DNA from: Nitrospinaceae bacterium | Lineage (GTDB): Bacteria; Nitrospinota; Nitrospinia; Nitrospinales; Nitrospinaceae | DNA: 64,000 bases | Assembly (NCBI GenBank): GCA_965223665.1 | Contig: OZ245011.1 | Location: forward strand, 3,424,001 to 3,488,000 | Direction of reading: 5' to 3' | Notes under the pieces: model-generated | Told to the model about the DNA's origin: nothing | What the model saw: only the letters and a program-made list of their open reading frames with translations | The model's database searches: none | Position numbers and translations under genes: made by a program | In this document: positions 1 to 64,000 of the stretch, one piece after another | Layout: each line of letters opens with the position of its first letter | Position numbering within the stretch: position 1 is the stretch's first letter

Positions 1-94
1 GATCCAATTAGCTGATCGAGCATTATATAGGGCTAAAGAGGAAGGTCGTAATCGCACTATTGTTGGAGATCTTAATGAGACCATTTCCGCTTGA
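1..94 (+). CDS. 3' end of a GGDEF-domain protein (diguanylate cyclase), truncated by the window edge
   Basis: The frame from nt 2 reads IQLADRALYRAKEEGRNRTIVGDLNETISA*, containing the typical GGDEF C-terminal ADxALYxAKxxGRNR motif. Not in the ORF track. Confidence 0.85.
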   Translation, partial: IQLADRALYRAKEEGRNRTIVGDLNETISA

Positions 95-935
95 CCCTTT
101 TAAAAATGTTGATCATCTTCCTACCCCATCAGACCAGATCGCTAAAGTTTTAGAGGAAATCCAAAATACCACCACATTGGAATTTAACGTGGTAAAAATG
201 ATTCAGTATGATCCCTCTATTGCCAGTAGAATTTTAATGATTGCTAATGATCCTTTTTATGGGTTCCAATCTCAAGTGGATTCATTGCAACAAGCCGTAG
301 CTCTTTTGGGACCGGGGATTATTAAAAGCATTATACTTACTACCCCAATATTTGATCCTTATTCAAAAAACGTATGTCTTATGGATCAGGATTTTTTAAA
401 AATTTGGATTCATTCTGCGGTTACAGGGGTTTTAGCCTCGGGGTTATCGCGTTTTATTCGACCCCTACAATCTGATGTTTGTTTTACAGCAGGATTAATT
501 CAGGATATAGGAAAGATAGCGTTAATTGATAAAAACCCTGAAGCTTTGATCCAAGCGGCCGATATCTGTAGGTCAAAAAAAATATTTCTTGATGATGCGG
601 TCAGGGAAATTTTGGGTTGTTCTATTGGCGAAATAGCAGCACAATTAGGAAGATCTTGGAATTTTCCACCCCGGTTAATTGAAATTCTTCAAAGAAATTA
701 CCTTTTACCTATGGAAGGAAAAACTGATAAATACAGTGCGGTAGTTTTATTGGCCAAAGACCTTGCTTTTCAATGGGGGTATTCTGATGGGTTAGAACAG
801 GTTTGCCTGAAAAATACCAAGTGTCTTTTAGATATTTTAGAAGTAACCGAACAAGAATTTCGTGCTAGAGAATTAAAATTAAAACAATTGGCTTTGGAAG
901 TATCAGACGCCGTAATTGACCCAATCAAACATTAA
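75..935 (+). CDS. HDOD domain signal-transduction protein
   Basis: Motifs LPT, DPSIASRILMIAN, GLIQDIGK (HD replaced by QD) and WNFP. ATG at 75 preferred over TTG at 60. Confidence 0.88.
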   Translation: MRPFPLDPFKNVDHLPTPSDQIAKVLEEIQNTTTLEFNVVKMIQYDPSIASRILMIANDPFYGFQSQVDSLQQAVALLGPGIIKSIILTTPIFDPYSKNVCLMDQDFLKIWIHSAVTGVLASGLSRFIRPLQSDVCFTAGLIQDIGKIALIDKNPEALIQAADICRSKKIFLDDAVREILGCSIGEIAAQLGRSWNFPPRLIEILQRNYLLPMEGKTDKYSAVVLLAKDLAFQWGYSDGLEQVCLKNTKCLLDILEVTEQEFRARELKLKQLALEVSDAVIDPIKH

Positions 936-965
936 TAAGGCTTTTCTTGGTTTGTTTCAAAATTA

Positions 966-2909
966 TTAGCACTGGTTTGCCAATTCCTTTATTTTTGGTG
1001 AAATATGAACGGGATAAACTTTTTGTGATTTTAAAGAGCGTAAATCATCAGGCAATTGATTAATTTGTTCCTTCGTATAAAATCGAATTTTGTCTAGTGA
1101 AAGCGGGGGACTCAATCTCTTGCCAAAACGTAGATATGGTTTTAGTAGAGGTGTTTCATTAAGGACCTCACTTTCTAAAACTAATCGGTCTTCTTTTATC
1201 TTTCCCTCCTGGTCTAGTAAACGGATTATTTGCTTTCTTCCGGGAAGTGTAGATTTGCTTTGAGAAAGTTTTCTCCTGGGCCTTCCTTTGTACTCTTGTA
1301 ATTTATAGGCGCATTCTAACGAGGGGCAGTCAGAGGAAACAACAAGTTGCGTTCCAATCCCAAACCCATCGATAGCGGCTCCTTTTGAAATTAATTTTTC
1401 TATTTCGTATTCATCCAGATTCCCACTTACAAATATCTTTACTTCATGTAACCCCGCCTTATCAAAAATAGATCTTACCCTATTTGAAAGGTTTGCTAAA
1501 TCGCCGCTATCAATTCGCACGCCTTTTATGAAGACGTTTTTCTTTTTAAATTCATTGTATAGAAGAACAACTTTATTCGCAGCTTCTTCAGTATTATAAG
1601 TATCTAGCAGTAGGATTGCATTTTTCGGCCAAGAGTTTGTAAAGTTTCGAAAAGCCTGGTATTCGTTATCTTGAGAAAGAATATAAGAATGAGCCATAGT
1701 TCCAAAAATTGGAATTCCAAATTCCATATTTGCTGCAACAGTGGATGTTCCTGAAAAGCCTGCCAGATAACTTGCGCGGGATGCAAGTAATCCAGCTTCA
1801 AGAGAATGGGCACGACGTAATCCAAAATCAATTAAAGACTTTTCGGGGGCACTTAAAACCATTCTTGTGGCTTTGGTGGCAATTAAAGTTTGATATTGTA
1901 GGATATTAATAATGTGGGTTTCTATAAGCTGAGCTTCTTGAATAGGTGCGGTTATTCTTATTAAAGGTTCATTAGGAAAACAAATGGTCCCTTCAGGTAA
2001 CGCATCCACATGTCCTGAAAAACGAAAAGATCTTAAAGATTGAACAAATTCTTCAGGAAATAACCTGGTTTGTTTTAACCAGAAAATATCCTGATCTGTA
2101 AAATGTAAATTTTCCAGATATTCCAATACTTGTTCCAAACCAGCGGCAACTAAAAAGTTCCTTTTAGCAGGAAGATTTCGAATGAAAAATTCGAACACTG
2201 CTTCATCAGTCATGGCTTCATCGTGATAAGCTTTTAACATTGTTATTTGATAAAGATCTGTTAAAAGAGGTGAGGTAGGGCGAGATAAGGGTTTTAGTAA
2301 ATGGGATGCGATGCAGTTTGCGCCTAAACTTTCCATTTTTGAAAGAGCCTTTTGACCATCGTCGGGATTAACATTGACGGCCTGTATTGCGTCTTTAAGA
2401 ATTACAACAGAAAAATTGTTTAGTATGGCGTCTTCAACAGTTTTTGAAACACAGTAATCCGTGGCAATTCCACCAACAAAGACTCGTTTGATACTTTTCT
2501 CGTTTAGGTTCCTTTTAAGTGAGGTATTTTGAAAAGCAGAATAAGCGTCTTCATCCTTTGTTTGGGCTTTTGAAATTACTATTGTGTTCTCGGGAAGATT
2601 TAACCCAGGAGCCAACTGTGAACCTTCTGTATTTGCAATGCAATGAGCTGGCCATGGCCCTCCCTGCTCCTTAAAGGAACAATGATTTTTGGGATGCCAA
2701 TCCCGACTTACATAAATAGGTAAGTTCAGTTGACAAAAAATGCTAATTAATTTATTTAATGGGGGGATTACTTTGTCCCCATCATTGACCGCTAAAGAGC
2801 CACCCGGAAGAAAGTCGTTTTGTACATCTACAATTAATAGAGCATCTCCATTCGATGGAAAAAACTTATTTGCAAAATTTTGGTCGAGAGCCATAAGCTT
2901 TTTTATCAT
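966..2909 (-). CDS. pncB: Bifunctional nicotinamidase (PncA-like) / nicotinate phosphoribosyltransferase (PncB) fusion
   Basis: N-terminus: IVDVQNDF, DWHP, WPAHC, GIATDYCV (nicotinamidase). C-terminus: LLTDLYQITM, DFGLRRAH, GTMAHS, LLDTY, RIDSGD (NAPRTase). Confidence 0.93.
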   Translation of the reverse strand: MIKKLMALDQNFANKFFPSNGDALLIVDVQNDFLPGGSLAVNDGDKVIPPLNKLISIFCQLNLPIYVSRDWHPKNHCSFKEQGGPWPAHCIANTEGSQLAPGLNLPENTIVISKAQTKDEDAYSAFQNTSLKRNLNEKSIKRVFVGGIATDYCVSKTVEDAILNNFSVVILKDAIQAVNVNPDDGQKALSKMESLGANCIASHLLKPLSRPTSPLLTDLYQITMLKAYHDEAMTDEAVFEFFIRNLPAKRNFLVAAGLEQVLEYLENLHFTDQDIFWLKQTRLFPEEFVQSLRSFRFSGHVDALPEGTICFPNEPLIRITAPIQEAQLIETHIINILQYQTLIATKATRMVLSAPEKSLIDFGLRRAHSLEAGLLASRASYLAGFSGTSTVAANMEFGIPIFGTMAHSYILSQDNEYQAFRNFTNSWPKNAILLLDTYNTEEAANKVVLLYNEFKKKNVFIKGVRIDSGDLANLSNRVRSIFDKAGLHEVKIFVSGNLDEYEIEKLISKGAAIDGFGIGTQLVVSSDCPSLECAYKLQEYKGRPRRKLSQSKSTLPGRKQIIRLLDQEGKIKEDRLVLESEVLNETPLLKPYLRFGKRLSPPLSLDKIRFYTKEQINQLPDDLRSLKSQKVYPVHISPKIKELANQC

Positions 2910-2944
2910 AAAATCCCTTTGCCCTGTTATAGAAAAAGAGAATT

Positions 2945-3913
2945 TTATTCTGGACCCATAAATTTAATAAATTGTTCTAACATTGATTTATCAAAATCAT
3001 CTGCCATTTGTTTTCTCATTAAGGTAAGTGTATCGTAGGGATCCATCGCTTTTTTGTAGGGCCGTCTCGTCGTAAGCGCGTCATAAACATCCATAACTCT
3101 GCATATGCGTGCAAAAGGAGAAATTTCATTTTCTTTGAGACCTTGCGGGTAGCCTGTACCATTATAGTTTTCATGATGTTGCGCAACCATATCGATTATG
3201 GAATGACCAAAACATTTCATTCCTGATAAAATTTCTTTTCCAATTGGAGCATGTTTTTTGATGGTTAAAAATTCGTTCGGGGTCAGTCTTCCTTTTTTGT
3301 TTAACAAGTCTCCTGAAATTTTAGATTTTCCCACATCATGTAGCAAGCCACCTAATCCCAATTGCTTGATTTCATCAGGTTTCATGTTGGTTTTAACGCC
3401 ATAAGTCATGCAATATAATCCGACATTTACGCTGTGGGTATAGGTATAGTAGTCCTTGTTTGTTATTTTTGAAATACCATAGAATCCTACATCGCTGTCT
3501 TTAAAACAATCCTCCATCATTTCCATGACTTCTCGGGAACAAATAAGAACTTTGTTGGATGCATTATTCTCGAAGAACTCTTTCATAATGTTTTTAGAAA
3601 CATCGTAAACCTTTTTAGCTTTAATTTCGAAGGGAAGATTTGGATTAGAAACAATTTTTCTTAAAGTCTTCGTAGCATGGCTGTAATATTTGAATAAATC
3701 TTCCTCCAGGATATAAAAATCAATTGTATCCTCTTCAGATTCTAATAAACGGTATACTTTTTCCTGATGTTCCTTTTTAGAGGAAGCATATTTAACAAAT
3801 TTAGCTTTTCCAAAAACTTTTGTTTTGTAAAAGATATCAAAATGTTCTGTTCCGTTGTGATCTAAAAACTTTAAATCAATTCGTCTATAATTTTTCTGTA
3901 AAGTAAGAGTCAT
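2945..3913 (-). CDS. HD-GYP domain cyclic dinucleotide phosphodiesterase
   Basis: HSVNV, LHDVGK, HHENYNGTGYP and DVYDALTTRRPYK motifs are intact. Confidence 0.93.
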   Translation of the reverse strand: MTLTLQKNYRRIDLKFLDHNGTEHFDIFYKTKVFGKAKFVKYASSKKEHQEKVYRLLESEEDTIDFYILEEDLFKYYSHATKTLRKIVSNPNLPFEIKAKKVYDVSKNIMKEFFENNASNKVLICSREVMEMMEDCFKDSDVGFYGISKITNKDYYTYTHSVNVGLYCMTYGVKTNMKPDEIKQLGLGGLLHDVGKSKISGDLLNKKGRLTPNEFLTIKKHAPIGKEILSGMKCFGHSIIDMVAQHHENYNGTGYPQGLKENEISPFARICRVMDVYDALTTRRPYKKAMDPYDTLTLMRKQMADDFDKSMLEQFIKFMGPE

Positions 3914-4109
3914 GAAAGAGCAATTTGAATGAACAGATTTTAAAAGAAGATTTTTGTAGTCTTAGTGAAGATTAATCTAAGACAAAATGTTCAATGGTCA
4001 ACACAATTGAATAAGGTGTCTTAAATTAGTTTAAGAGATTGTGTTACAGAGGGAAAGTTAATATATTCTAAGTAAACGAAAATCAATAAGTTATGAGCAA
4101 ATTTTTGTT

Positions 4110-5963
4110 TTATGGAAATGCTGATTGTGAATAAATTAAAAAGTGGGTAATGGAACGGGACCCACCTATTAAATCTACCATAGATAGGCTTTCTCCAGGT
4201 TCGTGCATTTGGCAGTGCGTGTCGTAAACTCCTATACAAAGAGGAGGTATGGGGCCAAGAGCATCCGTAAGTTTCTTTATAAAGGGAATGGTTCCTCCAC
4301 ATCCGTAAAGGCAGGGTTTTTCATTAAACCCCTTCTCCAAGGATTCCCACATTAACTTAAAGGCCGGTTGCGAAATTGATGTCAACCAAGGTTTGGCTGA
4401 CTTATCAGGTTCTATTGATAGTTTAAAACCCTGAGGTGTTTTTTCTTTTAAATGATTTATTAATTTAATTAATACTTCTTCATCATCGCTCCCAGGAGCT
4501 AAACGGATTTCCACGATGCAACTGGCAGTCGACTTTTCAAAAGGTACAGGTTTGCTTATGGAATGGGTCGATAATTGTTGGGTAGAAAAAAGTGAAAGGG
4601 TTTCATTTTCCGTAACCAAATTATCTATATCAGGTACCAATAAGATTCCCTCAGTAGATATTAATTTATCTATTATTTTAGCCAGTTGAATTTCTGGGAT
4701 AGGAAATGGTCCTCCATTTACTCCTGAATGCGGATCTTTGATTGAGGATTGAAGGATTAAATCTAGGGTGTAGTGATTGGGTTCATTAGTTTCAACTGAG
4801 TTCAAATCAATCTTAAGATGAAATCGGTTTAATTTCTCAATTTGATTGAAAAGGAGTTGGTGAAATTTATTTCTATTTATGGTGGGAGAAAGATTAAATA
4901 TAAAGCGCACTCCTGCTGCTCCTAATATAACTGAACCTGTAACTCTTTGTCCAGGGCGGACATTTACAAAAGACTTTCGAAACTGGGATTCAATAATAGA
5001 AACTTTTTCATTGGCAACTGTGGGTAATACTTGATTAAGAAGGCCCGCTTGACTGCGTAGAGTTTCAATTGAAATAGGAATTAAAGCAAGCCATTCTTTT
5101 TCTTCTGAAGTAACGGGAGTATCTAGAATCCCCTCAATAGCAATAACTTGGTTGCCATCAATTAAAGTGGCCAGAGCTTTATACAATGCGGTTTGTTCAT
5201 CTATACGATTGTATGATGAAACACTTTGCATTTGGACCTGCGTCTGAACTAATCCACGAAGAGATGTAGTCAGACCAGGTTTTCCAGTTTCGGGGTTTGT
5301 TACATCAGTAATAATGACGCAATCTATAGAAGAAAAAAAATCTAGATTTTGATGTATTTGCTCCATCAACGAATTTGATCCAGATTCTTCCTCAGTCTCA
5401 AAAATAATTTTTATATTGCAAGGTAGTTGTTGAATTCGATTTTGCAGGTCATCGTTTTCCTTAGATTCAAGTGATTTTAATAGAGCATCCACTGCCATCC
5501 CGGTTGCAATTACCCCGCTTAAATCATCTGCCGCTCCGCGCCCGTAAGCACGGGTCTTATTTTTATTCCAAGTTAATTGAGTGGGTGGGATTCCTCCCCA
5601 TTTTTGAAAGGTGTCATCGTCCATATAAGGTTGTTTGTCCAAATGCGCATATAATAAAACAGTGGGTTTATCTTTCCCTGAATGCATTTCTGCCATTAAT
5701 ATAGGCGTGGCATTTTCTAAGTGAGGAGAAGGAGAATTAATTTTTATGGTTTGAAATCCAATTTCTTTAAGGTAGGTGGAGGCTAATTCTAAAATTTCTT
5801 TCATATCTGAAGGAGAGGTTCGATCCCCCGGGTATTCATTAACTCCAAAACTTCGGCTGTCAATGGCAACAAATTTTTCCATATATTCCATATGCCGATT
5901 CATAAAAGGAGTATTAAAATCGATAAGTTTAAAAACCTCACTTATCCAGCTTTTTGGTTCCAT
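4110..5963 (-). CDS. M20/M25/M40 family metallopeptidase (dipeptidase-like) with enlarged lid region
   Basis: Metal-site motifs YAHLD, GRGAADD, EEESGS, ITD and MHEPGE; also DPHSG and GGTIP. ATG at 5963 (MEPKSW) likely; the ORF extends to 6023. Confidence 0.88.
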   Translation of the reverse strand: MEPKSWISEVFKLIDFNTPFMNRHMEYMEKFVAIDSRSFGVNEYPGDRTSPSDMKEILELASTYLKEIGFQTIKINSPSPHLENATPILMAEMHSGKDKPTVLLYAHLDKQPYMDDDTFQKWGGIPPTQLTWNKNKTRAYGRGAADDLSGVIATGMAVDALLKSLESKENDDLQNRIQQLPCNIKIIFETEEESGSNSLMEQIHQNLDFFSSIDCVIITDVTNPETGKPGLTTSLRGLVQTQVQMQSVSSYNRIDEQTALYKALATLIDGNQVIAIEGILDTPVTSEEKEWLALIPISIETLRSQAGLLNQVLPTVANEKVSIIESQFRKSFVNVRPGQRVTGSVILGAAGVRFIFNLSPTINRNKFHQLLFNQIEKLNRFHLKIDLNSVETNEPNHYTLDLILQSSIKDPHSGVNGGPFPIPEIQLAKIIDKLISTEGILLVPDIDNLVTENETLSLFSTQQLSTHSISKPVPFEKSTASCIVEIRLAPGSDDEEVLIKLINHLKEKTPQGFKLSIEPDKSAKPWLTSISQPAFKLMWESLEKGFNEKPCLYGCGGTIPFIKKLTDALGPIPPLCIGVYDTHCQMHEPGESLSMVDLIGGSRSITHFLIYSQSAFP

Positions 5964-6097
5964 TTTAAGATTCCTGTGTTTAATTTTAACTTTTAGGTAG
6001 AAAACTTTACTTGTAGGATTCAATCCTATAATATGATCTTACGCAATATACTTTCCATAATATTTTTAATTTTAAAATTTTTTTGTTCTAATTCAAA

Positions 6098-6370
6098 ATG
6101 TTTGAAAGAATTAATAATTTACTTCGATTGATTCAAATTTTCCGAGAGAGGGGAAACTGGATTTTAATCAAACATTCTAAAAAGCAACTTATAGATTTCA
6201 TCTTAGGGCGCAATGATTTAAACCGAATGTCGATTTTTAAAGTCCCTTTTTATTGGTTTGATCTTTTAAAAGGACTGGAAGTATTGGTTTGGCGTTTAGA
6301 GACTTTCGGGTTTTTATTTCTTCCAAATTCAAGTGAAGAAAATAAAAAACACTTGAATCGCACCCTATAG
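6098..6370 (+). CDS. Hypothetical protein (90 aa)
   Basis: ATG-started ORF in an otherwise empty gap, protein-like composition; no family recognised. Confidence 0.55.
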   Translation: MFERINNLLRLIQIFRERGNWILIKHSKKQLIDFILGRNDLNRMSIFKVPFYWFDLLKGLEVLVWRLETFGFLFLPNSSEENKKHLNRTL

Positions 6371-6804
6371 CAAGTTACATTTTCCTGCCAAATATTTTCT
6401 TAATGAAATTATCTAAAAAAGTAAGAAGAAATTCTCAAAAAATTTTTATATTTACTTCTTCCAGTAAGATTTAATGTGGAAAAATTTTAGGTTTTAAAAT
6501 AAAGAGAAAGGGTAGTTTTTTTTGCTTTTTAAAATGAATGTGAGTCAAAAAAATTTTTAAAAGATAAATTGCTTGAAGAGAAAAAAGATAAGATGTCTTT
6601 TTCTTAATCTGGCTATAAAACAAGAAAGCAATTTAGTTGGGGGATTAGGAGTGCTTTTTTAACAAATAAATCCTTTTTAAACTGTGATGCGAATTTGTGT
6701 AAAATCTATGAATTATATTTATCTTGAAAATCAATTAGAAATTCAATGATTGAATTTAAAATTGAGGGATTCTTGAATGAAATTGGTTTTTTTGAAGAAT
6801 CAAT

Positions 6805-7005
6805 TTATTGTTCGTGTAATACTGGAAACTCTAAATCTAATTTTCGTTTTACCCAAGAAGGAACTTGTTTAGTCGCTGTGGTTAGTAAACCCACACCATC
6901 TTCCATTTCCTTGAAGGTTTTCCAGTGTTTGTCACTTAAGCTTTGGCTTGAAATTTTCTTTTTAACTTTACCATCTTTATTTAAAACTCTAACTTCATAA
7001 AACAT
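6805..7005 (-). CDS. Small hypothetical protein (66 aa)
   Basis: ATG with an AGAGAGGG SD just upstream and a consensus sigma54 promoter ~45 nt upstream. Confidence 0.75.
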   Translation of the reverse strand: MFYEVRVLNKDGKVKKKISSQSLSDKHWKTFKEMEDGVGLLTTATKQVPSWVKRKLDLEFPVLHEQ

Positions 7006-7049
7006 AAGCCCTCTCTAGGTAATTAAATTTTGAATATAGATCAGCTTAG

Positions 7050-7066
7050 TGCAAAACCGTTGCCAA
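7050..7066 (-). promoter_or_regulatory. Sigma54 (-24/-12) promoter
   Basis: Minus strand TTGGCAACGGTTTTGCA = GG-N10-GC, close to the TGGCAC-N5-TTGCW consensus, pointing at 6805..7005. Confidence 0.75.
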
Positions 7067-7265
7067 ATTTTTCTCCCAAAGATTTGTTTGAGAATTTAAC
7101 GCTATAAATATTTATGTTATAAGGGTTTGAGGATTTCGGTTTGCTTAAGGGTTTTTGTATTGTTGAAATTTTAGAACGGAAACCGGAAAATCAGCCCGAG
7201 ATTTCGCTCTAGATTTTGGCTGATAAATTGAATTAAATATTTTTATAGGTTGGAAATTAAGAAAT

Positions 7266-8003
7266 ATGATCAGCGTCGCAATAATTGTAAAAGATGGTGA
7301 AGATTATCTGGAAGGCTGCCTAAAATCTTTAGAAAAGTTTGAAGAGGTTTTGTTGATGGATACGGGTTCTAAAGATAAAACTCTGGAAATTGCGCAAAAA
7401 TTTACCAACGTTAAGATCGTCCAGCATGATTTCATAGGTTTTGGTCCAACTAAAAACTTAGCTGCCCAAATGGCTAATAATGATTGGATATTATCAATTG
7501 ATAGTGATGAAATATTGTCATCAGAACTAAGTTGGTCAATTCTAAACCAAAACTTAAATGAAAACGTTATTTACAGGTTCATCCGTCAATCATATTATAA
7601 TAAAAAATTTATTAGAGGATGCGGTTGGTATCCAGATAAGATTCTTCGTCTTTTTAATAAGAAAAGAACTGGGTTTAATGAAAATATGGTGCACGAAAGT
7701 ATTTTGGTGGAACCCGATATGCGAATTGAGGATTTGAAGGGAGTATTGAGGCATTACCCTTTTGATAGCGCGGCCAGTTTAATTGATAAGTTCCAGTTTT
7801 ACTCAACACTATTTGCAAATCAAAATAAAGGCAAGTTGGCCTCAAGTCCTTTTAAGGCAATTTCGCGTGGAATGGTGGCTTTTTTAAAGGGATATTTTAT
7901 TAGAAGAGGCTTTCTGGATGGAAACGAAGGATTTTTAATTTGCTTTTGTCAGGGATTGGGAACTTATTTTAAATACATTAAACTTTATGAGGCGAATAAA
8001 TGA
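7266..8003 (+). CDS. Glycosyltransferase family 2 (WaaE/KdtX-like LPS beta-glucosyltransferase)
   Basis: DTGSKDKT, WILSIDSDE, GWYPD, VHE and GFLDG motifs. Confidence 0.9.
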   Translation: MISVAIIVKDGEDYLEGCLKSLEKFEEVLLMDTGSKDKTLEIAQKFTNVKIVQHDFIGFGPTKNLAAQMANNDWILSIDSDEILSSELSWSILNQNLNENVIYRFIRQSYYNKKFIRGCGWYPDKILRLFNKKRTGFNENMVHESILVEPDMRIEDLKGVLRHYPFDSAASLIDKFQFYSTLFANQNKGKLASSPFKAISRGMVAFLKGYFIRRGFLDGNEGFLICFCQGLGTYFKYIKLYEANK

Positions 8004-8009
8004 TAAATA

Positions 8010-9289
8010 TTAGCATGGTTTTTTTTGGTCTATTGAAAAGGGTAATGCCATAATTAAATAACAAAGCAAAACCACTTCGGAATCATAAAAATTGGTTTCA
8101 AAAAATCCTCCTACTAAAAACCCCATTACTGAACTTAGGCTTCCAAAAACTATCCAATTTTTTGGGTTATCATTTGAAATTGTATTTTTTAGAAATTTTA
8201 ACGTGGAATAAAAAAACGAAATCCAGAGAAAAAGCCATGTAGCAATTCCAATAATTCCAGCATCTACTGCTAATTGGACAAGGTTGCTATGTAAGGTTCT
8301 GTAATTGCTAAAAATTTCTTTATAACTGGGATACTTATTACGAACCTCTTCTAAACATCTAAATCCACATCCGGTAACAGGATATTCTTCAAAAATTTTC
8401 AGACCCAGTTCCCACATTTGCAATCTTTTTTGTAAAGTAACATCTTCAACTTCGGTAAAACTTTTGATTCTTTCTTTAAGTGGGGCAGGCGATACCTGGT
8501 AAATTACTAAAACAAAAATAGGAATAAAAAGTATTGCTAAGGGTTTCCTTCCCACTAATAAAACCAACAAACCTGCCAAATAACCTAACCAAGTTTGCCG
8601 AGTTAATGTCAATAATAAGCTGATTAAAATTAAAATCAAACATCCCCAAATCCATTTGTTTTTAATATTTCGAAACAACAAATAACTTGTCGCAACCAAT
8701 CCTGCTTGCATAAGCAACCCAGCGAATGTCATGTAAATGCTAAGGGTTCCCGAAACACGATGTTCTAGATCGAAACCTTGAATGAAAGTTTGACCAATTC
8801 CAAGGATGGCTGCCATTGTGGCAACAAAATCATCCAAAAAATTATTGCTTCCCTTAGAGGTAAATCATTAAGTCTTTTCAATGAATTCCTGATGAATTTA
8901 AAATATTGAGAAATTTTATCTAAGTTCAAAAAGTCAGATAATTTACTCGCTCCCAAATTATTCAGTGCCCAAAAAAATACAAGCATTTCAAAAAGCCGTT
9001 TTAAATGTGTGAAACTTTTTGGTGGGTCTAAAGAAGTAATAACAGACAAAATACTTGCGGTTGCAAATAGAAAAAAAGGAGTTGCTAAAGGGAGTCTTAT
9101 ATTGTTCCACTGTTGGGATAAATAAACAGAAATTATCCAGGATATTCCCCCTGCAAATGCCAAGATGTGTGTCAGGGTAATTGAAAAAAAATCAAAAAGG
9201 ACAAACCCAAATAAACAGTATATTTGAAGTCGATAAAAAAATACTGAAACTTTGTTTTCTTGAGTAGCTTGAATGACTGTGGGAATCAT
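8010..9289 (-). pseudogene. O-antigen ligase (WaaL/Wzy_C family), split by a 1-nt frameshift near 8826-8841
   Basis: Two overlapping hydrophobic ORFs (8765..9289 and 8010..8837). The C-terminal part has TLTRQTW, RLQMW, YPVTGCG and LHSNLVQLAVDAGIIG. One extra T joins the two frames. Confidence 0.8.
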
Positions 9290-9402
9290 TGGAAAAACCA
9301 GTGGGAAAGAATAATCTTGAAGATCTTACCTCAGGGTAAAAGATTCTATTGGTTTTTGCAAAAGAGAAAAGCTTTAAAGAGAGAGAAGAAATAAATTACT
9401 TC

Positions 9403-9630
9403 TTAAGCACTATGAGTTCCATCGCAAAAGGGAGAATTTTTTGTTTTTCCGCAATCACAAATAGCAACCCGACGAGGTTTATCCACGATAAACTCTGTAG
9501 GTTGTTTTCCTGTATTTTTAGTTTCATGAGAACCATCGCAATAAGGTTTATTAGCTGACTCCCCGCAAGTGCAGTAATATTTTATCCCAGGAGTTTCATC
9601 AACATAATTCGGGAAGTTTTCGTAAGGCAT
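9403..9630 (-). CDS. CDGSH iron-sulfur domain protein (two 2Fe-2S motifs)
   Basis: CTCGESANKPYCDGSH and CDCGKTKNSPFCDGTH; SD AGGAG. Confidence 0.95.
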   Translation of the reverse strand: MPYENFPNYVDETPGIKYYCTCGESANKPYCDGSHETKNTGKQPTEFIVDKPRRVAICDCGKTKNSPFCDGTHSA

Positions 9631-9747
9631 GGGTGGCTCCTATAAATAAATTAAAAACTTTATTATTTTAATACTTCAGCGTTAGATGATACATTATGGA
9701 TGTTTTAAATAATAGAAACAAGCAAAGTTTAATTTTTTTTGAAAATT

Positions 9748-11127
9748 ATGAAAATTTTAGTCACAGGAGCCACAGGTTTTATTGGCAATAGGTTGCTTTT
9801 AAAACTGCGAGACCTTGACCATGAAGTGGTTGTATTAACCCGTGATCCTAAAAATGCGGTAACGCGACTTCCTGTTCATTGCAAAATTTATGGATGGGAT
9901 CCTGCCTTGCTTGAACCGCCTCGGGAGGCCTTGGAGGGTGTCGATGCGGTGATTCATTTGGCGGGTAAGAATATTTTTGGGCGATGGACGGAGAGCCGGA
10001 AAAATGAGCTCTATAGATCTCGGATCCTATCCACCCATAATTGGGTTAGAGTTTTTAATGAAATGGATGAGAAACCCCAAACCTTTATTTCCCCTTCAGG
10101 AATTGGGGTCTATGGTGATCGTGGCGACGAAGAGTTAGATGAAGAATCTTCCTTGGGAAGTGATTATTTAGCTCATTTATGTCATCAATGGGAAAAAGAA
10201 GCTCTTGCGGCCCAAGACCTTGGGATTCGCACGGTAGTTTTCAGAATTGGGGTTGCTTTAGGAAGTGAAGGAGGCGCTCTAAACTTGATGCTTCCTGCAT
10301 TTAGATTAGGATTAGGTGGAAAATGTGGTGACGGAAAGCAATGGTTCAGTTGGATACACGTGGATGACCTGGTTGATATGATGATTTTCGCCTTAGAAAA
10401 TAAGCAAATTCAAGGTCCCATAAATGCAGTTAGTGCAAATTGTGTTACCAATGCAGAATTCTCGAAATTCTTAGGTCAATCCTTAAATCGTCCGACATGG
10501 TTTACGGCACCAAAATTTTTATTGAAGATGGCTTTGGGGGAAATGGCAGATGTAATTTTAGGAGGACAAAAGGTTAAGCCTAAGAAAGCATTAGAAGCGG
10601 GTTTTACTTTTAAATATCCCCATCTGGACAAAGCCCTGGAAACAGAATCAGATAAGAAAACCCATAACTTATATATGGAGCAATGGGTACCTCAACCGAT
10701 AGAAAAAGCATTCGAATTTTTTTCCAATGCCAAGAACCTTGAAACTCTAACTCCAAGATTTCTAAACTTTAAAGTTTTAAGTCAATCTTCAGAAGAGTTA
10801 AAAGAAGGTGTTCGAATTAATTATCAATTAAAACTGTATGGAATCCCCTTTCGATGGCAAACATTGATTACCGAATGGCATACAAACCAACAATTTTCAG
10901 ATGTGCAAGTAATTGGCCCTTATTGGTTATGGCATCATACCCATGAGTTTATTGCAAAAGAAAAGGGGACTTTGATCCGGGATCGGGTTACCTACCGTGT
11001 TCCATTATGGGTTTTTGGAGATATTTTTATTCTTCCTATTATAAAAAAAGACTTACATAAAATCTTTTCTTACCGCCACAAGATAGTTGAGGAAATTTTC
11101 GTTTCTAAAAACGAAGAGACACTCTAA
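9748..11127 (+). CDS. TIGR01777-family NAD-dependent epimerase fused to a C-terminal SRPBCC domain
   Basis: VTGATGFIG, GDGKQWFSWIH and GFTFKYP motifs; C-terminal FFSNAKNLETLTP...GPYWLWHHTHEF...RDRVTY. Confidence 0.9.
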   Translation: MKILVTGATGFIGNRLLLKLRDLDHEVVVLTRDPKNAVTRLPVHCKIYGWDPALLEPPREALEGVDAVIHLAGKNIFGRWTESRKNELYRSRILSTHNWVRVFNEMDEKPQTFISPSGIGVYGDRGDEELDEESSLGSDYLAHLCHQWEKEALAAQDLGIRTVVFRIGVALGSEGGALNLMLPAFRLGLGGKCGDGKQWFSWIHVDDLVDMMIFALENKQIQGPINAVSANCVTNAEFSKFLGQSLNRPTWFTAPKFLLKMALGEMADVILGGQKVKPKKALEAGFTFKYPHLDKALETESDKKTHNLYMEQWVPQPIEKAFEFFSNAKNLETLTPRFLNFKVLSQSSEELKEGVRINYQLKLYGIPFRWQTLITEWHTNQQFSDVQVIGPYWLWHHTHEFIAKEKGTLIRDRVTYRVPLWVFGDIFILPIIKKDLHKIFSYRHKIVEEIFVSKNEETL

Positions 11128-12137
11128 ATCCAATTCTTAACAAATGACCAGTAAGTTCCCAAGGCAGGGCTAAGTATCTTTTCCAGCAACGGACTTTTGA
11201 TTCCACTCAACTGCAAGTTATCCTTGTATAGTTCTATTATTTCTTTGTCAGAAACTTTACGTTTCTTTTGAAGAGATTTTCTTTTTGTTAAAATTTGAGG
11301 AAAAGATTTGATTAGTTCATAATAACTTTTGATTTTTAGTTGCAACCAACCGTGTGTGAGTGCATGGAACCATTGAGCCAATTCAATAATTATTAAAGCG
11401 GGAGTTATTAATAGGAGAGTTTTTGTTTGAAAGTTTTTAATTAAAATATGCAGCCGGTTTTTTTCAGAGTAGTAAAACTTCGAAAGGCCTTTGTTGAATT
11501 TGTAATGGTGATAAAATACTGCATCCGGACAAACCATCAGTTGGTAACCATTTAATCGAATTCTCCAGGATAAGTCATGGTCCTCATGATAAAGAAATAA
11601 TTCTTCATCAAAACCTCCAATAATATTGAACAGAGATCGACGAAATATAAAAATTCCTCCACAAGCCGAAGGTTGAGCCTTAAGATCCTCTGAATCCTGT
11701 TCTTCCAACATGTTTGGATAAGCCATTCCAGTAAAATGAATATTTACCCCGTAGGAATTTATTTTGTTTGGGTATTCACAAAATAGAATCTTTGGAATAA
11801 CCGCTCCAATAGAGGGATCTCTTTCTAAAAAATTAACAAGATGGCGAATACTATCGGGTTTTAAGACTAGATCATTATTTAGAAAAATAAAGTATTCACC
11901 CTGGGCAATATCAAATCCTCGATTGACTGCAGCGCCAAACCCTAAATTGACTTCATTTTCAATGAGGATTACTTGAGGAAAGTTTTTTTTAAAATATCCT
12001 TGAGATCCATCCGTAGATCCATTATCACTTACGATAATTTCTAAATTCGAGTAATCCTGTTTTAAAAGAGAATTGATACATTCTGCTGTGGTAATTTTAT
12101 CGTTCCAATTCACTATGATGGCAGAAACTTTATTCAT
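11124..12137 (-). CDS. Glycosyltransferase family 2
   Basis: IIVNWN, DNGSTDGS, NLGFG, FLNND and GGFDEELFLYHED motifs. Confidence 0.92.
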   Translation of the reverse strand: MNKVSAIIVNWNDKITTAECINSLLKQDYSNLEIIVSDNGSTDGSQGYFKKNFPQVILIENEVNLGFGAAVNRGFDIAQGEYFIFLNNDLVLKPDSIRHLVNFLERDPSIGAVIPKILFCEYPNKINSYGVNIHFTGMAYPNMLEEQDSEDLKAQPSACGGIFIFRRSLFNIIGGFDEELFLYHEDHDLSWRIRLNGYQLMVCPDAVFYHHYKFNKGLSKFYYSEKNRLHILIKNFQTKTLLLITPALIIIELAQWFHALTHGWLQLKIKSYYELIKSFPQILTKRKSLQKKRKVSDKEIIELYKDNLQLSGIKSPLLEKILSPALGTYWSFVKNWI

Positions 12138-12151
12138 AACAAAAGAAAAGA

Positions 12152-12556
12152 CTAATCTAAAATTTTTTGAAAGAAAGTATCTGGGTCATTTGGGTCGAAT
12201 GGCTCATAAGAATATACGATCAGGACCATTTGATCAGGACCAATATTCTTTATTGCGTGAATGGTTCCTGGAGGAATGCAAATGGATTTAGGGTCCTTTT
12301 CACTTAAAAATATTTCTTTAGTTTCACCTGTTGTTTTATTTTTTAATAAAAGCTGTGCTGAGCCACTGGTGACAAAAAACCATTCTGCTTTTCTAGTATG
12401 AAAGTGATTTCCTCGCACTTTCCCGGGCAATGCTACGGATACGTGAACTTGACCGAACTCCTTTTTTGGTCCAAGCCAGTCTCCCCGTAATGCTTCAAAT
12501 AACCAACCACGATGGTCGGACTTCTTAGTTAAACGTTCAACGATTAATCCTTCCAT
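12152..12556 (-). CDS. Cupin-fold nucleotide-sugar epimerase/isomerase (CapF/WbjC C-terminal-like)
   Basis: DHRG, PGKVRGNHFH, IPPGTIHAIKN and EPFDPNDPDT match the CapF cupin domain as I recall it. Confidence 0.85.
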   Translation of the reverse strand: MEGLIVERLTKKSDHRGWLFEALRGDWLGPKKEFGQVHVSVALPGKVRGNHFHTRKAEWFFVTSGSAQLLLKNKTTGETKEIFLSEKDPKSICIPPGTIHAIKNIGPDQMVLIVYSYEPFDPNDPDTFFQKILD

Positions 12557-12557
12557 T

Positions 12558-13424
12558 TTATTTTAATCTTTCAAACCATTTAAGGGTTTGGATGATACCT
12601 TTCTCTAATGACACAGAGGGTTTCCATTTAAAACGCTTTTTAAATTTAGAATTATCCAGACAATATGCTTTAGGTCCTATGTCAGCGGTTTCAATAAAAT
12701 TAATTTTTGTTGCAGGACGGATGTCTTTAATTTTTTTTGCAATTTGATTTAAGGTTGTTACTTTTGCTGAGCTTAAATTAAAAACACCCTGTTTTTTTGA
12801 TGGAAATTTCCCGACTTTTAAAAAAGCGTCAATTACATCTTCAATATAAATAAAGTCGCGTCCCTGATTCCCTTTTCCGTGAATTATTAAGGGGTTTTTT
12901 TTTATGGCGTTCTCACAAAATGTTGCAACCACGGAATTATATTTGGCTTTACATTTTGGGCCATATACATTGCTTAACCTTAAAATTGTAAAGGGGATTC
13001 CAGAAATTCGAATTAAATCTTCCGCAGCCTTTTTTGCTATGCCATAAACCGTAGGTGGCCTAATAATTTTTCCTTCACCGATAGGTTTTGTTGAAGGCTG
13101 GTATATCTGCCCTGATGAAGCAAAAATAAGGTGTGGAAACGGTTTCCCATTTTCTAATAGTGCAGAGATCAAATTTTGTGTATTAATAATATTTCCACTT
13201 AAAATCTCTTCATCAGTTCCACGGTTGACACCCCCTAAGTGGTAAATAAAATCTAGTTGATTACACTTTTTCTTCAGAAATTTAGATTCCAGCCTCCCTG
13301 ATTTTGAAGAGCGAACTAGGGGAATCACCCCTACCATGGAATTTTTATCAAGTGTTTCCAAAAGATGGGAGCCAATAAAACCTCGGGTTCCAGTTATGCC
13401 GATACGTAAGGGTTTTGTAACCAT
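12558..13424 (-). CDS. NAD-dependent nucleotide-sugar reductase/epimerase (CapF/WbjC N-terminal-like SDR)
   Basis: ITGTRGFIG, HLGGVNR, YGIAK and NVYGPKCKAKYNSVVATFC. Confidence 0.87.
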   Translation of the reverse strand: MVTKPLRIGITGTRGFIGSHLLETLDKNSMVGVIPLVRSSKSGRLESKFLKKKCNQLDFIYHLGGVNRGTDEEILSGNIINTQNLISALLENGKPFPHLIFASSGQIYQPSTKPIGEGKIIRPPTVYGIAKKAAEDLIRISGIPFTILRLSNVYGPKCKAKYNSVVATFCENAIKKNPLIIHGKGNQGRDFIYIEDVIDAFLKVGKFPSKKQGVFNLSSAKVTTLNQIAKKIKDIRPATKINFIETADIGPKAYCLDNSKFKKRFKWKPSVSLEKGIIQTLKWFERLK

Positions 13425-14344
13425 TGGCGAATTTGTTCAATTCCAGCTGTTAAATCTGTTTTGGGTTCCCAACCCAGCAAGTGTTTTGCTTTGGAAGAGT
13501 CGCACAAAAGTTTTTTAATTTCGGATTGTGGGTGGTGATGCTCAATGAATTGAATTTTTTCAGGATCGCTACATATCATTTTCGCAAGATAATAAATAGT
13601 GAAATCTCTTCCCAATCCAGCGTTAATAACCTGACCCAATGCATTTTCATTGGTAGAGGCCGTATAAAGAAATTCCACACAATCTTCTACATATAGGAAA
13701 TCACGAGTTTGAGTACCGTCCCCAAAAATTTTTATGGGTTGTTTTTCCTTTGCTTGTTTTACAAAAATTGAAATTACCCCACCCTCAAGATTATGTTTTT
13801 GAAACGGGCCATATGTATTAAAAGGACGACATATAACAATGGGAAGCCCATAGCTATAATAGTAAGATTCTGCTAATTGTTCAGCAGCTAATTTGGAACC
13901 TGCATAAGGAGAAACTGGTTTAAGAGGATGATCTTCTGCAATGGCCTTTTTACTCTCTGCTAAATCATAAACCATGCACGTTCCCATTAATAGCAGTTTT
14001 GTTTTATTAGGTTTGCAGGCTTCTAAGATGTTAAAAGTTCCTTCAACATTTACTGAAAATGATTTTTGAGGATTTTCTAAACTTTCATGGACATTGATTT
14101 GTGCGGCCAAATGGTAAACCATATCAAAGCGGGTTTTGAATAAAGTTTCCAGCACTTTTGTGTTTCGGATGTCGTCAATGACTACTGCCTTCAAATAGGG
14201 ATTTCCTCTGAATTCATCAAGGTTACTCTCTTGTCCATTATCAAGGTTATCAAGCACCCAAACTTCGATATGTTCATCAAGTAGCTTTTTTACTAACCAG
14301 CGACCGATGAACCCGGCTCCTCCTGTAACTAAGGCTTTTTTCAT
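13394..14344 (-). CDS. NAD-dependent epimerase/dehydratase (extended SDR)
   Basis: VTGGAGFIG, YAGSK, RPFNTYGP and GDGTQTRDF. ATG at 14344 overlaps the upstream TGA (ATGA). Confidence 0.92.
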   Translation of the reverse strand: MKKALVTGGAGFIGRWLVKKLLDEHIEVWVLDNLDNGQESNLDEFRGNPYLKAVVIDDIRNTKVLETLFKTRFDMVYHLAAQINVHESLENPQKSFSVNVEGTFNILEACKPNKTKLLLMGTCMVYDLAESKKAIAEDHPLKPVSPYAGSKLAAEQLAESYYYSYGLPIVICRPFNTYGPFQKHNLEGGVISIFVKQAKEKQPIKIFGDGTQTRDFLYVEDCVEFLYTASTNENALGQVINAGLGRDFTIYYLAKMICSDPEKIQFIEHHHPQSEIKKLLCDSSKAKHLLGWEPKTDLTAGIEQIRQWLQNPYVSA

Positions 14345-15297
14345 AGATGTTTCCGATACCAATTAATTGTTCGTTTGAGACCTTCTTCTAGGGAGAACTC
14401 TGGTTTCCAATTTGTTTTTTTTCTTATTAGCGAATAATCTGCCTCTAGTGACATTAAGTCGGCGTTTCTTCCAGGGACAAATTTAATTTCAGACTTGGAT
14501 TCTGCAAGTTCTTTTATTAAATAAGCCAGTTCTTTAATAGAAGTTTGCTTTTGAGTTCCAATGTTGAATACTTCACCTGCAAATTGCTTATCTTTGGTAG
14601 TGACAAGAGAATAAGCTCGGATAGCATCTTTGACATATTGAAAATCTCTTGTCTGATTTCCACCGTCATGAATGGTTATGGGTTCATTTTTTAAACAACG
14701 CATGATAAAGGAAGATACGACTCCCGCATTTCCTGAAATGTCCTGGTTTTCCCCGTAAGTATTAAAATTTCGAATAATGGTTACCGGATAGTGATACCAC
14801 TCATGCATTGCTTTACAATGTTTTTCTGCAGCTAACTTAGTTACCGCATATATACTTCGGGGCAACATAGGATGGTTAATATCCATAGGGGTATAAATTG
14901 GGTTGCCGTAAACCTCTGGGGACGAGGCATATATCATCATGGGCCAGTTCTCGGTCCGCACCAAAGTCTGCATAAGTCGAAAAGTGCCCCATTCATTATT
15001 TTTAAAATAGCCATCCGCTTGTTCCATCGATTCGGGGATAGAAATAAAAGCAGCAAGATGGATAACCGTATCTAACTGCATATCGTTTAACTCTTTAACG
15101 GTCAGGTCATAAAAGCTTTTGCGGATTAAGGTGAACTTTTTGCGGAAAGCTTCTGATTTGATAAAAGGATCCGGTTCAAAATACCAGCGGGAAAAATCAT
15201 CTATTCCATACACTCGGGTAACATCTTCGCGTTGGACTAATAAGTCCACCAAATGAACCCCATACATTCCGGCTGCGCCGGTAACTAAAATATTCAT
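14341..15297 (-). CDS. NAD-dependent epimerase/dehydratase (extended SDR)
   Basis: VTGAAGMYG, ASSPEVYG, YAVTK, RNFNTYG and QTRDF. Confidence 0.92.
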   Translation of the reverse strand: MNILVTGAAGMYGVHLVDLLVQREDVTRVYGIDDFSRWYFEPDPFIKSEAFRKKFTLIRKSFYDLTVKELNDMQLDTVIHLAAFISIPESMEQADGYFKNNEWGTFRLMQTLVRTENWPMMIYASSPEVYGNPIYTPMDINHPMLPRSIYAVTKLAAEKHCKAMHEWYHYPVTIIRNFNTYGENQDISGNAGVVSSFIMRCLKNEPITIHDGGNQTRDFQYVKDAIRAYSLVTTKDKQFAGEVFNIGTQKQTSIKELAYLIKELAESKSEIKFVPGRNADLMSLEADYSLIRKKTNWKPEFSLEEGLKRTINWYRKHL

Positions 15298-15422
15298 CTT
15301 GTTTTTTTATTAGGGGTGGCAATACCCTTTAAAAGTTTGTTTAGGACAAGGGTTATTATGTTAACCTGCTGAAAATAAAAATACGGGTCATAGTCTTTAT
15401 CGAACAAAAGTAGGGAAAACTT

Positions 15423-16535
15423 TTGAGATTCTTTTACCTAATTATTACGATAACGGTCATTTTGGGGATGTCAACTGCTGCAGGTAGAGCCGAAAAACCC
15501 TTTCGTTCGGCTTTAAAGGGCTATAACTACCAATTTCCACGTGATTTTTATGCGCATGAGGATTTTCGCATTGAATGGTGGTATTACACCGGAAACTTAG
15601 CCGATAAGGGAGGTAAAGAATATGGATATCAACTAACTTTTTTCCGAGTGGGTCTTGATCCACAAAAAAAAATACAAAATCCTTCAAAATGGGCCGTTAG
15701 GCAAATTTATTTCGCTCATATGACCGTGACAGATATTGATTCAGGAGAGTTTTTCTTTTTTGAACGAGTCAATCGGAAAGGTCTGGGTCAAGCGGGAGCG
15801 TCCTCAGACAAACTTTTTGTTTGGAATGAAGATTGGGTTCTTTCGGAAAAAAGTGGAAAACATCACTTGGTGGCAAATGAATCTAGGGTAGGATTAGATC
15901 TTTGGTTAACCCCAGAAAAAGAACTGGTAATCCACGGCAAGGAGGGAATCAGTAAAAAAGGGGATACTCCCGGGAATGCCTCCCATTATTTTTCTTTTAC
16001 TCGAATGAAAACTCAAGGAAAATTAAAAGTAAACGGAAAAGAGGTTCTGGTGAATGGTTCCAGTTGGATGGACCATGAGTTTTCCAGCAATCAGTTGAGT
16101 TCGAACCAAATTGGTTGGGATTGGTTTTCCCTTAAATTAAACAATTTTGAAGAGATTATGCTGTATCAAATCCGTTTAAAGGGTGGGGGAGTCGAAAAGA
16201 ATTCCAGCGGTACTTGGGTCAAAGCAAATGGGGAAAAAATTCATTTACCCTTTTCAAGCTATAAAATATCTACCCAAGGCAGTTGGACAAGTGAAATTAC
16301 CGAGGCAACCTATCCTTCAGGTTGGATTATAGAATTGCCTGAACATTCCATTCGTTTACAGGTTTCGCCTGATGTTGCAAATCAAGAGTTGACTCAATTA
16401 CGTTCCATTGCATCTTCCTATTGGGAGGGAAGTGTGACAGTCGATGGGATTATTGATGGTAAAAAAATTTCTGGAAAAGGCTACGTGGAACTAGTCGGAT
16501 ACCAAAAGGATTTAAGACAAGAGTTACCCAATTAA
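15423..16535 (+). CDS. Exported AttH/CrtC-like lipocalin-domain protein
   Basis: Signal peptide; EWWYYTGNL, GYQLTFFR, WMDHEF, GWDWF, YWEG and GYVELVGY. Confidence 0.88.
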   Translation: MRFFYLIITITVILGMSTAAGRAEKPFRSALKGYNYQFPRDFYAHEDFRIEWWYYTGNLADKGGKEYGYQLTFFRVGLDPQKKIQNPSKWAVRQIYFAHMTVTDIDSGEFFFFERVNRKGLGQAGASSDKLFVWNEDWVLSEKSGKHHLVANESRVGLDLWLTPEKELVIHGKEGISKKGDTPGNASHYFSFTRMKTQGKLKVNGKEVLVNGSSWMDHEFSSNQLSSNQIGWDWFSLKLNNFEEIMLYQIRLKGGGVEKNSSGTWVKANGEKIHLPFSSYKISTQGSWTSEITEATYPSGWIIELPEHSIRLQVSPDVANQELTQLRSIASSYWEGSVTVDGIIDGKKISGKGYVELVGYQKDLRQELPN

Positions 16536-16543
16536 ATACTTCA

Positions 16544-17308
16544 CTATTGAGGGTAAGGCAAAATTAAACTTAAGCAAGTTACCCCTCCATCGGCTTTTTC
16601 AAATTCGCTCATTGAAATGGGAAGAGGTTTCCATCCTTGATTGGAAAGAGTTTCAGTTAATTTGGGGAATCCTTTCGGTAAAATCACATTATCCCCTATT
16701 GCCAGGCAATTGGCAGCATAGCTTTCCTTGGGGTCCACTATTATTTTTTTAAATCCGTTAAAATGAGAGTCATCGACCATCTTAGGATTCAAAACTATAG
16801 TATTATTTCCTAAATAACTTACCGATGATTTCAAATGAAGATCCTTATTGACTTCAACGGGAATAATTTTTTTTGGTGAGTTTTTTGCCAGTTCTAAAAC
16901 GGCGTTATGGTTTGTTCGAGAGGATTGTCCAATAAAAATAACCTTTTCTGTCTGTAAAATATCCCCTCCATCAATAGTAACTGGTGAAAATAAAACCTCA
17001 ACTTTAAGGAACTCTTCTAATTCTTTCTTGGTTAAATCTGTCTCCCCTTTTCTGGTGGAAGACTTCATGGAACAAAGCAAAGCCTTATTTTCAAGGATTA
17101 TTGCATTGTCTTCAATGAATACACTATCCGGGAAATTTTCTAAAGGGGGTAAAGTTCTTACTTGGATTCCGGATTTTCTTAAAGACTTTACGTATTCATT
17201 ATGCTGCTTTAAGGCCGTTCGGAATTCAATGGTTTCCCTATCTGGATGATTTGATATTGCCTTAACAAACGAGGTACCGGGAGAACGGACCATTGCCAAC
17301 AAATTCAT
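16544..17308 (-). CDS. Dimethylarginine dimethylaminohydrolase / amidinotransferase family protein
   Basis: PDSVFIED, DGGD, LHLKS, YAANC and EFEKADGGVTCLS (catalytic Cys). Confidence 0.9.
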   Translation of the reverse strand: MNLLAMVRSPGTSFVKAISNHPDRETIEFRTALKQHNEYVKSLRKSGIQVRTLPPLENFPDSVFIEDNAIILENKALLCSMKSSTRKGETDLTKKELEEFLKVEVLFSPVTIDGGDILQTEKVIFIGQSSRTNHNAVLELAKNSPKKIIPVEVNKDLHLKSSVSYLGNNTIVLNPKMVDDSHFNGFKKIIVDPKESYAANCLAIGDNVILPKGFPKLTETLSNQGWKPLPISMSEFEKADGGVTCLSLILPYPQ

Positions 17309-17313
17309 GACAA

Positions 17314-17802
17314 TTATTTTTTTGTTTTTTCCTCTAAGGTGGGCATATTCATGAGACGAGAAATATATAGCATGGTTAATTTCTTTTTGCAGACTTTATA
17401 TCGTTTCAAAATTTCCTTAGTAGGTAAAAGTGAATCATCGGTCCGGTGTTTCTGGGCCATGTATACTACCCCATTGACAAAAGTGAAGTCGTGTTTGGTG
17501 AAGCGCATTTTTTTTCGCAGATATTCATCAGGGTGATGATATAGTTCGTCTAGTTTCGGTAAAAATTTTTCATCTATTTCGTATAATATTCCCTCCATCA
17601 TTCCTAAATTACTATCTGTTGGAACAATATTAGGATCGCCAACTCCCTCAACACCTTGGTTGTCAACAGGGATCTTATTGAATTTTAAACGATAAGCCGA
17701 AAGGGTGACGCTAAAGGAAGCATTATATTCGAGCCCGTGCTCTTCCATTTTTTGAGGAATCATCATTTCATCGTAAGCGAACCAATGGATAAAGTTGGGC
17801 AT
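17314..17802 (-). CDS. Gamma-glutamylcyclotransferase-like protein
   Basis: WFAY-type start, YRLKFNK, NIVP, EGILYEI and LDE..Y pattern; the canonical YGS is altered to YDE. Confidence 0.7.
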   Translation of the reverse strand: MPNFIHWFAYDEMMIPQKMEEHGLEYNASFSVTLSAYRLKFNKIPVDNQGVEGVGDPNIVPTDSNLGMMEGILYEIDEKFLPKLDELYHHPDEYLRKKMRFTKHDFTFVNGVVYMAQKHRTDDSLLPTKEILKRYKVCKKKLTMLYISRLMNMPTLEEKTKK

Positions 17803-18066
17803 AAAGTCACTCCTGAATTAGAAAATTTAATGGGTTTTTGAAACCTTACCAAATATTACAGGCAAGTTTCAAAAAGTTTTTCTAATATTTTTTGAATCAT
17901 TTTAGTCCTTTTATGAATCTTCCTTGAAAAGAAGGTATAAATGTTTTAGGGTTATAGGGTCGAGAGAAGGTATGTTTCCAATTCCTTTTTCGAAATCATG
18001 CCAATAAATCCATTTGGGCCTTCCGGTAAGGGCAATTAAAGAATTACATCTTAAGGAGATCAATTT

Positions 18067-18399
18067 ATGTCTGGCAGCAAAATTGTTACAGTTTCGGATT
18101 CTGAGTTTGACTCATCCGTATTAAATGCAGGAAAACCCGCTTTAATCGATTTTTGGGCGGAATGGTGCCAGCCCTGCAAAATGTTGGCCCCTACGGTAGA
18201 GGAGCTTGCAAATGATTATGATGGTCAGGTTTTGGTTGGAAAACTTAACGTAGATGATAATCCCAATACTGCAACTAAATATGGAATTCGGGGAATTCCA
18301 ACTCTATTGTTGTTTAAGGATGGTCAGGTAGTTCAGCAGGTGGTTGGGGTCAAATCCAAAGCAGAAATCAAAAAAATTATTGATGAGAATATTGCATAA
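18067..18399 (+). CDS. trxA: Thioredoxin
   Basis: DFWAEWCQPCK and GIRGIPTL; SD AAGGAG. Confidence 0.96.
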   Translation: MSGSKIVTVSDSEFDSSVLNAGKPALIDFWAEWCQPCKMLAPTVEELANDYDGQVLVGKLNVDDNPNTATKYGIRGIPTLLLFKDGQVVQQVVGVKSKAEIKKIIDENIA

Positions 18400-18407
18400 T
18401 GTAGTGG

Positions 18408-18433
18408 AACCCCTCGGATATATTGAGGGGTTT
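18408..18433. terminator. Intrinsic terminator hairpin between convergent trxA and bioB
   Basis: AACCCCTC-N9-GAGGGGTT stem followed by a T-rich run on the + strand. Confidence 0.65.
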
Positions 18434-19472
18434 AGTTTTTTTGTTCCTCTTTAGAAGCTACTCCACTCATTCCAATAGATTCAGCAGATTCAAAAACAGG
18501 GTAAAGTCCTAAACTTTCTATCATTTCTATATCTCTTTTGGGATCTTGTCCTTTAGTAGTCAGGTAATCTCCACCTAGAATCCCATTTGCACCTGCAGCA
18601 AACAATTTTTCTTGCTGATCGGCAAGTATTTCTTCTCGACCTCCGCAAACAAAAAAGTCCATCTTGGGCATGACTAACCGAAGTAAAGCAATGGTTTTTA
18701 ACGCTTCATAGACGGGTAAAAGCTTTAGAGATTGAAGGGCGGTTCCTTCAATGGGTTTTAAAAAATTGATAGGAAAGGTATCGGTATCCAATTCTCTTAT
18801 TGCTAATGCAAGCTCTACTCTTTGGGCAAAAGATTCTCCCATTCCAAAGATACCGCCTACACAAACCTGCAAACCTGCTTCCTTAGCGTTTCGTACTGCT
18901 TCCACTTCGTCTTGATAAGAGTGTGTAGTTACAATTTGATCAAAGTGGCTCTCTGAAGTTTCGAGATTATGGTGGAATCGATCTAATCCCGCTTCTTTAA
19001 GTTCTTTTAAGTGTTCAGTTTTCATTAAACCCAATGAACTGCATGTTTCAAGATTGGTTTCTTCTTTAATACGCCGAATGGCTTGTTTTAAAATATTTAG
19101 TTCTTTTGGATCATTTATAGATGTTCCGGAGGTTACGACGGAAAATTCATTGGAGCCAAATGCCTCGGCTCTTTTGGCCGCAGAAACAATTTCATCGACA
19201 TCCATCATTTCATATTCAGGAGATTCTGTCTCAAAACTAGAGGATTGAGCACAGAACCCACAATTTTCAGGACATTTCCCAGACTTTGCATTTACAATAG
19301 AGCAAATTTTTACTTCACTACCTTTGAATTTGCTACGAATTTTGTCTGTTCCCTGGAATAAATACTCCAATTCTTTCTGGTCAAGGTTATCTAAAGCTAA
19401 AGCTTGTTCTTTGGAAATACCTTCGCCAGAAAGAGCATGATTTATAATTGAATCAATAAATTCTTTTTTCAT
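18432..19472 (-). CDS. bioB: Biotin synthase (radical SAM)
   Basis: NAKSGKCPENCGFCAQS, HHNLETS, PINFL, GGRE and AGANGI..DYLTT.G. Confidence 0.95.
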   Translation of the reverse strand: MKKEFIDSIINHALSGEGISKEQALALDNLDQKELEYLFQGTDKIRSKFKGSEVKICSIVNAKSGKCPENCGFCAQSSSFETESPEYEMMDVDEIVSAAKRAEAFGSNEFSVVTSGTSINDPKELNILKQAIRRIKEETNLETCSSLGLMKTEHLKELKEAGLDRFHHNLETSESHFDQIVTTHSYQDEVEAVRNAKEAGLQVCVGGIFGMGESFAQRVELALAIRELDTDTFPINFLKPIEGTALQSLKLLPVYEALKTIALLRLVMPKMDFFVCGGREEILADQQEKLFAAGANGILGGDYLTTKGQDPKRDIEMIESLGLYPVFESAESIGMSGVASKEEQKN

Positions 19473-19597
19473 ACCTTTAACCTTTTGGTTTTCTTAGCTT
19501 GATATAAAAAATGTAATAAACGTTAAATTGAAAAATAAGGAAAAATACTAACACAACCTATTGGGAAAAGAAATGGATTACCTAATCAACTATTAAG

Positions 19598-21691
19598 TCA
19601 TTGGTTTTCTATAGGTTGCCGATAGTCATTCAGTAATTTCTCTAAATTATCAATAGAAGTTACCGGGGCCAGGCAGGTACCGTGATGACAAACGTAGGCG
19701 GTGGCCTTTCCATCCAAGGCAGTTTTCCCTGCAAGGAGAGGGACTCGGTTTTTTTGTGAATCATCTTCCATGGAAAAAGCAAAAACTGCATTAGGGAAAA
19801 AACCTTTACGAATATAATTAAGCATTTTTTCTGTACTGGGGTGATTGCGCACCCCAATAATAGCGACCTCTTTTAAACCAGATAAATAAAGATGCAACCC
19901 TTGCATCATAAAAGCAGAGTTGAGACCGTATTCCATTAAGTCGTCATAAAAGGCGAGAAACACCTTTTCGGCTCTACGCTCAAATTCTGGATTTAGATGA
20001 TATGCAGCTAGTTTTAACCAAGCCAATGCGGCGTTGCTATTTCCCGAAGGCTCTACACCATCGTATCCGGAAATTTGGCGAACAATGAGATTTTCTCCAT
20101 CATTAGCAGTTTCATAATAGGCTTTTTCAGAACTGAACTTTTCTTCAACGATATTCATTAGCACTAGAGCTTTATCAATATAGTCAGGATTATAAGTCGA
20201 TTCATACAATTCCAAACAGGCTACAGCAATCGAACTATAATCGAATAGATATCCATCGTAACGGGCTTCACCCTCTCTGAATCTGCGTAGAAGTTTTCCA
20301 TCTTTTGTTCGCAAGTTGGTCCAAATAAACTGAAGAGCTTTTTCCGCTTTCTCAATTCGCGAATTATCTCCTAGAACTCTTCCTACCTGAGCCATAGCCC
20401 GGATCATTAGCGCATTCCACGAAGTTAAAACTTTATCATCTAAGAAAGGGCGTATACGTTGGTTTCTGACATCCAAAAGTTTTTCCCGGGCTTTTGCCAC
20501 CTTTTCAATCACGAACTCTAGTGATAAACCTTGTTCCTTAGCAATTTTTTCAGGAGGACGTGTTAAATGTAAAATATTTTTCCGTTCCCAATTGCCTGAG
20601 GCAGTAACATTATAAAAAGGGATGGCAATACTTGCTTCATTACGGGTGAGGATTTTTTCAATTTCCTCTTTGGTCCAAACATAAAACTTTCCTTCAACTC
20701 CTTCGCTATCAGCGTCCTCTGCGCTATAAAATGCTCCTTCTTCAGATGTCATATCACGATCAATATAGGTTAGTACATCATTAGCAAAATCTGCAAAATC
20801 GGGGTTATTTGTAACCTGAAAAGTTTCAATTAATGAAGTAACGAATAGTGAATTATCGTAAAGCATTTTTTCAAAATGCGGAACCAGCCAATGAAAATCG
20901 GTGCTATACCGCGCTAATCCTCCACCAATTTGGTCATAAATCCCACCATACTTCATAGCTCTAAGTGTATTTTTAACCATTTCTAAGCTATGTTTGTCGC
21001 CAGTTCTATGGTGATGTCTTAAAAGCAAGGATAATCCCATTGAAGGGGGAAATTTGTTTTGTGTTTGAAATTTAAACCCATGATTTAAATTGTCGTAATG
21101 ATCACGATAAAGCTTTTGGGTTTTATCCTCACCTGAAAAACTCAGGGATTCTAAAGACCCTGTCTGTTCCTGCTGATTTGTACTCTTTAAATATTCAATT
21201 AAGGAGGTACTCTGTTTAGTGACTTTTTCAGGTTCTGTTTCCCAGGTTTTATTAATAAACTTTAAGACGTCTAAAAAGGAAGGGAGGTTATACCGGCTGA
21301 CGGGAGGAAAGTAAGTTCCTCCATAAAAAGGAATTCCTTCAGGAGTTACAAAAACATTTAAAGGCCATCCTCCTTGTTGACCAAAAGCTTGAATGGATTT
21401 CATATAGATTCCATCAACATCCGGTCGTTCTTCTCTGTCGACTTTAATGGCAACAAAGTGATCGTTTAAAAATTTTGCGAGTTCTGGGTCTTCAAAGGAT
21501 TCTCGTTCCATTACATGACACCAATGGCAAGTTGCATAACCTATGCTTACTAAGAGAGGTTGGTTTTTTTCTTTTGCAATTTGAAAGGCTTTTTCCGCCC
21601 AGGGAAACCAATTGACAGGATTATGTGCATGTTGGAGTAAATAAGGACTTTTTTCGTGTATTAACTCATTAGTAAATATGTGATCACTCAT
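19598..21691 (-). CDS. Thioredoxin-domain protein, YyaL/SSP411 (DUF255) family
   Basis: [36 protein letters not shown] and [10 protein letters not shown]. Confidence 0.95.
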
Positions 21692-22943
21692 ATAGTTTTT
21701 CTAATTCCTCAAAAAAGCTGGGAAAGGATTTTTCTACGCATTTAGGATTTAAAATTCGAACACCAGGTAACTTTAACCCGGCAAGAGAAAAGCTCATAGC
21801 CATTCGATGATCATCATAAGTATTTATGTCAGTTCCTTTCAATGGACCCGGATGAATTACCAGGTAATCTTCACCGGTTTCGACTTGAGCTCCTAATCTT
21901 GTTAACTCTTTAGATAAAGCATCAATGCGATCGGTTTCTTTTATTCTTAAATTTCCTATATGAGTGATGGTAGTTTTACCCTCTGCAAATAGGGAAACTA
22001 CAGCCAAAGTTTGAACTACATCTGGCATTGAGTTCATATTTATATTAATTCCTTTTAGGCGGTGTCCACGAACTGTAATTTTTTCTGCAGAAACATCCAC
22101 GTCACAACCCATTTGTTTTAAGACGGAGGGAAAGCCAATATCCCCTTGTACGCTTTTAGGGTTGAGATTAGTTACAGAAACTTCTCCATCCGTAATTGCA
22201 GCTGCACCGAAAAAATAGGAAGCGCTTGAGGCATCTCCTTCAACAGAATAAGCTTTTGGTTGATATTTAATTCCTGCCGGGATTTTGAATTCCTGATATG
22301 ACTCATTTTTAACATTAACCCCAAAGGTTTTCATGATATCTAAAGTGATATCAATATATGGTTTAGAAGTTAGTTCACCAATAATTTTGATAGTTGTCGG
22401 GTTTTGAAAATAGGGAGCACACATTAGCAGCGAAGTTAAATATTGACTGCTTTTATTTCCGGCCAATTGGATAGCGCCCCCAAGAGGTTGGCCTCCATTA
22501 ATTTCCAAGGGAGGGCATTGATTATTTTTAATTGACTTGGCTTCTACATTTAATTGTTTTAAGCATTCCAACAAATCTTCTATAGGTCTTTCTTGCATTC
22601 TTTCATTGCCGGTGAGATGTGTGATACCTGGAGCCAAGGTGGAGAAAGTTGTAAGAAACCGCATGGTGGTTCCCGCATTTCCTACGAAAATTTCCTTTTC
22701 AGGAACTTGCAATTGACCTCCCTTTCCGTAAACAATTATTTCATCCTGGGATTCTGAAATTTCAATTCCGAATAGCTCTAACGCTGATTTCATATAACGG
22801 GTATCGTCACTAAAAAGAGGATTTTTTAAGTGAACAATTCCTTCGGCTAGGGCTGCAATAATGTAGGCTCGATTGGTATAACTTTTTGATGCAGGAACCT
22901 TAATGGATGCTTTAATTTTTGATGTGGGTCGGATTTCTATCAA
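21684..22943 (-). CDS. aroA: 3-phosphoshikimate 1-carboxyvinyltransferase
   Basis: [28 protein letters not shown] and DDHRMAM. Confidence 0.97.
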
Positions 22944-23077
22944 AATGAGGCCTTATAAAATATTTAATTTAATTGAAAATTGAAAGAGGATTTTGTTGGG
23001 AATTTAAACAATTGGCTTTTATATCACCACCTTAAAAATAATTCAAACTGGTGAATAATCAGGCTAGTTAGAGTAAC

Positions 23078-23106
23078 TTGTTTCAAAGCAAGGGTTTTGA
23101 TATGAT
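23078..23106 (+). promoter_or_regulatory. Putative sigma70 promoter of the 23184-26737 gene run
   Basis: TTGTTT-17 nt-TATGAT with an extended -10 TG. Confidence 0.4.
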
Positions 23107-23183
23107 GATCCAAGATACTTCTAAGGTGGGCGTCCTTAAGCATTTGTTTTTATTGCTATTAGAGAGGGTTTGAGGCAAAGAAA

Positions 23184-23564
23184 ATGCTGGGTTCTATTAA
23201 ACAATGGTGGATTGGAAAATCTGAAAAAGAACAAAAGCGGATCAAGTCTTTTATCCCATTGGTACTTTATACTTTTGCATTTATTTATTTTGTAATTTAT
23301 TTATCCATTCTAAATTCAGTCAATCGTTATAAAGATGGATCTGTTGTCAAAAGCGGATTTGGGGGGGATAACGCAATAATTATTGAGATGCAAAAGCGTC
23401 AGGAAGAGGAAATCCAAAATAGCTTTAAATATTCACGCAAAAGAGTTTCAGGTGAGCTGGATCCTGAAACTATTGCGAAACTTAAGCAGAAAAAAGAAGA
23501 AACTCCTAAAAAATCCCAAATTGGAAACAAAAAAAATACAAATGGACAAGGTCCTAAACTTTGA
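23184..23564 (+). CDS. Hypothetical single-pass membrane protein
   Basis: One TM helix and a charged C-terminus; stop overlaps the next start. Confidence 0.7.
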   Translation: MLGSIKQWWIGKSEKEQKRIKSFIPLVLYTFAFIYFVIYLSILNSVNRYKDGSVVKSGFGGDNAIIIEMQKRQEEEIQNSFKYSRKRVSGELDPETIAKLKQKKEETPKKSQIGNKKNTNGQGPKL

Positions 23565-24091
23565 AGCGTTTAATTTACATTTCTAATTGGCTTTATTTAT
23601 TCTCATTAGCCCTTTGGGTAGGTGGAATGTTTTTGTTGGGAATATTAGTCGAAATAATTGTTCGCATAAAATTGAAAGAACAACCCCAAATGGCCAGCAA
23701 TATAATGAATGGAATTATGGACATTTTTAATGTCAAAATTATATATTGGTGCCTTGGCCTAATGGTGGTGGCAGTGGTAATAAAATGGTGGGTGGAAAAG
23801 AAACCCGGCACTGGTTTTCGCCAGGTGCAAGTAACAAAGCGACCTTATTTAAAAGAAATATTTTTAGGTATCATGATTGTTCTGGCTCTTTATATTGGAA
23901 GTATTTTGCGACCGCAAATGCATGAAATGGATCAACAGAAAAAAGCCAATCCCGAAAATATCAAATTACAAAAACAATTTGACAGTTATCATAGCCAGTT
24001 GACATGGTTGTATACAATCAACATGATTTTAGGGCTTTCCTTGTTTTATATTCATGGGAAGGAAATGACCCGATTCGAGGATAAATCCTAA
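23561..24091 (+). CDS. DUF4149-like four-TM membrane protein
   Basis: LWVGGM, four hydrophobic helices, F..YH motif near the C-terminus. Confidence 0.75.
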   Translation: MKRLIYISNWLYLFSLALWVGGMFLLGILVEIIVRIKLKEQPQMASNIMNGIMDIFNVKIIYWCLGLMVVAVVIKWWVEKKPGTGFRQVQVTKRPYLKEIFLGIMIVLALYIGSILRPQMHEMDQQKKANPENIKLQKQFDSYHSQLTWLYTINMILGLSLFYIHGKEMTRFEDKS

Positions 24092-24162
24092 TCTATTAAT
24101 TGAATTCAATGTTTGTTGGCACAATAATCAAGTTAATTAATGTATAACATTGCTATTGATAA

Positions 24163-25098
24163 ATGATTCATCGTGTCCACAAAATATTTCTCAAAGTTTT
24201 TGCAGCTTTAGTTTTTCCTCATTTAATTTTTGTAATACCGATTTCTGCAGAATTATCTCCACAAGATGCAAAATCAAAATTAGATCTTCACGAATATTCC
24301 GATATGGTCGAAATTTCCGAAGGTAAGTTTAAGATGGGTTTTAACTTTAAGGAGGTTTCTAAAGTTTTAAAATGGTGCCAAAAAGTTGATAAAAAATGTG
24401 TTCGTTGGTGGTTCAAGGATGCATTCCCTTCCCGGTTGGTATATTTGGATTCTTATTGGATTGATATTTATGAAGTGACAAATGAAAAATATAGAGAATT
24501 CGTATTAGCGACTGGACATCGTCCAGCCTTAGATAGCTCTTGTAAGTCCGACAAGTGTTGGGAAAATAACCTTTGGAAAGGAAATGATTTTCATAAAGAT
24601 GTTCGGTTGCAGCCCGTAACCCAAGTCAGTTGGTTTGATGCCGATGCTTATTGTAAATGGCGTGGCAAGCGGCTTCCTACGGAAGCGGAATGGGAAAAAG
24701 CTGCAAGAGGACCCACAGGGAATATGTTTCCCTGGGGAAATGATATGCCACCTGGTCGAGCAACCTACAGGAGAAAATGGCGAGGTATTCATACCATGAC
24801 AGATGTGGGCTCATATCCTACAGGAGTTTCTATTTATGGGGTTCATGATATGGCCGGAAATGTATGGGAGTGGGTAGCAGATTGGTATGATCATAAATAT
24901 TATCAAAAAAAAATAAATAAAAACCCAAAGGGTCCAGAAAATGGAGAACTAAAAGTAGTTCGTGGGGGCTCTTGGGTAAATTTTAAAGATTCCTTGCTTA
25001 GTGCTTTTAGGCGTTGGACTCGCCCCGAGGAAAGGTATAGTGACACTGGTTTTCGATGTGCCAAGGACCCAATAAATGAAACAAAAACGGACGGATAA
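24163..25098 (+). CDS. Exported FGE-sulfatase (SUMF1/EgtB/PvdO) domain protein
   Basis: YEVTN, RLPTEAEWEKAARG, DMAGNVWEW, RGGSW and GFRCA; N-terminal signal-like segment. Confidence 0.92.
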   Translation: MIHRVHKIFLKVFAALVFPHLIFVIPISAELSPQDAKSKLDLHEYSDMVEISEGKFKMGFNFKEVSKVLKWCQKVDKKCVRWWFKDAFPSRLVYLDSYWIDIYEVTNEKYREFVLATGHRPALDSSCKSDKCWENNLWKGNDFHKDVRLQPVTQVSWFDADAYCKWRGKRLPTEAEWEKAARGPTGNMFPWGNDMPPGRATYRRKWRGIHTMTDVGSYPTGVSIYGVHDMAGNVWEWVADWYDHKYYQKKINKNPKGPENGELKVVRGGSWVNFKDSLLSAFRRWTRPEERYSDTGFRCAKDPINETKTDG

Positions 25099-26737
25099 AT
25101 TAAGCGATCGAGAAAAAGAAATCCTTGCTCCTTTTTTAACGGATGTTGAGGCAAAGGTGTTCTCCCTGAAAAACCTGAACCCTGAGGTTATTGGGGCAGC
25201 TTTGGCTCGTTACAGCCGTGCCCCTACTGGGTTTAAAGAAACTGTTGCACGGGAATTTTTAAATTCTGATGGAACTCCTAATGAAGTGAAAGGGAGTGAA
25301 ATGATTGACCGCGTGGTTAACAAATTTGGCGATGAGTCTGTAGCGGAATTGGCGGTTTCACCTTTGTGTATAGAAGAAGTTTCTAACCTGATGACAAAGA
25401 TTATTGAGGATTGTCGTATTGGAGGTTCTCCAATTGAAGAGTCGACACGATATGTTCTTTACGATCAAAAACGGGATGGACGGTGGCGTTATGTAAGACC
25501 TATCAATATTATGGAATCTGGTCTGGGAAAAAAGTATGTTCAAACCATGGATTTTATTTTCGAAACTTATGCATCCATGGTGGAGCCCATGCAGGACTTG
25601 TTTAGAAAGCGATTGCCGGGTAATGATTTTAAGATTGAGGTCGACAGATCTAATGGAAGGGTTCAAGCAGGGGAGGGTGATCTTCAAAATGATAACGAAA
25701 GAAAAGCGCATCGAATTGCATACAGTTTTACCATTCGAAGTGCTGCTTGTGATGTTATTCGTTGTATTTTACCAGCATCCACCCAGGCAAATATGGGGAT
25801 TGTAGGTAATGGAAGATTTTTTTCCGGTTTGATTTCTAAATTATTGACCCAGGATTTAAGAGAAGCAAACGATCTTGCAGGAAAAATTCAGGAAGCATTA
25901 AACCACCAGATACCCACATTTATTAAACGGGCTCAAAAAAACGAATATGTCTCTAAGGTTCAAAGGGAAATGCATATTTTTTGTAGCGAATTATTTGCTT
26001 CAGAAAGTATTGATCCCTCACCGGAAGTGGAACTATTAGACGATAATCCTCAGGATTATTGGGTAAATCTTTTGGCATCCATGATTTTCCCTTACGTGCA
26101 ACACTCCTCAAACCAAATTCGCCGCGTTGTGGAAAAAATTTCAGAAGAGAAACGTAAAGAAATTTTTAGCACTTATTTAGGTGAACGTGAGACCAAGAGA
26201 GATCGTCCCGGAAGAGCTTTTGAGTATGGGTACCCGATTAATTTTGACATCATTGCCGGTTTCGCTGAATACAGAGACTTGCAAAGGCATCGAATGCTGA
26301 CCCAGCAACGACAAGATATGGGAGTTTTGCTGGGTTATTCGATTCCGGAGGAAATCAGTGAAATAGGTTTTGAAAAACAAGTGCAGGAATGTTTTGAGAA
26401 ATCAGAATTACTTTATCATGATTTGATACGTGCGGGTTTAAGGCAGGAGGCGCAATATGCTTCTTTATTTAACCATTTAATTCGCTGGAATATGGGAATG
26501 AACCTCAGGGAACTAGGGCACTTTACAGAATTAAGAACCCAAAAGGCCGGGCATCCCAAATACCGAAGGGTTTGTCAAACCATGGCTAAGGTATATTTAA
26601 AGCGTCATCCCGAAATGGAACCTGTTTTACGATATGTTGATTACCAAGACTATGACCAGGGTATCACCCGCGCCGAACAAGAAGCCAGGACAGCACGAAA
26701 AAGCTTAGCCTCGGGTGTTTTTGACGACATGGATTAG
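25076..26737 (+). CDS. thyX: FAD-dependent thymidylate synthase, long two-domain form
   Basis: ARYSR, GDESVAEL, EESTRY, YRDLQRHR and ELRT...GH..YR motifs; 553 aa. Confidence 0.85.
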   Translation: MKQKRTDKLSDREKEILAPFLTDVEAKVFSLKNLNPEVIGAALARYSRAPTGFKETVAREFLNSDGTPNEVKGSEMIDRVVNKFGDESVAELAVSPLCIEEVSNLMTKIIEDCRIGGSPIEESTRYVLYDQKRDGRWRYVRPINIMESGLGKKYVQTMDFIFETYASMVEPMQDLFRKRLPGNDFKIEVDRSNGRVQAGEGDLQNDNERKAHRIAYSFTIRSAACDVIRCILPASTQANMGIVGNGRFFSGLISKLLTQDLREANDLAGKIQEALNHQIPTFIKRAQKNEYVSKVQREMHIFCSELFASESIDPSPEVELLDDNPQDYWVNLLASMIFPYVQHSSNQIRRVVEKISEEKRKEIFSTYLGERETKRDRPGRAFEYGYPINFDIIAGFAEYRDLQRHRMLTQQRQDMGVLLGYSIPEEISEIGFEKQVQECFEKSELLYHDLIRAGLRQEAQYASLFNHLIRWNMGMNLRELGHFTELRTQKAGHPKYRRVCQTMAKVYLKRHPEMEPVLRYVDYQDYDQGITRAEQEARTARKSLASGVFDDMD

Positions 26738-27084
26738 TATTGAGAATTTATAGTCAATAAATCATCCAATAAGCTTAGAGTCCATATGATTGCAAGCCTA
26801 GGCAAAATCAGAAATAAACCTAGGGTATTAACTTTGCCATTGTTTCTTTAAAGATTATTTTTTTTCGTATTTTGGAAGTAGAGATTTTTTAAATGCGAAT
26901 AACCTGTTTAACCCACCATGCCAAAAATTTTAATTTTTTCAAATTTATAAATCGTCTCAAAACTAATTGAATACGCACTCAAAATGAGTTAACCTTTTTA
27001 ATGAGCATGATTTATTTATAAAGTCCTTTGGCGCAAACTACCCCATTAATAAAATTATTTTTACCTTAGAAAATTTTTAGGAAT

Positions 27085-28023
27085 TTGAAAATAATGAGTT
27101 TGATTCAAGTTCAAAATCTTACATTTGAATATCCTGGGCATCGGGCTTTAAATGATGTGTCATTCACCATAGAAGAGGGGACAGTGACAGCTCTTGTGGG
27201 TCCCAATGGAGCAGGTAAAACAACATTGATGAATTGTTTGGCCGCTTTAGACCAGCCTGTGTTGGGAAGAATTCAAGTAGAAGGAATTTCTGTGTTGGAT
27301 GAACCTCGAAAATGTCATGAAGTGATTGGTTACCTTCCCGATTTTTTTGGCTTATATGAAGAGCTTACTGTGGAGCAGTGTCTCGCTTATATGGCAATGG
27401 CCCAGGGAATCCCTTTATCCCAAACCGGTCAGGCAATCCAGAAAACAGCACAACGAGTACAATTACTTAAACGATTAGGACAAAAAGCAGGAGAACTTTC
27501 TCGAGGACTCCGTCAGCGATTAGCCATTGGTCAAGCTATAATACACGACCCAAAAATTATACTTCTTGATGAACCGGCCTCTGGTCTAGACCCGGAGGCG
27601 CGATTTCATCTTTCTGAGTTAATTGTGGAATTACATCAACTAGGAAAATCCTTATTGGTGTCTTCGCATATTCTTTCGGAACTAGAGGATTATTCTACTC
27701 ATATAATGGTTATTAAAGACGGAGAGTTAAAGGAACACTCCTCCATTCAGAAAAATGGAAGTTTATCAGAAAATAAAATGGTGATTACCTTGTCCCACCC
27801 AATAGACCGATTCGAAGAGTACCTTCAATCAATAGAGTCTATTCAACAATTACATATTAAACCAACTCAAGCCACATTTAAGTTTAAGGGAAATTTGGAG
27901 GACCAACATCAATTACTTCGAAAATTATTAAATATAGGTTTGCCAGTATGCTCTTTTGAAGTTCGGAATAAAAACCTTCAAGAGTCCTATCTTGAAAAAT
28001 TTGGAGGAGAGTTGCATGATTGA
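27085..28023 (+). CDS. ABC transporter ATP-binding protein
   Basis: GPNGAGKTT, LSRG, LLDEPASGLDP and SSHIL. Confidence 0.95.
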   Translation: MKIMSLIQVQNLTFEYPGHRALNDVSFTIEEGTVTALVGPNGAGKTTLMNCLAALDQPVLGRIQVEGISVLDEPRKCHEVIGYLPDFFGLYEELTVEQCLAYMAMAQGIPLSQTGQAIQKTAQRVQLLKRLGQKAGELSRGLRQRLAIGQAIIHDPKIILLDEPASGLDPEARFHLSELIVELHQLGKSLLVSSHILSELEDYSTHIMVIKDGELKEHSSIQKNGSLSENKMVITLSHPIDRFEEYLQSIESIQQLHIKPTQATFKFKGNLEDQHQLLRKLLNIGLPVCSFEVRNKNLQESYLEKFGGELHD

Positions 28024-29419
28024 CAATCCTGAACTAAGAAAAAATATTTGGATGGAAGTCACTCGCCATCGTCTAATTTTAACCTCTGTAATTTTAGGAG
28101 TTATTTTTTATGTTGCTTTAATTTCAGAGGGAAAAGAGACCATATTGGGCGTTATTAAATTCGTTTTTTTACTTGGTGTTGTTTTTTGGGGGGGGTTGCT
28201 TGCTGAAATGTCTCTAGTTCGAGAAGTTCAAAGGAATACATGGCCACTTCAGAGAATGACTTCCATTCAACCATGGACTATGACTTGGGGAAAATTAATT
28301 GGTGGAACTATATGGGCCTGGTTTGTGGGTTTTTGGGTGTTTTTGTTTATGATCATGGTTTATGTTTTTTCACCGGATTCATTTTTCCAATCAAATAGTT
28401 CAAGTAATTGGATATTATTTCAAGGGGGATTATTCCCAGCTATTGCTTTTCTCATTGGATTAGCCATTTTGAATCACGCTCTGTGTTTGTTGATAGGGTT
28501 TGGTCCCATGCAAATGAAGTTTTTTAAATCATTGAAAGTTTGGTTTGGAGCATCTTTGGTAATTAGTGGAATAGTCATCACTAGCAAATTGGGAATATTT
28601 TTCAAATTATATGGTAGGAACATAACATTAAATTGGTACTCGTGGAACTTTCAAAGTATTTACTTTTATTTAGCAGAAATATGGTTTTTAGCTGGTTGGG
28701 CAATAATGGGTGTTTATATGCAAATGCGAAAAGAATTTCAAATGCAAAATTCACCTTGGCCCTGGATTGTATTTTTAATATTTATCTCTATTTATGTAAT
28801 GGGATTTTATGAGGGATTGATACGAATTTCTCAAGGGACCCAATATATAAGGTCATTAATGGAAAGCTCCGATTTATGGATCAATCGTTTCTACCGTGGG
28901 TGGATTGTAGTTGTTATTGCTACTTATGCGATTATTATTTGGCAACCTCCAAATCGACCAGTGTTTAACAAACTAACAGTGTATTTTCAGAAAAAAAAGT
29001 TACGTCAATTTTTTAACGAAATTCCTAGATGGATATTCTCCTTAATAATCGTCCTGTTATACTTCGTAATTATTTTTGCTTATCATATTAAGACAGGGGG
29101 TAATATTTATCTAAAGAACCAACCTGCTAATACTTTAAGTATTGTTGGGAGTATGACAGGGTTTTTAATTCGTGATCTCGGTATTATAGTCTTTTTTTGT
29201 TTATCTAAAGATCACCAAAGAGCGTTAACAACGGCAATTGTTTATTTAGCCATATTGTATTTTTTATTTCCTTTAATAGTATCTATCTTAAAAATAGAAT
29301 CCTTAAAACCTCTATTTTTGCCAGATAATAAATCCCAAATCCCGTATGCCGTTTTTGCTGCTTGGATTGAAGCAATTCTTATTTGGGTATTTGTTCGAAA
29401 AAGGTGGATTGAGGGTTGA
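28016..29419 (+). CDS. ABC-2 type permease-like polytopic membrane protein
   Basis: Multiple TM helices, E..RNTW...GKL motif, GGAGGAG SD before ATG 28016, overlaps the ATPase gene. Confidence 0.8.
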   Translation: MIDNPELRKNIWMEVTRHRLILTSVILGVIFYVALISEGKETILGVIKFVFLLGVVFWGGLLAEMSLVREVQRNTWPLQRMTSIQPWTMTWGKLIGGTIWAWFVGFWVFLFMIMVYVFSPDSFFQSNSSSNWILFQGGLFPAIAFLIGLAILNHALCLLIGFGPMQMKFFKSLKVWFGASLVISGIVITSKLGIFFKLYGRNITLNWYSWNFQSIYFYLAEIWFLAGWAIMGVYMQMRKEFQMQNSPWPWIVFLIFISIYVMGFYEGLIRISQGTQYIRSLMESSDLWINRFYRGWIVVVIATYAIIIWQPPNRPVFNKLTVYFQKKKLRQFFNEIPRWIFSLIIVLLYFVIIFAYHIKTGGNIYLKNQPANTLSIVGSMTGFLIRDLGIIVFFCLSKDHQRALTTAIVYLAILYFLFPLIVSILKIESLKPLFLPDNKSQIPYAVFAAWIEAILIWVFVRKRWIEG

Positions 29420-29476
29420 AAATAACCCAGGATCAGAATGGAATTTTTTCTTTAGAAAATTTAGGAAAAGAATGGA

Positions 29477-30298
29477 TTAAGTGGCGAGAGCTGTAAGGCG
29501 GAGCCAACACATGCCCTTAGGGCGGTGTTCATTAATAATAAACTCCTGGTCCTGCGGAGAAGCATTTTTTAAGATTTCATATTTGTGAATAGGGATTGGA
29601 TGATCGTACACGATTTCAATTTTGTGAGTGTCTAGAAACCGTTCAATCAAAGTCTGGGTAATGCCCTCTTCTACACAATCATGAGTTTCTACTATAAGGT
29701 CAGAGTATTGCAAGGTTTTAGCTCCTTCCATATCCAGTAAACTTTTCTCACCACCTTCAATATCACAAATAATAAGGGTGTTTTTTCCTGCATGAATATT
29801 TAACTCTGTTTGCGAGCACTCACCTTTGATTTCAATTCGACTTGCCACTCCATTCATATGAGAAAGGTCCTGACAGAGTAATTGAGCTTTTTCGTTATGA
29901 TCATAAGCTAAAACTTTTAAATCAGGCATTCTATAAGCTAATCCCACTGCATAATATCCCTCAGCGCAACCAATGACGATAGCTTTTGAATAGGATTTTT
30001 TAAAAGCATCCACAAACCAGGGCTGAATTGGATGTTCATAACAACCGGTGATTTTTGGAAGAAGGCGGCTTCCATGAGCCTGGCTGAGGTACTTCATTCC
30101 TTCAAAGGGCCCATGATGAACACAGGTATTGTCATTAAATATCTTTTTTAATATGTTGGATTCACGCTGGGATCGAGTCGTTTCGAGGGCTTGAATTTTC
30201 CTTTTATATTGAGGAGTGAGTTGGTATCCATAAGACAATAGTTTATAAATATTGGGAATTGATTTCCGAAGAGACTCCTTTATTTCCTGATTATCCAT
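29477..30298 (-). CDS. Class I SAM-dependent methyltransferase-like protein (FkbM-like)
   Basis: IGCAEGYY, LIICDIEGGE and LIVETHD. Confidence 0.7.
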   Translation of the reverse strand: MDNQEIKESLRKSIPNIYKLLSYGYQLTPQYKRKIQALETTRSQRESNILKKIFNDNTCVHHGPFEGMKYLSQAHGSRLLPKITGCYEHPIQPWFVDAFKKSYSKAIVIGCAEGYYAVGLAYRMPDLKVLAYDHNEKAQLLCQDLSHMNGVASRIEIKGECSQTELNIHAGKNTLIICDIEGGEKSLLDMEGAKTLQYSDLIVETHDCVEEGITQTLIERFLDTHKIEIVYDHPIPIHKYEILKNASPQDQEFIINEHRPKGMCWLRLTALAT

Positions 30299-30322
30299 AA
30301 GCTACTGAATTATAGTTTGACT

Positions 30323-31735
30323 TTATTTAGAATTGACTTCAGCTTGATCTTGATCCGAATGTATAACCCGATTCCTACCGGATCTTTTCGCTACATATAA
30401 TCGATTATCAGCCATTTTGATCACAGAGTCCACATCTTGATTTATTTCTGAGTAATGGCTAATCCCTATACTTATGGTAACAGGAATTTTATTATCTAAA
30501 TAGGTGAAATGGTGGGTTTCGACGCTGGAACGAAGGCGTTCCGCAATTTCTTTGGCTCCAGATATGGCAGTTTCGGTTAAAAGAAGGACAAATTCTTCGC
30601 CGCCCCACCGACAAAGAAAGTCTTGTTGTCGAATAGAATTTTCCATTAATCGGCTCAAATCCACTAAAACTACGTCTCCTGCATCATGACCAAAAGTGTC
30701 ATTTATAGATTTGAAATGGTCCACATCCAATATTAAGACAGAAAATGGTCTTTTATACCGTTTAAACTGATTCAATTGTTCATCCATTTTTTCCTTACAC
30801 CCGCGACGATTGAGTAGGCCGGTTAGCGGGTCAGTTCGGACGGTTTCTTCTAACTGCTTCTTGACTCCCAGCAATTCTCTTAATGCAATGGATTTATTTT
30901 CATGAGCATTTTTTAAATCTGTAATATTTTCTACGGTAACAAATGTTATTTTACCTGATTCGTCTAACAGAAACCGAGATCTTAGCTGGGTCCACAGAAT
31001 TTCTTGGTCGGGTCTTTTAAGCCGGCATTCAATAACGATTTCTTGATCATTCTGTTTAGGTTTTTCCCAAAGATTTCGAACTTTTTCTTGATCTTCCGGG
31101 TGAATAAAATCCCACCAGGGTTTCCCTAGAATATTACAGAGCGGTTCTCCAATGAAATTTTGGAAAGTACTATTTACGTAAAGTAAAAGGTTGTCAGAAT
31201 CTACATGAAATATTCCTACCGGAGAGGATTGAATAATTTCTCGAAACCGCTTTTCTCGATTGAATAATCTATTTTCTAACGATTTTTTTGAAGTAAAATC
31301 AAGGGCAATTCCATCATAACGAATTACCTTTCCTTCACTATCCAGTGCGGGTTGTTCAAGAACCTCCAACCAAATGAGTTGGCCGCTTTTGCTTTTAATT
31401 TCTAAATTGTAGGTTACAAGTTTGTCTTTAAAGTAGGTCTCATTGCGTGTCAGCCAAACATCTTCATTTACTAAATCTTCACTTAGATAATTTTCCCAAT
31501 CATTTTTAAATTCTTCGGGAGAATACTGTAATAATTCTTCAATTTGTTCACTTACAAATGTGAATTCCCCGTACCGGTTTCTTGAAAAAAAGAAAAATTT
31601 AAACAACCCCTGGAAAAGATGTAATGTATTTGAAAAATTTTGGGGAAGATTGGTTACCGCAGAAGGAACGATTTGAGGTTTGTGCTTAGAAGAATCCTCA
31701 GATGCTGGAATTTTTGGGTTGAGAGCTTCACTCAC
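30323..31735 (-). CDS. PAS-PAS-GGDEF diguanylate cyclase
   Basis: Two PAS/PAC repeats; DPLTGLLNRR, DVDHFKSIND, RQQD I-site and GGEEF. Confidence 0.94.
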   Translation of the reverse strand: MSEALNPKIPASEDSSKHKPQIVPSAVTNLPQNFSNTLHLFQGLFKFFFFSRNRYGEFTFVSEQIEELLQYSPEEFKNDWENYLSEDLVNEDVWLTRNETYFKDKLVTYNLEIKSKSGQLIWLEVLEQPALDSEGKVIRYDGIALDFTSKKSLENRLFNREKRFREIIQSSPVGIFHVDSDNLLLYVNSTFQNFIGEPLCNILGKPWWDFIHPEDQEKVRNLWEKPKQNDQEIVIECRLKRPDQEILWTQLRSRFLLDESGKITFVTVENITDLKNAHENKSIALRELLGVKKQLEETVRTDPLTGLLNRRGCKEKMDEQLNQFKRYKRPFSVLILDVDHFKSINDTFGHDAGDVVLVDLSRLMENSIRQQDFLCRWGGEEFVLLLTETAISGAKEIAERLRSSVETHHFTYLDNKIPVTISIGISHYSEINQDVDSVIKMADNRLYVAKRSGRNRVIHSDQDQAEVNSK

Positions 31736-32397
31736 GGCTTTGATCCGAAACCAGTGTTAATTTATAGTACCCAGGAGAAGGAAGGAAAACTCAGCAAGGT
31801 TCCTTTGGTTTAAACTTTAAAATTAAAATTATCAATAAGTTGCGATTAAATCGTCAGGCCCTTTGTTTAAAAGGGTTTTGATGACCCAAGCGGCTGAATT
31901 TCAAGAGAGGAATTATAGGCCATTTATTATAATTATCCAAATTTTTGTTAGGATCTTGCAATGGTTTAGGGTGTTTTAGCCAAAGAAATCTAATTATCTA
32001 TTTTTTAATAATCTATCATCTATTAAAACAAATAATCAACGAAGAATACCTAAAAAATATTGATTTTGTTGTTATTACTTGAGCCAACTTTTCTTTAATT
32101 TAAGTGGATTTCAATAAATGAATAATATTTATTTTTTGGAGTCGTTTGGAGATCCACTTTCTAATACGAAAACGGTTTTATTTTTTGAAGCCTTGGTAAA
32201 GAGTAAATACTCAAATTAATAAAATAAAAGGTTAAATTTTAAAGCTGCTCAATCTAAGGGGTTTATTCTAAACGGGTTCTGTGGTACCCTCTTGCCTCAT
32301 TTTTCCGGTTTGATTTTGTTTTGACTTGTCAATGGTTTTGGTTATTATTCGTTGGCAAATCCATAAAAATTATATCCAATACTAAGGAATAAAAAAA

Positions 32398-33957
32398 ATG
32401 AAAGTAGGGATTCCAAAAGAAGTCCATGCTGGCGAAAGAAGGGTGGCAGTTACCCCTGAAGTTGCCAGCCAACTCATAAAATTAGGTTTTGAAGTCTCAA
32501 TAGAGTCAGGGGCGGGTTTAGAGGCAAAGTTTTCTGACTCCGCTTATACCGAGGCAGGGGTTTCCGTGGTAGAGGGCGCTAAATCTATCTGGGATAATAG
32601 CGACATTATTTTAAAAGTGCGGCCTCCGGAATTTCATCCCACTCTTAATACTGAGGAAGTCGATTTACTGAGAGAGGGACAAATTTTTATTACATTTCTT
32701 TGGCCTGCCCAAAACCCTGAATTATTGAAAAAGTTAGCTGAAAAAAAAGTCACTGCCTTAGCAATGGATAGTGTGCCCAGGATTTCCCGTGCACAAAAAT
32801 TAGATGCGCTCAGTTCAATGGCAAACATTGCAGGGTATCGGGCAGTTGTTGAAGCGGCCCAGCATTTTGGTCGTTTTTTTACTGGACAAATCACTGCGGC
32901 AGGAAAAATTCCTCCGGCTAAAGTTATGATTATAGGGGCCGGGGTTGCTGGATTGGCTGCTATTGGTGCAGCTAAAAGTATGGGAGCGATTGTAAGGGCA
33001 TTTGATACAAGACCTGAAGTTAAAGAGCAGGTTGAAAGTATGGATGCAGAATTTCTGGAACTTGATTTTGAAGAAGAAGGTTCCGGAACCGGGGGTTACG
33101 CCAAGGTAATGAGTAAGGAATTCATTGAAGCTGAAATGAAGCTTTTTGCAGAGCAAGCAGAAGAAGTAGACATTATTATTACCACAGCATTAATTCCCGG
33201 TAAACCGGCACCCAAGTTAATCACTGCAGATATGGTTGCTTCAATGAAAGATGGAAGTGTGATAGTTGACCTTGCTGCAGAGCAGGGGGGAAATTGCGAA
33301 TTAACTGAAGCTGAAAAAATTGTCAACGTTCACGGAGTTTCTATTATTGGCTATACTGATTTGCCAAGTCGTTTAGCAACTCAATCAAGCCAACTTTATG
33401 GCACTAATTTACGACATCTTTTAACTGACATGTGTCCGGAGAAAGATGGCAAGGTTGTAGTCGATATGGAAGACGAAGTGGTTCGTGGCGCTACTGTTGT
33501 TAAAGATGGCGAAATCACTTGGCCTCCTCCAGCACCCAAATTGTCGGCGGCGCCAGCTAAACCTGCCGAGACTCCTAAACCTGTAGAAACTCCTGAGCCA
33601 GTTGATGAAAAGCCTTCTGTCTTGGGGCCCGCTCTTACATTTGGAGTTGGAGCAATTGCGTTGTTAGGGTTGGGAGCAGTAGCTCCGGCATCTTTTATGA
33701 CTCATTTTACAGTGTTTGTTTTAGCTTGTTTTGTAGGCTATATGGTTATTTGGAATGTAACAGCAGCATTACATACTCCATTGATGAGTGTGACGAATGC
33801 AATTAGTAGCATTATTATTATCGGTGCATTACTTCAAATAAGTTCGCCGGAAGGTTTAATCATGTGGCTGGCGGGGCTGGCTATATTAATCACAGCAATT
33901 AATATTACAGGCGGGTTCGCGGTAACGCGGCGTATGCTTGAAATGTTTCGCAAGTAG
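32398..33957 (+). CDS. pntA: NAD(P) transhydrogenase subunit alpha
   Basis: [28 protein letters not shown] and [13 protein letters not shown]. Confidence 0.97.
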
Positions 33958-33968
33958 GAGGCGATTAG

Positions 33969-35360
33969 ATGAATCAAGGAATCGTAACCGTCTCTTATAT
34001 AGGGGCGACTATTTTATTTATTTTGGCATTAGGTGGCCTGAGCAATCAAGAAACGGCTCGTCGCGGAAACTTATATGGCATTATTGGTATGGCCATTGCG
34101 CTGATTGTTACAATTGCAGGGGTCACAGCTAATTTTGGAATTCTTATTGTTGGATTATTAGCTGGAGCTAGCATTGGGTTAGTTTTAGCCAAACGTGTTC
34201 AAATGACAGAAATGCCCGAGCTGGTTGCAATTTTGCACAGTCTGGTCGGCATGGCTGCCGTTCTGGTAGGGTACGCCAACTTTATGGATCATTCATCCCC
34301 ACTGGTAGGCGTAGAAAAAACAATTCATGATATTGAAACTTACCTCGGAATTCTTATTGGGGCCATCACTTTTTCAGGTTCCGTTATTGCCTTTGGGAAA
34401 CTCAGTGGAAAAATAGGGGGTAACCCAGTATTGTTGCCTGCCAGACATTGGCTCAACCTGGGATTGCTAATTATAACTATTTACTATTGTAAAGTGTTTG
34501 TTGACCAATCTGCGGTTGGGGGTGGTCTCATGCCCCTCGGCATTATGACTGTAATTGCTTTGGCATTTGGGATACATATGGTAATGGCCATTGGTGGGGC
34601 TGATATGCCGGTTGTTGTTTCCATGTTGAATAGTTATTCAGGTTGGGCGGCTTCAGCGACCGGGTTTATGCTTAACAATGATTTGTTGATTGTTACAGGA
34701 GCTTTGGTGGGAAGTAGTGGTGCCATTTTGAGTTACATCATGTGCCGAGCCATGAATCGTAAATTCTTATCAGTAATTGCGGGTGGTTTTGGCACTACCA
34801 CGGGAAGTTCCTCTTCGGCTGCTGCAGGAGAACAAGGGGAAGTTGTGGCCTTGGAAGCTCCAGAAGTGGCAGATTTGCTGTTAGAAGCCAAAGAAGTGAT
34901 GATTATTCCCGGTTATGGGATGGCAGTAGCTCAAGCTCAACATATTGTTTGTGAAATAACAAAGGCGCTGAGAAGTAAAAAAGTAAATGTGCGATTTGGA
35001 ATTCATCCTGTTGCGGGGCGTATGCCCGGTCACATGAACGTTCTCCTGGCGGAAGCTAAGGTTCCCTATGACATTGTTTATGAAATGGATGAAATCAATG
35101 ATGATTTTCCTGATATCGATGTTTCCATAGTCATTGGTGCAAATGATATTGTTAATCCTTCAGCACAAGATGAGCCAGATAGTCCCATTGCTGGAATGCC
35201 AGTGCTTGAAGTCTGGAAAGGTAAAACCACAATTGTCTTGAAAAGAGGTATGGCAACGGGTTATGCGGGTGTGCAGAACCCATTATTTTTTAAAGAAAAT
35301 ACTCGCATGTTATTTGGGGACGCCAGAGCCAGTCTGGATGCCGTTTTCAAGGAGCTTTAA
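33969..35360 (+). CDS. pntB: NAD(P) transhydrogenase subunit beta
   Basis: [29 protein letters not shown] and [12 protein letters not shown]. Confidence 0.97.
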
Positions 35361-35550
35361 ACAGAAAGTGTTAACAATCGGGAAAATGTCATGGATGACA
35401 TAATTCTGATTATTTGTAATTGAAATAATTTTACCTGGCAGTTCAAAAAAACCTAAATACCTTTTTCTTACCAGTTTGTAATTAGGGATTTCTACTCCCT
35501 CAATTCTTCTTACCAAGAACAAAGCTCCAAATGTAGTATCATGTCCTAAT

Positions 35551-35859
35551 ATGGTTCAAAAGAATAATATATTTCTAGGTATCTTCTTGCTTGGGCTTAC
35601 CGGTGTAATGATCGGTTGGGTGGTTGAAAGCCCATTCCTATCGGTGGTGGCGGGGGCCTTAGGGACAGGGATTGGTGGACTGCTGGGCTGGCTGGGGGGG
35701 AAAAGGTATTTGATCACGATTTGTTTAGGTGTAGTGATTGGAACGGCACTTGGATACCAAACCGGGGATCAAGATATATTAATTATGGCGGCAGGATCGG
35801 GTGGTGCTATAGCTGGATTTCTAGCCAATTTTATTGAATTGTTTGTCTCCAAAAAATGA
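35551..35859 (+). CDS. Small glycine-rich membrane protein
   Basis: Hydrophobic GxxxG-rich helices; ATGA overlap with the next gene. Confidence 0.75.
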   Translation: MVQKNNIFLGIFLLGLTGVMIGWVVESPFLSVVAGALGTGIGGLLGWLGGKRYLITICLGVVIGTALGYQTGDQDILIMAAGSGGAIAGFLANFIELFVSKK

Positions 35860-36575
35860 AAATTAATTTTTATAAAACATTAACATGGGTTGCTATTATT
35901 ATCCTCCACACTTTGGTTTTATCTTCGACTGCTATATCCCAAACTAAGGATATGGTTAAAATTCCTGCTGGAGAATTTTTAATGGGATCACAAGAGTCTG
36001 AAGATGAATTCCCACACCCTGTTTTCGTTTCCGAGTTTTGGATTGATATTTACGAGGTCACTCAAAAACAATTTCAACAAGTGATGGGGGATAATCCTTC
36101 AGACTTTTATGCAGAGGCTTCCCCGGTAGATCAGGTAACCTGGTTTGAAGCGAAGGAGTATTGCCAGAAAATAAATAAACGACTTCCCACCGAAGCTGAA
36201 TGGGAAAAAGCGGCAAGAGCGGGTTCGACGACACGCTATTATTGGGGAGATAAAATTTTAAATGATTTTGCATGGTATTGGGGTAACTCAGAGAAAAGAA
36301 CACATCCTGTCGGACAAAAAAAACCTAATGCTTTCGGTTTGTATGACATGCTTGGAAATGTGTGGGAGTGGACAGGTGATTATTATATAGATAATTATTA
36401 CCCAGTAAGTCCTAAAAAGGATCCGAAGGGCCCTTTTACCAGTAAATATCGAAGTATTAGAGGGGGATCCTGGCGTGACCTGGAAGGTTTCCTCCGTACT
36501 ACCCGACGAAATTATGAACTCCCTTCGGCACGACTTAACCACATTGGGTTTCGTTGCGTCAAATCAAGTTTATGA
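35856..36575 (+). CDS. Exported FGE-sulfatase domain protein
   Basis: Signal peptide; RLPTEAEWEKAARAG, DMLGNVWEW, RGGSW and GFRCV. Confidence 0.92.
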   Translation: MKINFYKTLTWVAIIILHTLVLSSTAISQTKDMVKIPAGEFLMGSQESEDEFPHPVFVSEFWIDIYEVTQKQFQQVMGDNPSDFYAEASPVDQVTWFEAKEYCQKINKRLPTEAEWEKAARAGSTTRYYWGDKILNDFAWYWGNSEKRTHPVGQKKPNAFGLYDMLGNVWEWTGDYYIDNYYPVSPKKDPKGPFTSKYRSIRGGSWRDLEGFLRTTRRNYELPSARLNHIGFRCVKSSL

Positions 36576-36589
36576 TGATTTGGACGCCG

Positions 36590-37579
36590 TTAAAATAAAC
36601 CTTGTTGCGGATAAAGGTGGCCTACGAAATCGCCATATCCATTAAGATATTGGGTGAAGCGTTTATTTTCTGTACCTATCAACTTCTCCAGGGTTTGGGG
36701 CCAACGGGGATGTGGAATTTTAGGATTAACATTAGCCGTAAAATCATATTCATGTGGGATCAGGGTATTCCAAAAAGTTTCAGGCTTATAATCTACCAAC
36801 TCAATTTTTTGAATTCCTTTTATACTTTTAAAACCATATTTCCACGGCACTATTAATCGGATAGGGGCACCGTGCTGTTTGGGAAGTGGGTGACCATAAA
36901 TACCGGTGGCTAATAAAGTTAATTCGTTTGCTGCTTCTTTTATCATCAAGGCTTCTGTATAAGGCCAAGGTTGCCAAAATGCTAACTGGGCTTGAGCGGT
37001 GAAGGGTTCATGAAATGAAGTAAATTTTACATATGTAGCTTTTGATAAAGGTTCAACTGTATCCAATAAAGCTTTTAAAGGGAACCCAGTCCAGGGAACT
37101 GCCATTGCCCAGGCTTCAACACAACGTAATCGGTAAAATCTTTCTTCGAGAGTAAACAACTTTAGGAAATCATCAATGTCAAAAGTTCTGGGTTTGTTGA
37201 CTAATCCAGTGACTTCCACTTTCCAGGGTCGTGTGCTCAATGCTTGAGCATGGTGGTGTACATCCTCTTTAGTTTCACTAAACTCATAATAGTTATTGTA
37301 ATTGGCAGCAATGGTTTCTCGAGTTAACTCTCGATCCATTTTGTATTTGGTGCTGCGTTTAGCTGGATACAATTTCTTTTCTAAAGGAGTAAGGTTTATT
37401 TCAGGATGTTGGTTAATAACGGCTTCAGAACCAGGTGTACATCCATATAGTAAGTTAGCGGATAGAATGCTCACCCAACCGGAGGTTTTTAAAAACTCAC
37501 GCCGATTTAAAAAAATGGATTCCGGGGTGATTTCGTTTTCGGGAATTTCCCAATCATTTGGGATGTGTATATGACTCAT
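36590..37579 (-). CDS. msrP: Protein-methionine-sulfoxide reductase catalytic subunit (molybdoenzyme)
   Basis: Tat motif RREFLK; NNYYEF, RLRCVEAW and GAPIRLIVPWKYGFKSIK. Confidence 0.95.
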   Translation of the reverse strand: MSHIHIPNDWEIPENEITPESIFLNRREFLKTSGWVSILSANLLYGCTPGSEAVINQHPEINLTPLEKKLYPAKRSTKYKMDRELTRETIAANYNNYYEFSETKEDVHHHAQALSTRPWKVEVTGLVNKPRTFDIDDFLKLFTLEERFYRLRCVEAWAMAVPWTGFPLKALLDTVEPLSKATYVKFTSFHEPFTAQAQLAFWQPWPYTEALMIKEAANELTLLATGIYGHPLPKQHGAPIRLIVPWKYGFKSIKGIQKIELVDYKPETFWNTLIPHEYDFTANVNPKIPHPRWPQTLEKLIGTENKRFTQYLNGYGDFVGHLYPQQGLF

Positions 37580-37612
37580 ATTAATTCTTAAAGGGTTTTT
37601 CGATTTTGGGAA

Positions 37613-37939
37613 TTACTTTTCCGGTACCCAATTATTAATGCTTTGTAAGTAAGAATCCAAACCATCCACGATCGGCAAGGCGATTACCTCAGGAACATCA
37701 TAACTATGATTTTTCTCGACCCAAAGTTTTAAGTCATCAAATCGATTTGCCCGAGTTTTAACAATTAATAAAAATTCATTATCCACGCATAACTTGCCTT
37801 CCCAAAAATAAGTTGATTGGATTCCTGGTATGGAGTTCACACAAAAAGCCAATTTCGACTCCACCAAACCACGGCTGAGCTTGTTAACTTCTTCTTGCGA
37901 ATCGGTTGTTATTAAAACAACAATATGATCTGCCTTCAT
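37613..37939 (-). CDS. cutA: Divalent-cation tolerance protein CutA
   Basis: LAFCVN, SxYFWEG and HSYDVPE. Confidence 0.95.
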   Translation of the reverse strand: MKADHIVVLITTDSQEEVNKLSRGLVESKLAFCVNSIPGIQSTYFWEGKLCVDNEFLLIVKTRANRFDDLKLWVEKNHSYDVPEVIALPIVDGLDSYLQSINNWVPEK

Positions 37940-37951
37940 AATGACCTTTTA

Positions 37952-38533
37952 TTAAAGAATATATTTTAACAATATAAAACCAAATACTAATAGAACAAAA
38001 AATACAATACTAAGAAGGTTAAAATATTTGTCGATATAATTTTTTATAGTAGGACCAAATTTGTATAACAAAATTGCAATTATAAAAAATCGTAATGAAC
38101 GGCTGACTGCAGAAGCTAATACAAAAATTGGAAAGTTTATTTTAAATGCTCCTGCGGCTAATGTGAATACTTTATAGGGTAGTGGTGTGAACCCAGCAGC
38201 AGCTACCGCCCAGGCGTTATATTCATCATACCAACTCCCTATCTTGTCGAACTTTTCTTGGAAGTGATAAAACTCGACTATTTTATTTCCTATAAGGTCC
38301 ATAAATTGCCAACCCAGTAAATACCCGAACATACCACCCAACACGGAAGCAATGGAGCATATGAATGCAAACTTAAACCATCGGGTTGGAACAGCTATTG
38401 TCATAGCAATTAAAAGTACATCGGGTGGGATAGGAAAAAATGAGGACTCTGCAAAAGAAATAAGTGCTAAAGCAGGAAGTGCATGAGGAGTTGAGGACCA
38501 GTGAATGACCCAGTCATAAGTTTTTCTTAGCAT
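37952..38533 (-). CDS. YqaA/DedA family membrane protein
   Basis: SFAESSFFPIPPD and FTPLPYKVFT. Confidence 0.93.
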   Translation of the reverse strand: MLRKTYDWVIHWSSTPHALPALALISFAESSFFPIPPDVLLIAMTIAVPTRWFKFAFICSIASVLGGMFGYLLGWQFMDLIGNKIVEFYHFQEKFDKIGSWYDEYNAWAVAAAGFTPLPYKVFTLAAGAFKINFPIFVLASAVSRSLRFFIIAILLYKFGPTIKNYIDKYFNLLSIVFFVLLVFGFILLKYIL

Positions 38534-38688
38534 AAATTCCTTTCGCTCAACAATGTCTCAAAATGACCAGCCTTGGTAGAAAAAAATCCGAAGGTAGGGT
38601 TTAATAATGAGGAGCCATTCAGACAAGTAATATAATTGAAAACCCAGATTAGGCAGCCAGAAAAAAAATACTTGGCATTTCTATTAGT

Positions 38689-41154
38689 TTACAGCAAATT
38701 TTGTGGATCGACATCAAGAGTAATCTTTATTTTTTTTGAAGACCTTTTTTTCTTTGAAAATGATTCTTGAAAATTTTTTAAAAAATTTTGGAGTACGCAT
38801 GAGTCGGGCGAACGCAAAATGAGATGCCATCTAAACTTATTATTTAATCTATATAGAGCTGCTCGCGAAGGGCCTAATAACTCCACCTCTGGAAATTTAG
38901 ACAAGTTTTCTACAGCAACGTTCTTTAAAGATGTTACAGTGGCTTCACCGGTGGCTTCGTCTTCACTTTCCACCTCGATTCCAGTTAAATGTGTGAATGG
39001 AGGAAATTGCAGACGTTCGCGCATTTGGATTTCTTTTTTAAAAAAGGTTGTGTAGTCGTGATCTTTAACCCAATCCAATACCGGATGGCTTGGATCATGT
39101 GCCTGAATGATGACATGACCAGGAACTTTCCCGCGGCCGGCCCGTCCTCCTACTTGTGTCAAAAGTTGAAAGGACCTCTCGGAGGAACGAAAATCAGGAA
39201 TATGTAATGAAATATCTGCATAGACCACTCCGACCAAAGTCACATTTGGAAAGTCATGTCCCTTGGTGATCATTTGTGTACCAATTAAAATATCAATTTT
39301 TCCAGAATTCATTTCTCGATACATTTTATTAAAAGAATGTCTTTGGCGGACAGTATCTCTATCCAATCGTGCTACCTTTGCATTCGGAAAACTAAGAAGT
39401 GTCTCTTCTTCTAATTTCTGGGTTCCAAAACCGCTAAACCGAATAACTTCTCCTTCACAAGATTTGCAGCCTCTTGGCATTATTGTGGAATAGTTGCAAT
39501 AATGGCATAAGAGTAAATTTGTATTGCCATGAAACGTTAAGGAGACGCTGCAATTTGGACAGTCATAAACATAACCACATTTGCGGCAAAGTAGATAATT
39601 TGCAGTCCCTCGTCTGTTTAGAAATAAAAATATTTGCTCATTGCGTTCCAAACGTTCACGAATGGCCTTTCTTAGAGAAAGGGACAAAATTGAAAAATTT
39701 TTGGCTTCTTTCCGTTCTTTTCTCATGTCAACTACTTGGACGGTTGGAAGCAATCTGTCACCCACTCTTTTGGTTAATGAAAAATAAAGATAATCTTTGG
39801 TATCTGCATAAAATCTGGATTCCAAAGAAGGGGTCGCAGACCCTAAAATAACTAATGCATTGTGATGCTTTGCCCTTAAAATAGCAGCTTCTCGTGCATG
39901 GTAACGCGGGGAAGTGTCCTGCTTATAGGAGTTGTCATGTTCTTCATCGATTACGATAACTCCGATATTTTCAAAAGGGGCAAAAATGGCGGATCGTGCA
40001 CCTACAACAATAGATACTTTCTTTTTTCTAATTTTTTCCCACTCTAAATAACGTTCCACTTGGGTCAGGCCACTATGAAGAATAGCTACTTGATACCCAA
40101 ATCGTTTTTGAAAACGGGCGACCGTTTGTGGAGTTAAAGAAATTTCAGGAACCAGCATTATTGCAGTTTTTCCCATTTTTAAAGCAAGCTGAATGCAACG
40201 CAGGTAAATTTCGGTTTTACCACTACCAGTAATTCCATGGAGAAGGGCGGTTTTGTGTTTCTGTCGCTGGATAATTTTCTCTAATTGTAGATAAACTTCT
40301 TCTTGTTCTTGAGTAAATGGAGGAGGGGTTTCAGGATAATTTTTTTCCTGGGTACTCTGAGTTTTCATTTTCCGTGACTTTTTTTTTGAAACGGTTTTGA
40401 CCAGTTTCTTATCCCTCAACTGTTTTAGGGGGCCTGCATATTTTGGAAATCGTCCTTTTAATTCCTCAAGTGATTTTTCACCTTCCAATAAGAATAAAAA
40501 AATTTCCTTTTGTTTGGGACTGCGTTTGAAAAGTTCTTCAATTTTTTCCGGTGAAAGAGTTTCGGTTATTGGCTGAATAATTTTTTCTTGAAGATACTGA
40601 ATAGAGTGTCGCTTGGTTTCTGCTCTTCCAGTAATGAGCCCAGCCTCTTGAGCTTCTGCCAGAGTATGTGCTTTGAATGCCGTTTTGAGATGACTTTTTA
40701 ATTGTCTACGATTCAAAGGTTTGCTGCTATGAAGTGTTTTTAAAAGTTTTAAGACATTGCCGGATACTTGTTGATTTAACAGAGAGGTGGAACCCTTACC
40801 GGTGATTTCAAAAACTTCGTGCACTTCATCATCCATACCCGAAGGAAGAGCCGCACGGATGGCTTCTCCCCAGCCGGCTTGGTAGTAATTTGCCAAATGT
40901 TGGGTAAGATCTAATATTTCTTGAGGGAGTACGGGTTTTAGATCTGGCAAATCAGAAATAGACTTTATGTTGTATTTGGGGTTATAAGAATTTGTGAATC
41001 CAATTACATATCCGGTCAATTGTCTAGGACCAAAAGGCGCAAGAACTCTCATACCAACCGAAAGTTTTCCTGCAAATGATTCAGGGATTTCGTAAGTGAA
41101 AGGTTCCTTTAGGGGAAGATTGAAAACTATTTGTGCATATGAAGGATTGGGCAT
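38689..41154 (-). CDS. priA: Primosomal protein N'
   Basis: GITGSGKTEIY, VPEISLTPQ, DEEHD, four CxxC and QVGGRAGR. Confidence 0.97.
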   Translation of the reverse strand: MPNPSYAQIVFNLPLKEPFTYEIPESFAGKLSVGMRVLAPFGPRQLTGYVIGFTNSYNPKYNIKSISDLPDLKPVLPQEILDLTQHLANYYQAGWGEAIRAALPSGMDDEVHEVFEITGKGSTSLLNQQVSGNVLKLLKTLHSSKPLNRRQLKSHLKTAFKAHTLAEAQEAGLITGRAETKRHSIQYLQEKIIQPITETLSPEKIEELFKRSPKQKEIFLFLLEGEKSLEELKGRFPKYAGPLKQLRDKKLVKTVSKKKSRKMKTQSTQEKNYPETPPPFTQEQEEVYLQLEKIIQRQKHKTALLHGITGSGKTEIYLRCIQLALKMGKTAIMLVPEISLTPQTVARFQKRFGYQVAILHSGLTQVERYLEWEKIRKKKVSIVVGARSAIFAPFENIGVIVIDEEHDNSYKQDTSPRYHAREAAILRAKHHNALVILGSATPSLESRFYADTKDYLYFSLTKRVGDRLLPTVQVVDMRKERKEAKNFSILSLSLRKAIRERLERNEQIFLFLNRRGTANYLLCRKCGYVYDCPNCSVSLTFHGNTNLLLCHYCNYSTIMPRGCKSCEGEVIRFSGFGTQKLEEETLLSFPNAKVARLDRDTVRQRHSFNKMYREMNSGKIDILIGTQMITKGHDFPNVTLVGVVYADISLHIPDFRSSERSFQLLTQVGGRAGRGKVPGHVIIQAHDPSHPVLDWVKDHDYTTFFKKEIQMRERLQFPPFTHLTGIEVESEDEATGEATVTSLKNVAVENLSKFPEVELLGPSRAALYRLNNKFRWHLILRSPDSCVLQNFLKNFQESFSKKKRSSKKIKITLDVDPQNLL

Positions 41155-41385
41155 AGAAGCTATTTAATATACCAATTAATTATAATGAAGCAAAATACGT
41201 GAAAAAAAATTATAACTCAATAATTCATGAATTAATGAAATTAAACTTTGGCCAGAGCGAAATTAAATTGGCTTCAAAAATAATAAATCGGAATTCAACC
41301 TGATTGTTTATTGGTAGTGCTGTTTGTTTTTTAAGGTGAAGTGAAGATGGTTTTATTTCAATTCAGATTTGAGTATAAGAAACCG

Positions 41386-41414
41386 TTGACACAGAAACAA
41401 TTTTCATTTAATTT
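41386..41414 (+). promoter_or_regulatory. Putative sigma70 promoter of the 59-aa basic protein gene
   Basis: TTGACA-17 nt-TAATTT, about 60 nt before the ATG at 41476. Confidence 0.5.
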
Positions 41415-41475
41415 CTCCAGTCGGATCCAAAAAAAGATTCAGCCTTAAAAAGAACAATATAAGAAGAGGTGGAGT

Positions 41476-41655
41476 ATGAAAGCAGGAGATAAGATTACTA
41501 TCAATTTTGCCGGTAAGAAGAAAGAAGCAATGGTTTATAAGTTGTTCCCCAAGACTGTGTATTTAAAGGTAGACTTTGAACGGGATAAGGGAAAAATTGT
41601 GAAACGAAAACTGAGTGCATTGGAAACCGGTAAGAAAAAGAAAGCTAAAAAGTAA
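41476..41655 (+). CDS. Small highly basic protein (59 aa), absent from the ORF track
   Basis: GAGGTGGAG SD, then MKAGDKITINFAGKKKEAMVYKLFPKTVYLKVDFERDKGKIVKRKLSALETGKKKKAKK*. Confidence 0.8.
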   Translation: MKAGDKITINFAGKKKEAMVYKLFPKTVYLKVDFERDKGKIVKRKLSALETGKKKKAKK

Positions 41656-41663
41656 TTAGATAT

Positions 41664-42677
41664 TTAGAAATAAACTTTGACCTTAGCTTCCTTGCGTAGG
41701 GAATCTAAATAGGGCTTTTTCTTTTTCTTGATTTCTTCCTGCAAAAAGCTTTGACGGATATTTTCTTTTTCTTCATCAAATCCGCCCTTTGAGCCCTCCA
41801 CAATTCCTGTAAGCTTAAGTAGGTGTAGCCCGTGTTTTGAACGAAAAACGTCCGTTACATCTCCTACCTTTAATTTAAATGCTTTTTCAGCAAAAGGTTT
41901 AAACATATGGTCTTTGGTAAAAAGACCCAAATCTCCTCCTTTTTTGGCAAGAGAGTCCTGGGAGAATTCTTTGGCCAAATCAGAAAACTCGGTTCCCTTC
42001 TTTAATTCGGCTTGAATTTTTTGGATAACTTCTAATGCCTTTTTTTCGGCTTCTGTTTTGTCTTTCCCCTTAATTTTTACCAAAATGACACTTGCGCGAC
42101 GTTGCTCAGGCCGAGTAAATCGTTTTTTGTTTTTTTCATAGTAGTTTTTTAAAATTTCATCGGTTATTTTTATGTGAGCCCCAACCTCTTTTTCCAAAAC
42201 CGCATTTGCCAGAAAGTCATCTGCAAGTTGTTTTTTGTACGTCTCTAGTGTCAAACTTTGAGATTCTAACTTTTTTAAGAATGCTTCTTCAGATTTAAAT
42301 TTTTTTCTTACAGATTCAATTTGATTGTCTACTTTTTGAGTAGGAACGGGTATTTTCAATCCTTGTGCTTTTTGCAGGAGAAGATTGAAATATATTTCAT
42401 TGTCCAATAATTTTTTTGCAGCAATTTTTTCTTGTTCGTTAGTAAGTGCCATGCCGCGCGCTTTATATCGTTTGACACTTCTTTTTAAATCTTCCCAAAT
42501 ATCTTGTTTCTTAATATTCCTCCCATTCACTTGGGCTAATACTTCGGGAAGGGAAATAGAGGGCCCATCATCATGGTCGTGACCCGCATGAGCAAAAACC
42601 TGGGCGGGAACTGATAAGATTATGGATAAGCAAATAATAAATACCCATGTAATTTTGGTATTGGAACTGAAACTCAT
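41664..42677 (-). CDS. Exported PpiC-type peptidyl-prolyl isomerase (SurA/PrsA-like)
   Basis: Signal peptide; SurA N-like region; FSDLAKEFSQD, GGDLG and HGLHLLK. Confidence 0.9.
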   Translation of the reverse strand: MSFSSNTKITWVFIICLSIILSVPAQVFAHAGHDHDDGPSISLPEVLAQVNGRNIKKQDIWEDLKRSVKRYKARGMALTNEQEKIAAKKLLDNEIYFNLLLQKAQGLKIPVPTQKVDNQIESVRKKFKSEEAFLKKLESQSLTLETYKKQLADDFLANAVLEKEVGAHIKITDEILKNYYEKNKKRFTRPEQRRASVILVKIKGKDKTEAEKKALEVIQKIQAELKKGTEFSDLAKEFSQDSLAKKGGDLGLFTKDHMFKPFAEKAFKLKVGDVTDVFRSKHGLHLLKLTGIVEGSKGGFDEEKENIRQSFLQEEIKKKKKPYLDSLRKEAKVKVYF

Positions 42678-42793
42678 GACGTACCCTCTTGAATAAAGTT
42701 AAAATCACTTAATTTTTGGAAGCTTGATAATGAAAATAAATCGCGAGGTAGGGACTTGTCAACCTATTTCTAAATATTGGACTTAGGATTTTA

Positions 42794-43588
42794 TTATGGC
42801 AAAGGGAGGACGGTACGAAATCCGTAAATATTATTTTTTACTGTGGGTAAATTTCTGGCTCTTGTAGTCGCTTTCACCTCATCAATATTATTAACCCAGG
42901 AGCCCCCCCTTAATACTTTCATTTGTTTAGGTTCAGGTCCTTCAGGGTCCAATTCCGGGCTGAATTTGTAATACTCGGGGTCATACCAATCCAGACACCA
43001 TTCCCAGACATTTCCGGCCATATTTAAAACTCCAAATGGACTGGCACCTGATTGATAATAGGTTGCAGGGGCGGTGAATTTATATCGATCTTCCATTCCG
43101 TAAATATTTACAAAAAACAAATTAAATCCTTTAGCCCATTTCTCTCCCCACGGGTATAACCTCCCGTCATTTCCTCGAGCAGCTTTTTCCCATTCCGCTT
43201 CTGTGGGAAGACGTCGTCCTTTCCAACGTGCGTAAGCCATGGCATCAAACCAACTGACACCAACTACGGGTTGGTCGGGTTGGTTAAACCGGTCATCATC
43301 CCAGTATTTGGGCACAGGATGATTGGTCGATTCTACAAATTGCTTATATTCAGAGTTGGAGACTTCGTATTTATCAATAAAGAATGCCGAAGTGAAAACA
43401 TAGTGCAGGGGTTTTTGGTCTTCTTCTCCACTGGCAGTTCCCATAGGAAAATAACCCTCAGGAATATAAATCATACCCTGTGGTGGTTCCGGGTTAGCAA
43501 ACCCAAAAGAAAAAAAACCAAAGACAAAAATAAAGCTTAGATTTAAGCAGAAAAATTTAAAAATAAATTTAAAGTGGTTTTGACTCAT
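42794..43588 (-). CDS. Exported FGE-sulfatase domain protein
   Basis: QPVVGVSWFDA, RLPTEAEWEKAARG, NMAGNVWEW, RGGSW and GFR. Confidence 0.92.
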   Translation of the reverse strand: MSQNHFKFIFKFFCLNLSFIFVFGFFSFGFANPEPPQGMIYIPEGYFPMGTASGEEDQKPLHYVFTSAFFIDKYEVSNSEYKQFVESTNHPVPKYWDDDRFNQPDQPVVGVSWFDAMAYARWKGRRLPTEAEWEKAARGNDGRLYPWGEKWAKGFNLFFVNIYGMEDRYKFTAPATYYQSGASPFGVLNMAGNVWEWCLDWYDPEYYKFSPELDPEGPEPKQMKVLRGGSWVNNIDEVKATTRARNLPTVKNNIYGFRTVLPLP

Positions 43589-43812
43589 GAGACATCGAAG
43601 AATCCGATGTAAGTCACTACGTTGGTTTCGGGATCGATATGTAAATTCTTTTCAATATCTTGAATTTCGATCCATTTATAATGCCCATTCCAACAATGCA
43701 GAGAAAGAATCGAGTTGCCGTACCAATCGGAGCAATGGTTAAGAAACAGAGGGGCTTTGCATTTGTCGCAATGGCCTTCTATTTGAAATGGTTCTTTTTC
43801 TGCTTTTTTCAT
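43585..43812 (-). CDS. Small Cys/His-rich hypothetical protein (zinc-ribbon-like)
   Basis: HCDKC...HC...HCWNGH; ATGA-coupled to the downstream gene. Confidence 0.7.
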   Translation of the reverse strand: MKKAEKEPFQIEGHCDKCKAPLFLNHCSDWYGNSILSLHCWNGHYKWIEIQDIEKNLHIDPETNVVTYIGFFDVS

Positions 43813-44069
43813 GAGCCTTAGTTATTAACAATTATTAGGAGTTAATAATTTATAGTATGTATAAAATCTAAAACACTTCAAGTAAATTTTATAAAAAAAT
43901 TAAATTTTTGATGCGCATAAACCCTGATTTGTCAAGTGTTTTATTATGTCGGTTTTAATGGGATGCCAAAATGGGCTTAATAAAGCTAATAAGAAAATTG
44001 CTGTAAAAGCTTGTTTTCCGGGATTTTGATCATCTAATTTTAGGATTTTAATTCTTGTGTTTGTTGAAT

Positions 44070-44645
44070 TTAAAACCCATGATTTTGCAACATCTTTTTT
44101 ACAATTTCTATGGGTAAGCCGACAATGTTTGAGTACGAACCAGACCAGGAGTCAACCAGTTTAGCTCCCTTTCCTTGGATAGCATATGCGCCTGCTTTAT
44201 CCAAGGATTCCCCGGATTTAATATAGGTATCAATGGTTTCCTGAGTTAAGGGTTTAATTTTTACTTTTGAAACTTCGACGTCTTCCCACAAATTTCCCTT
44301 TGGATCAATTAAAGAAACAGCGGTCATGACTTCATGTTCTTTTCCCTTTAAGAGATTTAGAATTTTTGATGCGTCATTTGAATCTATTGGTTTCCCAATT
44401 ATGTTTCCTTCGAGTACAACAATAGTATCGGCTCCCAAAACAAAATGATCTGGATATATTTCATGGATTTTCTGTGCTTTTTTTCTAGCAATGCCTAAAG
44501 CATTTTTTTGGGGATTTAGACGTGGATCGAGGGTTTCTTCAATTGAGGCAGGTTTAACTTCAAAGGAATATCCCTCTGCCTTCAATAATTCGATTCGTCT
44601 AGGGGACTGAGAAGCTAGTATTAAATTGGGAGAATTATAAGTCAT
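44070..44645 (-). CDS. maf: Maf family nucleoside triphosphate pyrophosphatase
   Basis: LILASQSPRR, GADTIV, DKAGAYAIQG and NIVGLP. Confidence 0.95.
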   Translation of the reverse strand: MTYNSPNLILASQSPRRIELLKAEGYSFEVKPASIEETLDPRLNPQKNALGIARKKAQKIHEIYPDHFVLGADTIVVLEGNIIGKPIDSNDASKILNLLKGKEHEVMTAVSLIDPKGNLWEDVEVSKVKIKPLTQETIDTYIKSGESLDKAGAYAIQGKGAKLVDSWSGSYSNIVGLPIEIVKKMLQNHGF

Positions 44646-44816
44646 TGGTCACTGGAAATTTAAGCTGAAATAATTTAGTATATTTCCACCCAAACATTCA
44701 AGATTTGGTTGTAAGTTTATTAATAGAAATTTATTGGCTTTTGTAGGTTGATAAAAGATTGGTATTCAAATTACTAATTTTTTGGTAGTCCGTAAATATT
44801 TTGATTAGGTATTATA

Positions 44817-45221
44817 ATGGTTGGTTTTTCCCATAGAATCCAGGTAAGGCATATTGTAGTAGATAAAAAAGAGGTTGCCGATCTATTGAAATCTTCTGTA
44901 GACGAAATTAAAACCTCAGTAGGTCGAATACAAATGGTAATGCGATTGGCTGAAAAATATAGTATTTGTTCGACGAAAGAAGATGGTGGAAATTTAGGTT
45001 GGATAGAGTTAAGTTCAGATGATCCACGTATTAAAGATTATGACCCTGTATTAAAAAATCACGAACTTGAAGAAATTATTCGAAATAGTGTTAGGAACCA
45101 TCAGATATTTAAGGGTAAACTATTTGGCCCGGTACAAACAAAAGAGGGGTTTCATTTGCTTATGATAAGTAACGAGTTTGGGGAAGATCGCTCGACAGAG
45201 TTTACAGGTTCGGCTCTTTAG
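44817..45221 (+). CDS. Parvulin-like (PpiC) rotamase domain protein
   Basis: VRHIVV, AEKYSIC, GGNLGW and GPVQTKEGFHL. Confidence 0.85.
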   Translation: MVGFSHRIQVRHIVVDKKEVADLLKSSVDEIKTSVGRIQMVMRLAEKYSICSTKEDGGNLGWIELSSDDPRIKDYDPVLKNHELEEIIRNSVRNHQIFKGKLFGPVQTKEGFHLLMISNEFGEDRSTEFTGSAL

Positions 45222-46339
45222 GAGTTTGTCCCCAAAAATTGTTCCGCTTGCTCCTGGCTTTTGGCTTCTTGTTCAACAAAATTATATGCAAAGCATCCAC
45301 TTGAGCAACGAACCATGTAATGTGGACATGATTTGCAAGGCTCTTTGGTTTCTGTGTTTTCAAAAACATAATTAAGGAATTTAGATCCCATCTGAGCTGT
45401 TGAAATGGAGTTCACTTCTTTAAATTCTTGTATATTTCCCAGTTTCTGATTGTGGAATGGAAAGCAATTGAAGCAATCCCCTTTAGCGTCGATATCCATT
45501 GGACTTCCATCGGCACAGCCAAAATAAAATTGATGCTGTTTCCATTCCAATAAATCAGGAACCTGTTGAAATCCATGATAATAAAAACGTGAAACAAGAT
45601 CGTATTCATCCTCTTTGACATCATCCAAAAAACAAGGGGGGAAAGAACAATCAAATCGAAAACACATTTGAGGAAATTCTTTTAATAGATCTAACATTTG
45701 TCGCCCAACTTTTGGAAAATCTCTAATAGGTAAATAAATATTATTAATGTCTCCTACAATTGGGAAGGCCGGGCTTATCCTGATGCGGTAAGTTTTGTCT
45801 TTGGGTAATCCTATGTTTTGATAAATGTTGTCGATTTCTTGACATTGAGTGTGAAGATCTTGGTTTTTAGAGTATAAGTTAATGCTAAAGGTGACCCCGT
45901 ATCCATTAAGCTTTAAAAGTCGCCGGGCTACTTCATGGCAACGTTGGTGGTTTTTTTCAGATATATTTTCCAATGTTTGCCAATTCAGTAAAACCGAAAA
46001 GTTTATGTTCCGCTTGATACTTCCATTTACACCAATGGTATGCTCAAGTAACTCCAAAACTTTGTCCGGCATCAGTCCATTAGTAAAAATACCGAGATTG
46101 GAATAGGGTGATAGGTTTTCTAGAGTATTTGAAAAGATTTCATTAAAATGTGGATGGAGGGTAGGCTCACCTCCCATAAAATTGATTACACTAGCTGTTT
46201 TGATTTTTGGAAGTAGCTCATTCTGAAAATAGTCCAATTCTATTGATTTACCAGGAGTACGGACCGTTTCTTCCATATATTCATCTGCAAAGCAGTAATT
46301 ACACTTTAAATTGCAGTAACTATTTAAAATTATGTTCAT
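45218..46339 (-). CDS. Radical SAM protein with C-terminal SPASM-type Cys cluster
   Basis: CNLKCNYC, GGEPTLHP and FTNG; C-terminal C..G..C and CKSC..C..GC. ATG 46339 has a GAGGG SD (ORF track starts at 46420). Confidence 0.9.
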   Translation of the reverse strand: MNIILNSYCNLKCNYCFADEYMEETVRTPGKSIELDYFQNELLPKIKTASVINFMGGEPTLHPHFNEIFSNTLENLSPYSNLGIFTNGLMPDKVLELLEHTIGVNGSIKRNINFSVLLNWQTLENISEKNHQRCHEVARRLLKLNGYGVTFSINLYSKNQDLHTQCQEIDNIYQNIGLPKDKTYRIRISPAFPIVGDINNIYLPIRDFPKVGRQMLDLLKEFPQMCFRFDCSFPPCFLDDVKEDEYDLVSRFYYHGFQQVPDLLEWKQHQFYFGCADGSPMDIDAKGDCFNCFPFHNQKLGNIQEFKEVNSISTAQMGSKFLNYVFENTETKEPCKSCPHYMVRCSSGCFAYNFVEQEAKSQEQAEQFLGTNS

Positions 46340-46490
46340 TGACTGGCCCTCATTCAGGAGGGGCCAGAGTACAGATTCAAATTCAACTAATTTGTTTTTG
46401 AAAATTAGACATCCCTTCAATAAAGGGAATTTGAATTTATGCTGCCTTAATCACAACATATTTTATAAAATCTGTGCGCCAGCCATTTTT
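46340..46490 (-). promoter_or_regulatory. Candidate structured cis-regulatory RNA leader (SD-sequestering switch)
   Basis: Several nested helices, some needing G-U pairs that exist only on the minus strand; a GC-rich hairpin covers the SD (see findings). Confidence 0.4.
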
Positions 46491-46497
46491 AAATGGT

Positions 46498-46779
46498 TTA
46501 TGTTTCAAAAACTTTTTTTCTTCGAACAATTTGCCCGGTTCCAGCTTGTACCAACATTCTTAATTCAAACGGGTACGTGCGGCAGACATTTACAAATTTT
46601 TCAATAGCCAAGTTTTTTGCATCTGTTTCATCTTGCGATTCCACTTTTATTTCCCATGCGGTTTTTAAAGTGGGGATTCTTTCAAAGCAAGCTTCTTCTA
46701 ACCGTAGTGCCATTTCATCGGCAACTTCTTCAGCTAAACCTTGAATTTCTGTAACTACCAAAACATTATACGCTTGCAC
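46498..46779 (-). CDS. Hypothetical protein (93 aa)
   Basis: GTG start with a GGAGG SD; globular alpha/beta-like composition. Confidence 0.75.
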   Translation of the reverse strand: MQAYNVLVVTEIQGLAEEVADEMALRLEEACFERIPTLKTAWEIKVESQDETDAKNLAIEKFVNVCRTYPFELRMLVQAGTGQIVRRKKVFET

Positions 46780-46988
46780 TGAGGGACCTCCAAAAAAAGA
46801 CGGTCTTGAGTTAACTATTTAGGAAATTTTTTTGTGTATAATATCATATGGAGATAATCAAGGAATAATATCCTCCAAAGTTTCTGAACATCCGATATTC
46901 CTTTTTGCCAATACGCACCAAAAATCTCATCTATTTTTCAAAAGATATTTGATATTCCATTCATTAATTATTTGCCGAGTTAAAATCT

Positions 46989-48485
46989 TTGTCCCCTATA
47001 CAAAGCTTCATTGCTAATATTTCCTGGAACATATTTGGAAAAATCTGGATCCAAATTGTTTATTTTGCTCTTTCGGTGATAATTACTCGCTACTTAGGGA
47101 AAAATGCTTTAGGCCTTTACGCCACCCTACTGGTAATTCCAGCTTTCATGCGACTGGTTAACAGTTTGGGATTAGAAATGGCATTGCATAAAGTGTTGCC
47201 TGAACTGCAAGCAGAGGACCCTTCTTTAGGACAGGGGCGCTTTGTTTTACAAAAAGTACTTTTGGTCCGTCTATCTTCTTCCTTTTTACTATTGGCAGCT
47301 TTTTTCTATTTCCTTCCTCAATATGCTCAATGGATTGCAACTCCTGAACTGCTTAACTATCAAGGGATTTTAGCGATTTATTTTTTGGTGGTTGGAGTTA
47401 ATTCTTTATTCACGGCTGTTTTACAGACTTATTTAGATTACAAGTCGGTGATAATTGGTGAAGGGATTAACGCAATTTTGAATCTTTTCTTTTTACTATT
47501 TTTTATCCAAATGGATGCGGGTATTCAGGGGGTACTTTGGGCCTATGTCTTATCCTCAATTGCAAATTTTGCGTACTATTTTTTCCGGAGTAGAAATTAT
47601 TTTTTTGGGGAGAAAACTCCTACTGATCTGGCTGAAACACGTAGTTTAGCAGGAACTCTTTATTTAGTGAGTCTTATTAGCTTTGGCTTATTAACCCAAA
47701 CGGATGTTCTTTTTATGAATTTTTTCCAGGTGGCTGACGGTCACATTGGTTACTATTATCTGGCGACTTCTTTTGGTGGAATGTTGACTTTTGTTCTTTC
47801 AGGAATTGGAGCTTTGGCTCTCTCATTATTTTCAGATTCCTATACCCGGGAAGGTGAAGAAGGCCTTTCAAAAATTTGGATTTGGATTGTAGGATTTGCG
47901 GTATTTCTTACTGCTCCTATATATGTTTTTGCGGCGATTCAATCAGAACCCCTAATCACTTATGTTTATGGTTCTGCATTTTCTGAAGTAGGTAAGCTTT
48001 TAACTTTATATGTTGTATTTCTTGCTTTTCAACTTTGTCTGGGATCAGAAATGAATGGGTGGGTTTTAGTGGCAGTAGGCAAAAAGAATCAGGTTCTCAG
48101 GGTTAGTGTTGAAGGAAGTTTGCTAAATGTATTATTAGATATGTTATGGATTCCTGATAACGGAGAATGGGGTGCTGTTTTAGCCACTGGATCTACCATG
48201 ACCTTCATGGTATTTCGACAATTATTGATGGTTACTGACGTAATTAATGTTCGCGGAATATTTTCGTTAATTGCGAAATTTATGTGTCTGGCATTATTAG
48301 CTTTAATTCCCTGTTTGTTGGTTTCTTATATGAGAAACACTCATGTCCTTTGGAATGCTGCTATATATGGATCGACTTTTTTCTTTATCCTAGTTTGGGT
48401 AAAACCATTGCGACAAAAACAGTTGGGTTTTTTGTCTCAATGGTATCCTTCTTTAACTCCCGTTTTTGGATGGTTTTCTCGTTAA
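46989..48485 (+). CDS. Oligosaccharide flippase (Wzx/MOP superfamily)
   Basis: About 14 TM helices; ITRYLG...GLY, IGYY and G..GAVLAT patterns. Confidence 0.87.
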   Translation: MSPIQSFIANISWNIFGKIWIQIVYFALSVIITRYLGKNALGLYATLLVIPAFMRLVNSLGLEMALHKVLPELQAEDPSLGQGRFVLQKVLLVRLSSSFLLLAAFFYFLPQYAQWIATPELLNYQGILAIYFLVVGVNSLFTAVLQTYLDYKSVIIGEGINAILNLFFLLFFIQMDAGIQGVLWAYVLSSIANFAYYFFRSRNYFFGEKTPTDLAETRSLAGTLYLVSLISFGLLTQTDVLFMNFFQVADGHIGYYYLATSFGGMLTFVLSGIGALALSLFSDSYTREGEEGLSKIWIWIVGFAVFLTAPIYVFAAIQSEPLITYVYGSAFSEVGKLLTLYVVFLAFQLCLGSEMNGWVLVAVGKKNQVLRVSVEGSLLNVLLDMLWIPDNGEWGAVLATGSTMTFMVFRQLLMVTDVINVRGIFSLIAKFMCLALLALIPCLLVSYMRNTHVLWNAAIYGSTFFFILVWVKPLRQKQLGFLSQWYPSLTPVFGWFSR

Positions 48486-48535
48486 TCCTCAATGGATGGG
48501 AAATGTTTGCCGATAATAAAATTATTCAGGAGTAA

Positions 48536-49594
48536 ATGGCAATGTCCTTCCCAAATACATTTGAATTTTGTAATAAACTCGTTGGGCCGGGTCTTCCTGC
48601 TTTTGTCATTGCGGAAGTGGGTTTTAATCATAATGGTGATGTTGAGTTAGCCAAACAGTTGATTACTGCTGCTAAGGAAAATGGGGCCGATGCTGTAAAA
48701 CTGCAAACATGGAATGCTAAAGATTTTTATTCCACTCAATTTTTGGCAAAGGATCCCGATCAGCCCAATCAAACTATCGAATTTTACAAGTTTTTCCAAC
48801 GGTATGAGTTGTCAAAAGAGGACTATAAAGTTCTATTTGATTTTTCTAAACAAATAAATATTCCTTTATTTTCCACTCCCTTTGATGATGCTTCACTAGA
48901 CATGTTGGTGGAGATGGGAATGCCTGCAATTAAAATTGCTTCAGGAGATTTGACCCATCACCAGTTTATAAAATATGCTTCATCAAAGGGATTGCCAATT
49001 GTATTGTCAACTGGAATGGGAAACTTGGAGGAAATTGCTGCTGCCTTAGAAATTATTCAAAAGGGAAGTAATCCCCAAATTGTTCTTATGCATTGTGTAT
49101 CCAATTATCCCGCTAAACATGAAGAAATGAATTTGTCATGTATTCCTCATTTATCTTCAAAATTTAATGCCCCCGTTGGATTGTCTGATCATACTCTTGA
49201 TTTATTGGCCTCAACAATTGCTTGCTCATTGGGAGCGGTCATGATTGAAAAACATTTTACTTTGAATAGGGACTTACCTGGGGCCGATCAAAAAATTTCT
49301 ATGGAACCTTGGGATTTAAAACGACTTAAACAAATTACCCAAAGCGTCAATATGGCTTTGGGAGATTCGGAAAAAAAGGCCCAAGCTTCTGAAGAACCTG
49401 TCAAGTTAGGAGCTCGGCGCAGTGTAGTTGCTAAAGTTAAAATTGATTCAGGATCGGTTATTACCTTAGACATGCTTACCGCAAAACGCCCGGGAACCGG
49501 AATTTCGGTAATAGACATTCAACAGGTGGCGGGTCGCAAAGCGAAAGTTGCCATTCAAGAAGATCAAATTCTTACCTGGGACATGGTTACATAA
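48536..49594 (+). CDS. neuB: N-acetylneuraminate synthase family protein (nonulosonic acid synthase with SAF domain)
   Basis: IAEVGFNHNG, STPFD, KIASGD, HCVSNYP, GLSDHT, IEKHFT and KRPGTG. Product (Neu/Leg/Pse) cannot be determined from sequence alone. Confidence 0.9.
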   Translation: MAMSFPNTFEFCNKLVGPGLPAFVIAEVGFNHNGDVELAKQLITAAKENGADAVKLQTWNAKDFYSTQFLAKDPDQPNQTIEFYKFFQRYELSKEDYKVLFDFSKQINIPLFSTPFDDASLDMLVEMGMPAIKIASGDLTHHQFIKYASSKGLPIVLSTGMGNLEEIAAALEIIQKGSNPQIVLMHCVSNYPAKHEEMNLSCIPHLSSKFNAPVGLSDHTLDLLASTIACSLGAVMIEKHFTLNRDLPGADQKISMEPWDLKRLKQITQSVNMALGDSEKKAQASEEPVKLGARRSVVAKVKIDSGSVITLDMLTAKRPGTGISVIDIQQVAGRKAKVAIQEDQILTWDMVT

Positions 49595-49602
49595 TTTTTA
49601 TT

Positions 49603-52137
49603 TTAATTAATTAAAGCAGGTTCGGGGGGAGTTTTCTCTTTTTCCAAGGATTTTTCTTTTGATGTTTCTGTGAAAATTTCGGGATATTCATAATCCTCAA
49701 AAACTTTCTTATATAATTCTTCAGAAACAGGAGTTTTAGAGAAGTTGATTTTCTTCATGATTTTAAACATGGTTAAGCCAAGTAGAAAGGCCGGCGGCAA
49801 ATATATCCAACCAGTACTTTCTCCAAACACCAACTTTGTAAAACCAATAATCAAGAGTATACCGGCAATTGAAGTCATCAGGGCGCATGCGAATCGTTTC
49901 CACGGAAATACGATATGATGTTTCTCATAGTTGAAGTACTTCACTTCTTCCGGCCACCAACCAAATGGTAAAGCACGCGCGAAAAATCTTCTACGAACCT
50001 CTACAGGTTCAGGTTTCGTGAGCAAAGTAGCGATGATCCAGAAGGGCATGACGGTAAAAACACTAAGAATTAGACGAAAGGACTCTTCCTCTAAATACCA
50101 GGTATCTCCAATCGTTGCTGCAAAAAGATAATGATATATTTTTATCCCGTAAGTTAATTCAAAATCCCAAATTGATTGATGAGCCCACAGCCAAGCTACT
50201 AAGTTATCAATAGGGCCAAATCCATGTAGAAGTACATAAGCTATTAAGGATCCTATGAGCCCTGCCATAATGGAATAACTGTTAATTCTCCAATACCAAA
50301 ACATGCATACGGTGGGAAGTCCTGCGCCGGCTAGGAGTTCAATTGCGAGTTCCCATCCCGTCAATAAATTATCTACATGGAGAACATAGTATAGTAAAAG
50401 AAAAATTAAACCGAGAATGGCAACTTTTCCAACAACAAACTCTTCCAACGGAGATGATTTCTTTTTTCGGAGATTACTCCACAACTCCATAATGTAAGAT
50501 CCACCATGAAAGAGTTGACTGGTCATTGTCGACATATAAGCGCCATAAGCTACCGAAACGAAAAGTCCACCTAAAATGCCGGATCCAAATAATATAAACC
50601 CAGAGATTGCTACAGCTGCATCACCATTTAAATGGACCCCATATGAGTGAATGGAAGGAACTAAGAATAATGATGCGATTCCTAAAACTGTCCAGGGGTG
50701 GTGCCTTAAGGCAAAGGAAAAGGTGGAATGAAATAGACCTGCGCCCACAGCATGAAATTCATTTTTACAATCTTTAAGTCTTTGAACTGCATAACCTCCT
50801 ATAAATGATCCCAATAGCGGTTGCAATCCCAGTAGAGCAATTAACCCTATAATTGAAAAAAATAGTTCATTGGAAAAAGGGTAATGCAAAATCAAACTTC
50901 CCATGGTGTCGGGATTGGTGACACGCTGTCCGGTCAAAAATGCGCAAATCTCAGTTTTTTCGATTCCATGGTGATCTAAAGAAGCAGTGTAGGATTTTAA
51001 ATCTGAGAATTTTTCAGAAGGATACATTCGATCATCCAAGAGACCTGCGGATTGCAGTTGGGCAATTGTTTCCTTGTTTTTAAACCTCCAGGGTTTGGGT
51101 ATAAAATGTTTTTCCCAAAACTGATAAAAGGGATCCTGTTCATTCATATCAACAGCGTTTAGAATAATCCTTTTGCTTAATCCAGTGATCTTTGGATCAA
51201 AAATATATTTATTGGGAAGGTGAGAGGATTCTATAAGGATTTGATTTTTAATCAAACGGTTGGGATCTGCGGTGCTTTTTTGGAAAAGTGCTTTTTCGAT
51301 TTTCACTAATGAGTTACGCGTCTCGCCACTAGCGAGGATAGCTTTGCCCTTATTAACAGTTCCTTTAACACCAAAGTCGTCCCAGATATTGATCATTGCA
51401 CCAAAAAACATAAATGCGGCTAGTATAATTTGGGCATTATCTGCTAAGACCATTCCACGAAATCCAGAAAAAAGACTGAAAACCACTACCGGGACAAGCA
51501 TTGCAAAAAATATAAAGGGTTCCGCAGCAAATGTTATGGACGCATTTAGGGGATAAACTTCACCATGTGGCAAAAAATGTGGAAAAATATCTAATCCCTC
51601 AAATGTGAAATAAACTCCGGAAATATTAAATCCCAAAAGTACTACCATTACCATGGCCTTGCACACTGTTCCCATAACAGCGTTGTTTCTTGCAAGAATT
51701 TCTACCAGGCTTTGGATAACCATGAGAACTCTGGCTCTTTGGCCTCCGAAACGAAGTAATGGAAGGGCAGCGTCTGCATAAAGCCGAAGCCTTACCCAAA
51801 TTTCTGCGTATAAGAAGGTACCTAGAGAAAAGGCGATCAATCCGCTTTGCCAAAACCAGTTCCAACCCACTCCACCTTTTGAACGGATAAAGTCTCCCAC
51901 CACAAAGGGTGTATCACTGGCAAACATGGTGGCGATGATAGCCCCACCGGCTACAAACCAAGTGAAGCGTTTAGATTCTTCGACAACAGAGTATGTTTGT
52001 TTTTTGGTTTTTTGCCCAATTCGCCACCGGTAATAGGCATAGGCCATTAAAATTCCAACAAAGGCGAAAAAGGTCCATTGACCACTGGGGCCTAAGTAGA
52101 CGTTTTCAGCAGGTAATGGGGCTTGAATGGAGTTCAC
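49603..52137 (-). CDS. Sodium:solute symporter (SLC5/SSS family) with a large soluble insertion
   Basis: ATMFASDTP, GWNWFW, SGFRGMVLAD..Q, VQRL, AYMSTM..Q, FWYWRIN and ATLLTKPE; TAGTG overlap with the upstream gene. Confidence 0.85.
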   Translation of the reverse strand: MNSIQAPLPAENVYLGPSGQWTFFAFVGILMAYAYYRWRIGQKTKKQTYSVVEESKRFTWFVAGGAIIATMFASDTPFVVGDFIRSKGGVGWNWFWQSGLIAFSLGTFLYAEIWVRLRLYADAALPLLRFGGQRARVLMVIQSLVEILARNNAVMGTVCKAMVMVVLLGFNISGVYFTFEGLDIFPHFLPHGEVYPLNASITFAAEPFIFFAMLVPVVVFSLFSGFRGMVLADNAQIILAAFMFFGAMINIWDDFGVKGTVNKGKAILASGETRNSLVKIEKALFQKSTADPNRLIKNQILIESSHLPNKYIFDPKITGLSKRIILNAVDMNEQDPFYQFWEKHFIPKPWRFKNKETIAQLQSAGLLDDRMYPSEKFSDLKSYTASLDHHGIEKTEICAFLTGQRVTNPDTMGSLILHYPFSNELFFSIIGLIALLGLQPLLGSFIGGYAVQRLKDCKNEFHAVGAGLFHSTFSFALRHHPWTVLGIASLFLVPSIHSYGVHLNGDAAVAISGFILFGSGILGGLFVSVAYGAYMSTMTSQLFHGGSYIMELWSNLRKKKSSPLEEFVVGKVAILGLIFLLLYYVLHVDNLLTGWELAIELLAGAGLPTVCMFWYWRINSYSIMAGLIGSLIAYVLLHGFGPIDNLVAWLWAHQSIWDFELTYGIKIYHYLFAATIGDTWYLEEESFRLILSVFTVMPFWIIATLLTKPEPVEVRRRFFARALPFGWWPEEVKYFNYEKHHIVFPWKRFACALMTSIAGILLIIGFTKLVFGESTGWIYLPPAFLLGLTMFKIMKKINFSKTPVSEELYKKVFEDYEYPEIFTETSKEKSLEKEKTPPEPALIN

Positions 52138-54776
52138 TATAATTTAGGGTCCAAAATTTTAATTTGATTATTTTTTTTAAGATTATTCTTTTTAATGTCT
52201 GCTACAAATATTTTCATTTCATTTTCTTTATGTAAATTTAGAGCTTTCCCATTTAGCTGAATTTCTCTTTCTTGGACGTTAGAAGATTTTCTATAGATGA
52301 TCTCAATTGTTTTATTTTGGTAGACAGTTTGAAAATTGAAATTGTTTAACGGACTTGAGGGATCAGGCTGAATCCTTAAATAATTTATCTCCGGTCGAAA
52401 ACCGAATACATACCAAATTAGTATTTTAAGGAGAACATTTGAGCTCCCCGTTTGCCAATCGTTCATAGATTCACCATCCAATCCTTTGTGTGGATTGTTG
52501 ATGTAAGAATTGGGAATAACGAAGGGAGTCAAGTTGTAATTTTTATGAATTGAAGTAAACGGTAATAGTTTTTCAAGTTGAATCCAGGCTCTTCTCGATT
52601 TTCCGATTTGAAATAAAGACCATACTCCAAATAATGTCGCATGATTATAAGTGGCTCCATTTTCTGCAGTTCCTTTGGGCAGTCTGGGAATTCGACCAAA
52701 CCAATGTTCAGTCCCTCTTTCAAAAGCGGGATAGAAGGTTCGAAGGCCATATTTATCATCAAGGACATCGTAAGCTTCTAATATTTGAGGCAACAAGTTT
52801 ATATTGGATTTATCCACAGCATCTTTGTGGGCTCCACTTAATATCCAATATGCATTGCTGGTTAAGCTGTGACGTGATTTGCCGTCTGGGTCCTTGAAGC
52901 CACCTACTGTGTACTTCGAATCGTCTCCAAATCCATGAACAACTCTTTTAGAATTTCCTTTACGAAGAATGGAATTTTGGGTTAAACCTTTAAAAAGTTT
53001 TTGTTTTGATTTTCTGTAAAGAGATATTTCTTTTTTATATTTAGACCCTGAATCCAGCCAATTTAAAACCTCCAACATATCATTGCAGTTTTGATACAAT
53101 TGCAAACTTCCCATGACAGTAGTTCCAGTCCCAAATTTACTTCCCTTCTTTTTTGTAAAGCCTAATCCATCAAGGGCATCATTCCAATCACCGTACAAAG
53201 CCTTTAGCAGATTTGTTTTGGGATTAATATTTTTAATCAGATAAGATAAAATCTTGATTAAATGATCTAAAATCGTATCCGTTTTCTTAATAGGAGCAAT
53301 AGTTCCAAGATATGGATTGTCGTCTATGATTTGATGGTAGCCGACTTCTTGAAATAAAAAAGAACGGTCTCCAGAAACTTTAATGTATTCCACTACAGTT
53401 TTAATTACCCACAATCCTTGATCGATAAATTCTCTAGTATCTGCAACAAGGCTTCCGGGAAGGTATTGTCGTAGGCATCTTCCATTGGGGCAGGTGTAGC
53501 TCAATCCTTCAATAATTTTTCTTTTTGCCATTTTAGGAGAAAAGTAAATGTAAGCCTCCAAAGCTTGAAAAACATCTCTAATACCTACCAATGACCTAGG
53601 CGCTAATTGCATGTAACCCTTAATTTCCGAGCAAACGGTTACCTGATGCTGAATATTTTTTAAAAAGGGAAAGAAATCTTCATCGTTGATTTGAGTATTT
53701 TTAGTATCAAAACCACCCTTAAGTTTAAAAGTCTGTTTATTTTTGCTTGATAATGATTTTATCTTTGAAATGGATTTGTCAATTGATGTCGTAGAAATTG
53801 GTTTGGCTGAAAGTTTTGCGAGTTCATTTGGATTTTTTATCCTTTGATAAACGAAATCGAACCTTGCCGTTGAGGTTGTTTTTGATTCAAATAAAATGGA
53901 ATTAGAAAAAATTCCTTTATCGTTAAAAACAGTCTCTAATCTTTGATTGGGAAAATGAATTCTATTTAAGGCGGCGGCATTATTTAAATTTCGGTTATTT
54001 CCTCCTACAAATTCATTTCGGGAAGTTGTGGTTTCGTAATCCAAGAACCGTGTTTCACTAAATGTGCAGCGGCCACGAAGTAAGGATAAATGGGTTAAGG
54101 AGGTATTGCGATCAGGATCTTCATAAACAATCAAAGAACTTGCAGGCAAATAAATCTGTGATGAATTCTTCTTTTTAAAGTTATGGGTGGTTTTGGTGGT
54201 CAAGAACCAACGATCCTCGTCAGACTTACTCAAATCGTTTTTTTCATGAGGAGAAAAATATGTCAGGAGTCTGCAGTTAGATCTGGGTCGCTTAAAAGAA
54301 ATAAAAAAAGAAAACAATAACTGGTTTTTAGAGTTTACCGTTACCCTTACGATTGCATTGATATCCTGCCACTCCGTGAAATAATAAGCTGCAAAGAGAC
54401 TAAAAATAGTGTGTCTTTTTGCGCCATCTTTTAAAAAAGGAACAGGGAGTAGTGAAATTACTTTTGTCCCGGTATTGAGAAAAAAAGCAATTTGAGGTTC
54501 TTCTCCTTCCTTCGCAACAGAAAATAATTGATGCAATCCATCGGAAGCGTATATATACCCATTGGCCTGGCACCAAAGAGTAAATCCGTTTGTGCCATAG
54601 ACAAATCGTCCAGGCGGTGAGGGTCCCCAAATAGCTCCTCCACCTTTCTGTAGAAAAGCATATTTTCTAGCTGAATTTTCTTTGTTTACCCGGACTTTGG
54701 AGGCTGCAATAACATCAGAAGGAAATGGCAAAGAAAGTTTTCTAGATTTTTCTTGATGGATTCCGAAATGGAGCAC
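52137..54776 (-). CDS. GH94-family glycoside phosphorylase (cellobiose/cellobionate phosphorylase-like)
   Basis: GIRDVFQ, GDWNDAL, ENGATYNHA and WQTGS motifs; 879 aa. Confidence 0.82.
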   Translation of the reverse strand: MLHFGIHQEKSRKLSLPFPSDVIAASKVRVNKENSARKYAFLQKGGGAIWGPSPPGRFVYGTNGFTLWCQANGYIYASDGLHQLFSVAKEGEEPQIAFFLNTGTKVISLLPVPFLKDGAKRHTIFSLFAAYYFTEWQDINAIVRVTVNSKNQLLFSFFISFKRPRSNCRLLTYFSPHEKNDLSKSDEDRWFLTTKTTHNFKKKNSSQIYLPASSLIVYEDPDRNTSLTHLSLLRGRCTFSETRFLDYETTTSRNEFVGGNNRNLNNAAALNRIHFPNQRLETVFNDKGIFSNSILFESKTTSTARFDFVYQRIKNPNELAKLSAKPISTTSIDKSISKIKSLSSKNKQTFKLKGGFDTKNTQINDEDFFPFLKNIQHQVTVCSEIKGYMQLAPRSLVGIRDVFQALEAYIYFSPKMAKRKIIEGLSYTCPNGRCLRQYLPGSLVADTREFIDQGLWVIKTVVEYIKVSGDRSFLFQEVGYHQIIDDNPYLGTIAPIKKTDTILDHLIKILSYLIKNINPKTNLLKALYGDWNDALDGLGFTKKKGSKFGTGTTVMGSLQLYQNCNDMLEVLNWLDSGSKYKKEISLYRKSKQKLFKGLTQNSILRKGNSKRVVHGFGDDSKYTVGGFKDPDGKSRHSLTSNAYWILSGAHKDAVDKSNINLLPQILEAYDVLDDKYGLRTFYPAFERGTEHWFGRIPRLPKGTAENGATYNHATLFGVWSLFQIGKSRRAWIQLEKLLPFTSIHKNYNLTPFVIPNSYINNPHKGLDGESMNDWQTGSSNVLLKILIWYVFGFRPEINYLRIQPDPSSPLNNFNFQTVYQNKTIEIIYRKSSNVQEREIQLNGKALNLHKENEMKIFVADIKKNNLKKNNQIKILDPKL

Positions 54777-54899
54777 AGTAATTACTTGTTATAGATATTT
54801 GACCATTCTCAATTTTTAATTTTCTTTGGAGAATAAAGAATTAATTCTAATAAATAGGTTAAGGGGTTTTCGATATTGTCACAAGGCAGGTTTGTTAAT

Positions 54900-55907
54900 T
54901 TAGACTTTTTTGGGATAGTTTGATCTATTCATTTTAGACGAATGGGGCCATAGACGGCATAAGCCGGCAACTAAACTTCCCAGGATGCAATGCGTTAAGG
55001 CAGAGATAGCACCCGGAACGGTTGCAAGTCCAAAGTTAGTAAAATTACCCCGGGCTAACTCGGTTGCCAATCCAGAATTTTGCATTCCTACTTCTACCGA
55101 AACGGTTCTTGAGTTATTTTCATCAGATCCTAAAGTTTTGGAAATTATATAACCTAAGAAAAACCCTAAGCAGTGCAAAGTTAATATGGAAAAAATTAAT
55201 AATAATCCACTTTCAAGAATGGCTTGTTTTTTGACAGCCAATATAAAGTCCACAATAAACACGATAGATAAGACTGCCAAAAGAGGGGTGTATGGAGTAA
55301 TTTTTTTTACCCACCTATGGCAAAAATGGTTTAGAAGAATTCCAACCGTAACAGGCAAGATGACTACTTGGAACGTGTTAATTAAAAGACCCAAAGTATC
55401 TACATGTATGCCTACCCCAGTCAAATCTTGAGAGAGTGATTCAATTAGCCAAGTAGTTAGAAGGGGAGTCGCTAAAACAGCAATCAAGGTAGAAAAGGTT
55501 GTAAGGGTAACTGATAGAGCGACATTTAGTCGTGCGATAAAGCACACTACATTGGAGGCTGTCCCGCCAGGGCAGCAAGCCACGAGAACTAATCCAATAA
55601 CAAAGTCGAGAGGTAGGTGGAACAGTTTTGAGATGAAATAACCTAATACAGGCATGATTAAATACTGAAGTCCGACTCCGATTAACACGGCTTTAGGAAT
55701 TTCTAATATTCTTAAAAAGTCTTTATAGGTTAAAGTCAATCCCATACTGAGCATAATGATGCCCAGGAAAAATGGAATCCAGGTGGGTTTAAACCATGTG
55801 GCGGTTGCAGGTTCCCAAAATGCCAAAACCGCTCCAGTGATTACCCAAAGGGGAAAAGCGTTGGCAAGGGTTGTGAAAACACGTTGGATTTTGTTCAGGG
55901 AAAACAA
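54900..55907 (-). CDS. Bile acid:sodium symporter (BASS) family transporter
   Basis: IMLSMGLTL, QYLIMP, CCPGGTASNV and SVEVGMQNSGLA. Confidence 0.93.
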   Translation of the reverse strand: MFSLNKIQRVFTTLANAFPLWVITGAVLAFWEPATATWFKPTWIPFFLGIIMLSMGLTLTYKDFLRILEIPKAVLIGVGLQYLIMPVLGYFISKLFHLPLDFVIGLVLVACCPGGTASNVVCFIARLNVALSVTLTTFSTLIAVLATPLLTTWLIESLSQDLTGVGIHVDTLGLLINTFQVVILPVTVGILLNHFCHRWVKKITPYTPLLAVLSIVFIVDFILAVKKQAILESGLLLIFSILTLHCLGFFLGYIISKTLGSDENNSRTVSVEVGMQNSGLATELARGNFTNFGLATVPGAISALTHCILGSLVAGLCRLWPHSSKMNRSNYPKKV

Positions 55908-56561
55908 TCAAGGTTTTTGTGCAATGATACTGGAATAGGCTTGATGCGCTCCATCATCGAATGCTTGGTATCGAATGATTTTAAAATCTTTAAAGACTTT
56001 AAGTAATTCATTGGTTTCTAAAGCCCATTGACGCCGAAAACCGGAATTATATTTGAGATAATCCACATTATAAGTTTCTACGACTACCATCCCACCGGGT
56101 TTTAAGGCTTCCTTAATTTGATCAAATAAATCCCTTTGCATGTAGTACATCATTAAAATGACATCATAGGAATTTTTTTCTAACGATGCTTTTTCTAAAT
56201 CGACCACTTGAGTTTTAATAGAAACTCCATTTTCTTTTGCTAATCGATGGGCTTTTTGTAGGCCTACCTCAGAAATATCTAACCCTGTGACGTCGAATCC
56301 ATGCGCTGCTAAAAAAACTCCATTTCGACCCTCTCCCATTGCAATATCAAGTGCTTTTCCTTTGGGCAATAGATTTAAGTTTTCCTTGAGAAACGGAACA
56401 GGATTTTTGCCAAAAAGGTATACTTCATTTTCGTATTTGGCATCCCAGCGTTTTTTGTCCCTGGGTTTAGCTTCTAGTTGGAAAGTAAAGAATAAAGAAA
56501 ATACTAACACCCAAACCAAAAAGTTTGAGCATATAAGAAGATTTTTAGAAAGGAAGTGCAT
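55908..56561 (-). CDS. Class I SAM-dependent methyltransferase (TehB-like) with N-terminal signal/anchor
   Basis: LDIAMGEGRN, GLDIS and LKPGG; hydrophobic N-terminus. Confidence 0.9.
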   Translation of the reverse strand: MHFLSKNLLICSNFLVWVLVFSLFFTFQLEAKPRDKKRWDAKYENEVYLFGKNPVPFLKENLNLLPKGKALDIAMGEGRNGVFLAAHGFDVTGLDISEVGLQKAHRLAKENGVSIKTQVVDLEKASLEKNSYDVILMMYYMQRDLFDQIKEALKPGGMVVVETYNVDYLKYNSGFRRQWALETNELLKVFKDFKIIRYQAFDDGAHQAYSSIIAQKP

Positions 56562-56591
56562 TCAAAGCCTCCTGTCGGCATTTATGGTTCG

Positions 56592-56619
56592 ATTTTACCG
56601 AAACGATGTGGACTGTCAA
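56592..56619 (-). promoter_or_regulatory. Putative sigma70 promoter of the methyltransferase-BASS pair
   Basis: Minus strand TTGACA-16 nt-TAAAAT, about 30 nt before the ATG. Confidence 0.55.
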
Positions 56620-56652
56620 GCTGATTTACCCGTTTACTTGTACCTATAAGAA

Positions 56653-57255
56653 TTGATAAACTTACAAACATCACAAAACATTAAGAAAATTTATTCTGGC
56701 CATTGGAGTATGACCATGCTTAATAAAGTGAGATTTTTTTGTAAGGTTTTTTTTATTTTTCAGTTTGGTTTTTTTTTCCTTACTTCCCCTATAATGGCGG
56801 AAAATATTTCTAAAAAGCCTGTAAATGTTTCATCAGATCAGAGGTTTCAGGATTTTGGAGATGGAACCATTTTAGATTCCAGTAATCATCTGATGTGGAT
56901 GAAGCAAGATTATTGGCAGATAGAGAAAAAATGGGTGAATTGGTATACGGCTCAAGAATTTGTCCAGCGAATGAATAACAAAAAATTTGCAGGATATAAT
57001 GATTGGAGATTGCCGACTGCTAAAGAAGCCCATGCTTTATATGATCGCCGCCGTCGAAATATTGATAAGGATGGAGATAAGATTTTTATTGATCGGATTT
57101 TTCCCAAAGGATCGGGGTGGGGAACATGGACACAAGAAGAAAAAGGTAGTCAGGCAATTGTTGTTTCATTTAAGGATGAAGGGGGGCAAGCTTATCAGGA
57201 TAAAATCAAGGGTCCTGATGCCTTTTTACGGCTGGTGCGAGGACCTGTTTCTTGA
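56653..57255 (+). CDS. Exported DUF1566 (Lcl C-terminal) domain protein
   Basis: RFQDFGDGTI.D...LMW, GYNDWRLPT and RLVR; true start probably ATG 56710 or 56716 (GGAG SD). Confidence 0.85.
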   Translation: MINLQTSQNIKKIYSGHWSMTMLNKVRFFCKVFFIFQFGFFFLTSPIMAENISKKPVNVSSDQRFQDFGDGTILDSSNHLMWMKQDYWQIEKKWVNWYTAQEFVQRMNNKKFAGYNDWRLPTAKEAHALYDRRRRNIDKDGDKIFIDRIFPKGSGWGTWTQEEKGSQAIVVSFKDEGGQAYQDKIKGPDAFLRLVRGPVS

Positions 57256-57320
57256 TTTAGTAATTGAATGATTGGTTTATCTGAATTATAAAATTCGAAA
57301 ATTTAATAAAGGAGACCGTC

Positions 57321-57836
57321 GTGCGAATATTAAACTCAGTAATCTTATCTATTATGATAATTTTTGCCGCAACATCAAATTCGTTAGCTGATGAAACTCC
57401 AGGACCCTTAGCAGGCTATACGATTCATGTCACTGCACCTCATATGATGGATGGAGAAGTAGTGGGCCCTTTTCACCATTATTGCAAGCCTATCAATAAA
57501 GATGTAATCCAATGTATTTTATTTGAATCCACAGACCCGAATGCAAGAATGACCGAGGTCGAATATATGGTTTCAAAAGACTTGGCTCGAAAAGTCATTC
57601 CTGGTTGGTCTCATAAAGCAAATTGGCATGATCATAAGCAGGAAATTGAAACAGGCCGAGTAGCCGTTATTCATCCTACCGATGAAAAAGAAGTAAAATC
57701 TTTAGTGGATCATGTAGCAAAAACTGATGGTATTATTTTTCACTTGTGGCCCAAAGATGCACCAATTCCTGATGGAACAGTAGGGATTGCCCAATCTGTA
57801 GGACATTGGGAAGCTTTGCATGGAAAAGTAAAGTAA
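57321..57836 (+). CDS. Exported DUF1264 (OBAP-like) protein
   Basis: Signal peptide; HHYC, QCILF, EVEYMVS and WHDH..E; AAGGAG SD with GTG start. Confidence 0.8.
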   Translation: MRILNSVILSIMIIFAATSNSLADETPGPLAGYTIHVTAPHMMDGEVVGPFHHYCKPINKDVIQCILFESTDPNARMTEVEYMVSKDLARKVIPGWSHKANWHDHKQEIETGRVAVIHPTDEKEVKSLVDHVAKTDGIIFHLWPKDAPIPDGTVGIAQSVGHWEALHGKVK

Positions 57837-57859
57837 TGCCATTGAATTTTTAAATTAAA

Positions 57860-58303
57860 TTGAAAATGAATACTATAAGAAAGTTTTCCCCCATAATATT
57901 CTTATGGATTGCAGTGATTTTTCTAATTCAACCCGCTTCTGCATTTCACCCAAGCATTTATGAGCCGCGGGTTCCAAAAGAAGAACTTGAAAATATTCAG
58001 GAAATTGAAAGTCCCTTTGAGGAAACATCTGAAAATATTGAAAAAGGCAGAAAGATTTATTTTGGAAAAGGACTTTGTGTTACCTGCCATAGTAATAATG
58101 GAAAAGGAGTTTTATTACCTGGTCATTCACCCAGGAATTTTACTAATGTGAAATGGCAGGATTTAAGAACCGATGGTGAATTGATGTGGGTGCTGAAAAA
58201 TGGTAGTCCGGGAACAGGAATGCCGATTCGAGTGGGTAAGGTGATATCAGAAGAAGAAGGTTGGTATGTTATTCAATTTATTCGTACATTTAGGGGAAAA
58301 TAA
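57860..58303 (+). CDS. Periplasmic monoheme cytochrome c
   Basis: Signal peptide; CVTCH, DGELMW and GSPGTGMP. Confidence 0.92.
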   Translation: MKMNTIRKFSPIIFLWIAVIFLIQPASAFHPSIYEPRVPKEELENIQEIESPFEETSENIEKGRKIYFGKGLCVTCHSNNGKGVLLPGHSPRNFTNVKWQDLRTDGELMWVLKNGSPGTGMPIRVGKVISEEEGWYVIQFIRTFRGK

Positions 58304-58417
58304 AAATTAAGTCACTCTGGTATTTTTATTAGTGAACGTATTAAAATAAACTTGATTGGATAATAAAAATCCAAACCGAACTAATTATTTGAGAATACTT
58401 TCTAGGAGTTTGCAATT

Positions 58418-59419
58418 ATGCGAATAGCATTTAGCCTTATATTAGTCTTGGTTTTAGTATCCTGTAGTCATACCAAAATTCAGGAGCAAGACTCTTCATA
58501 TGAGCCGGTACCAAAAATGGCTTACCCTAAAAATAACCCTTGGTCAAAAGATAAAGAAGAGCTTGGTAAATTACTTTACTTTGACAAAAGACTATCCGGT
58601 GACAATTCAATAAGCTGTGCAACATGCCACGATCCTTCTAAGGGTTGGTCAGATGGATTACCTAGAACCATTGGTTTTGGGAATAAAGAATTGGGCCGAC
58701 ATTCCCCTACCATCATTAATAGTGGTTATTTTGAGGCACAATTCTGGGATGGGAGGGCGAATACTTTAGAAGAACAAGCCGTGGGACCCATTGCCGCTCC
58801 AGGAGAAATGAATCAAAATTTTGATGAATTAATAAAAGAACTTGGTGATATTCCAGAATATAAAAAAAGGTTTAATAAAGTATTTGGTTCATCGGGAATT
58901 TCTAAAGAAAACATTGCAAAAGCCATTGCCACATTTGAACGATCTGTGGTGTCTAAAAACTCCGCTTATGACAAATTTGCTAAAGGTGATCGGTCCGCTA
59001 TGTCAAAGGCTTCTGTTCGAGGAATGAAATTGTTTTTTGGTAAAGCCAAGTGCGGAATTTGCCATAATGGCCCCGTATTTACTGACAGTCAATTTCATAA
59101 CATTGGGGTAAAGCAGCATGGACCGCTTAAAGTAGACTTAGGTCGTTATAATGTTACTAAAGATAATTTCGATAAAGGAGCTTTTAAAACTCCAGGTTTA
59201 CGAAATATTTCCCAAAACCCACCCTATATGCATGATGGTAGTGAGGCGACCCTTAAGGAGGTTGTAGAATTTTATAATCGGGGTGGTGATGTAAAAGAAA
59301 ATTTGAGCCCGTTCATAACTCCATTAAATTTGAATGAGCAAGAGGTTATGGATGTGGTTGCCTTTCTTAAAGCTTTAGATGGAGAACCTTTGCAAATTAA
59401 GGCTCCTAAATTACCTTAG
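58418..59419 (+). CDS. Diheme cytochrome c peroxidase/MauG superfamily lipoprotein
   Basis: Lipobox LVSC; CATCH, FWDGRA, GEMN, CGICH, FKTPGLRN and PYMHDG. Confidence 0.93.
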   Translation: MRIAFSLILVLVLVSCSHTKIQEQDSSYEPVPKMAYPKNNPWSKDKEELGKLLYFDKRLSGDNSISCATCHDPSKGWSDGLPRTIGFGNKELGRHSPTIINSGYFEAQFWDGRANTLEEQAVGPIAAPGEMNQNFDELIKELGDIPEYKKRFNKVFGSSGISKENIAKAIATFERSVVSKNSAYDKFAKGDRSAMSKASVRGMKLFFGKAKCGICHNGPVFTDSQFHNIGVKQHGPLKVDLGRYNVTKDNFDKGAFKTPGLRNISQNPPYMHDGSEATLKEVVEFYNRGGDVKENLSPFITPLNLNEQEVMDVVAFLKALDGEPLQIKAPKLP

Positions 59420-59431
59420 TGTTTTTCAAGG

Positions 59432-59938
59432 ATGAACTTTAAGGAGACTATTGTGTTAAAAATAATCAAAATTTTGTGGGTTGGGTTCACTCTTCTATTT
59501 TTGGCACTTTGTTCCACGGTATATGGGCAGAGTATTTTGAACAAAGAAGAACCTTCTGGAATTTGTCCGCAACCCCGAAAAACCCCCAAAGCTCCCGATG
59601 AATATTTAAAGGCTAAAAATCCATTAGAACCGACTTCAAAAAATATTCTTGCGGGTAAAACCTTGTTTATGTTTGATGCTAAACCTAGTGCTTGTAAAAT
59701 ATGTCATGGATTATCAGGAGATGGTTTGGGAATAATGTTTCGTCAAGTTCACCCGAAACCGAGAAATTTTACTTGTGTTTATACGATGGATAAATTACCA
59801 GATGGTCAATTGTTTTGGGTTATAAAGAATGGGTCTCCAGGGACGGCTATGCCCTCTTTTGATTATCTGGATGACAATGAGATTTGGCAATTGGTCCTTT
59901 ATTTGAGAAGTTTTGCGAAGAAAGATTGGAATTTATGA
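59432..59938 (+). CDS. Periplasmic monoheme cytochrome c (CPQ..RNFTC type)
   Basis: CKICH, CPQPRKT, RNFTC and DGQLFW..KNGSPGTAMP; probable GTG start at 59453. Confidence 0.92.
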   Translation: MNFKETIVLKIIKILWVGFTLLFLALCSTVYGQSILNKEEPSGICPQPRKTPKAPDEYLKAKNPLEPTSKNILAGKTLFMFDAKPSACKICHGLSGDGLGIMFRQVHPKPRNFTCVYTMDKLPDGQLFWVIKNGSPGTAMPSFDYLDDNEIWQLVLYLRSFAKKDWNL

Positions 59939-60525
59939 ACAAATGTTTTAATTTTAGATTAATTCGTTTACTAGGGAAGATTGGGTTTACAATTTTTATT
60001 TTTAGTCTCTTCTTTTATTGCCCTGAGGAAATGTTTGCTGAAGAAAAAATGGAATATTCCGATATTCAATTAATCATGCACCATGGGCGACCTCACGGAG
60101 GGCACCATGGCAGGCATTCTATGCATCATGGAATGGGTAGGAGGAGTCAGGGAATTTGCCCTCAAACTAGAACGACTGCGCATGCTCCGAGCGAAATAGG
60201 GTCTTTGAAAAACCCCTTAGAGTTAACTCGAGAAAATCTGGATCGGGGAGAGTCTCTGTTTCAACGAACTGCAGAACCAACTGCTTGTAAAATATGCCAT
60301 GGTCCTGAAGGTAATGGTTTTGGCATGATGGCTCAAGGGTTGTCACCTATGCCCAGGAATTTTACTTGTAAAGAGACGATGAACGAAATTGCAGATGGTC
60401 AAATGTTTTGGATCATAAAAAATGGTTCCCCCGGAACGGGGATGCCCGCTTTTAAACTTTTTCTCTCTGACGAAGAAATTTGGCAATTAATATTGTATAT
60501 AAGACAATTTTCAAAAAGTAATTGA
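59935..60525 (+). CDS. Periplasmic monoheme cytochrome c with His-rich N-terminal segment
   Basis: HHGRPHGGHHGRHSMHHG, CPQTRTT, CKICH, RNFTC and GSPGTGMP; ATGA overlap with the previous gene. Confidence 0.92.
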   Translation: MNKCFNFRLIRLLGKIGFTIFIFSLFFYCPEEMFAEEKMEYSDIQLIMHHGRPHGGHHGRHSMHHGMGRRSQGICPQTRTTAHAPSEIGSLKNPLELTRENLDRGESLFQRTAEPTACKICHGPEGNGFGMMAQGLSPMPRNFTCKETMNEIADGQMFWIIKNGSPGTGMPAFKLFLSDEEIWQLILYIRQFSKSN

Positions 60526-60804
60526 AGCTTTGTTAGATGCTTACTTGGCGTTCTATTAGAGGATGGGAGGCGGAGGTAATTTATTCTGAGAAAGCTCAAA
60601 AATGTTTTTTTAGATAGGAAAAAATTTTTGTGTTTGTTAGGTTACTTTTAATTAAAAGCAACCCTTTCTTTTGAGCAGTCTCGCCCTTAAACATTTGCTG
60701 ACCCTTGTAAAATCTTGTCATAGGAAAAGGTTTTCCCGGAAGCAAAAAATTGGGATCCGTCATTTAATACAAACCTGTAATTAATTTTATTTAGGAGGAT
60801 CCTT

Positions 60805-61821
60805 ATGAAAACATTTCTTCAGACCTGTCATTTAAAAATTACCGTGTTGCTTTTTTCATATTTAGTTTTTTTTGGCAGTGTGTCGAATTCCTGGGCAAAT
60901 AGTAACCAAGAAGCAGAAAATTTAATAAAAAATGTTTGCTCCTCCTGCCATCGGTTTTCAGGGACACCGGATTCCAAATTCAAATTGAAGGCACCTGATT
61001 TAATGTGGGGAGGGAATAAGTATCAAAGCGATTGGCTTCGTCGTTGGCTCCAAGGAAAAGAGGAAAATCTATACCCTAATAGTTACAGATGGGATCAGGG
61101 AGGTGGTTCGATAAAGCACATGGCATTGTCTGAAACCCAGGCAAATGCAATTGCAGAATATTTTGAGAAAAATTTACTGGATCCCCGAGTAAAGGAAAAT
61201 GCAATTGACCTTTCCAATTTTAGTGAAATGGAAAACCAATTTGGCGCTGAAATTTATAAAAAGTTTTCCTGTTTAGGGTGTCACCAAATAAAAGAAGAGG
61301 GAAAAAAAATTGGAGGGGCCATTAGTGCCAATCTCTATGACTCTGGAAACCGTTACAATGTGGATTGGCTTTATCGTTTTGCTTTAAATCCACAAGATTT
61401 TACTCCGCATAGTGGAGAATATTTGGCTGATTTAAGTGGATTGGGTGTTCGCTATATTGTGGGCTATTTAATGACTTTGGGGAAATCGGATTATAAATTT
61501 TTTGAACCCTGGAAAACAGAATATTTTAAAAAAGCGGATTCAAACCGAGGTGCTAAAGTTTATAAGAACTATTGTACGCAATGTCATGGCATGAAAGGAA
61601 AAGGGGATGGGCCAGGCGCTGCGGGATTAGACCCTAAGCCTGCCGTACACTCCGAGTTACCATTGAGTGATTATCCAGAAGACTACCTTTTTAACGTAAT
61701 TTACTATGGCGGAAAGAGTGTTGGAAAATCTCCTAATATGCCTGATTGGGGATTAACCTTGCCACCTCAAGATTTAGCTGATGTGATTGCTTATCTTCGA
61801 GCAACTTTTAAAGGTGAATAA
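60805..61821 (+). CDS. Periplasmic triheme cytochrome c
   Basis: Signal peptide; CSSCH, CLGCH and CTQCH; AGGAGG SD. Confidence 0.93.
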   Translation: MKTFLQTCHLKITVLLFSYLVFFGSVSNSWANSNQEAENLIKNVCSSCHRFSGTPDSKFKLKAPDLMWGGNKYQSDWLRRWLQGKEENLYPNSYRWDQGGGSIKHMALSETQANAIAEYFEKNLLDPRVKENAIDLSNFSEMENQFGAEIYKKFSCLGCHQIKEEGKKIGGAISANLYDSGNRYNVDWLYRFALNPQDFTPHSGEYLADLSGLGVRYIVGYLMTLGKSDYKFFEPWKTEYFKKADSNRGAKVYKNYCTQCHGMKGKGDGPGAAGLDPKPAVHSELPLSDYPEDYLFNVIYYGGKSVGKSPNMPDWGLTLPPQDLADVIAYLRATFKGE

Positions 61822-61833
61822 ACTGAATTGATT

Positions 61834-61871
61834 AAAAGGCGGCTCAATTATTTTACTTGAGTCGCCTTTTT
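61834..61871 (+). terminator. Intrinsic terminator
   Basis: AAAAGGCGGCTCAA-loop-TTGAGTCGCCTTTTT just after the triheme gene stop. Confidence 0.85.
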
Positions 61872-62007
61872 AGCAATCTTCGGCATAGAGACTATTTTAT
61901 TGTTTGCAATGAAAGGATCAATGGGCGTTCTCCATGTCATTTCACTAAATTGATGATAAAATGAAAAACTTAAAATTTATCAGTTTGAATTATCTTTGGA
62001 TATAGAT

Positions 62008-62496
62008 ATGAAAAAAGTTTTTTTTCTATACTTTTTGTTTATTTTGATTTTGTTTGGTTGTGCGAATTCTGGTTCCAATACTGAAACCCAAATAGAAAAG
62101 CAAAGCATTAAGAAGGTTTCGCTAGGGGATTGCCCCCAAGCTCGAATAACACCTCAGGCACCTAAATCTATGTTGAAAGCTAAAAATCCAGCGGATGCCA
62201 AACCGGAGAATTTTAAAAAAGGGGAAAAATTGTATCAGGAAACTGCTACCCCTTTAGCATGTAAAACTTGTCATGGTGAAAATGGAAGTGGATTAGGTGA
62301 TCCGGACTTTGAAAGTACCCCCGCCGCACGCAATTTTACTTGTAATGAAACTATGCAAAAAATTTCAGATGGACAATTATTTTGGATCATAAAAAATGGT
62401 TCCCCAAACACTTCCATGCCCTCGCATGATAGCTTGCCTGATAAAGATATTTGGAATTTAGTGCTTTATATTCGTGGTTTTGCAAACTCTAATTAA
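62008..62496 (+). CDS. Monoheme cytochrome c lipoprotein (CPQ..RNFTC type)
   Basis: Lipobox LFGC; CPQARIT, CKTCH, RNFTC and DGQLFWIIKNGSPNTSMP. Confidence 0.92.
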   Translation: MKKVFFLYFLFILILFGCANSGSNTETQIEKQSIKKVSLGDCPQARITPQAPKSMLKAKNPADAKPENFKKGEKLYQETATPLACKTCHGENGSGLGDPDFESTPAARNFTCNETMQKISDGQLFWIIKNGSPNTSMPSHDSLPDKDIWNLVLYIRGFANSN

Positions 62497-62515
62497 AAAA
62501 GAAAATTAATTTACA

Positions 62516-63145
62516 TTAATATGCTGACCTACGTTTTTCGAATTTGTATGAAAGAATACTTTTGCGTGCGTTTTCGGTAAGATTTTTTAAGCTCTCTTTG
62601 TTAGATTGTTTTAGGTTTTGAAATTCGTCTACGGAAGAATATTCAACATTTTTTTTGTTGCTAGCCAAAGGGATTACCTTTTTCTGTTTTACTAAATAAA
62701 TGAGTCCTTGAGTTTGAAAAGTAATCGAGGATGAGGTTAGGTTATTTATAGTCCTACGAAAGACCAACAGAAGATCTACATTATACTTTTCTCCTGCGCT
62801 AGTTAACATTTCGCGGGTGAGATTCCCAATTAAGTTTTTCTGAATAGTTACGGGAGCAATGCGAGAAGGGTCCACTTTTCTTAAGATTCGTTTTAGAGTA
62901 TCTGGTTTGCTTAAGATAGCATCCAGTTCATTTTCTTTGAGAGGTGAAAAATTTATAGAATTTTTTGTGAAATATTTTCCCTTTTCTGGTCGAGATTGAA
63001 TGACAGCCATGGACTGGGGAAAATGGATCAATTTAATTGCAGAATCAGGGTCCCTTTTGCTGAATAAGTCATCAGTGGCTTGACTAATATTTGGAGGAAT
63101 ACTCAGTAGGAGAAATAAAATACTTATAACCCAAAAAGATTTCAT
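62516..63145 (-). CDS. Exported hypothetical protein
   Basis: Signal peptide, AAGGAG SD; no family recognised. Confidence 0.75.
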   Translation of the reverse strand: MKSFWVISILFLLLSIPPNISQATDDLFSKRDPDSAIKLIHFPQSMAVIQSRPEKGKYFTKNSINFSPLKENELDAILSKPDTLKRILRKVDPSRIAPVTIQKNLIGNLTREMLTSAGEKYNVDLLLVFRRTINNLTSSSITFQTQGLIYLVKQKKVIPLASNKKNVEYSSVDEFQNLKQSNKESLKNLTENARKSILSYKFEKRRSAY

Positions 63146-63203
63146 TGTTAGCTTCTCCTTTAAATTAATTTAGAAATTTGAGGATAAGTAAAAATAAATT
63201 TTT

Positions 63204-63869
63204 TCAGGCTTTTTGGAGAATAACAAAATCTTGCCCATTATTGTATATGATTTCCATGTTTAGATTATTTGCGATCCATTGAAATGTTTGTAGGCTATAG
63301 AAACAAATGTGGGTGAGGTCTCTTTTGTAATACCAATTATTAAATTCCTCTAAATTAGGTTCTTTGTTTTGTTGAGGGTAAAGTTTAGTCATGATTGCGC
63401 AAAAACTCTTTGGTTTAAGGAGCCCGTAGATTAGATTTAATTCTTTTTGGGGATTTTGAAAATGTTCAAAAGTTTCAGTTGAGATAACGATATCAAAAAA
63501 ATTTTTTTTAGGTAATGCTGGGAAAAAATGGATGTCGTAAACTTCAGAATCATAACCTTCTTTAATTAATAATTCTTGAAGCACCGGTTCATAACCACAT
63601 CCAAAATCTAAAATCTTTTTTGCATTGGGACAATATAATTTTAATAAATTAATTTTTTTTTGGAACATTTGAACATAACCAAGGTTATCTATACTATTTT
63701 CATGTTCCAGGTATCTTTGGATTTCGTCCTCTTTAGGGAGAAAGAAACGAGGAGGAACAAATATCAGGTTACAGACCTCACAATGAAAAAATTCTCTAAA
63801 TTTGTCAGATGTGAGAATCCAAGTGACGGACTGGCATAATGGACATTTCATAAGTCGATATTGTGCCAC
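63204..63869 (-). CDS. Class I SAM-dependent methyltransferase with N-terminal zinc ribbon
   Basis: CPLC...CEVC, LDFGCG, ETFEHF and WYYKRDLTHICFY; ATG 63851 is a likely start. Confidence 0.9.
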   Translation of the reverse strand: MAQYRLMKCPLCQSVTWILTSDKFREFFHCEVCNLIFVPPRFFLPKEDEIQRYLEHENSIDNLGYVQMFQKKINLLKLYCPNAKKILDFGCGYEPVLQELLIKEGYDSEVYDIHFFPALPKKNFFDIVISTETFEHFQNPQKELNLIYGLLKPKSFCAIMTKLYPQQNKEPNLEEFNNWYYKRDLTHICFYSLQTFQWIANNLNMEIIYNNGQDFVILQKA

Positions 63870-64000
63870 ATTTCAAAATGGTTGCGTTGATGATAAAGAA
63901 TTTGTTTTAATATGGGTCTCATCCAAATGAGAATCTAAAAGAAAAAACTTAATTTATTTCCTCATTTGCTTAAAGGGGAACTTCAGGAGAATTTATGGGG

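Follow-up and report, generated by a model that had tools for sequence, protein, structure and literature searches.

The window analysed here, a 64,000-nucleotide stretch from a member of the Nitrospinaceae, a marine-type nitrite oxidizer, includes between nucleotides 56653 and 62496 eight ORFs on the + strand, six of which code for cytochromes with a total of nine CxxCH motifs. The ORF list and a motif count (0, 0, 1, 2, 1, 1, 3 and 1 motifs for genes 1 to 8) bear out the initial annotation, which had described eight co-oriented exported genes with this heme content. The genes are the following.

Gene 1, 56653..57255, + strand: putative exported protein with an Lcl_C (DUF1566) domain (Pfam PF07603, 5.8e-22); not a cytochrome.
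Gene 2, 57321..57836, + strand: DUF1264/OBAP family protein (Pfam PF06884, 1.1e-21), predicted to be exported, putative metalloenzyme.
Gene 3, 57860..58303, + strand: monoheme class I cytochrome c (CVTCH; Pfam Cytochrome_CBB3, Cytochrom_C).
Gene 4, 58418..59419, + strand: diheme protein of the CCP/MauG family (CATCH, CGICH; Pfam PF03150 CCP_MauG, 6.6e-59), putative lipoprotein (LVSC).
Gene 5, 59432..59938, + strand: monoheme cytochrome c with a CPQ motif (Pfam, motif count).
Gene 6, 59884..60525, + strand: monoheme cytochrome c of the CPQ type; a His/Met-rich segment is encoded at 60076-60135 (ORF list, motif count).
Gene 7, 60805..61821, + strand: triheme cytochrome c (CSSCH, CLGCH, CTQCH; Pfam, motif count).
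Gene 8, 61996..62496, + strand: monoheme cytochrome c of the CPQ type, probably a lipoprotein (LFGC; Pfam, motif count, tree).

All eight products are predicted to be exported on the basis of a hydrophobic N-terminal stretch found in each of them (best 12-residue hydropathy 2.35-3.40), and the lipobox-like motifs LVSC and LFGC are present in the products of genes 4 and 8, respectively. Two of the genes probably begin later than in the ORF list. For gene 1 the probable initiation codon is the ATG at 56710, with a GGAG sequence 4 nt ahead of it; for gene 6 it is likely to be the ATG at position 59935, and this codon overlaps the gene 5 stop codon as ATGA.

The gene 2 product matches the Pfam DUF1264 model with 77.7 bits (cut-off 25) and has the composition reported for it, 12 His and 4 Trp, with the motifs HMM (residues 41-43), WHDH (102-105) and GHW (161-163). 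Among 29 close relatives, H36, H41, H53, C55, C65, H103, D104, H105, E108 and R113 are invariant; across 31 relatives with identities down to 23%, H53, E81 and H103 are invariant and H52, C55, C65, W102, H105, E108 and W143 are nearly so. The family-wide conservation of H52, H53, C55, C65, E81, H103, H105 and E108 fits a metal site and supports the earlier proposal that this is a putative metal-binding protein. According to a preprint (10.64898/2026.10.18.759936), DUF1264 is predicted to hold a binuclear metal site in a deep, buried pocket that would suit a small molecule, and 0.5-0.9 Zn per monomer was measured in a Salmonella homologue. An AlphaFold2 model of gene 2 had a mean pLDDT of 75.8, and a Foldseek search of the PDB returned no matches at E <= 0.001; the comparison with NCBIfam, MbnP models included, matched no family. 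DUF1264 also occurs in natural fusions (P0328) with cupredoxin domains, in which Cys/His/Met patterns of copper sites are seen; as cupredoxins are one-electron carriers, these fusions fit a redox role for DUF1264.

Gene neighbourhoods were compared in 80 DUF1264 loci, 72 of which are labelled Nitrospinota, Nitrotoga-like or Nitrospirota. The gene immediately downstream of DUF1264 codes for a cytochrome of the gene 3 cluster in 63 of the 76 loci that have at least 500 bp of downstream sequence, at a distance of <=100 bp in 48 of these 63 pairs; such a gene is missing from that position in the other 13. Gene 3 itself falls in a cytochrome clade of 66 rows (SH-aLRT 96). The two-gene module is common to Nitrospinota, Nitrospirota and Nitrotoga, and in both the DUF1264 and the cytochrome trees Nitrotoga is placed beside the same Nitrospinota locus (L003), which indicates that the pair moved as a unit. 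While gene 2 keeps the conserved His, Glu, Cys and Trp residues of the DUF1264/OBAP proteins, a family that includes the plant oil-body-associated proteins and the zinc-binding Salmonella homologue, the clade represented in the window differs from the others in being apparently exported, in occurring mostly in nitrite oxidizers and in its pairing with a dedicated cytochrome c. No description of the module was found in the literature searched, nor was the pairing described in the accessible portions of publications that mention DUF1264. The pairing with a cytochrome, the conserved residues, the lack of a solved relative, the cupredoxin fusions and the predicted buried site together make DUF1264 look like a putative redox metalloenzyme served by an electron carrier of its own rather than a substrate.

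The other cytochromes are less closely tied to DUF1264. A CPQ motif is present in only one of 60 DUF1264-neighbour cytochromes of the gene 3 type, and the CPQ cytochromes encoded by genes 5, 6 and 8 form a separate subfamily outside the gene 3 clade that is not conserved alongside DUF1264 in the 80 loci. The suggestion that the small cytochromes are electron relays of DUF1264 remains plausible for the gene 3 type, its conserved companion, and is not supported for the CPQ trio. The best NCBIfam match of genes 3, 5, 6 and 8 is cytochrome 579 of Leptospirillum (NF033864), with 72.5, 45.8, 49.9 and 43.8 bits; these scores are far under the cut-off of 280, so that the four proteins are at most distant relatives of it. 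Relatives of gene 7, whose middle domain is weakly SoxX-like (45.6 bits, cut-off 61), are found in 32 of the 80 loci. A homologue of gene 1, for which no solved relative was found by sequence, precedes DUF1264 in 21 loci, all labelled Nitrospinota. In 21 of the 80 loci a LuxR-type response regulator is encoded just upstream of DUF1264, accompanied in 14 by a GAF histidine kinase.

The diheme protein encoded by gene 4, with heme motifs at residues 67 (CATCH) and 212 (CGICH), includes the segments FWDGR, which contains the inter-heme Trp (Trp110), and PYMHDG...EFYNRGG. Its best match among solved structures is the canonical peroxidase of Nitrosomonas europaea (1iqc, 6.6e-62, residues 40-333), with weaker matches to MbnH (6e1c, 2.2e-44) and MauG (3l4m, 5.3e-21), and at full length it is nearer to the Nitrosomonas peroxidase than to MbnH (213 vs 156 bits). 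The segments EEQAVGPIAAPGEM and FWDGR align with 1iqc and match its peroxide-pocket Gln and Glu and its inter-heme Trp; the corresponding Q120, E130 and W110 do not vary among 25 relatives. The heme-2 ligand position is different, as ungapped alignments place Tyr286 (codon 59273-59275) where 1iqc has Met258 (ETMGR), and the segment after it also differs, as does Phe87, which replaces a loop His of four aligned peroxidases. Tyr286 corresponds to chain position 294 of MauG, also a Tyr, and to the Tyr of MbnH (DIYSEGG) and of BthA (6nx0, AFYNT). Both Tyr286 and Trp110 are invariant in 25 of 25 gene 4 relatives, confirming that the inter-heme Trp is kept, and the only invariant Met residues in this set are M131, M203 and M271. 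The alignments indicate that the second heme is probably His/Tyr-ligated, as in MauG, MbnH and BthA.

MbnH shares with gene 4 the heme-2 Tyr, the PYMHDG motif and the inter-heme Trp, is the protein most similar to its C-terminal segment (6.7e-8), and has in MbnP a partner to which the gene for a His-rich, apparently exported protein in our cluster can be compared; nevertheless, gene 4 scores 230.6 bits against the MbnH family model TIGR04039, under the cut-off of 362.85. MauG has in common with gene 4 the diheme fold, the inter-heme Trp and the Tyr, and again the score against its model (TIGR03791, 286.5 bits) is under the cut-off (443.85). Among the window ORFs that were scanned, none matched the MauA, MauB or MbnP families, in agreement with the initial annotation. 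BthA, a Burkholderia protein that reduces peroxide, resembles gene 4 in the aligned Tyr and in having no known substrate protein, but is distant from it (5.2e-14, with no single stretch passing alone) and, according to its description, has a Ser at the position of the inter-heme Trp that gene 4 keeps (PMC6405878).

Taken together, we tentatively favour, at somewhat less than even probability, the interpretation that this is a periplasmic electron-transfer cluster with two catalytic units that dispose of oxidants, in which DUF1264 is a catalyst rather than a substrate on which the diheme enzyme acts. One unit would be the exported, enzyme-like DUF1264 protein, binding metal in this clade as well, with its own monoheme cytochrome c (gene 3), which would move single electrons to or, depending on direction, from it. 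The other would be the His/Tyr-ligated diheme enzyme of the peroxidase/MauG family, which would react with hydrogen peroxide, and four further c-type cytochromes would complete the cluster. Electrons for both units may come from a cytochrome c pool held reduced by nitrite oxidation; the diheme enzyme would remove peroxide, and DUF1264 another small reactive species of oxygen or nitrogen. Two reports describe cultured Nitrospinae as having neither catalase nor superoxide dismutase, and name a cytochrome c peroxidase as a possible means of breaking down peroxide (PMC3578206, PMC8026999). Several observations count against this interpretation. The metal bound by the Salmonella homologue was zinc, which is not redox-active; the adjacent cytochrome is absent from 13 of 76 loci; and Nitrotoga keeps the module despite having, according to the literature, both catalase and superoxide dismutase. 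Also, PMC11892367 describes both MauG and MbnH as poor peroxidases, so a Tyr-ligated heme speaks against simple peroxide removal, although BthA, which turns over peroxide (PMC6405878), is a counterexample.

A role in metal (copper) homeostasis is possible but unlikely; DUF1264 and its cytochrome would then oxidize, reduce or buffer a periplasmic metal ion. Genes for CusB, which carries a heavy-metal-binding domain, and for CusA come after the pair in 16 Nitrotoga-type loci, 14 of which also have multicopper-oxidase or NirK-like genes upstream; such flanks point to copper or nitrogen-oxide chemistry rather than to oxygen radicals. One Nitrotoga DUF1264 carries a His-rich tail, the cupredoxin fusions include copper-site patterns, and the DUF1264 signal peptide, as read from the sequence, has no twin-arginine motif, which fits metal loading in the periplasm. 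The His/Met-rich segment of gene 6 is also compatible with this role, and is kept in seven of 133 cluster cytochromes, those nearest to gene 6. On the other hand, copper genes adjoin the module only in the Nitrotoga lineage, none was detected with Pfam or NCBIfam in the 56653-62496 part of the window, and the buried pocket predicted in the preprint (10.64898/2026.10.18.759936) suits catalysis better than buffering of ions.

Less probable than copper homeostasis is an energy-yielding reaction in which DUF1264 would oxidize a small, reduced compound of sulfur or nitrogen, whose electrons would pass through the cytochrome to the respiratory chain. In some loci (L043, L016, L063) the genes for a SorA-like and SorB-like sulfite dehydrogenase lie between genes 3 and 4, or those for a DsrE-like protein, a rhodanese or a rhodanese-fused flavoprotein lie beside the module; the NirK-like gene of Nitrotoga is directly upstream of it; and in two fusion proteins DUF1264 is located C-terminal to a beta-propeller weakly similar to the SBP56 family. 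However, such neighbours are sporadic, being found at a few of the 80 loci, the SorA-like protein scores 244.8 bits where the curated cut-off is 600, and nothing connects DUF1264 itself with sulfur or nitrogen chemistry.

We assign a lower probability again to the view that there is no single system, the locus being a respiratory cytochrome island in which the diheme enzyme and DUF1264 are found together through shared regulation or chance. The gene content past gene 3 is highly variable among syntenic Nitrospinaceae loci, gaps of 279 and 174 bp precede genes 7 and 8, respectively, and promoter-like and terminator-like sites in the region are not above shuffled expectation, all of which favours this view. 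Genes 1 to 6 are, however, closely packed: the gaps measure 12 to 114 bp, and genes 5 and 6 overlap as ATGA. Diheme genes are also found repeatedly next to DUF1264, in more than one gene order and in two phyla.

The initial annotation had proposed that the diheme enzyme, with peroxide, oxidizes DUF1264 at a Trp or some other residue, thereby maturing a metal site, as in the MbnH-MbnP pair or with MauG, the cytochromes acting as relays; this now appears improbable, more so than the island. A diheme gene lies within about 7-8 kb of DUF1264 in 12 of the 80 loci, leaving 68 without one, and in nine of the 21 that share the upstream synteny of the window, leaving 12. Trp102 and Trp143 are nearly constant throughout the family, down to 23% identity, and hence are not tied to a diheme partner, the metal site is predicted in the preprint to be buried (10.64898/2026.10.18.759936), DUF1264 matches no MbnP model, and the diheme enzyme of L079 has a Phe at the Tyr position. 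In favour of modification are the Tyr of the MauG, MbnH and BthA type in gene 4, its MbnH-like C-terminal segment, and the position of Trp102 next to the conserved His103 and His105. Diheme genes are moreover found next to DUF1264 in three orders, gene 2-gene 3-gene 4, gene 4-gene 2 (L078, L079) and gene 2-another gene-gene 4 (L010), and belong to two subfamilies, 65-92% and 46-48% identical to gene 4, with the L078 enzyme scoring best with the MbnH model. On the DUF1264 tree the association changes at least four times. These observations keep a functional link between the two proteins plausible.

The least probable reading is that DUF1264 and its dedicated cytochrome c are a new periplasmic cytochrome-c-dependent remover of superoxide or related species that forms, with the diheme peroxidase, an oxidant defence; such defence appears to be missing from Nitrospinae and Nitrospira, in which superoxide dismutase, superoxide reductase and catalase are all absent, and the conserved His, Cys, Glu and Lys set is one that we take to resemble, in composition only, the superoxide reductase iron site.

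Whichever oxidants the two proposed catalytic units may act upon, the module concerns organisms, Nitrospinota, Nitrospira and Nitrotoga, that account for a large share of nitrate production in oceans, in soils and in treatment plants, and about whose periplasmic electron carriers and protection from oxygen radicals little is known. With its presence in three unrelated lineages and its apparent transfer as a unit, the gene pair offers a concrete, testable candidate for a periplasmic function that is missing in them. Gene 4, of a type routinely annotated as plain cytochrome c peroxidase, would add to the few Tyr-ligated MauG-like enzymes a large clade that is Nitrospinota wherever it is named, and DUF1264, a family also found in plants and fungi, would gain in its redox partner a first biochemical context.

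The gene cluster at 56653-62496 of the window consists of eight ORFs on the + strand and, as the initial annotation had counted, includes nine CxxCH motifs distributed over six proteins. The genes, with the products assigned by Pfam and NCBIfam, are as follows.

Gene 1, 56653-57255, +, Lcl_C (DUF1566) domain protein, not a cytochrome, no CxxCH
Gene 2, 57321-57836, +, DUF1264/OBAP family protein, no CxxCH
Gene 3, 57860-58303, +, monoheme cytochrome c, one CxxCH
Gene 4, 58418-59419, +, diheme CCP_MauG protein, two CxxCH
Gene 5, 59432-59938, +, monoheme cytochrome c with CPQ motif, one CxxCH
Gene 6, 59884-60525, +, monoheme cytochrome c with CPQ motif, one CxxCH
Gene 7, 60805-61821, +, triheme cytochrome c, three CxxCH
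Gene 8, 61996-62496, +, monoheme cytochrome c with CPQ motif, one CxxCH

A hydrophobic N-terminal stretch is found in each product, in agreement with the predicted export of all eight, and lipobox-like motifs are present in the products of gene 4 (LVSC) and gene 8 (LFGC). The true start of gene 1 is probably the ATG at 56710, which is preceded by GGAG, and that of gene 6 is probably the ATG at 59935. At 59935-59938 this likely start codon and the stop of gene 5 share an ATGA overlap, suggestive of coupled translation. Intergenic gaps are 12 to 114 bp across genes 1-6, 279 bp before gene 7 and 174 bp before gene 8. The G+C content is about 37%, and promoter-like and terminator-like sites within the cluster showed no excess over shuffled expectation. 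Between its signal peptide and its CPQ motif the gene 6 product has a 20-residue segment (60076-60135) with 9 His and 3 Met that looks like a metal-binding tail; segments of this kind are present in seven related cytochromes from other loci. Elsewhere the window encodes three separate FGE-sulfatase-domain proteins (24163-25098, 35856-36575, and 42794-43588) and an MsrP-type molybdoenzyme (36590-37579; 396.8 bits, cut-off 207).

A protein search with the DUF1264 protein produced 914 matches, and the named relatives among the 120 matches listed came from Nitrospinota, Candidatus Nitrotoga, Candidatus Nitrohelix and Nitrospira. A genome scan using one genome per species identified 546 stretches encoding DUF1264 relatives, and the best 80 of the 546 were used for comparison. 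By title count these 80 loci comprise 39 of Nitrospinota type, 17 from Nitrotoga, Nitrosomonadales or beta-proteobacteria, 16 of Nitrospirota type and 8 that are other or unlabelled. The Nitrospinaceae locus L001 has the complete gene order of the window, from the 844-residue membrane protein through the downstream methyltransferase, with identities of 91% for DUF1264, 92% for the diheme protein and 95% for the gene 3 cytochrome. The source of the window is therefore closely related to the L001 organism; a Leptospira origin, at which the Lcl_C domain and the G+C content had hinted, was dropped after the genome scan.

ORFs were called in all 80 loci, labelled by the window proteins, and clustered within about 7-8 kb of DUF1264. 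The counts of neighbours obtained in this way are listed below.

Genes found near DUF1264 in the 80 loci
Small cytochromes like genes 3, 5, 6 and 8: 65
Gene 7 relatives: 32
Gene 1: 21
Upstream methyltransferase: 21
LuxR-type response regulator: 21
Upstream transporter: 19
CusA and CusB: 16 each
GAF histidine kinase: 14
Multicopper-oxidase-like genes: 14
Diheme gene: 12

Downstream sequence of 500 bp or more is present in 76 loci, and in 63 of these a cytochrome of the same cluster directly follows DUF1264 on its strand; in 48 of the 63 it lies no more than 100 bp away. These first neighbours are distinct from the other small cytochromes: a CPQ-like motif occurs in only 1 of 60 of them versus 51 of the 73 other cytochromes of the cluster, and in a quick tree of 137 cytochromes they form, together with gene 3 of the window, one clade of 66 rows (SH-aLRT 96). 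The DUF1264 tree has two clades with a support of 99 each, and the main Nitrotoga group adjoins the Nitrospinota locus L003 on both the DUF1264 and the cytochrome trees. Because of the adjacency, the cytochrome clade and the matching Nitrotoga and L003 placement on both trees, DUF1264 and the gene 3-type cytochrome behave, as judged from their sequences, as one inherited and transferred unit. In the papers searched this pair is an undescribed module, and none of them was found to connect DUF1264 with nitrite oxidizers or with a partner cytochrome; preprint supplements may hold gene lists.

The composition described earlier for the DUF1264 protein (12 His, 4 Trp, and the motifs WHDH, GHW and HMM) was correct. 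Residues H36, H41, H53, C55, C65, H103, D104, H105, E108 and R113 are invariant in 29 close relatives. Among 1.84 billion representatives searched, 592 relatives reached E ≤ 0.001; in a set of 31 of these that extends to 23% identity, H53, E81 and H103 never vary and H52, C55, C65, W102, H105, E108 and W143 are nearly constant. An AlphaFold2 model of moderate confidence (pLDDT 75.8) has a confident core and a GHW-bearing C-terminal tail below 50. This tail (GHWE...HGK, residues 151-171, window 57771-57836) is kept in the closer relatives and may serve as a flexible extension for docking or for capping a metal. The DUF1264 protein of Candidatus Nitrotoga sp. M5 (L050, 9980-10654) ends in a His/Asp-rich repeat tail. 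A Foldseek search of the model against the PDB yielded no solved structural relative (best E 0.12, TM-scores ≤0.25), and an atlas search returned DUF1264 clusters only. Designed ankyrin-repeat proteins, of which no stretch passed alone, were the only hits of the PDB sequence search and were discarded as composition artefacts. According to a preprint on metal sites (10.64898/2026.10.18.759936), DUF1264 is a novel-fold candidate whose predicted binuclear site lies in a pocket that is deep and enclosed; it also reports 0.5 to 0.91 Zn per monomer for a Salmonella homologue produced with the signal peptide left off. A Beggiatoa paper naming DUF1264 deals with a fusion of cold-shock domains to a membrane domain and gave no further clue.

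A search close to the query for longer proteins with fused domains found none, a result that is weak evidence by the search's own account. The representative search did include two natural fusions, P0328 (1100 aa) and P0358 (549 aa), in which DUF1264 sits after a beta-propeller. Copper-site patterns of the Cys/His/Met kind occur in cupredoxin domains of P0328; two such domains are N-terminal, and as read from the sequence its C-terminus has two further cupredoxin-like stretches. Cupredoxins and cytochromes c share one task, the carrying of single electrons. Because of the cupredoxin fusion and the conserved cytochrome partner, the most economical reading is that DUF1264 is a redox enzyme, and the role of passive substrate of the diheme enzyme, which the initial annotation had named alongside that of a metal-binding partner, is unlikely.

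The diheme enzyme encoded by gene 4 matched over its full length the Nitrosomonas europaea peroxidase 1iqc (E 6.6e-62, 213 bits), MbnH 6e1c (E 2.2e-44, 156 bits), MauG 3l4m (E 5.3e-21, 79 bits) and BthA 6nx0 (E 5.2e-14, 56 bits). When the 49 residues around PYMHDG were searched alone the ranking changed, with MbnH at the top (6.7e-8), and every alignment was ungapped. The alignment that had been proposed for identification of the heme-2 ligand places Tyr286 at MauG chain position 294, and the Tyr residues of MbnH (DIYSEGG) and BthA (AFYNT) align with it. In contrast, the Nitrosomonas peroxidase has at this location Met258 (ETMGR), which we take to be a heme ligand. Another difference is Phe87, which in gene 4 stands where all four aligned canonical peroxidases have a His that presumably binds the low-potential heme as its distal ligand in the resting state. 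No variation at Tyr286 or Trp110 occurs in 25 relatives of gene 4 (66-74% identity), the named members of which are from Nitrospinota, Nitrospinaceae or Nitrospina, and the only invariant Met residues in this set are M131, M203 and M271. The protein scored below the cut-offs of both the MauG (286.5 bits, cut-off 443.85) and the MbnH (230.6 bits, cut-off 362.85) family models. Because of the structure matches, Tyr286 and these scores, gene 4 is assigned a peroxidase-like backbone with a second heme of the MauG/MbnH/BthA type and, by sequence, belongs to neither curated family; it is a predicted new member of the Tyr-ligated diheme group. PMC6405878 describes Tyr-His ligation in MauG and BthA, cites the MauG Y294H mutation, and states that BthA retains peroxidase activity; MauG-type enzymes are generally poor peroxidases according to PMC11892367.

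The conservation of the DUF1264-diheme neighbourhood was partial: as counted above, few of the 80 loci include the diheme gene, but the association recurs in three gene orders. The diheme gene is present in 9 of the 21 loci sharing the upstream synteny of the window. It follows gene 3 in Nitrospinaceae, lies directly 5' of DUF1264 in the Nitrospinaceae locus L078 and the Nitrospirota locus L079, and in L010 is separated from an upstream DUF1264 by a receiver-domain gene. Identity to the enzyme of the window is only 46% for the L078 enzyme and 48% for that of L079, and the top model for the former is the MbnH family (270.3 bits, below cut-off). A Tyr occupies the ligand position in 11 of the 12 diheme sequences covering the site; the exception is L079, with Phe, and the L006 sequence ends at a contig edge. 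In L079 (4415-6100) a gap of 6 bp separates this Phe-bearing diheme gene from DUF1264. To explain the association, the DUF1264 tree needs 8 changes, and well-supported branches force no fewer than 4 of these, which indicates, on the tree reconstructed, an association repeated beyond shared ancestry, though the loci are related.

The gene order in Nitrotoga is multicopper oxidase, diheme cytochrome c, NirK-like protein (164.7 bits, cut-off 296.3), DUF1264, cytochrome, CusB and CusA; L011 (6368-15696) and 15 other Nitrotoga-type loci have the pair between multicopper-oxidase or NirK-like genes and the CusBA efflux pump. In Nitrospira loci a PAS/sigma-54 activator and a protein of about 580 residues are located upstream, and a 578-residue example of the latter had no match in Pfam, NCBIfam or PDB sequences. 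In the Nitrospinaceae locus L043 (11139-12842) the homologues of genes 3 and 4 are separated by a pair of the sulfite dehydrogenase type, a SorA-like molybdoenzyme with a SorB-like cytochrome, both below curated cut-offs; in this locus a DsrE-like gene comes after the cytochromes. In several other Nitrospinaceae loci the slot of the sulfite dehydrogenase, downstream of gene 3 and ahead of the cytochromes that come next, is occupied by a 400-480-residue ORF with one CxxCH.

L007, 11339-12565, ORF with one CxxCH
L003, 10868-12322, ORF with one CxxCH
L026, 5489-6694, ORF with one CxxCH

The L007 and L003 proteins had no Pfam or NCBIfam match and that of L007 also no PDB sequence match; a 408-residue monoheme neighbour protein matched nothing in Pfam, NCBIfam or PDB sequences. 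Rhodanese-domain genes are found in L016 and L063. In L012 (8520-9775) DUF1264 is immediately preceded by a pair made up of an amidinotransferase-like (ADI/DDAH) and a GGACT-like gene, and the same pair is found in the window (16544-17802) 40 kb upstream. By their gene assignments these contexts point variously to copper, nitrogen oxides, sulfur and redox sensing, and so single out no one substrate.

Literature searches found nothing on this DUF1264 context apart from the preprint on metal sites (10.64898/2026.10.18.759936), nothing that links OBAP to nitrite oxidizers and, for the three genera, a single paper naming MauG, which deals with anammox enzymes. Among the alternatives, metal handling by the module is unlikely; copper is one of the several directions to which the contexts point. 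Chances appear lower for an energy-yielding oxidation, and lower again for the possibility that the genes form no single system at all. Maturation of DUF1264 by the diheme enzyme, the model of the initial annotation, is the least probable.

Cultured Nitrospinae are described in PMC3578206 and PMC8026999 as being without catalase and superoxide dismutase, with a cytochrome c peroxidase that might remove peroxide; superoxide handling is left unexplained there. Of the mechanism that we favour, the analysis shows which genes are present, where the Tyr lies, that DUF1264 is paired with its cytochrome and which residues are conserved. Regarding its substrates and the direction of electron flow, we infer that nitrite oxidation would hold a periplasmic cytochrome c pool reduced, of which the CPQ cytochromes and the triheme protein may be part, and that the diheme enzyme would reduce peroxide with electrons from this pool. 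Through its own cytochrome DUF1264 could use pool electrons to reduce a second small reactive species, or the pool could drain a DUF1264 that oxidizes one. We thus tentatively consider it possible that in these organisms a nitrite-driven cytochrome pool feeds the removal of peroxide by the diheme enzyme as well as the handling of a second reactive species by DUF1264.
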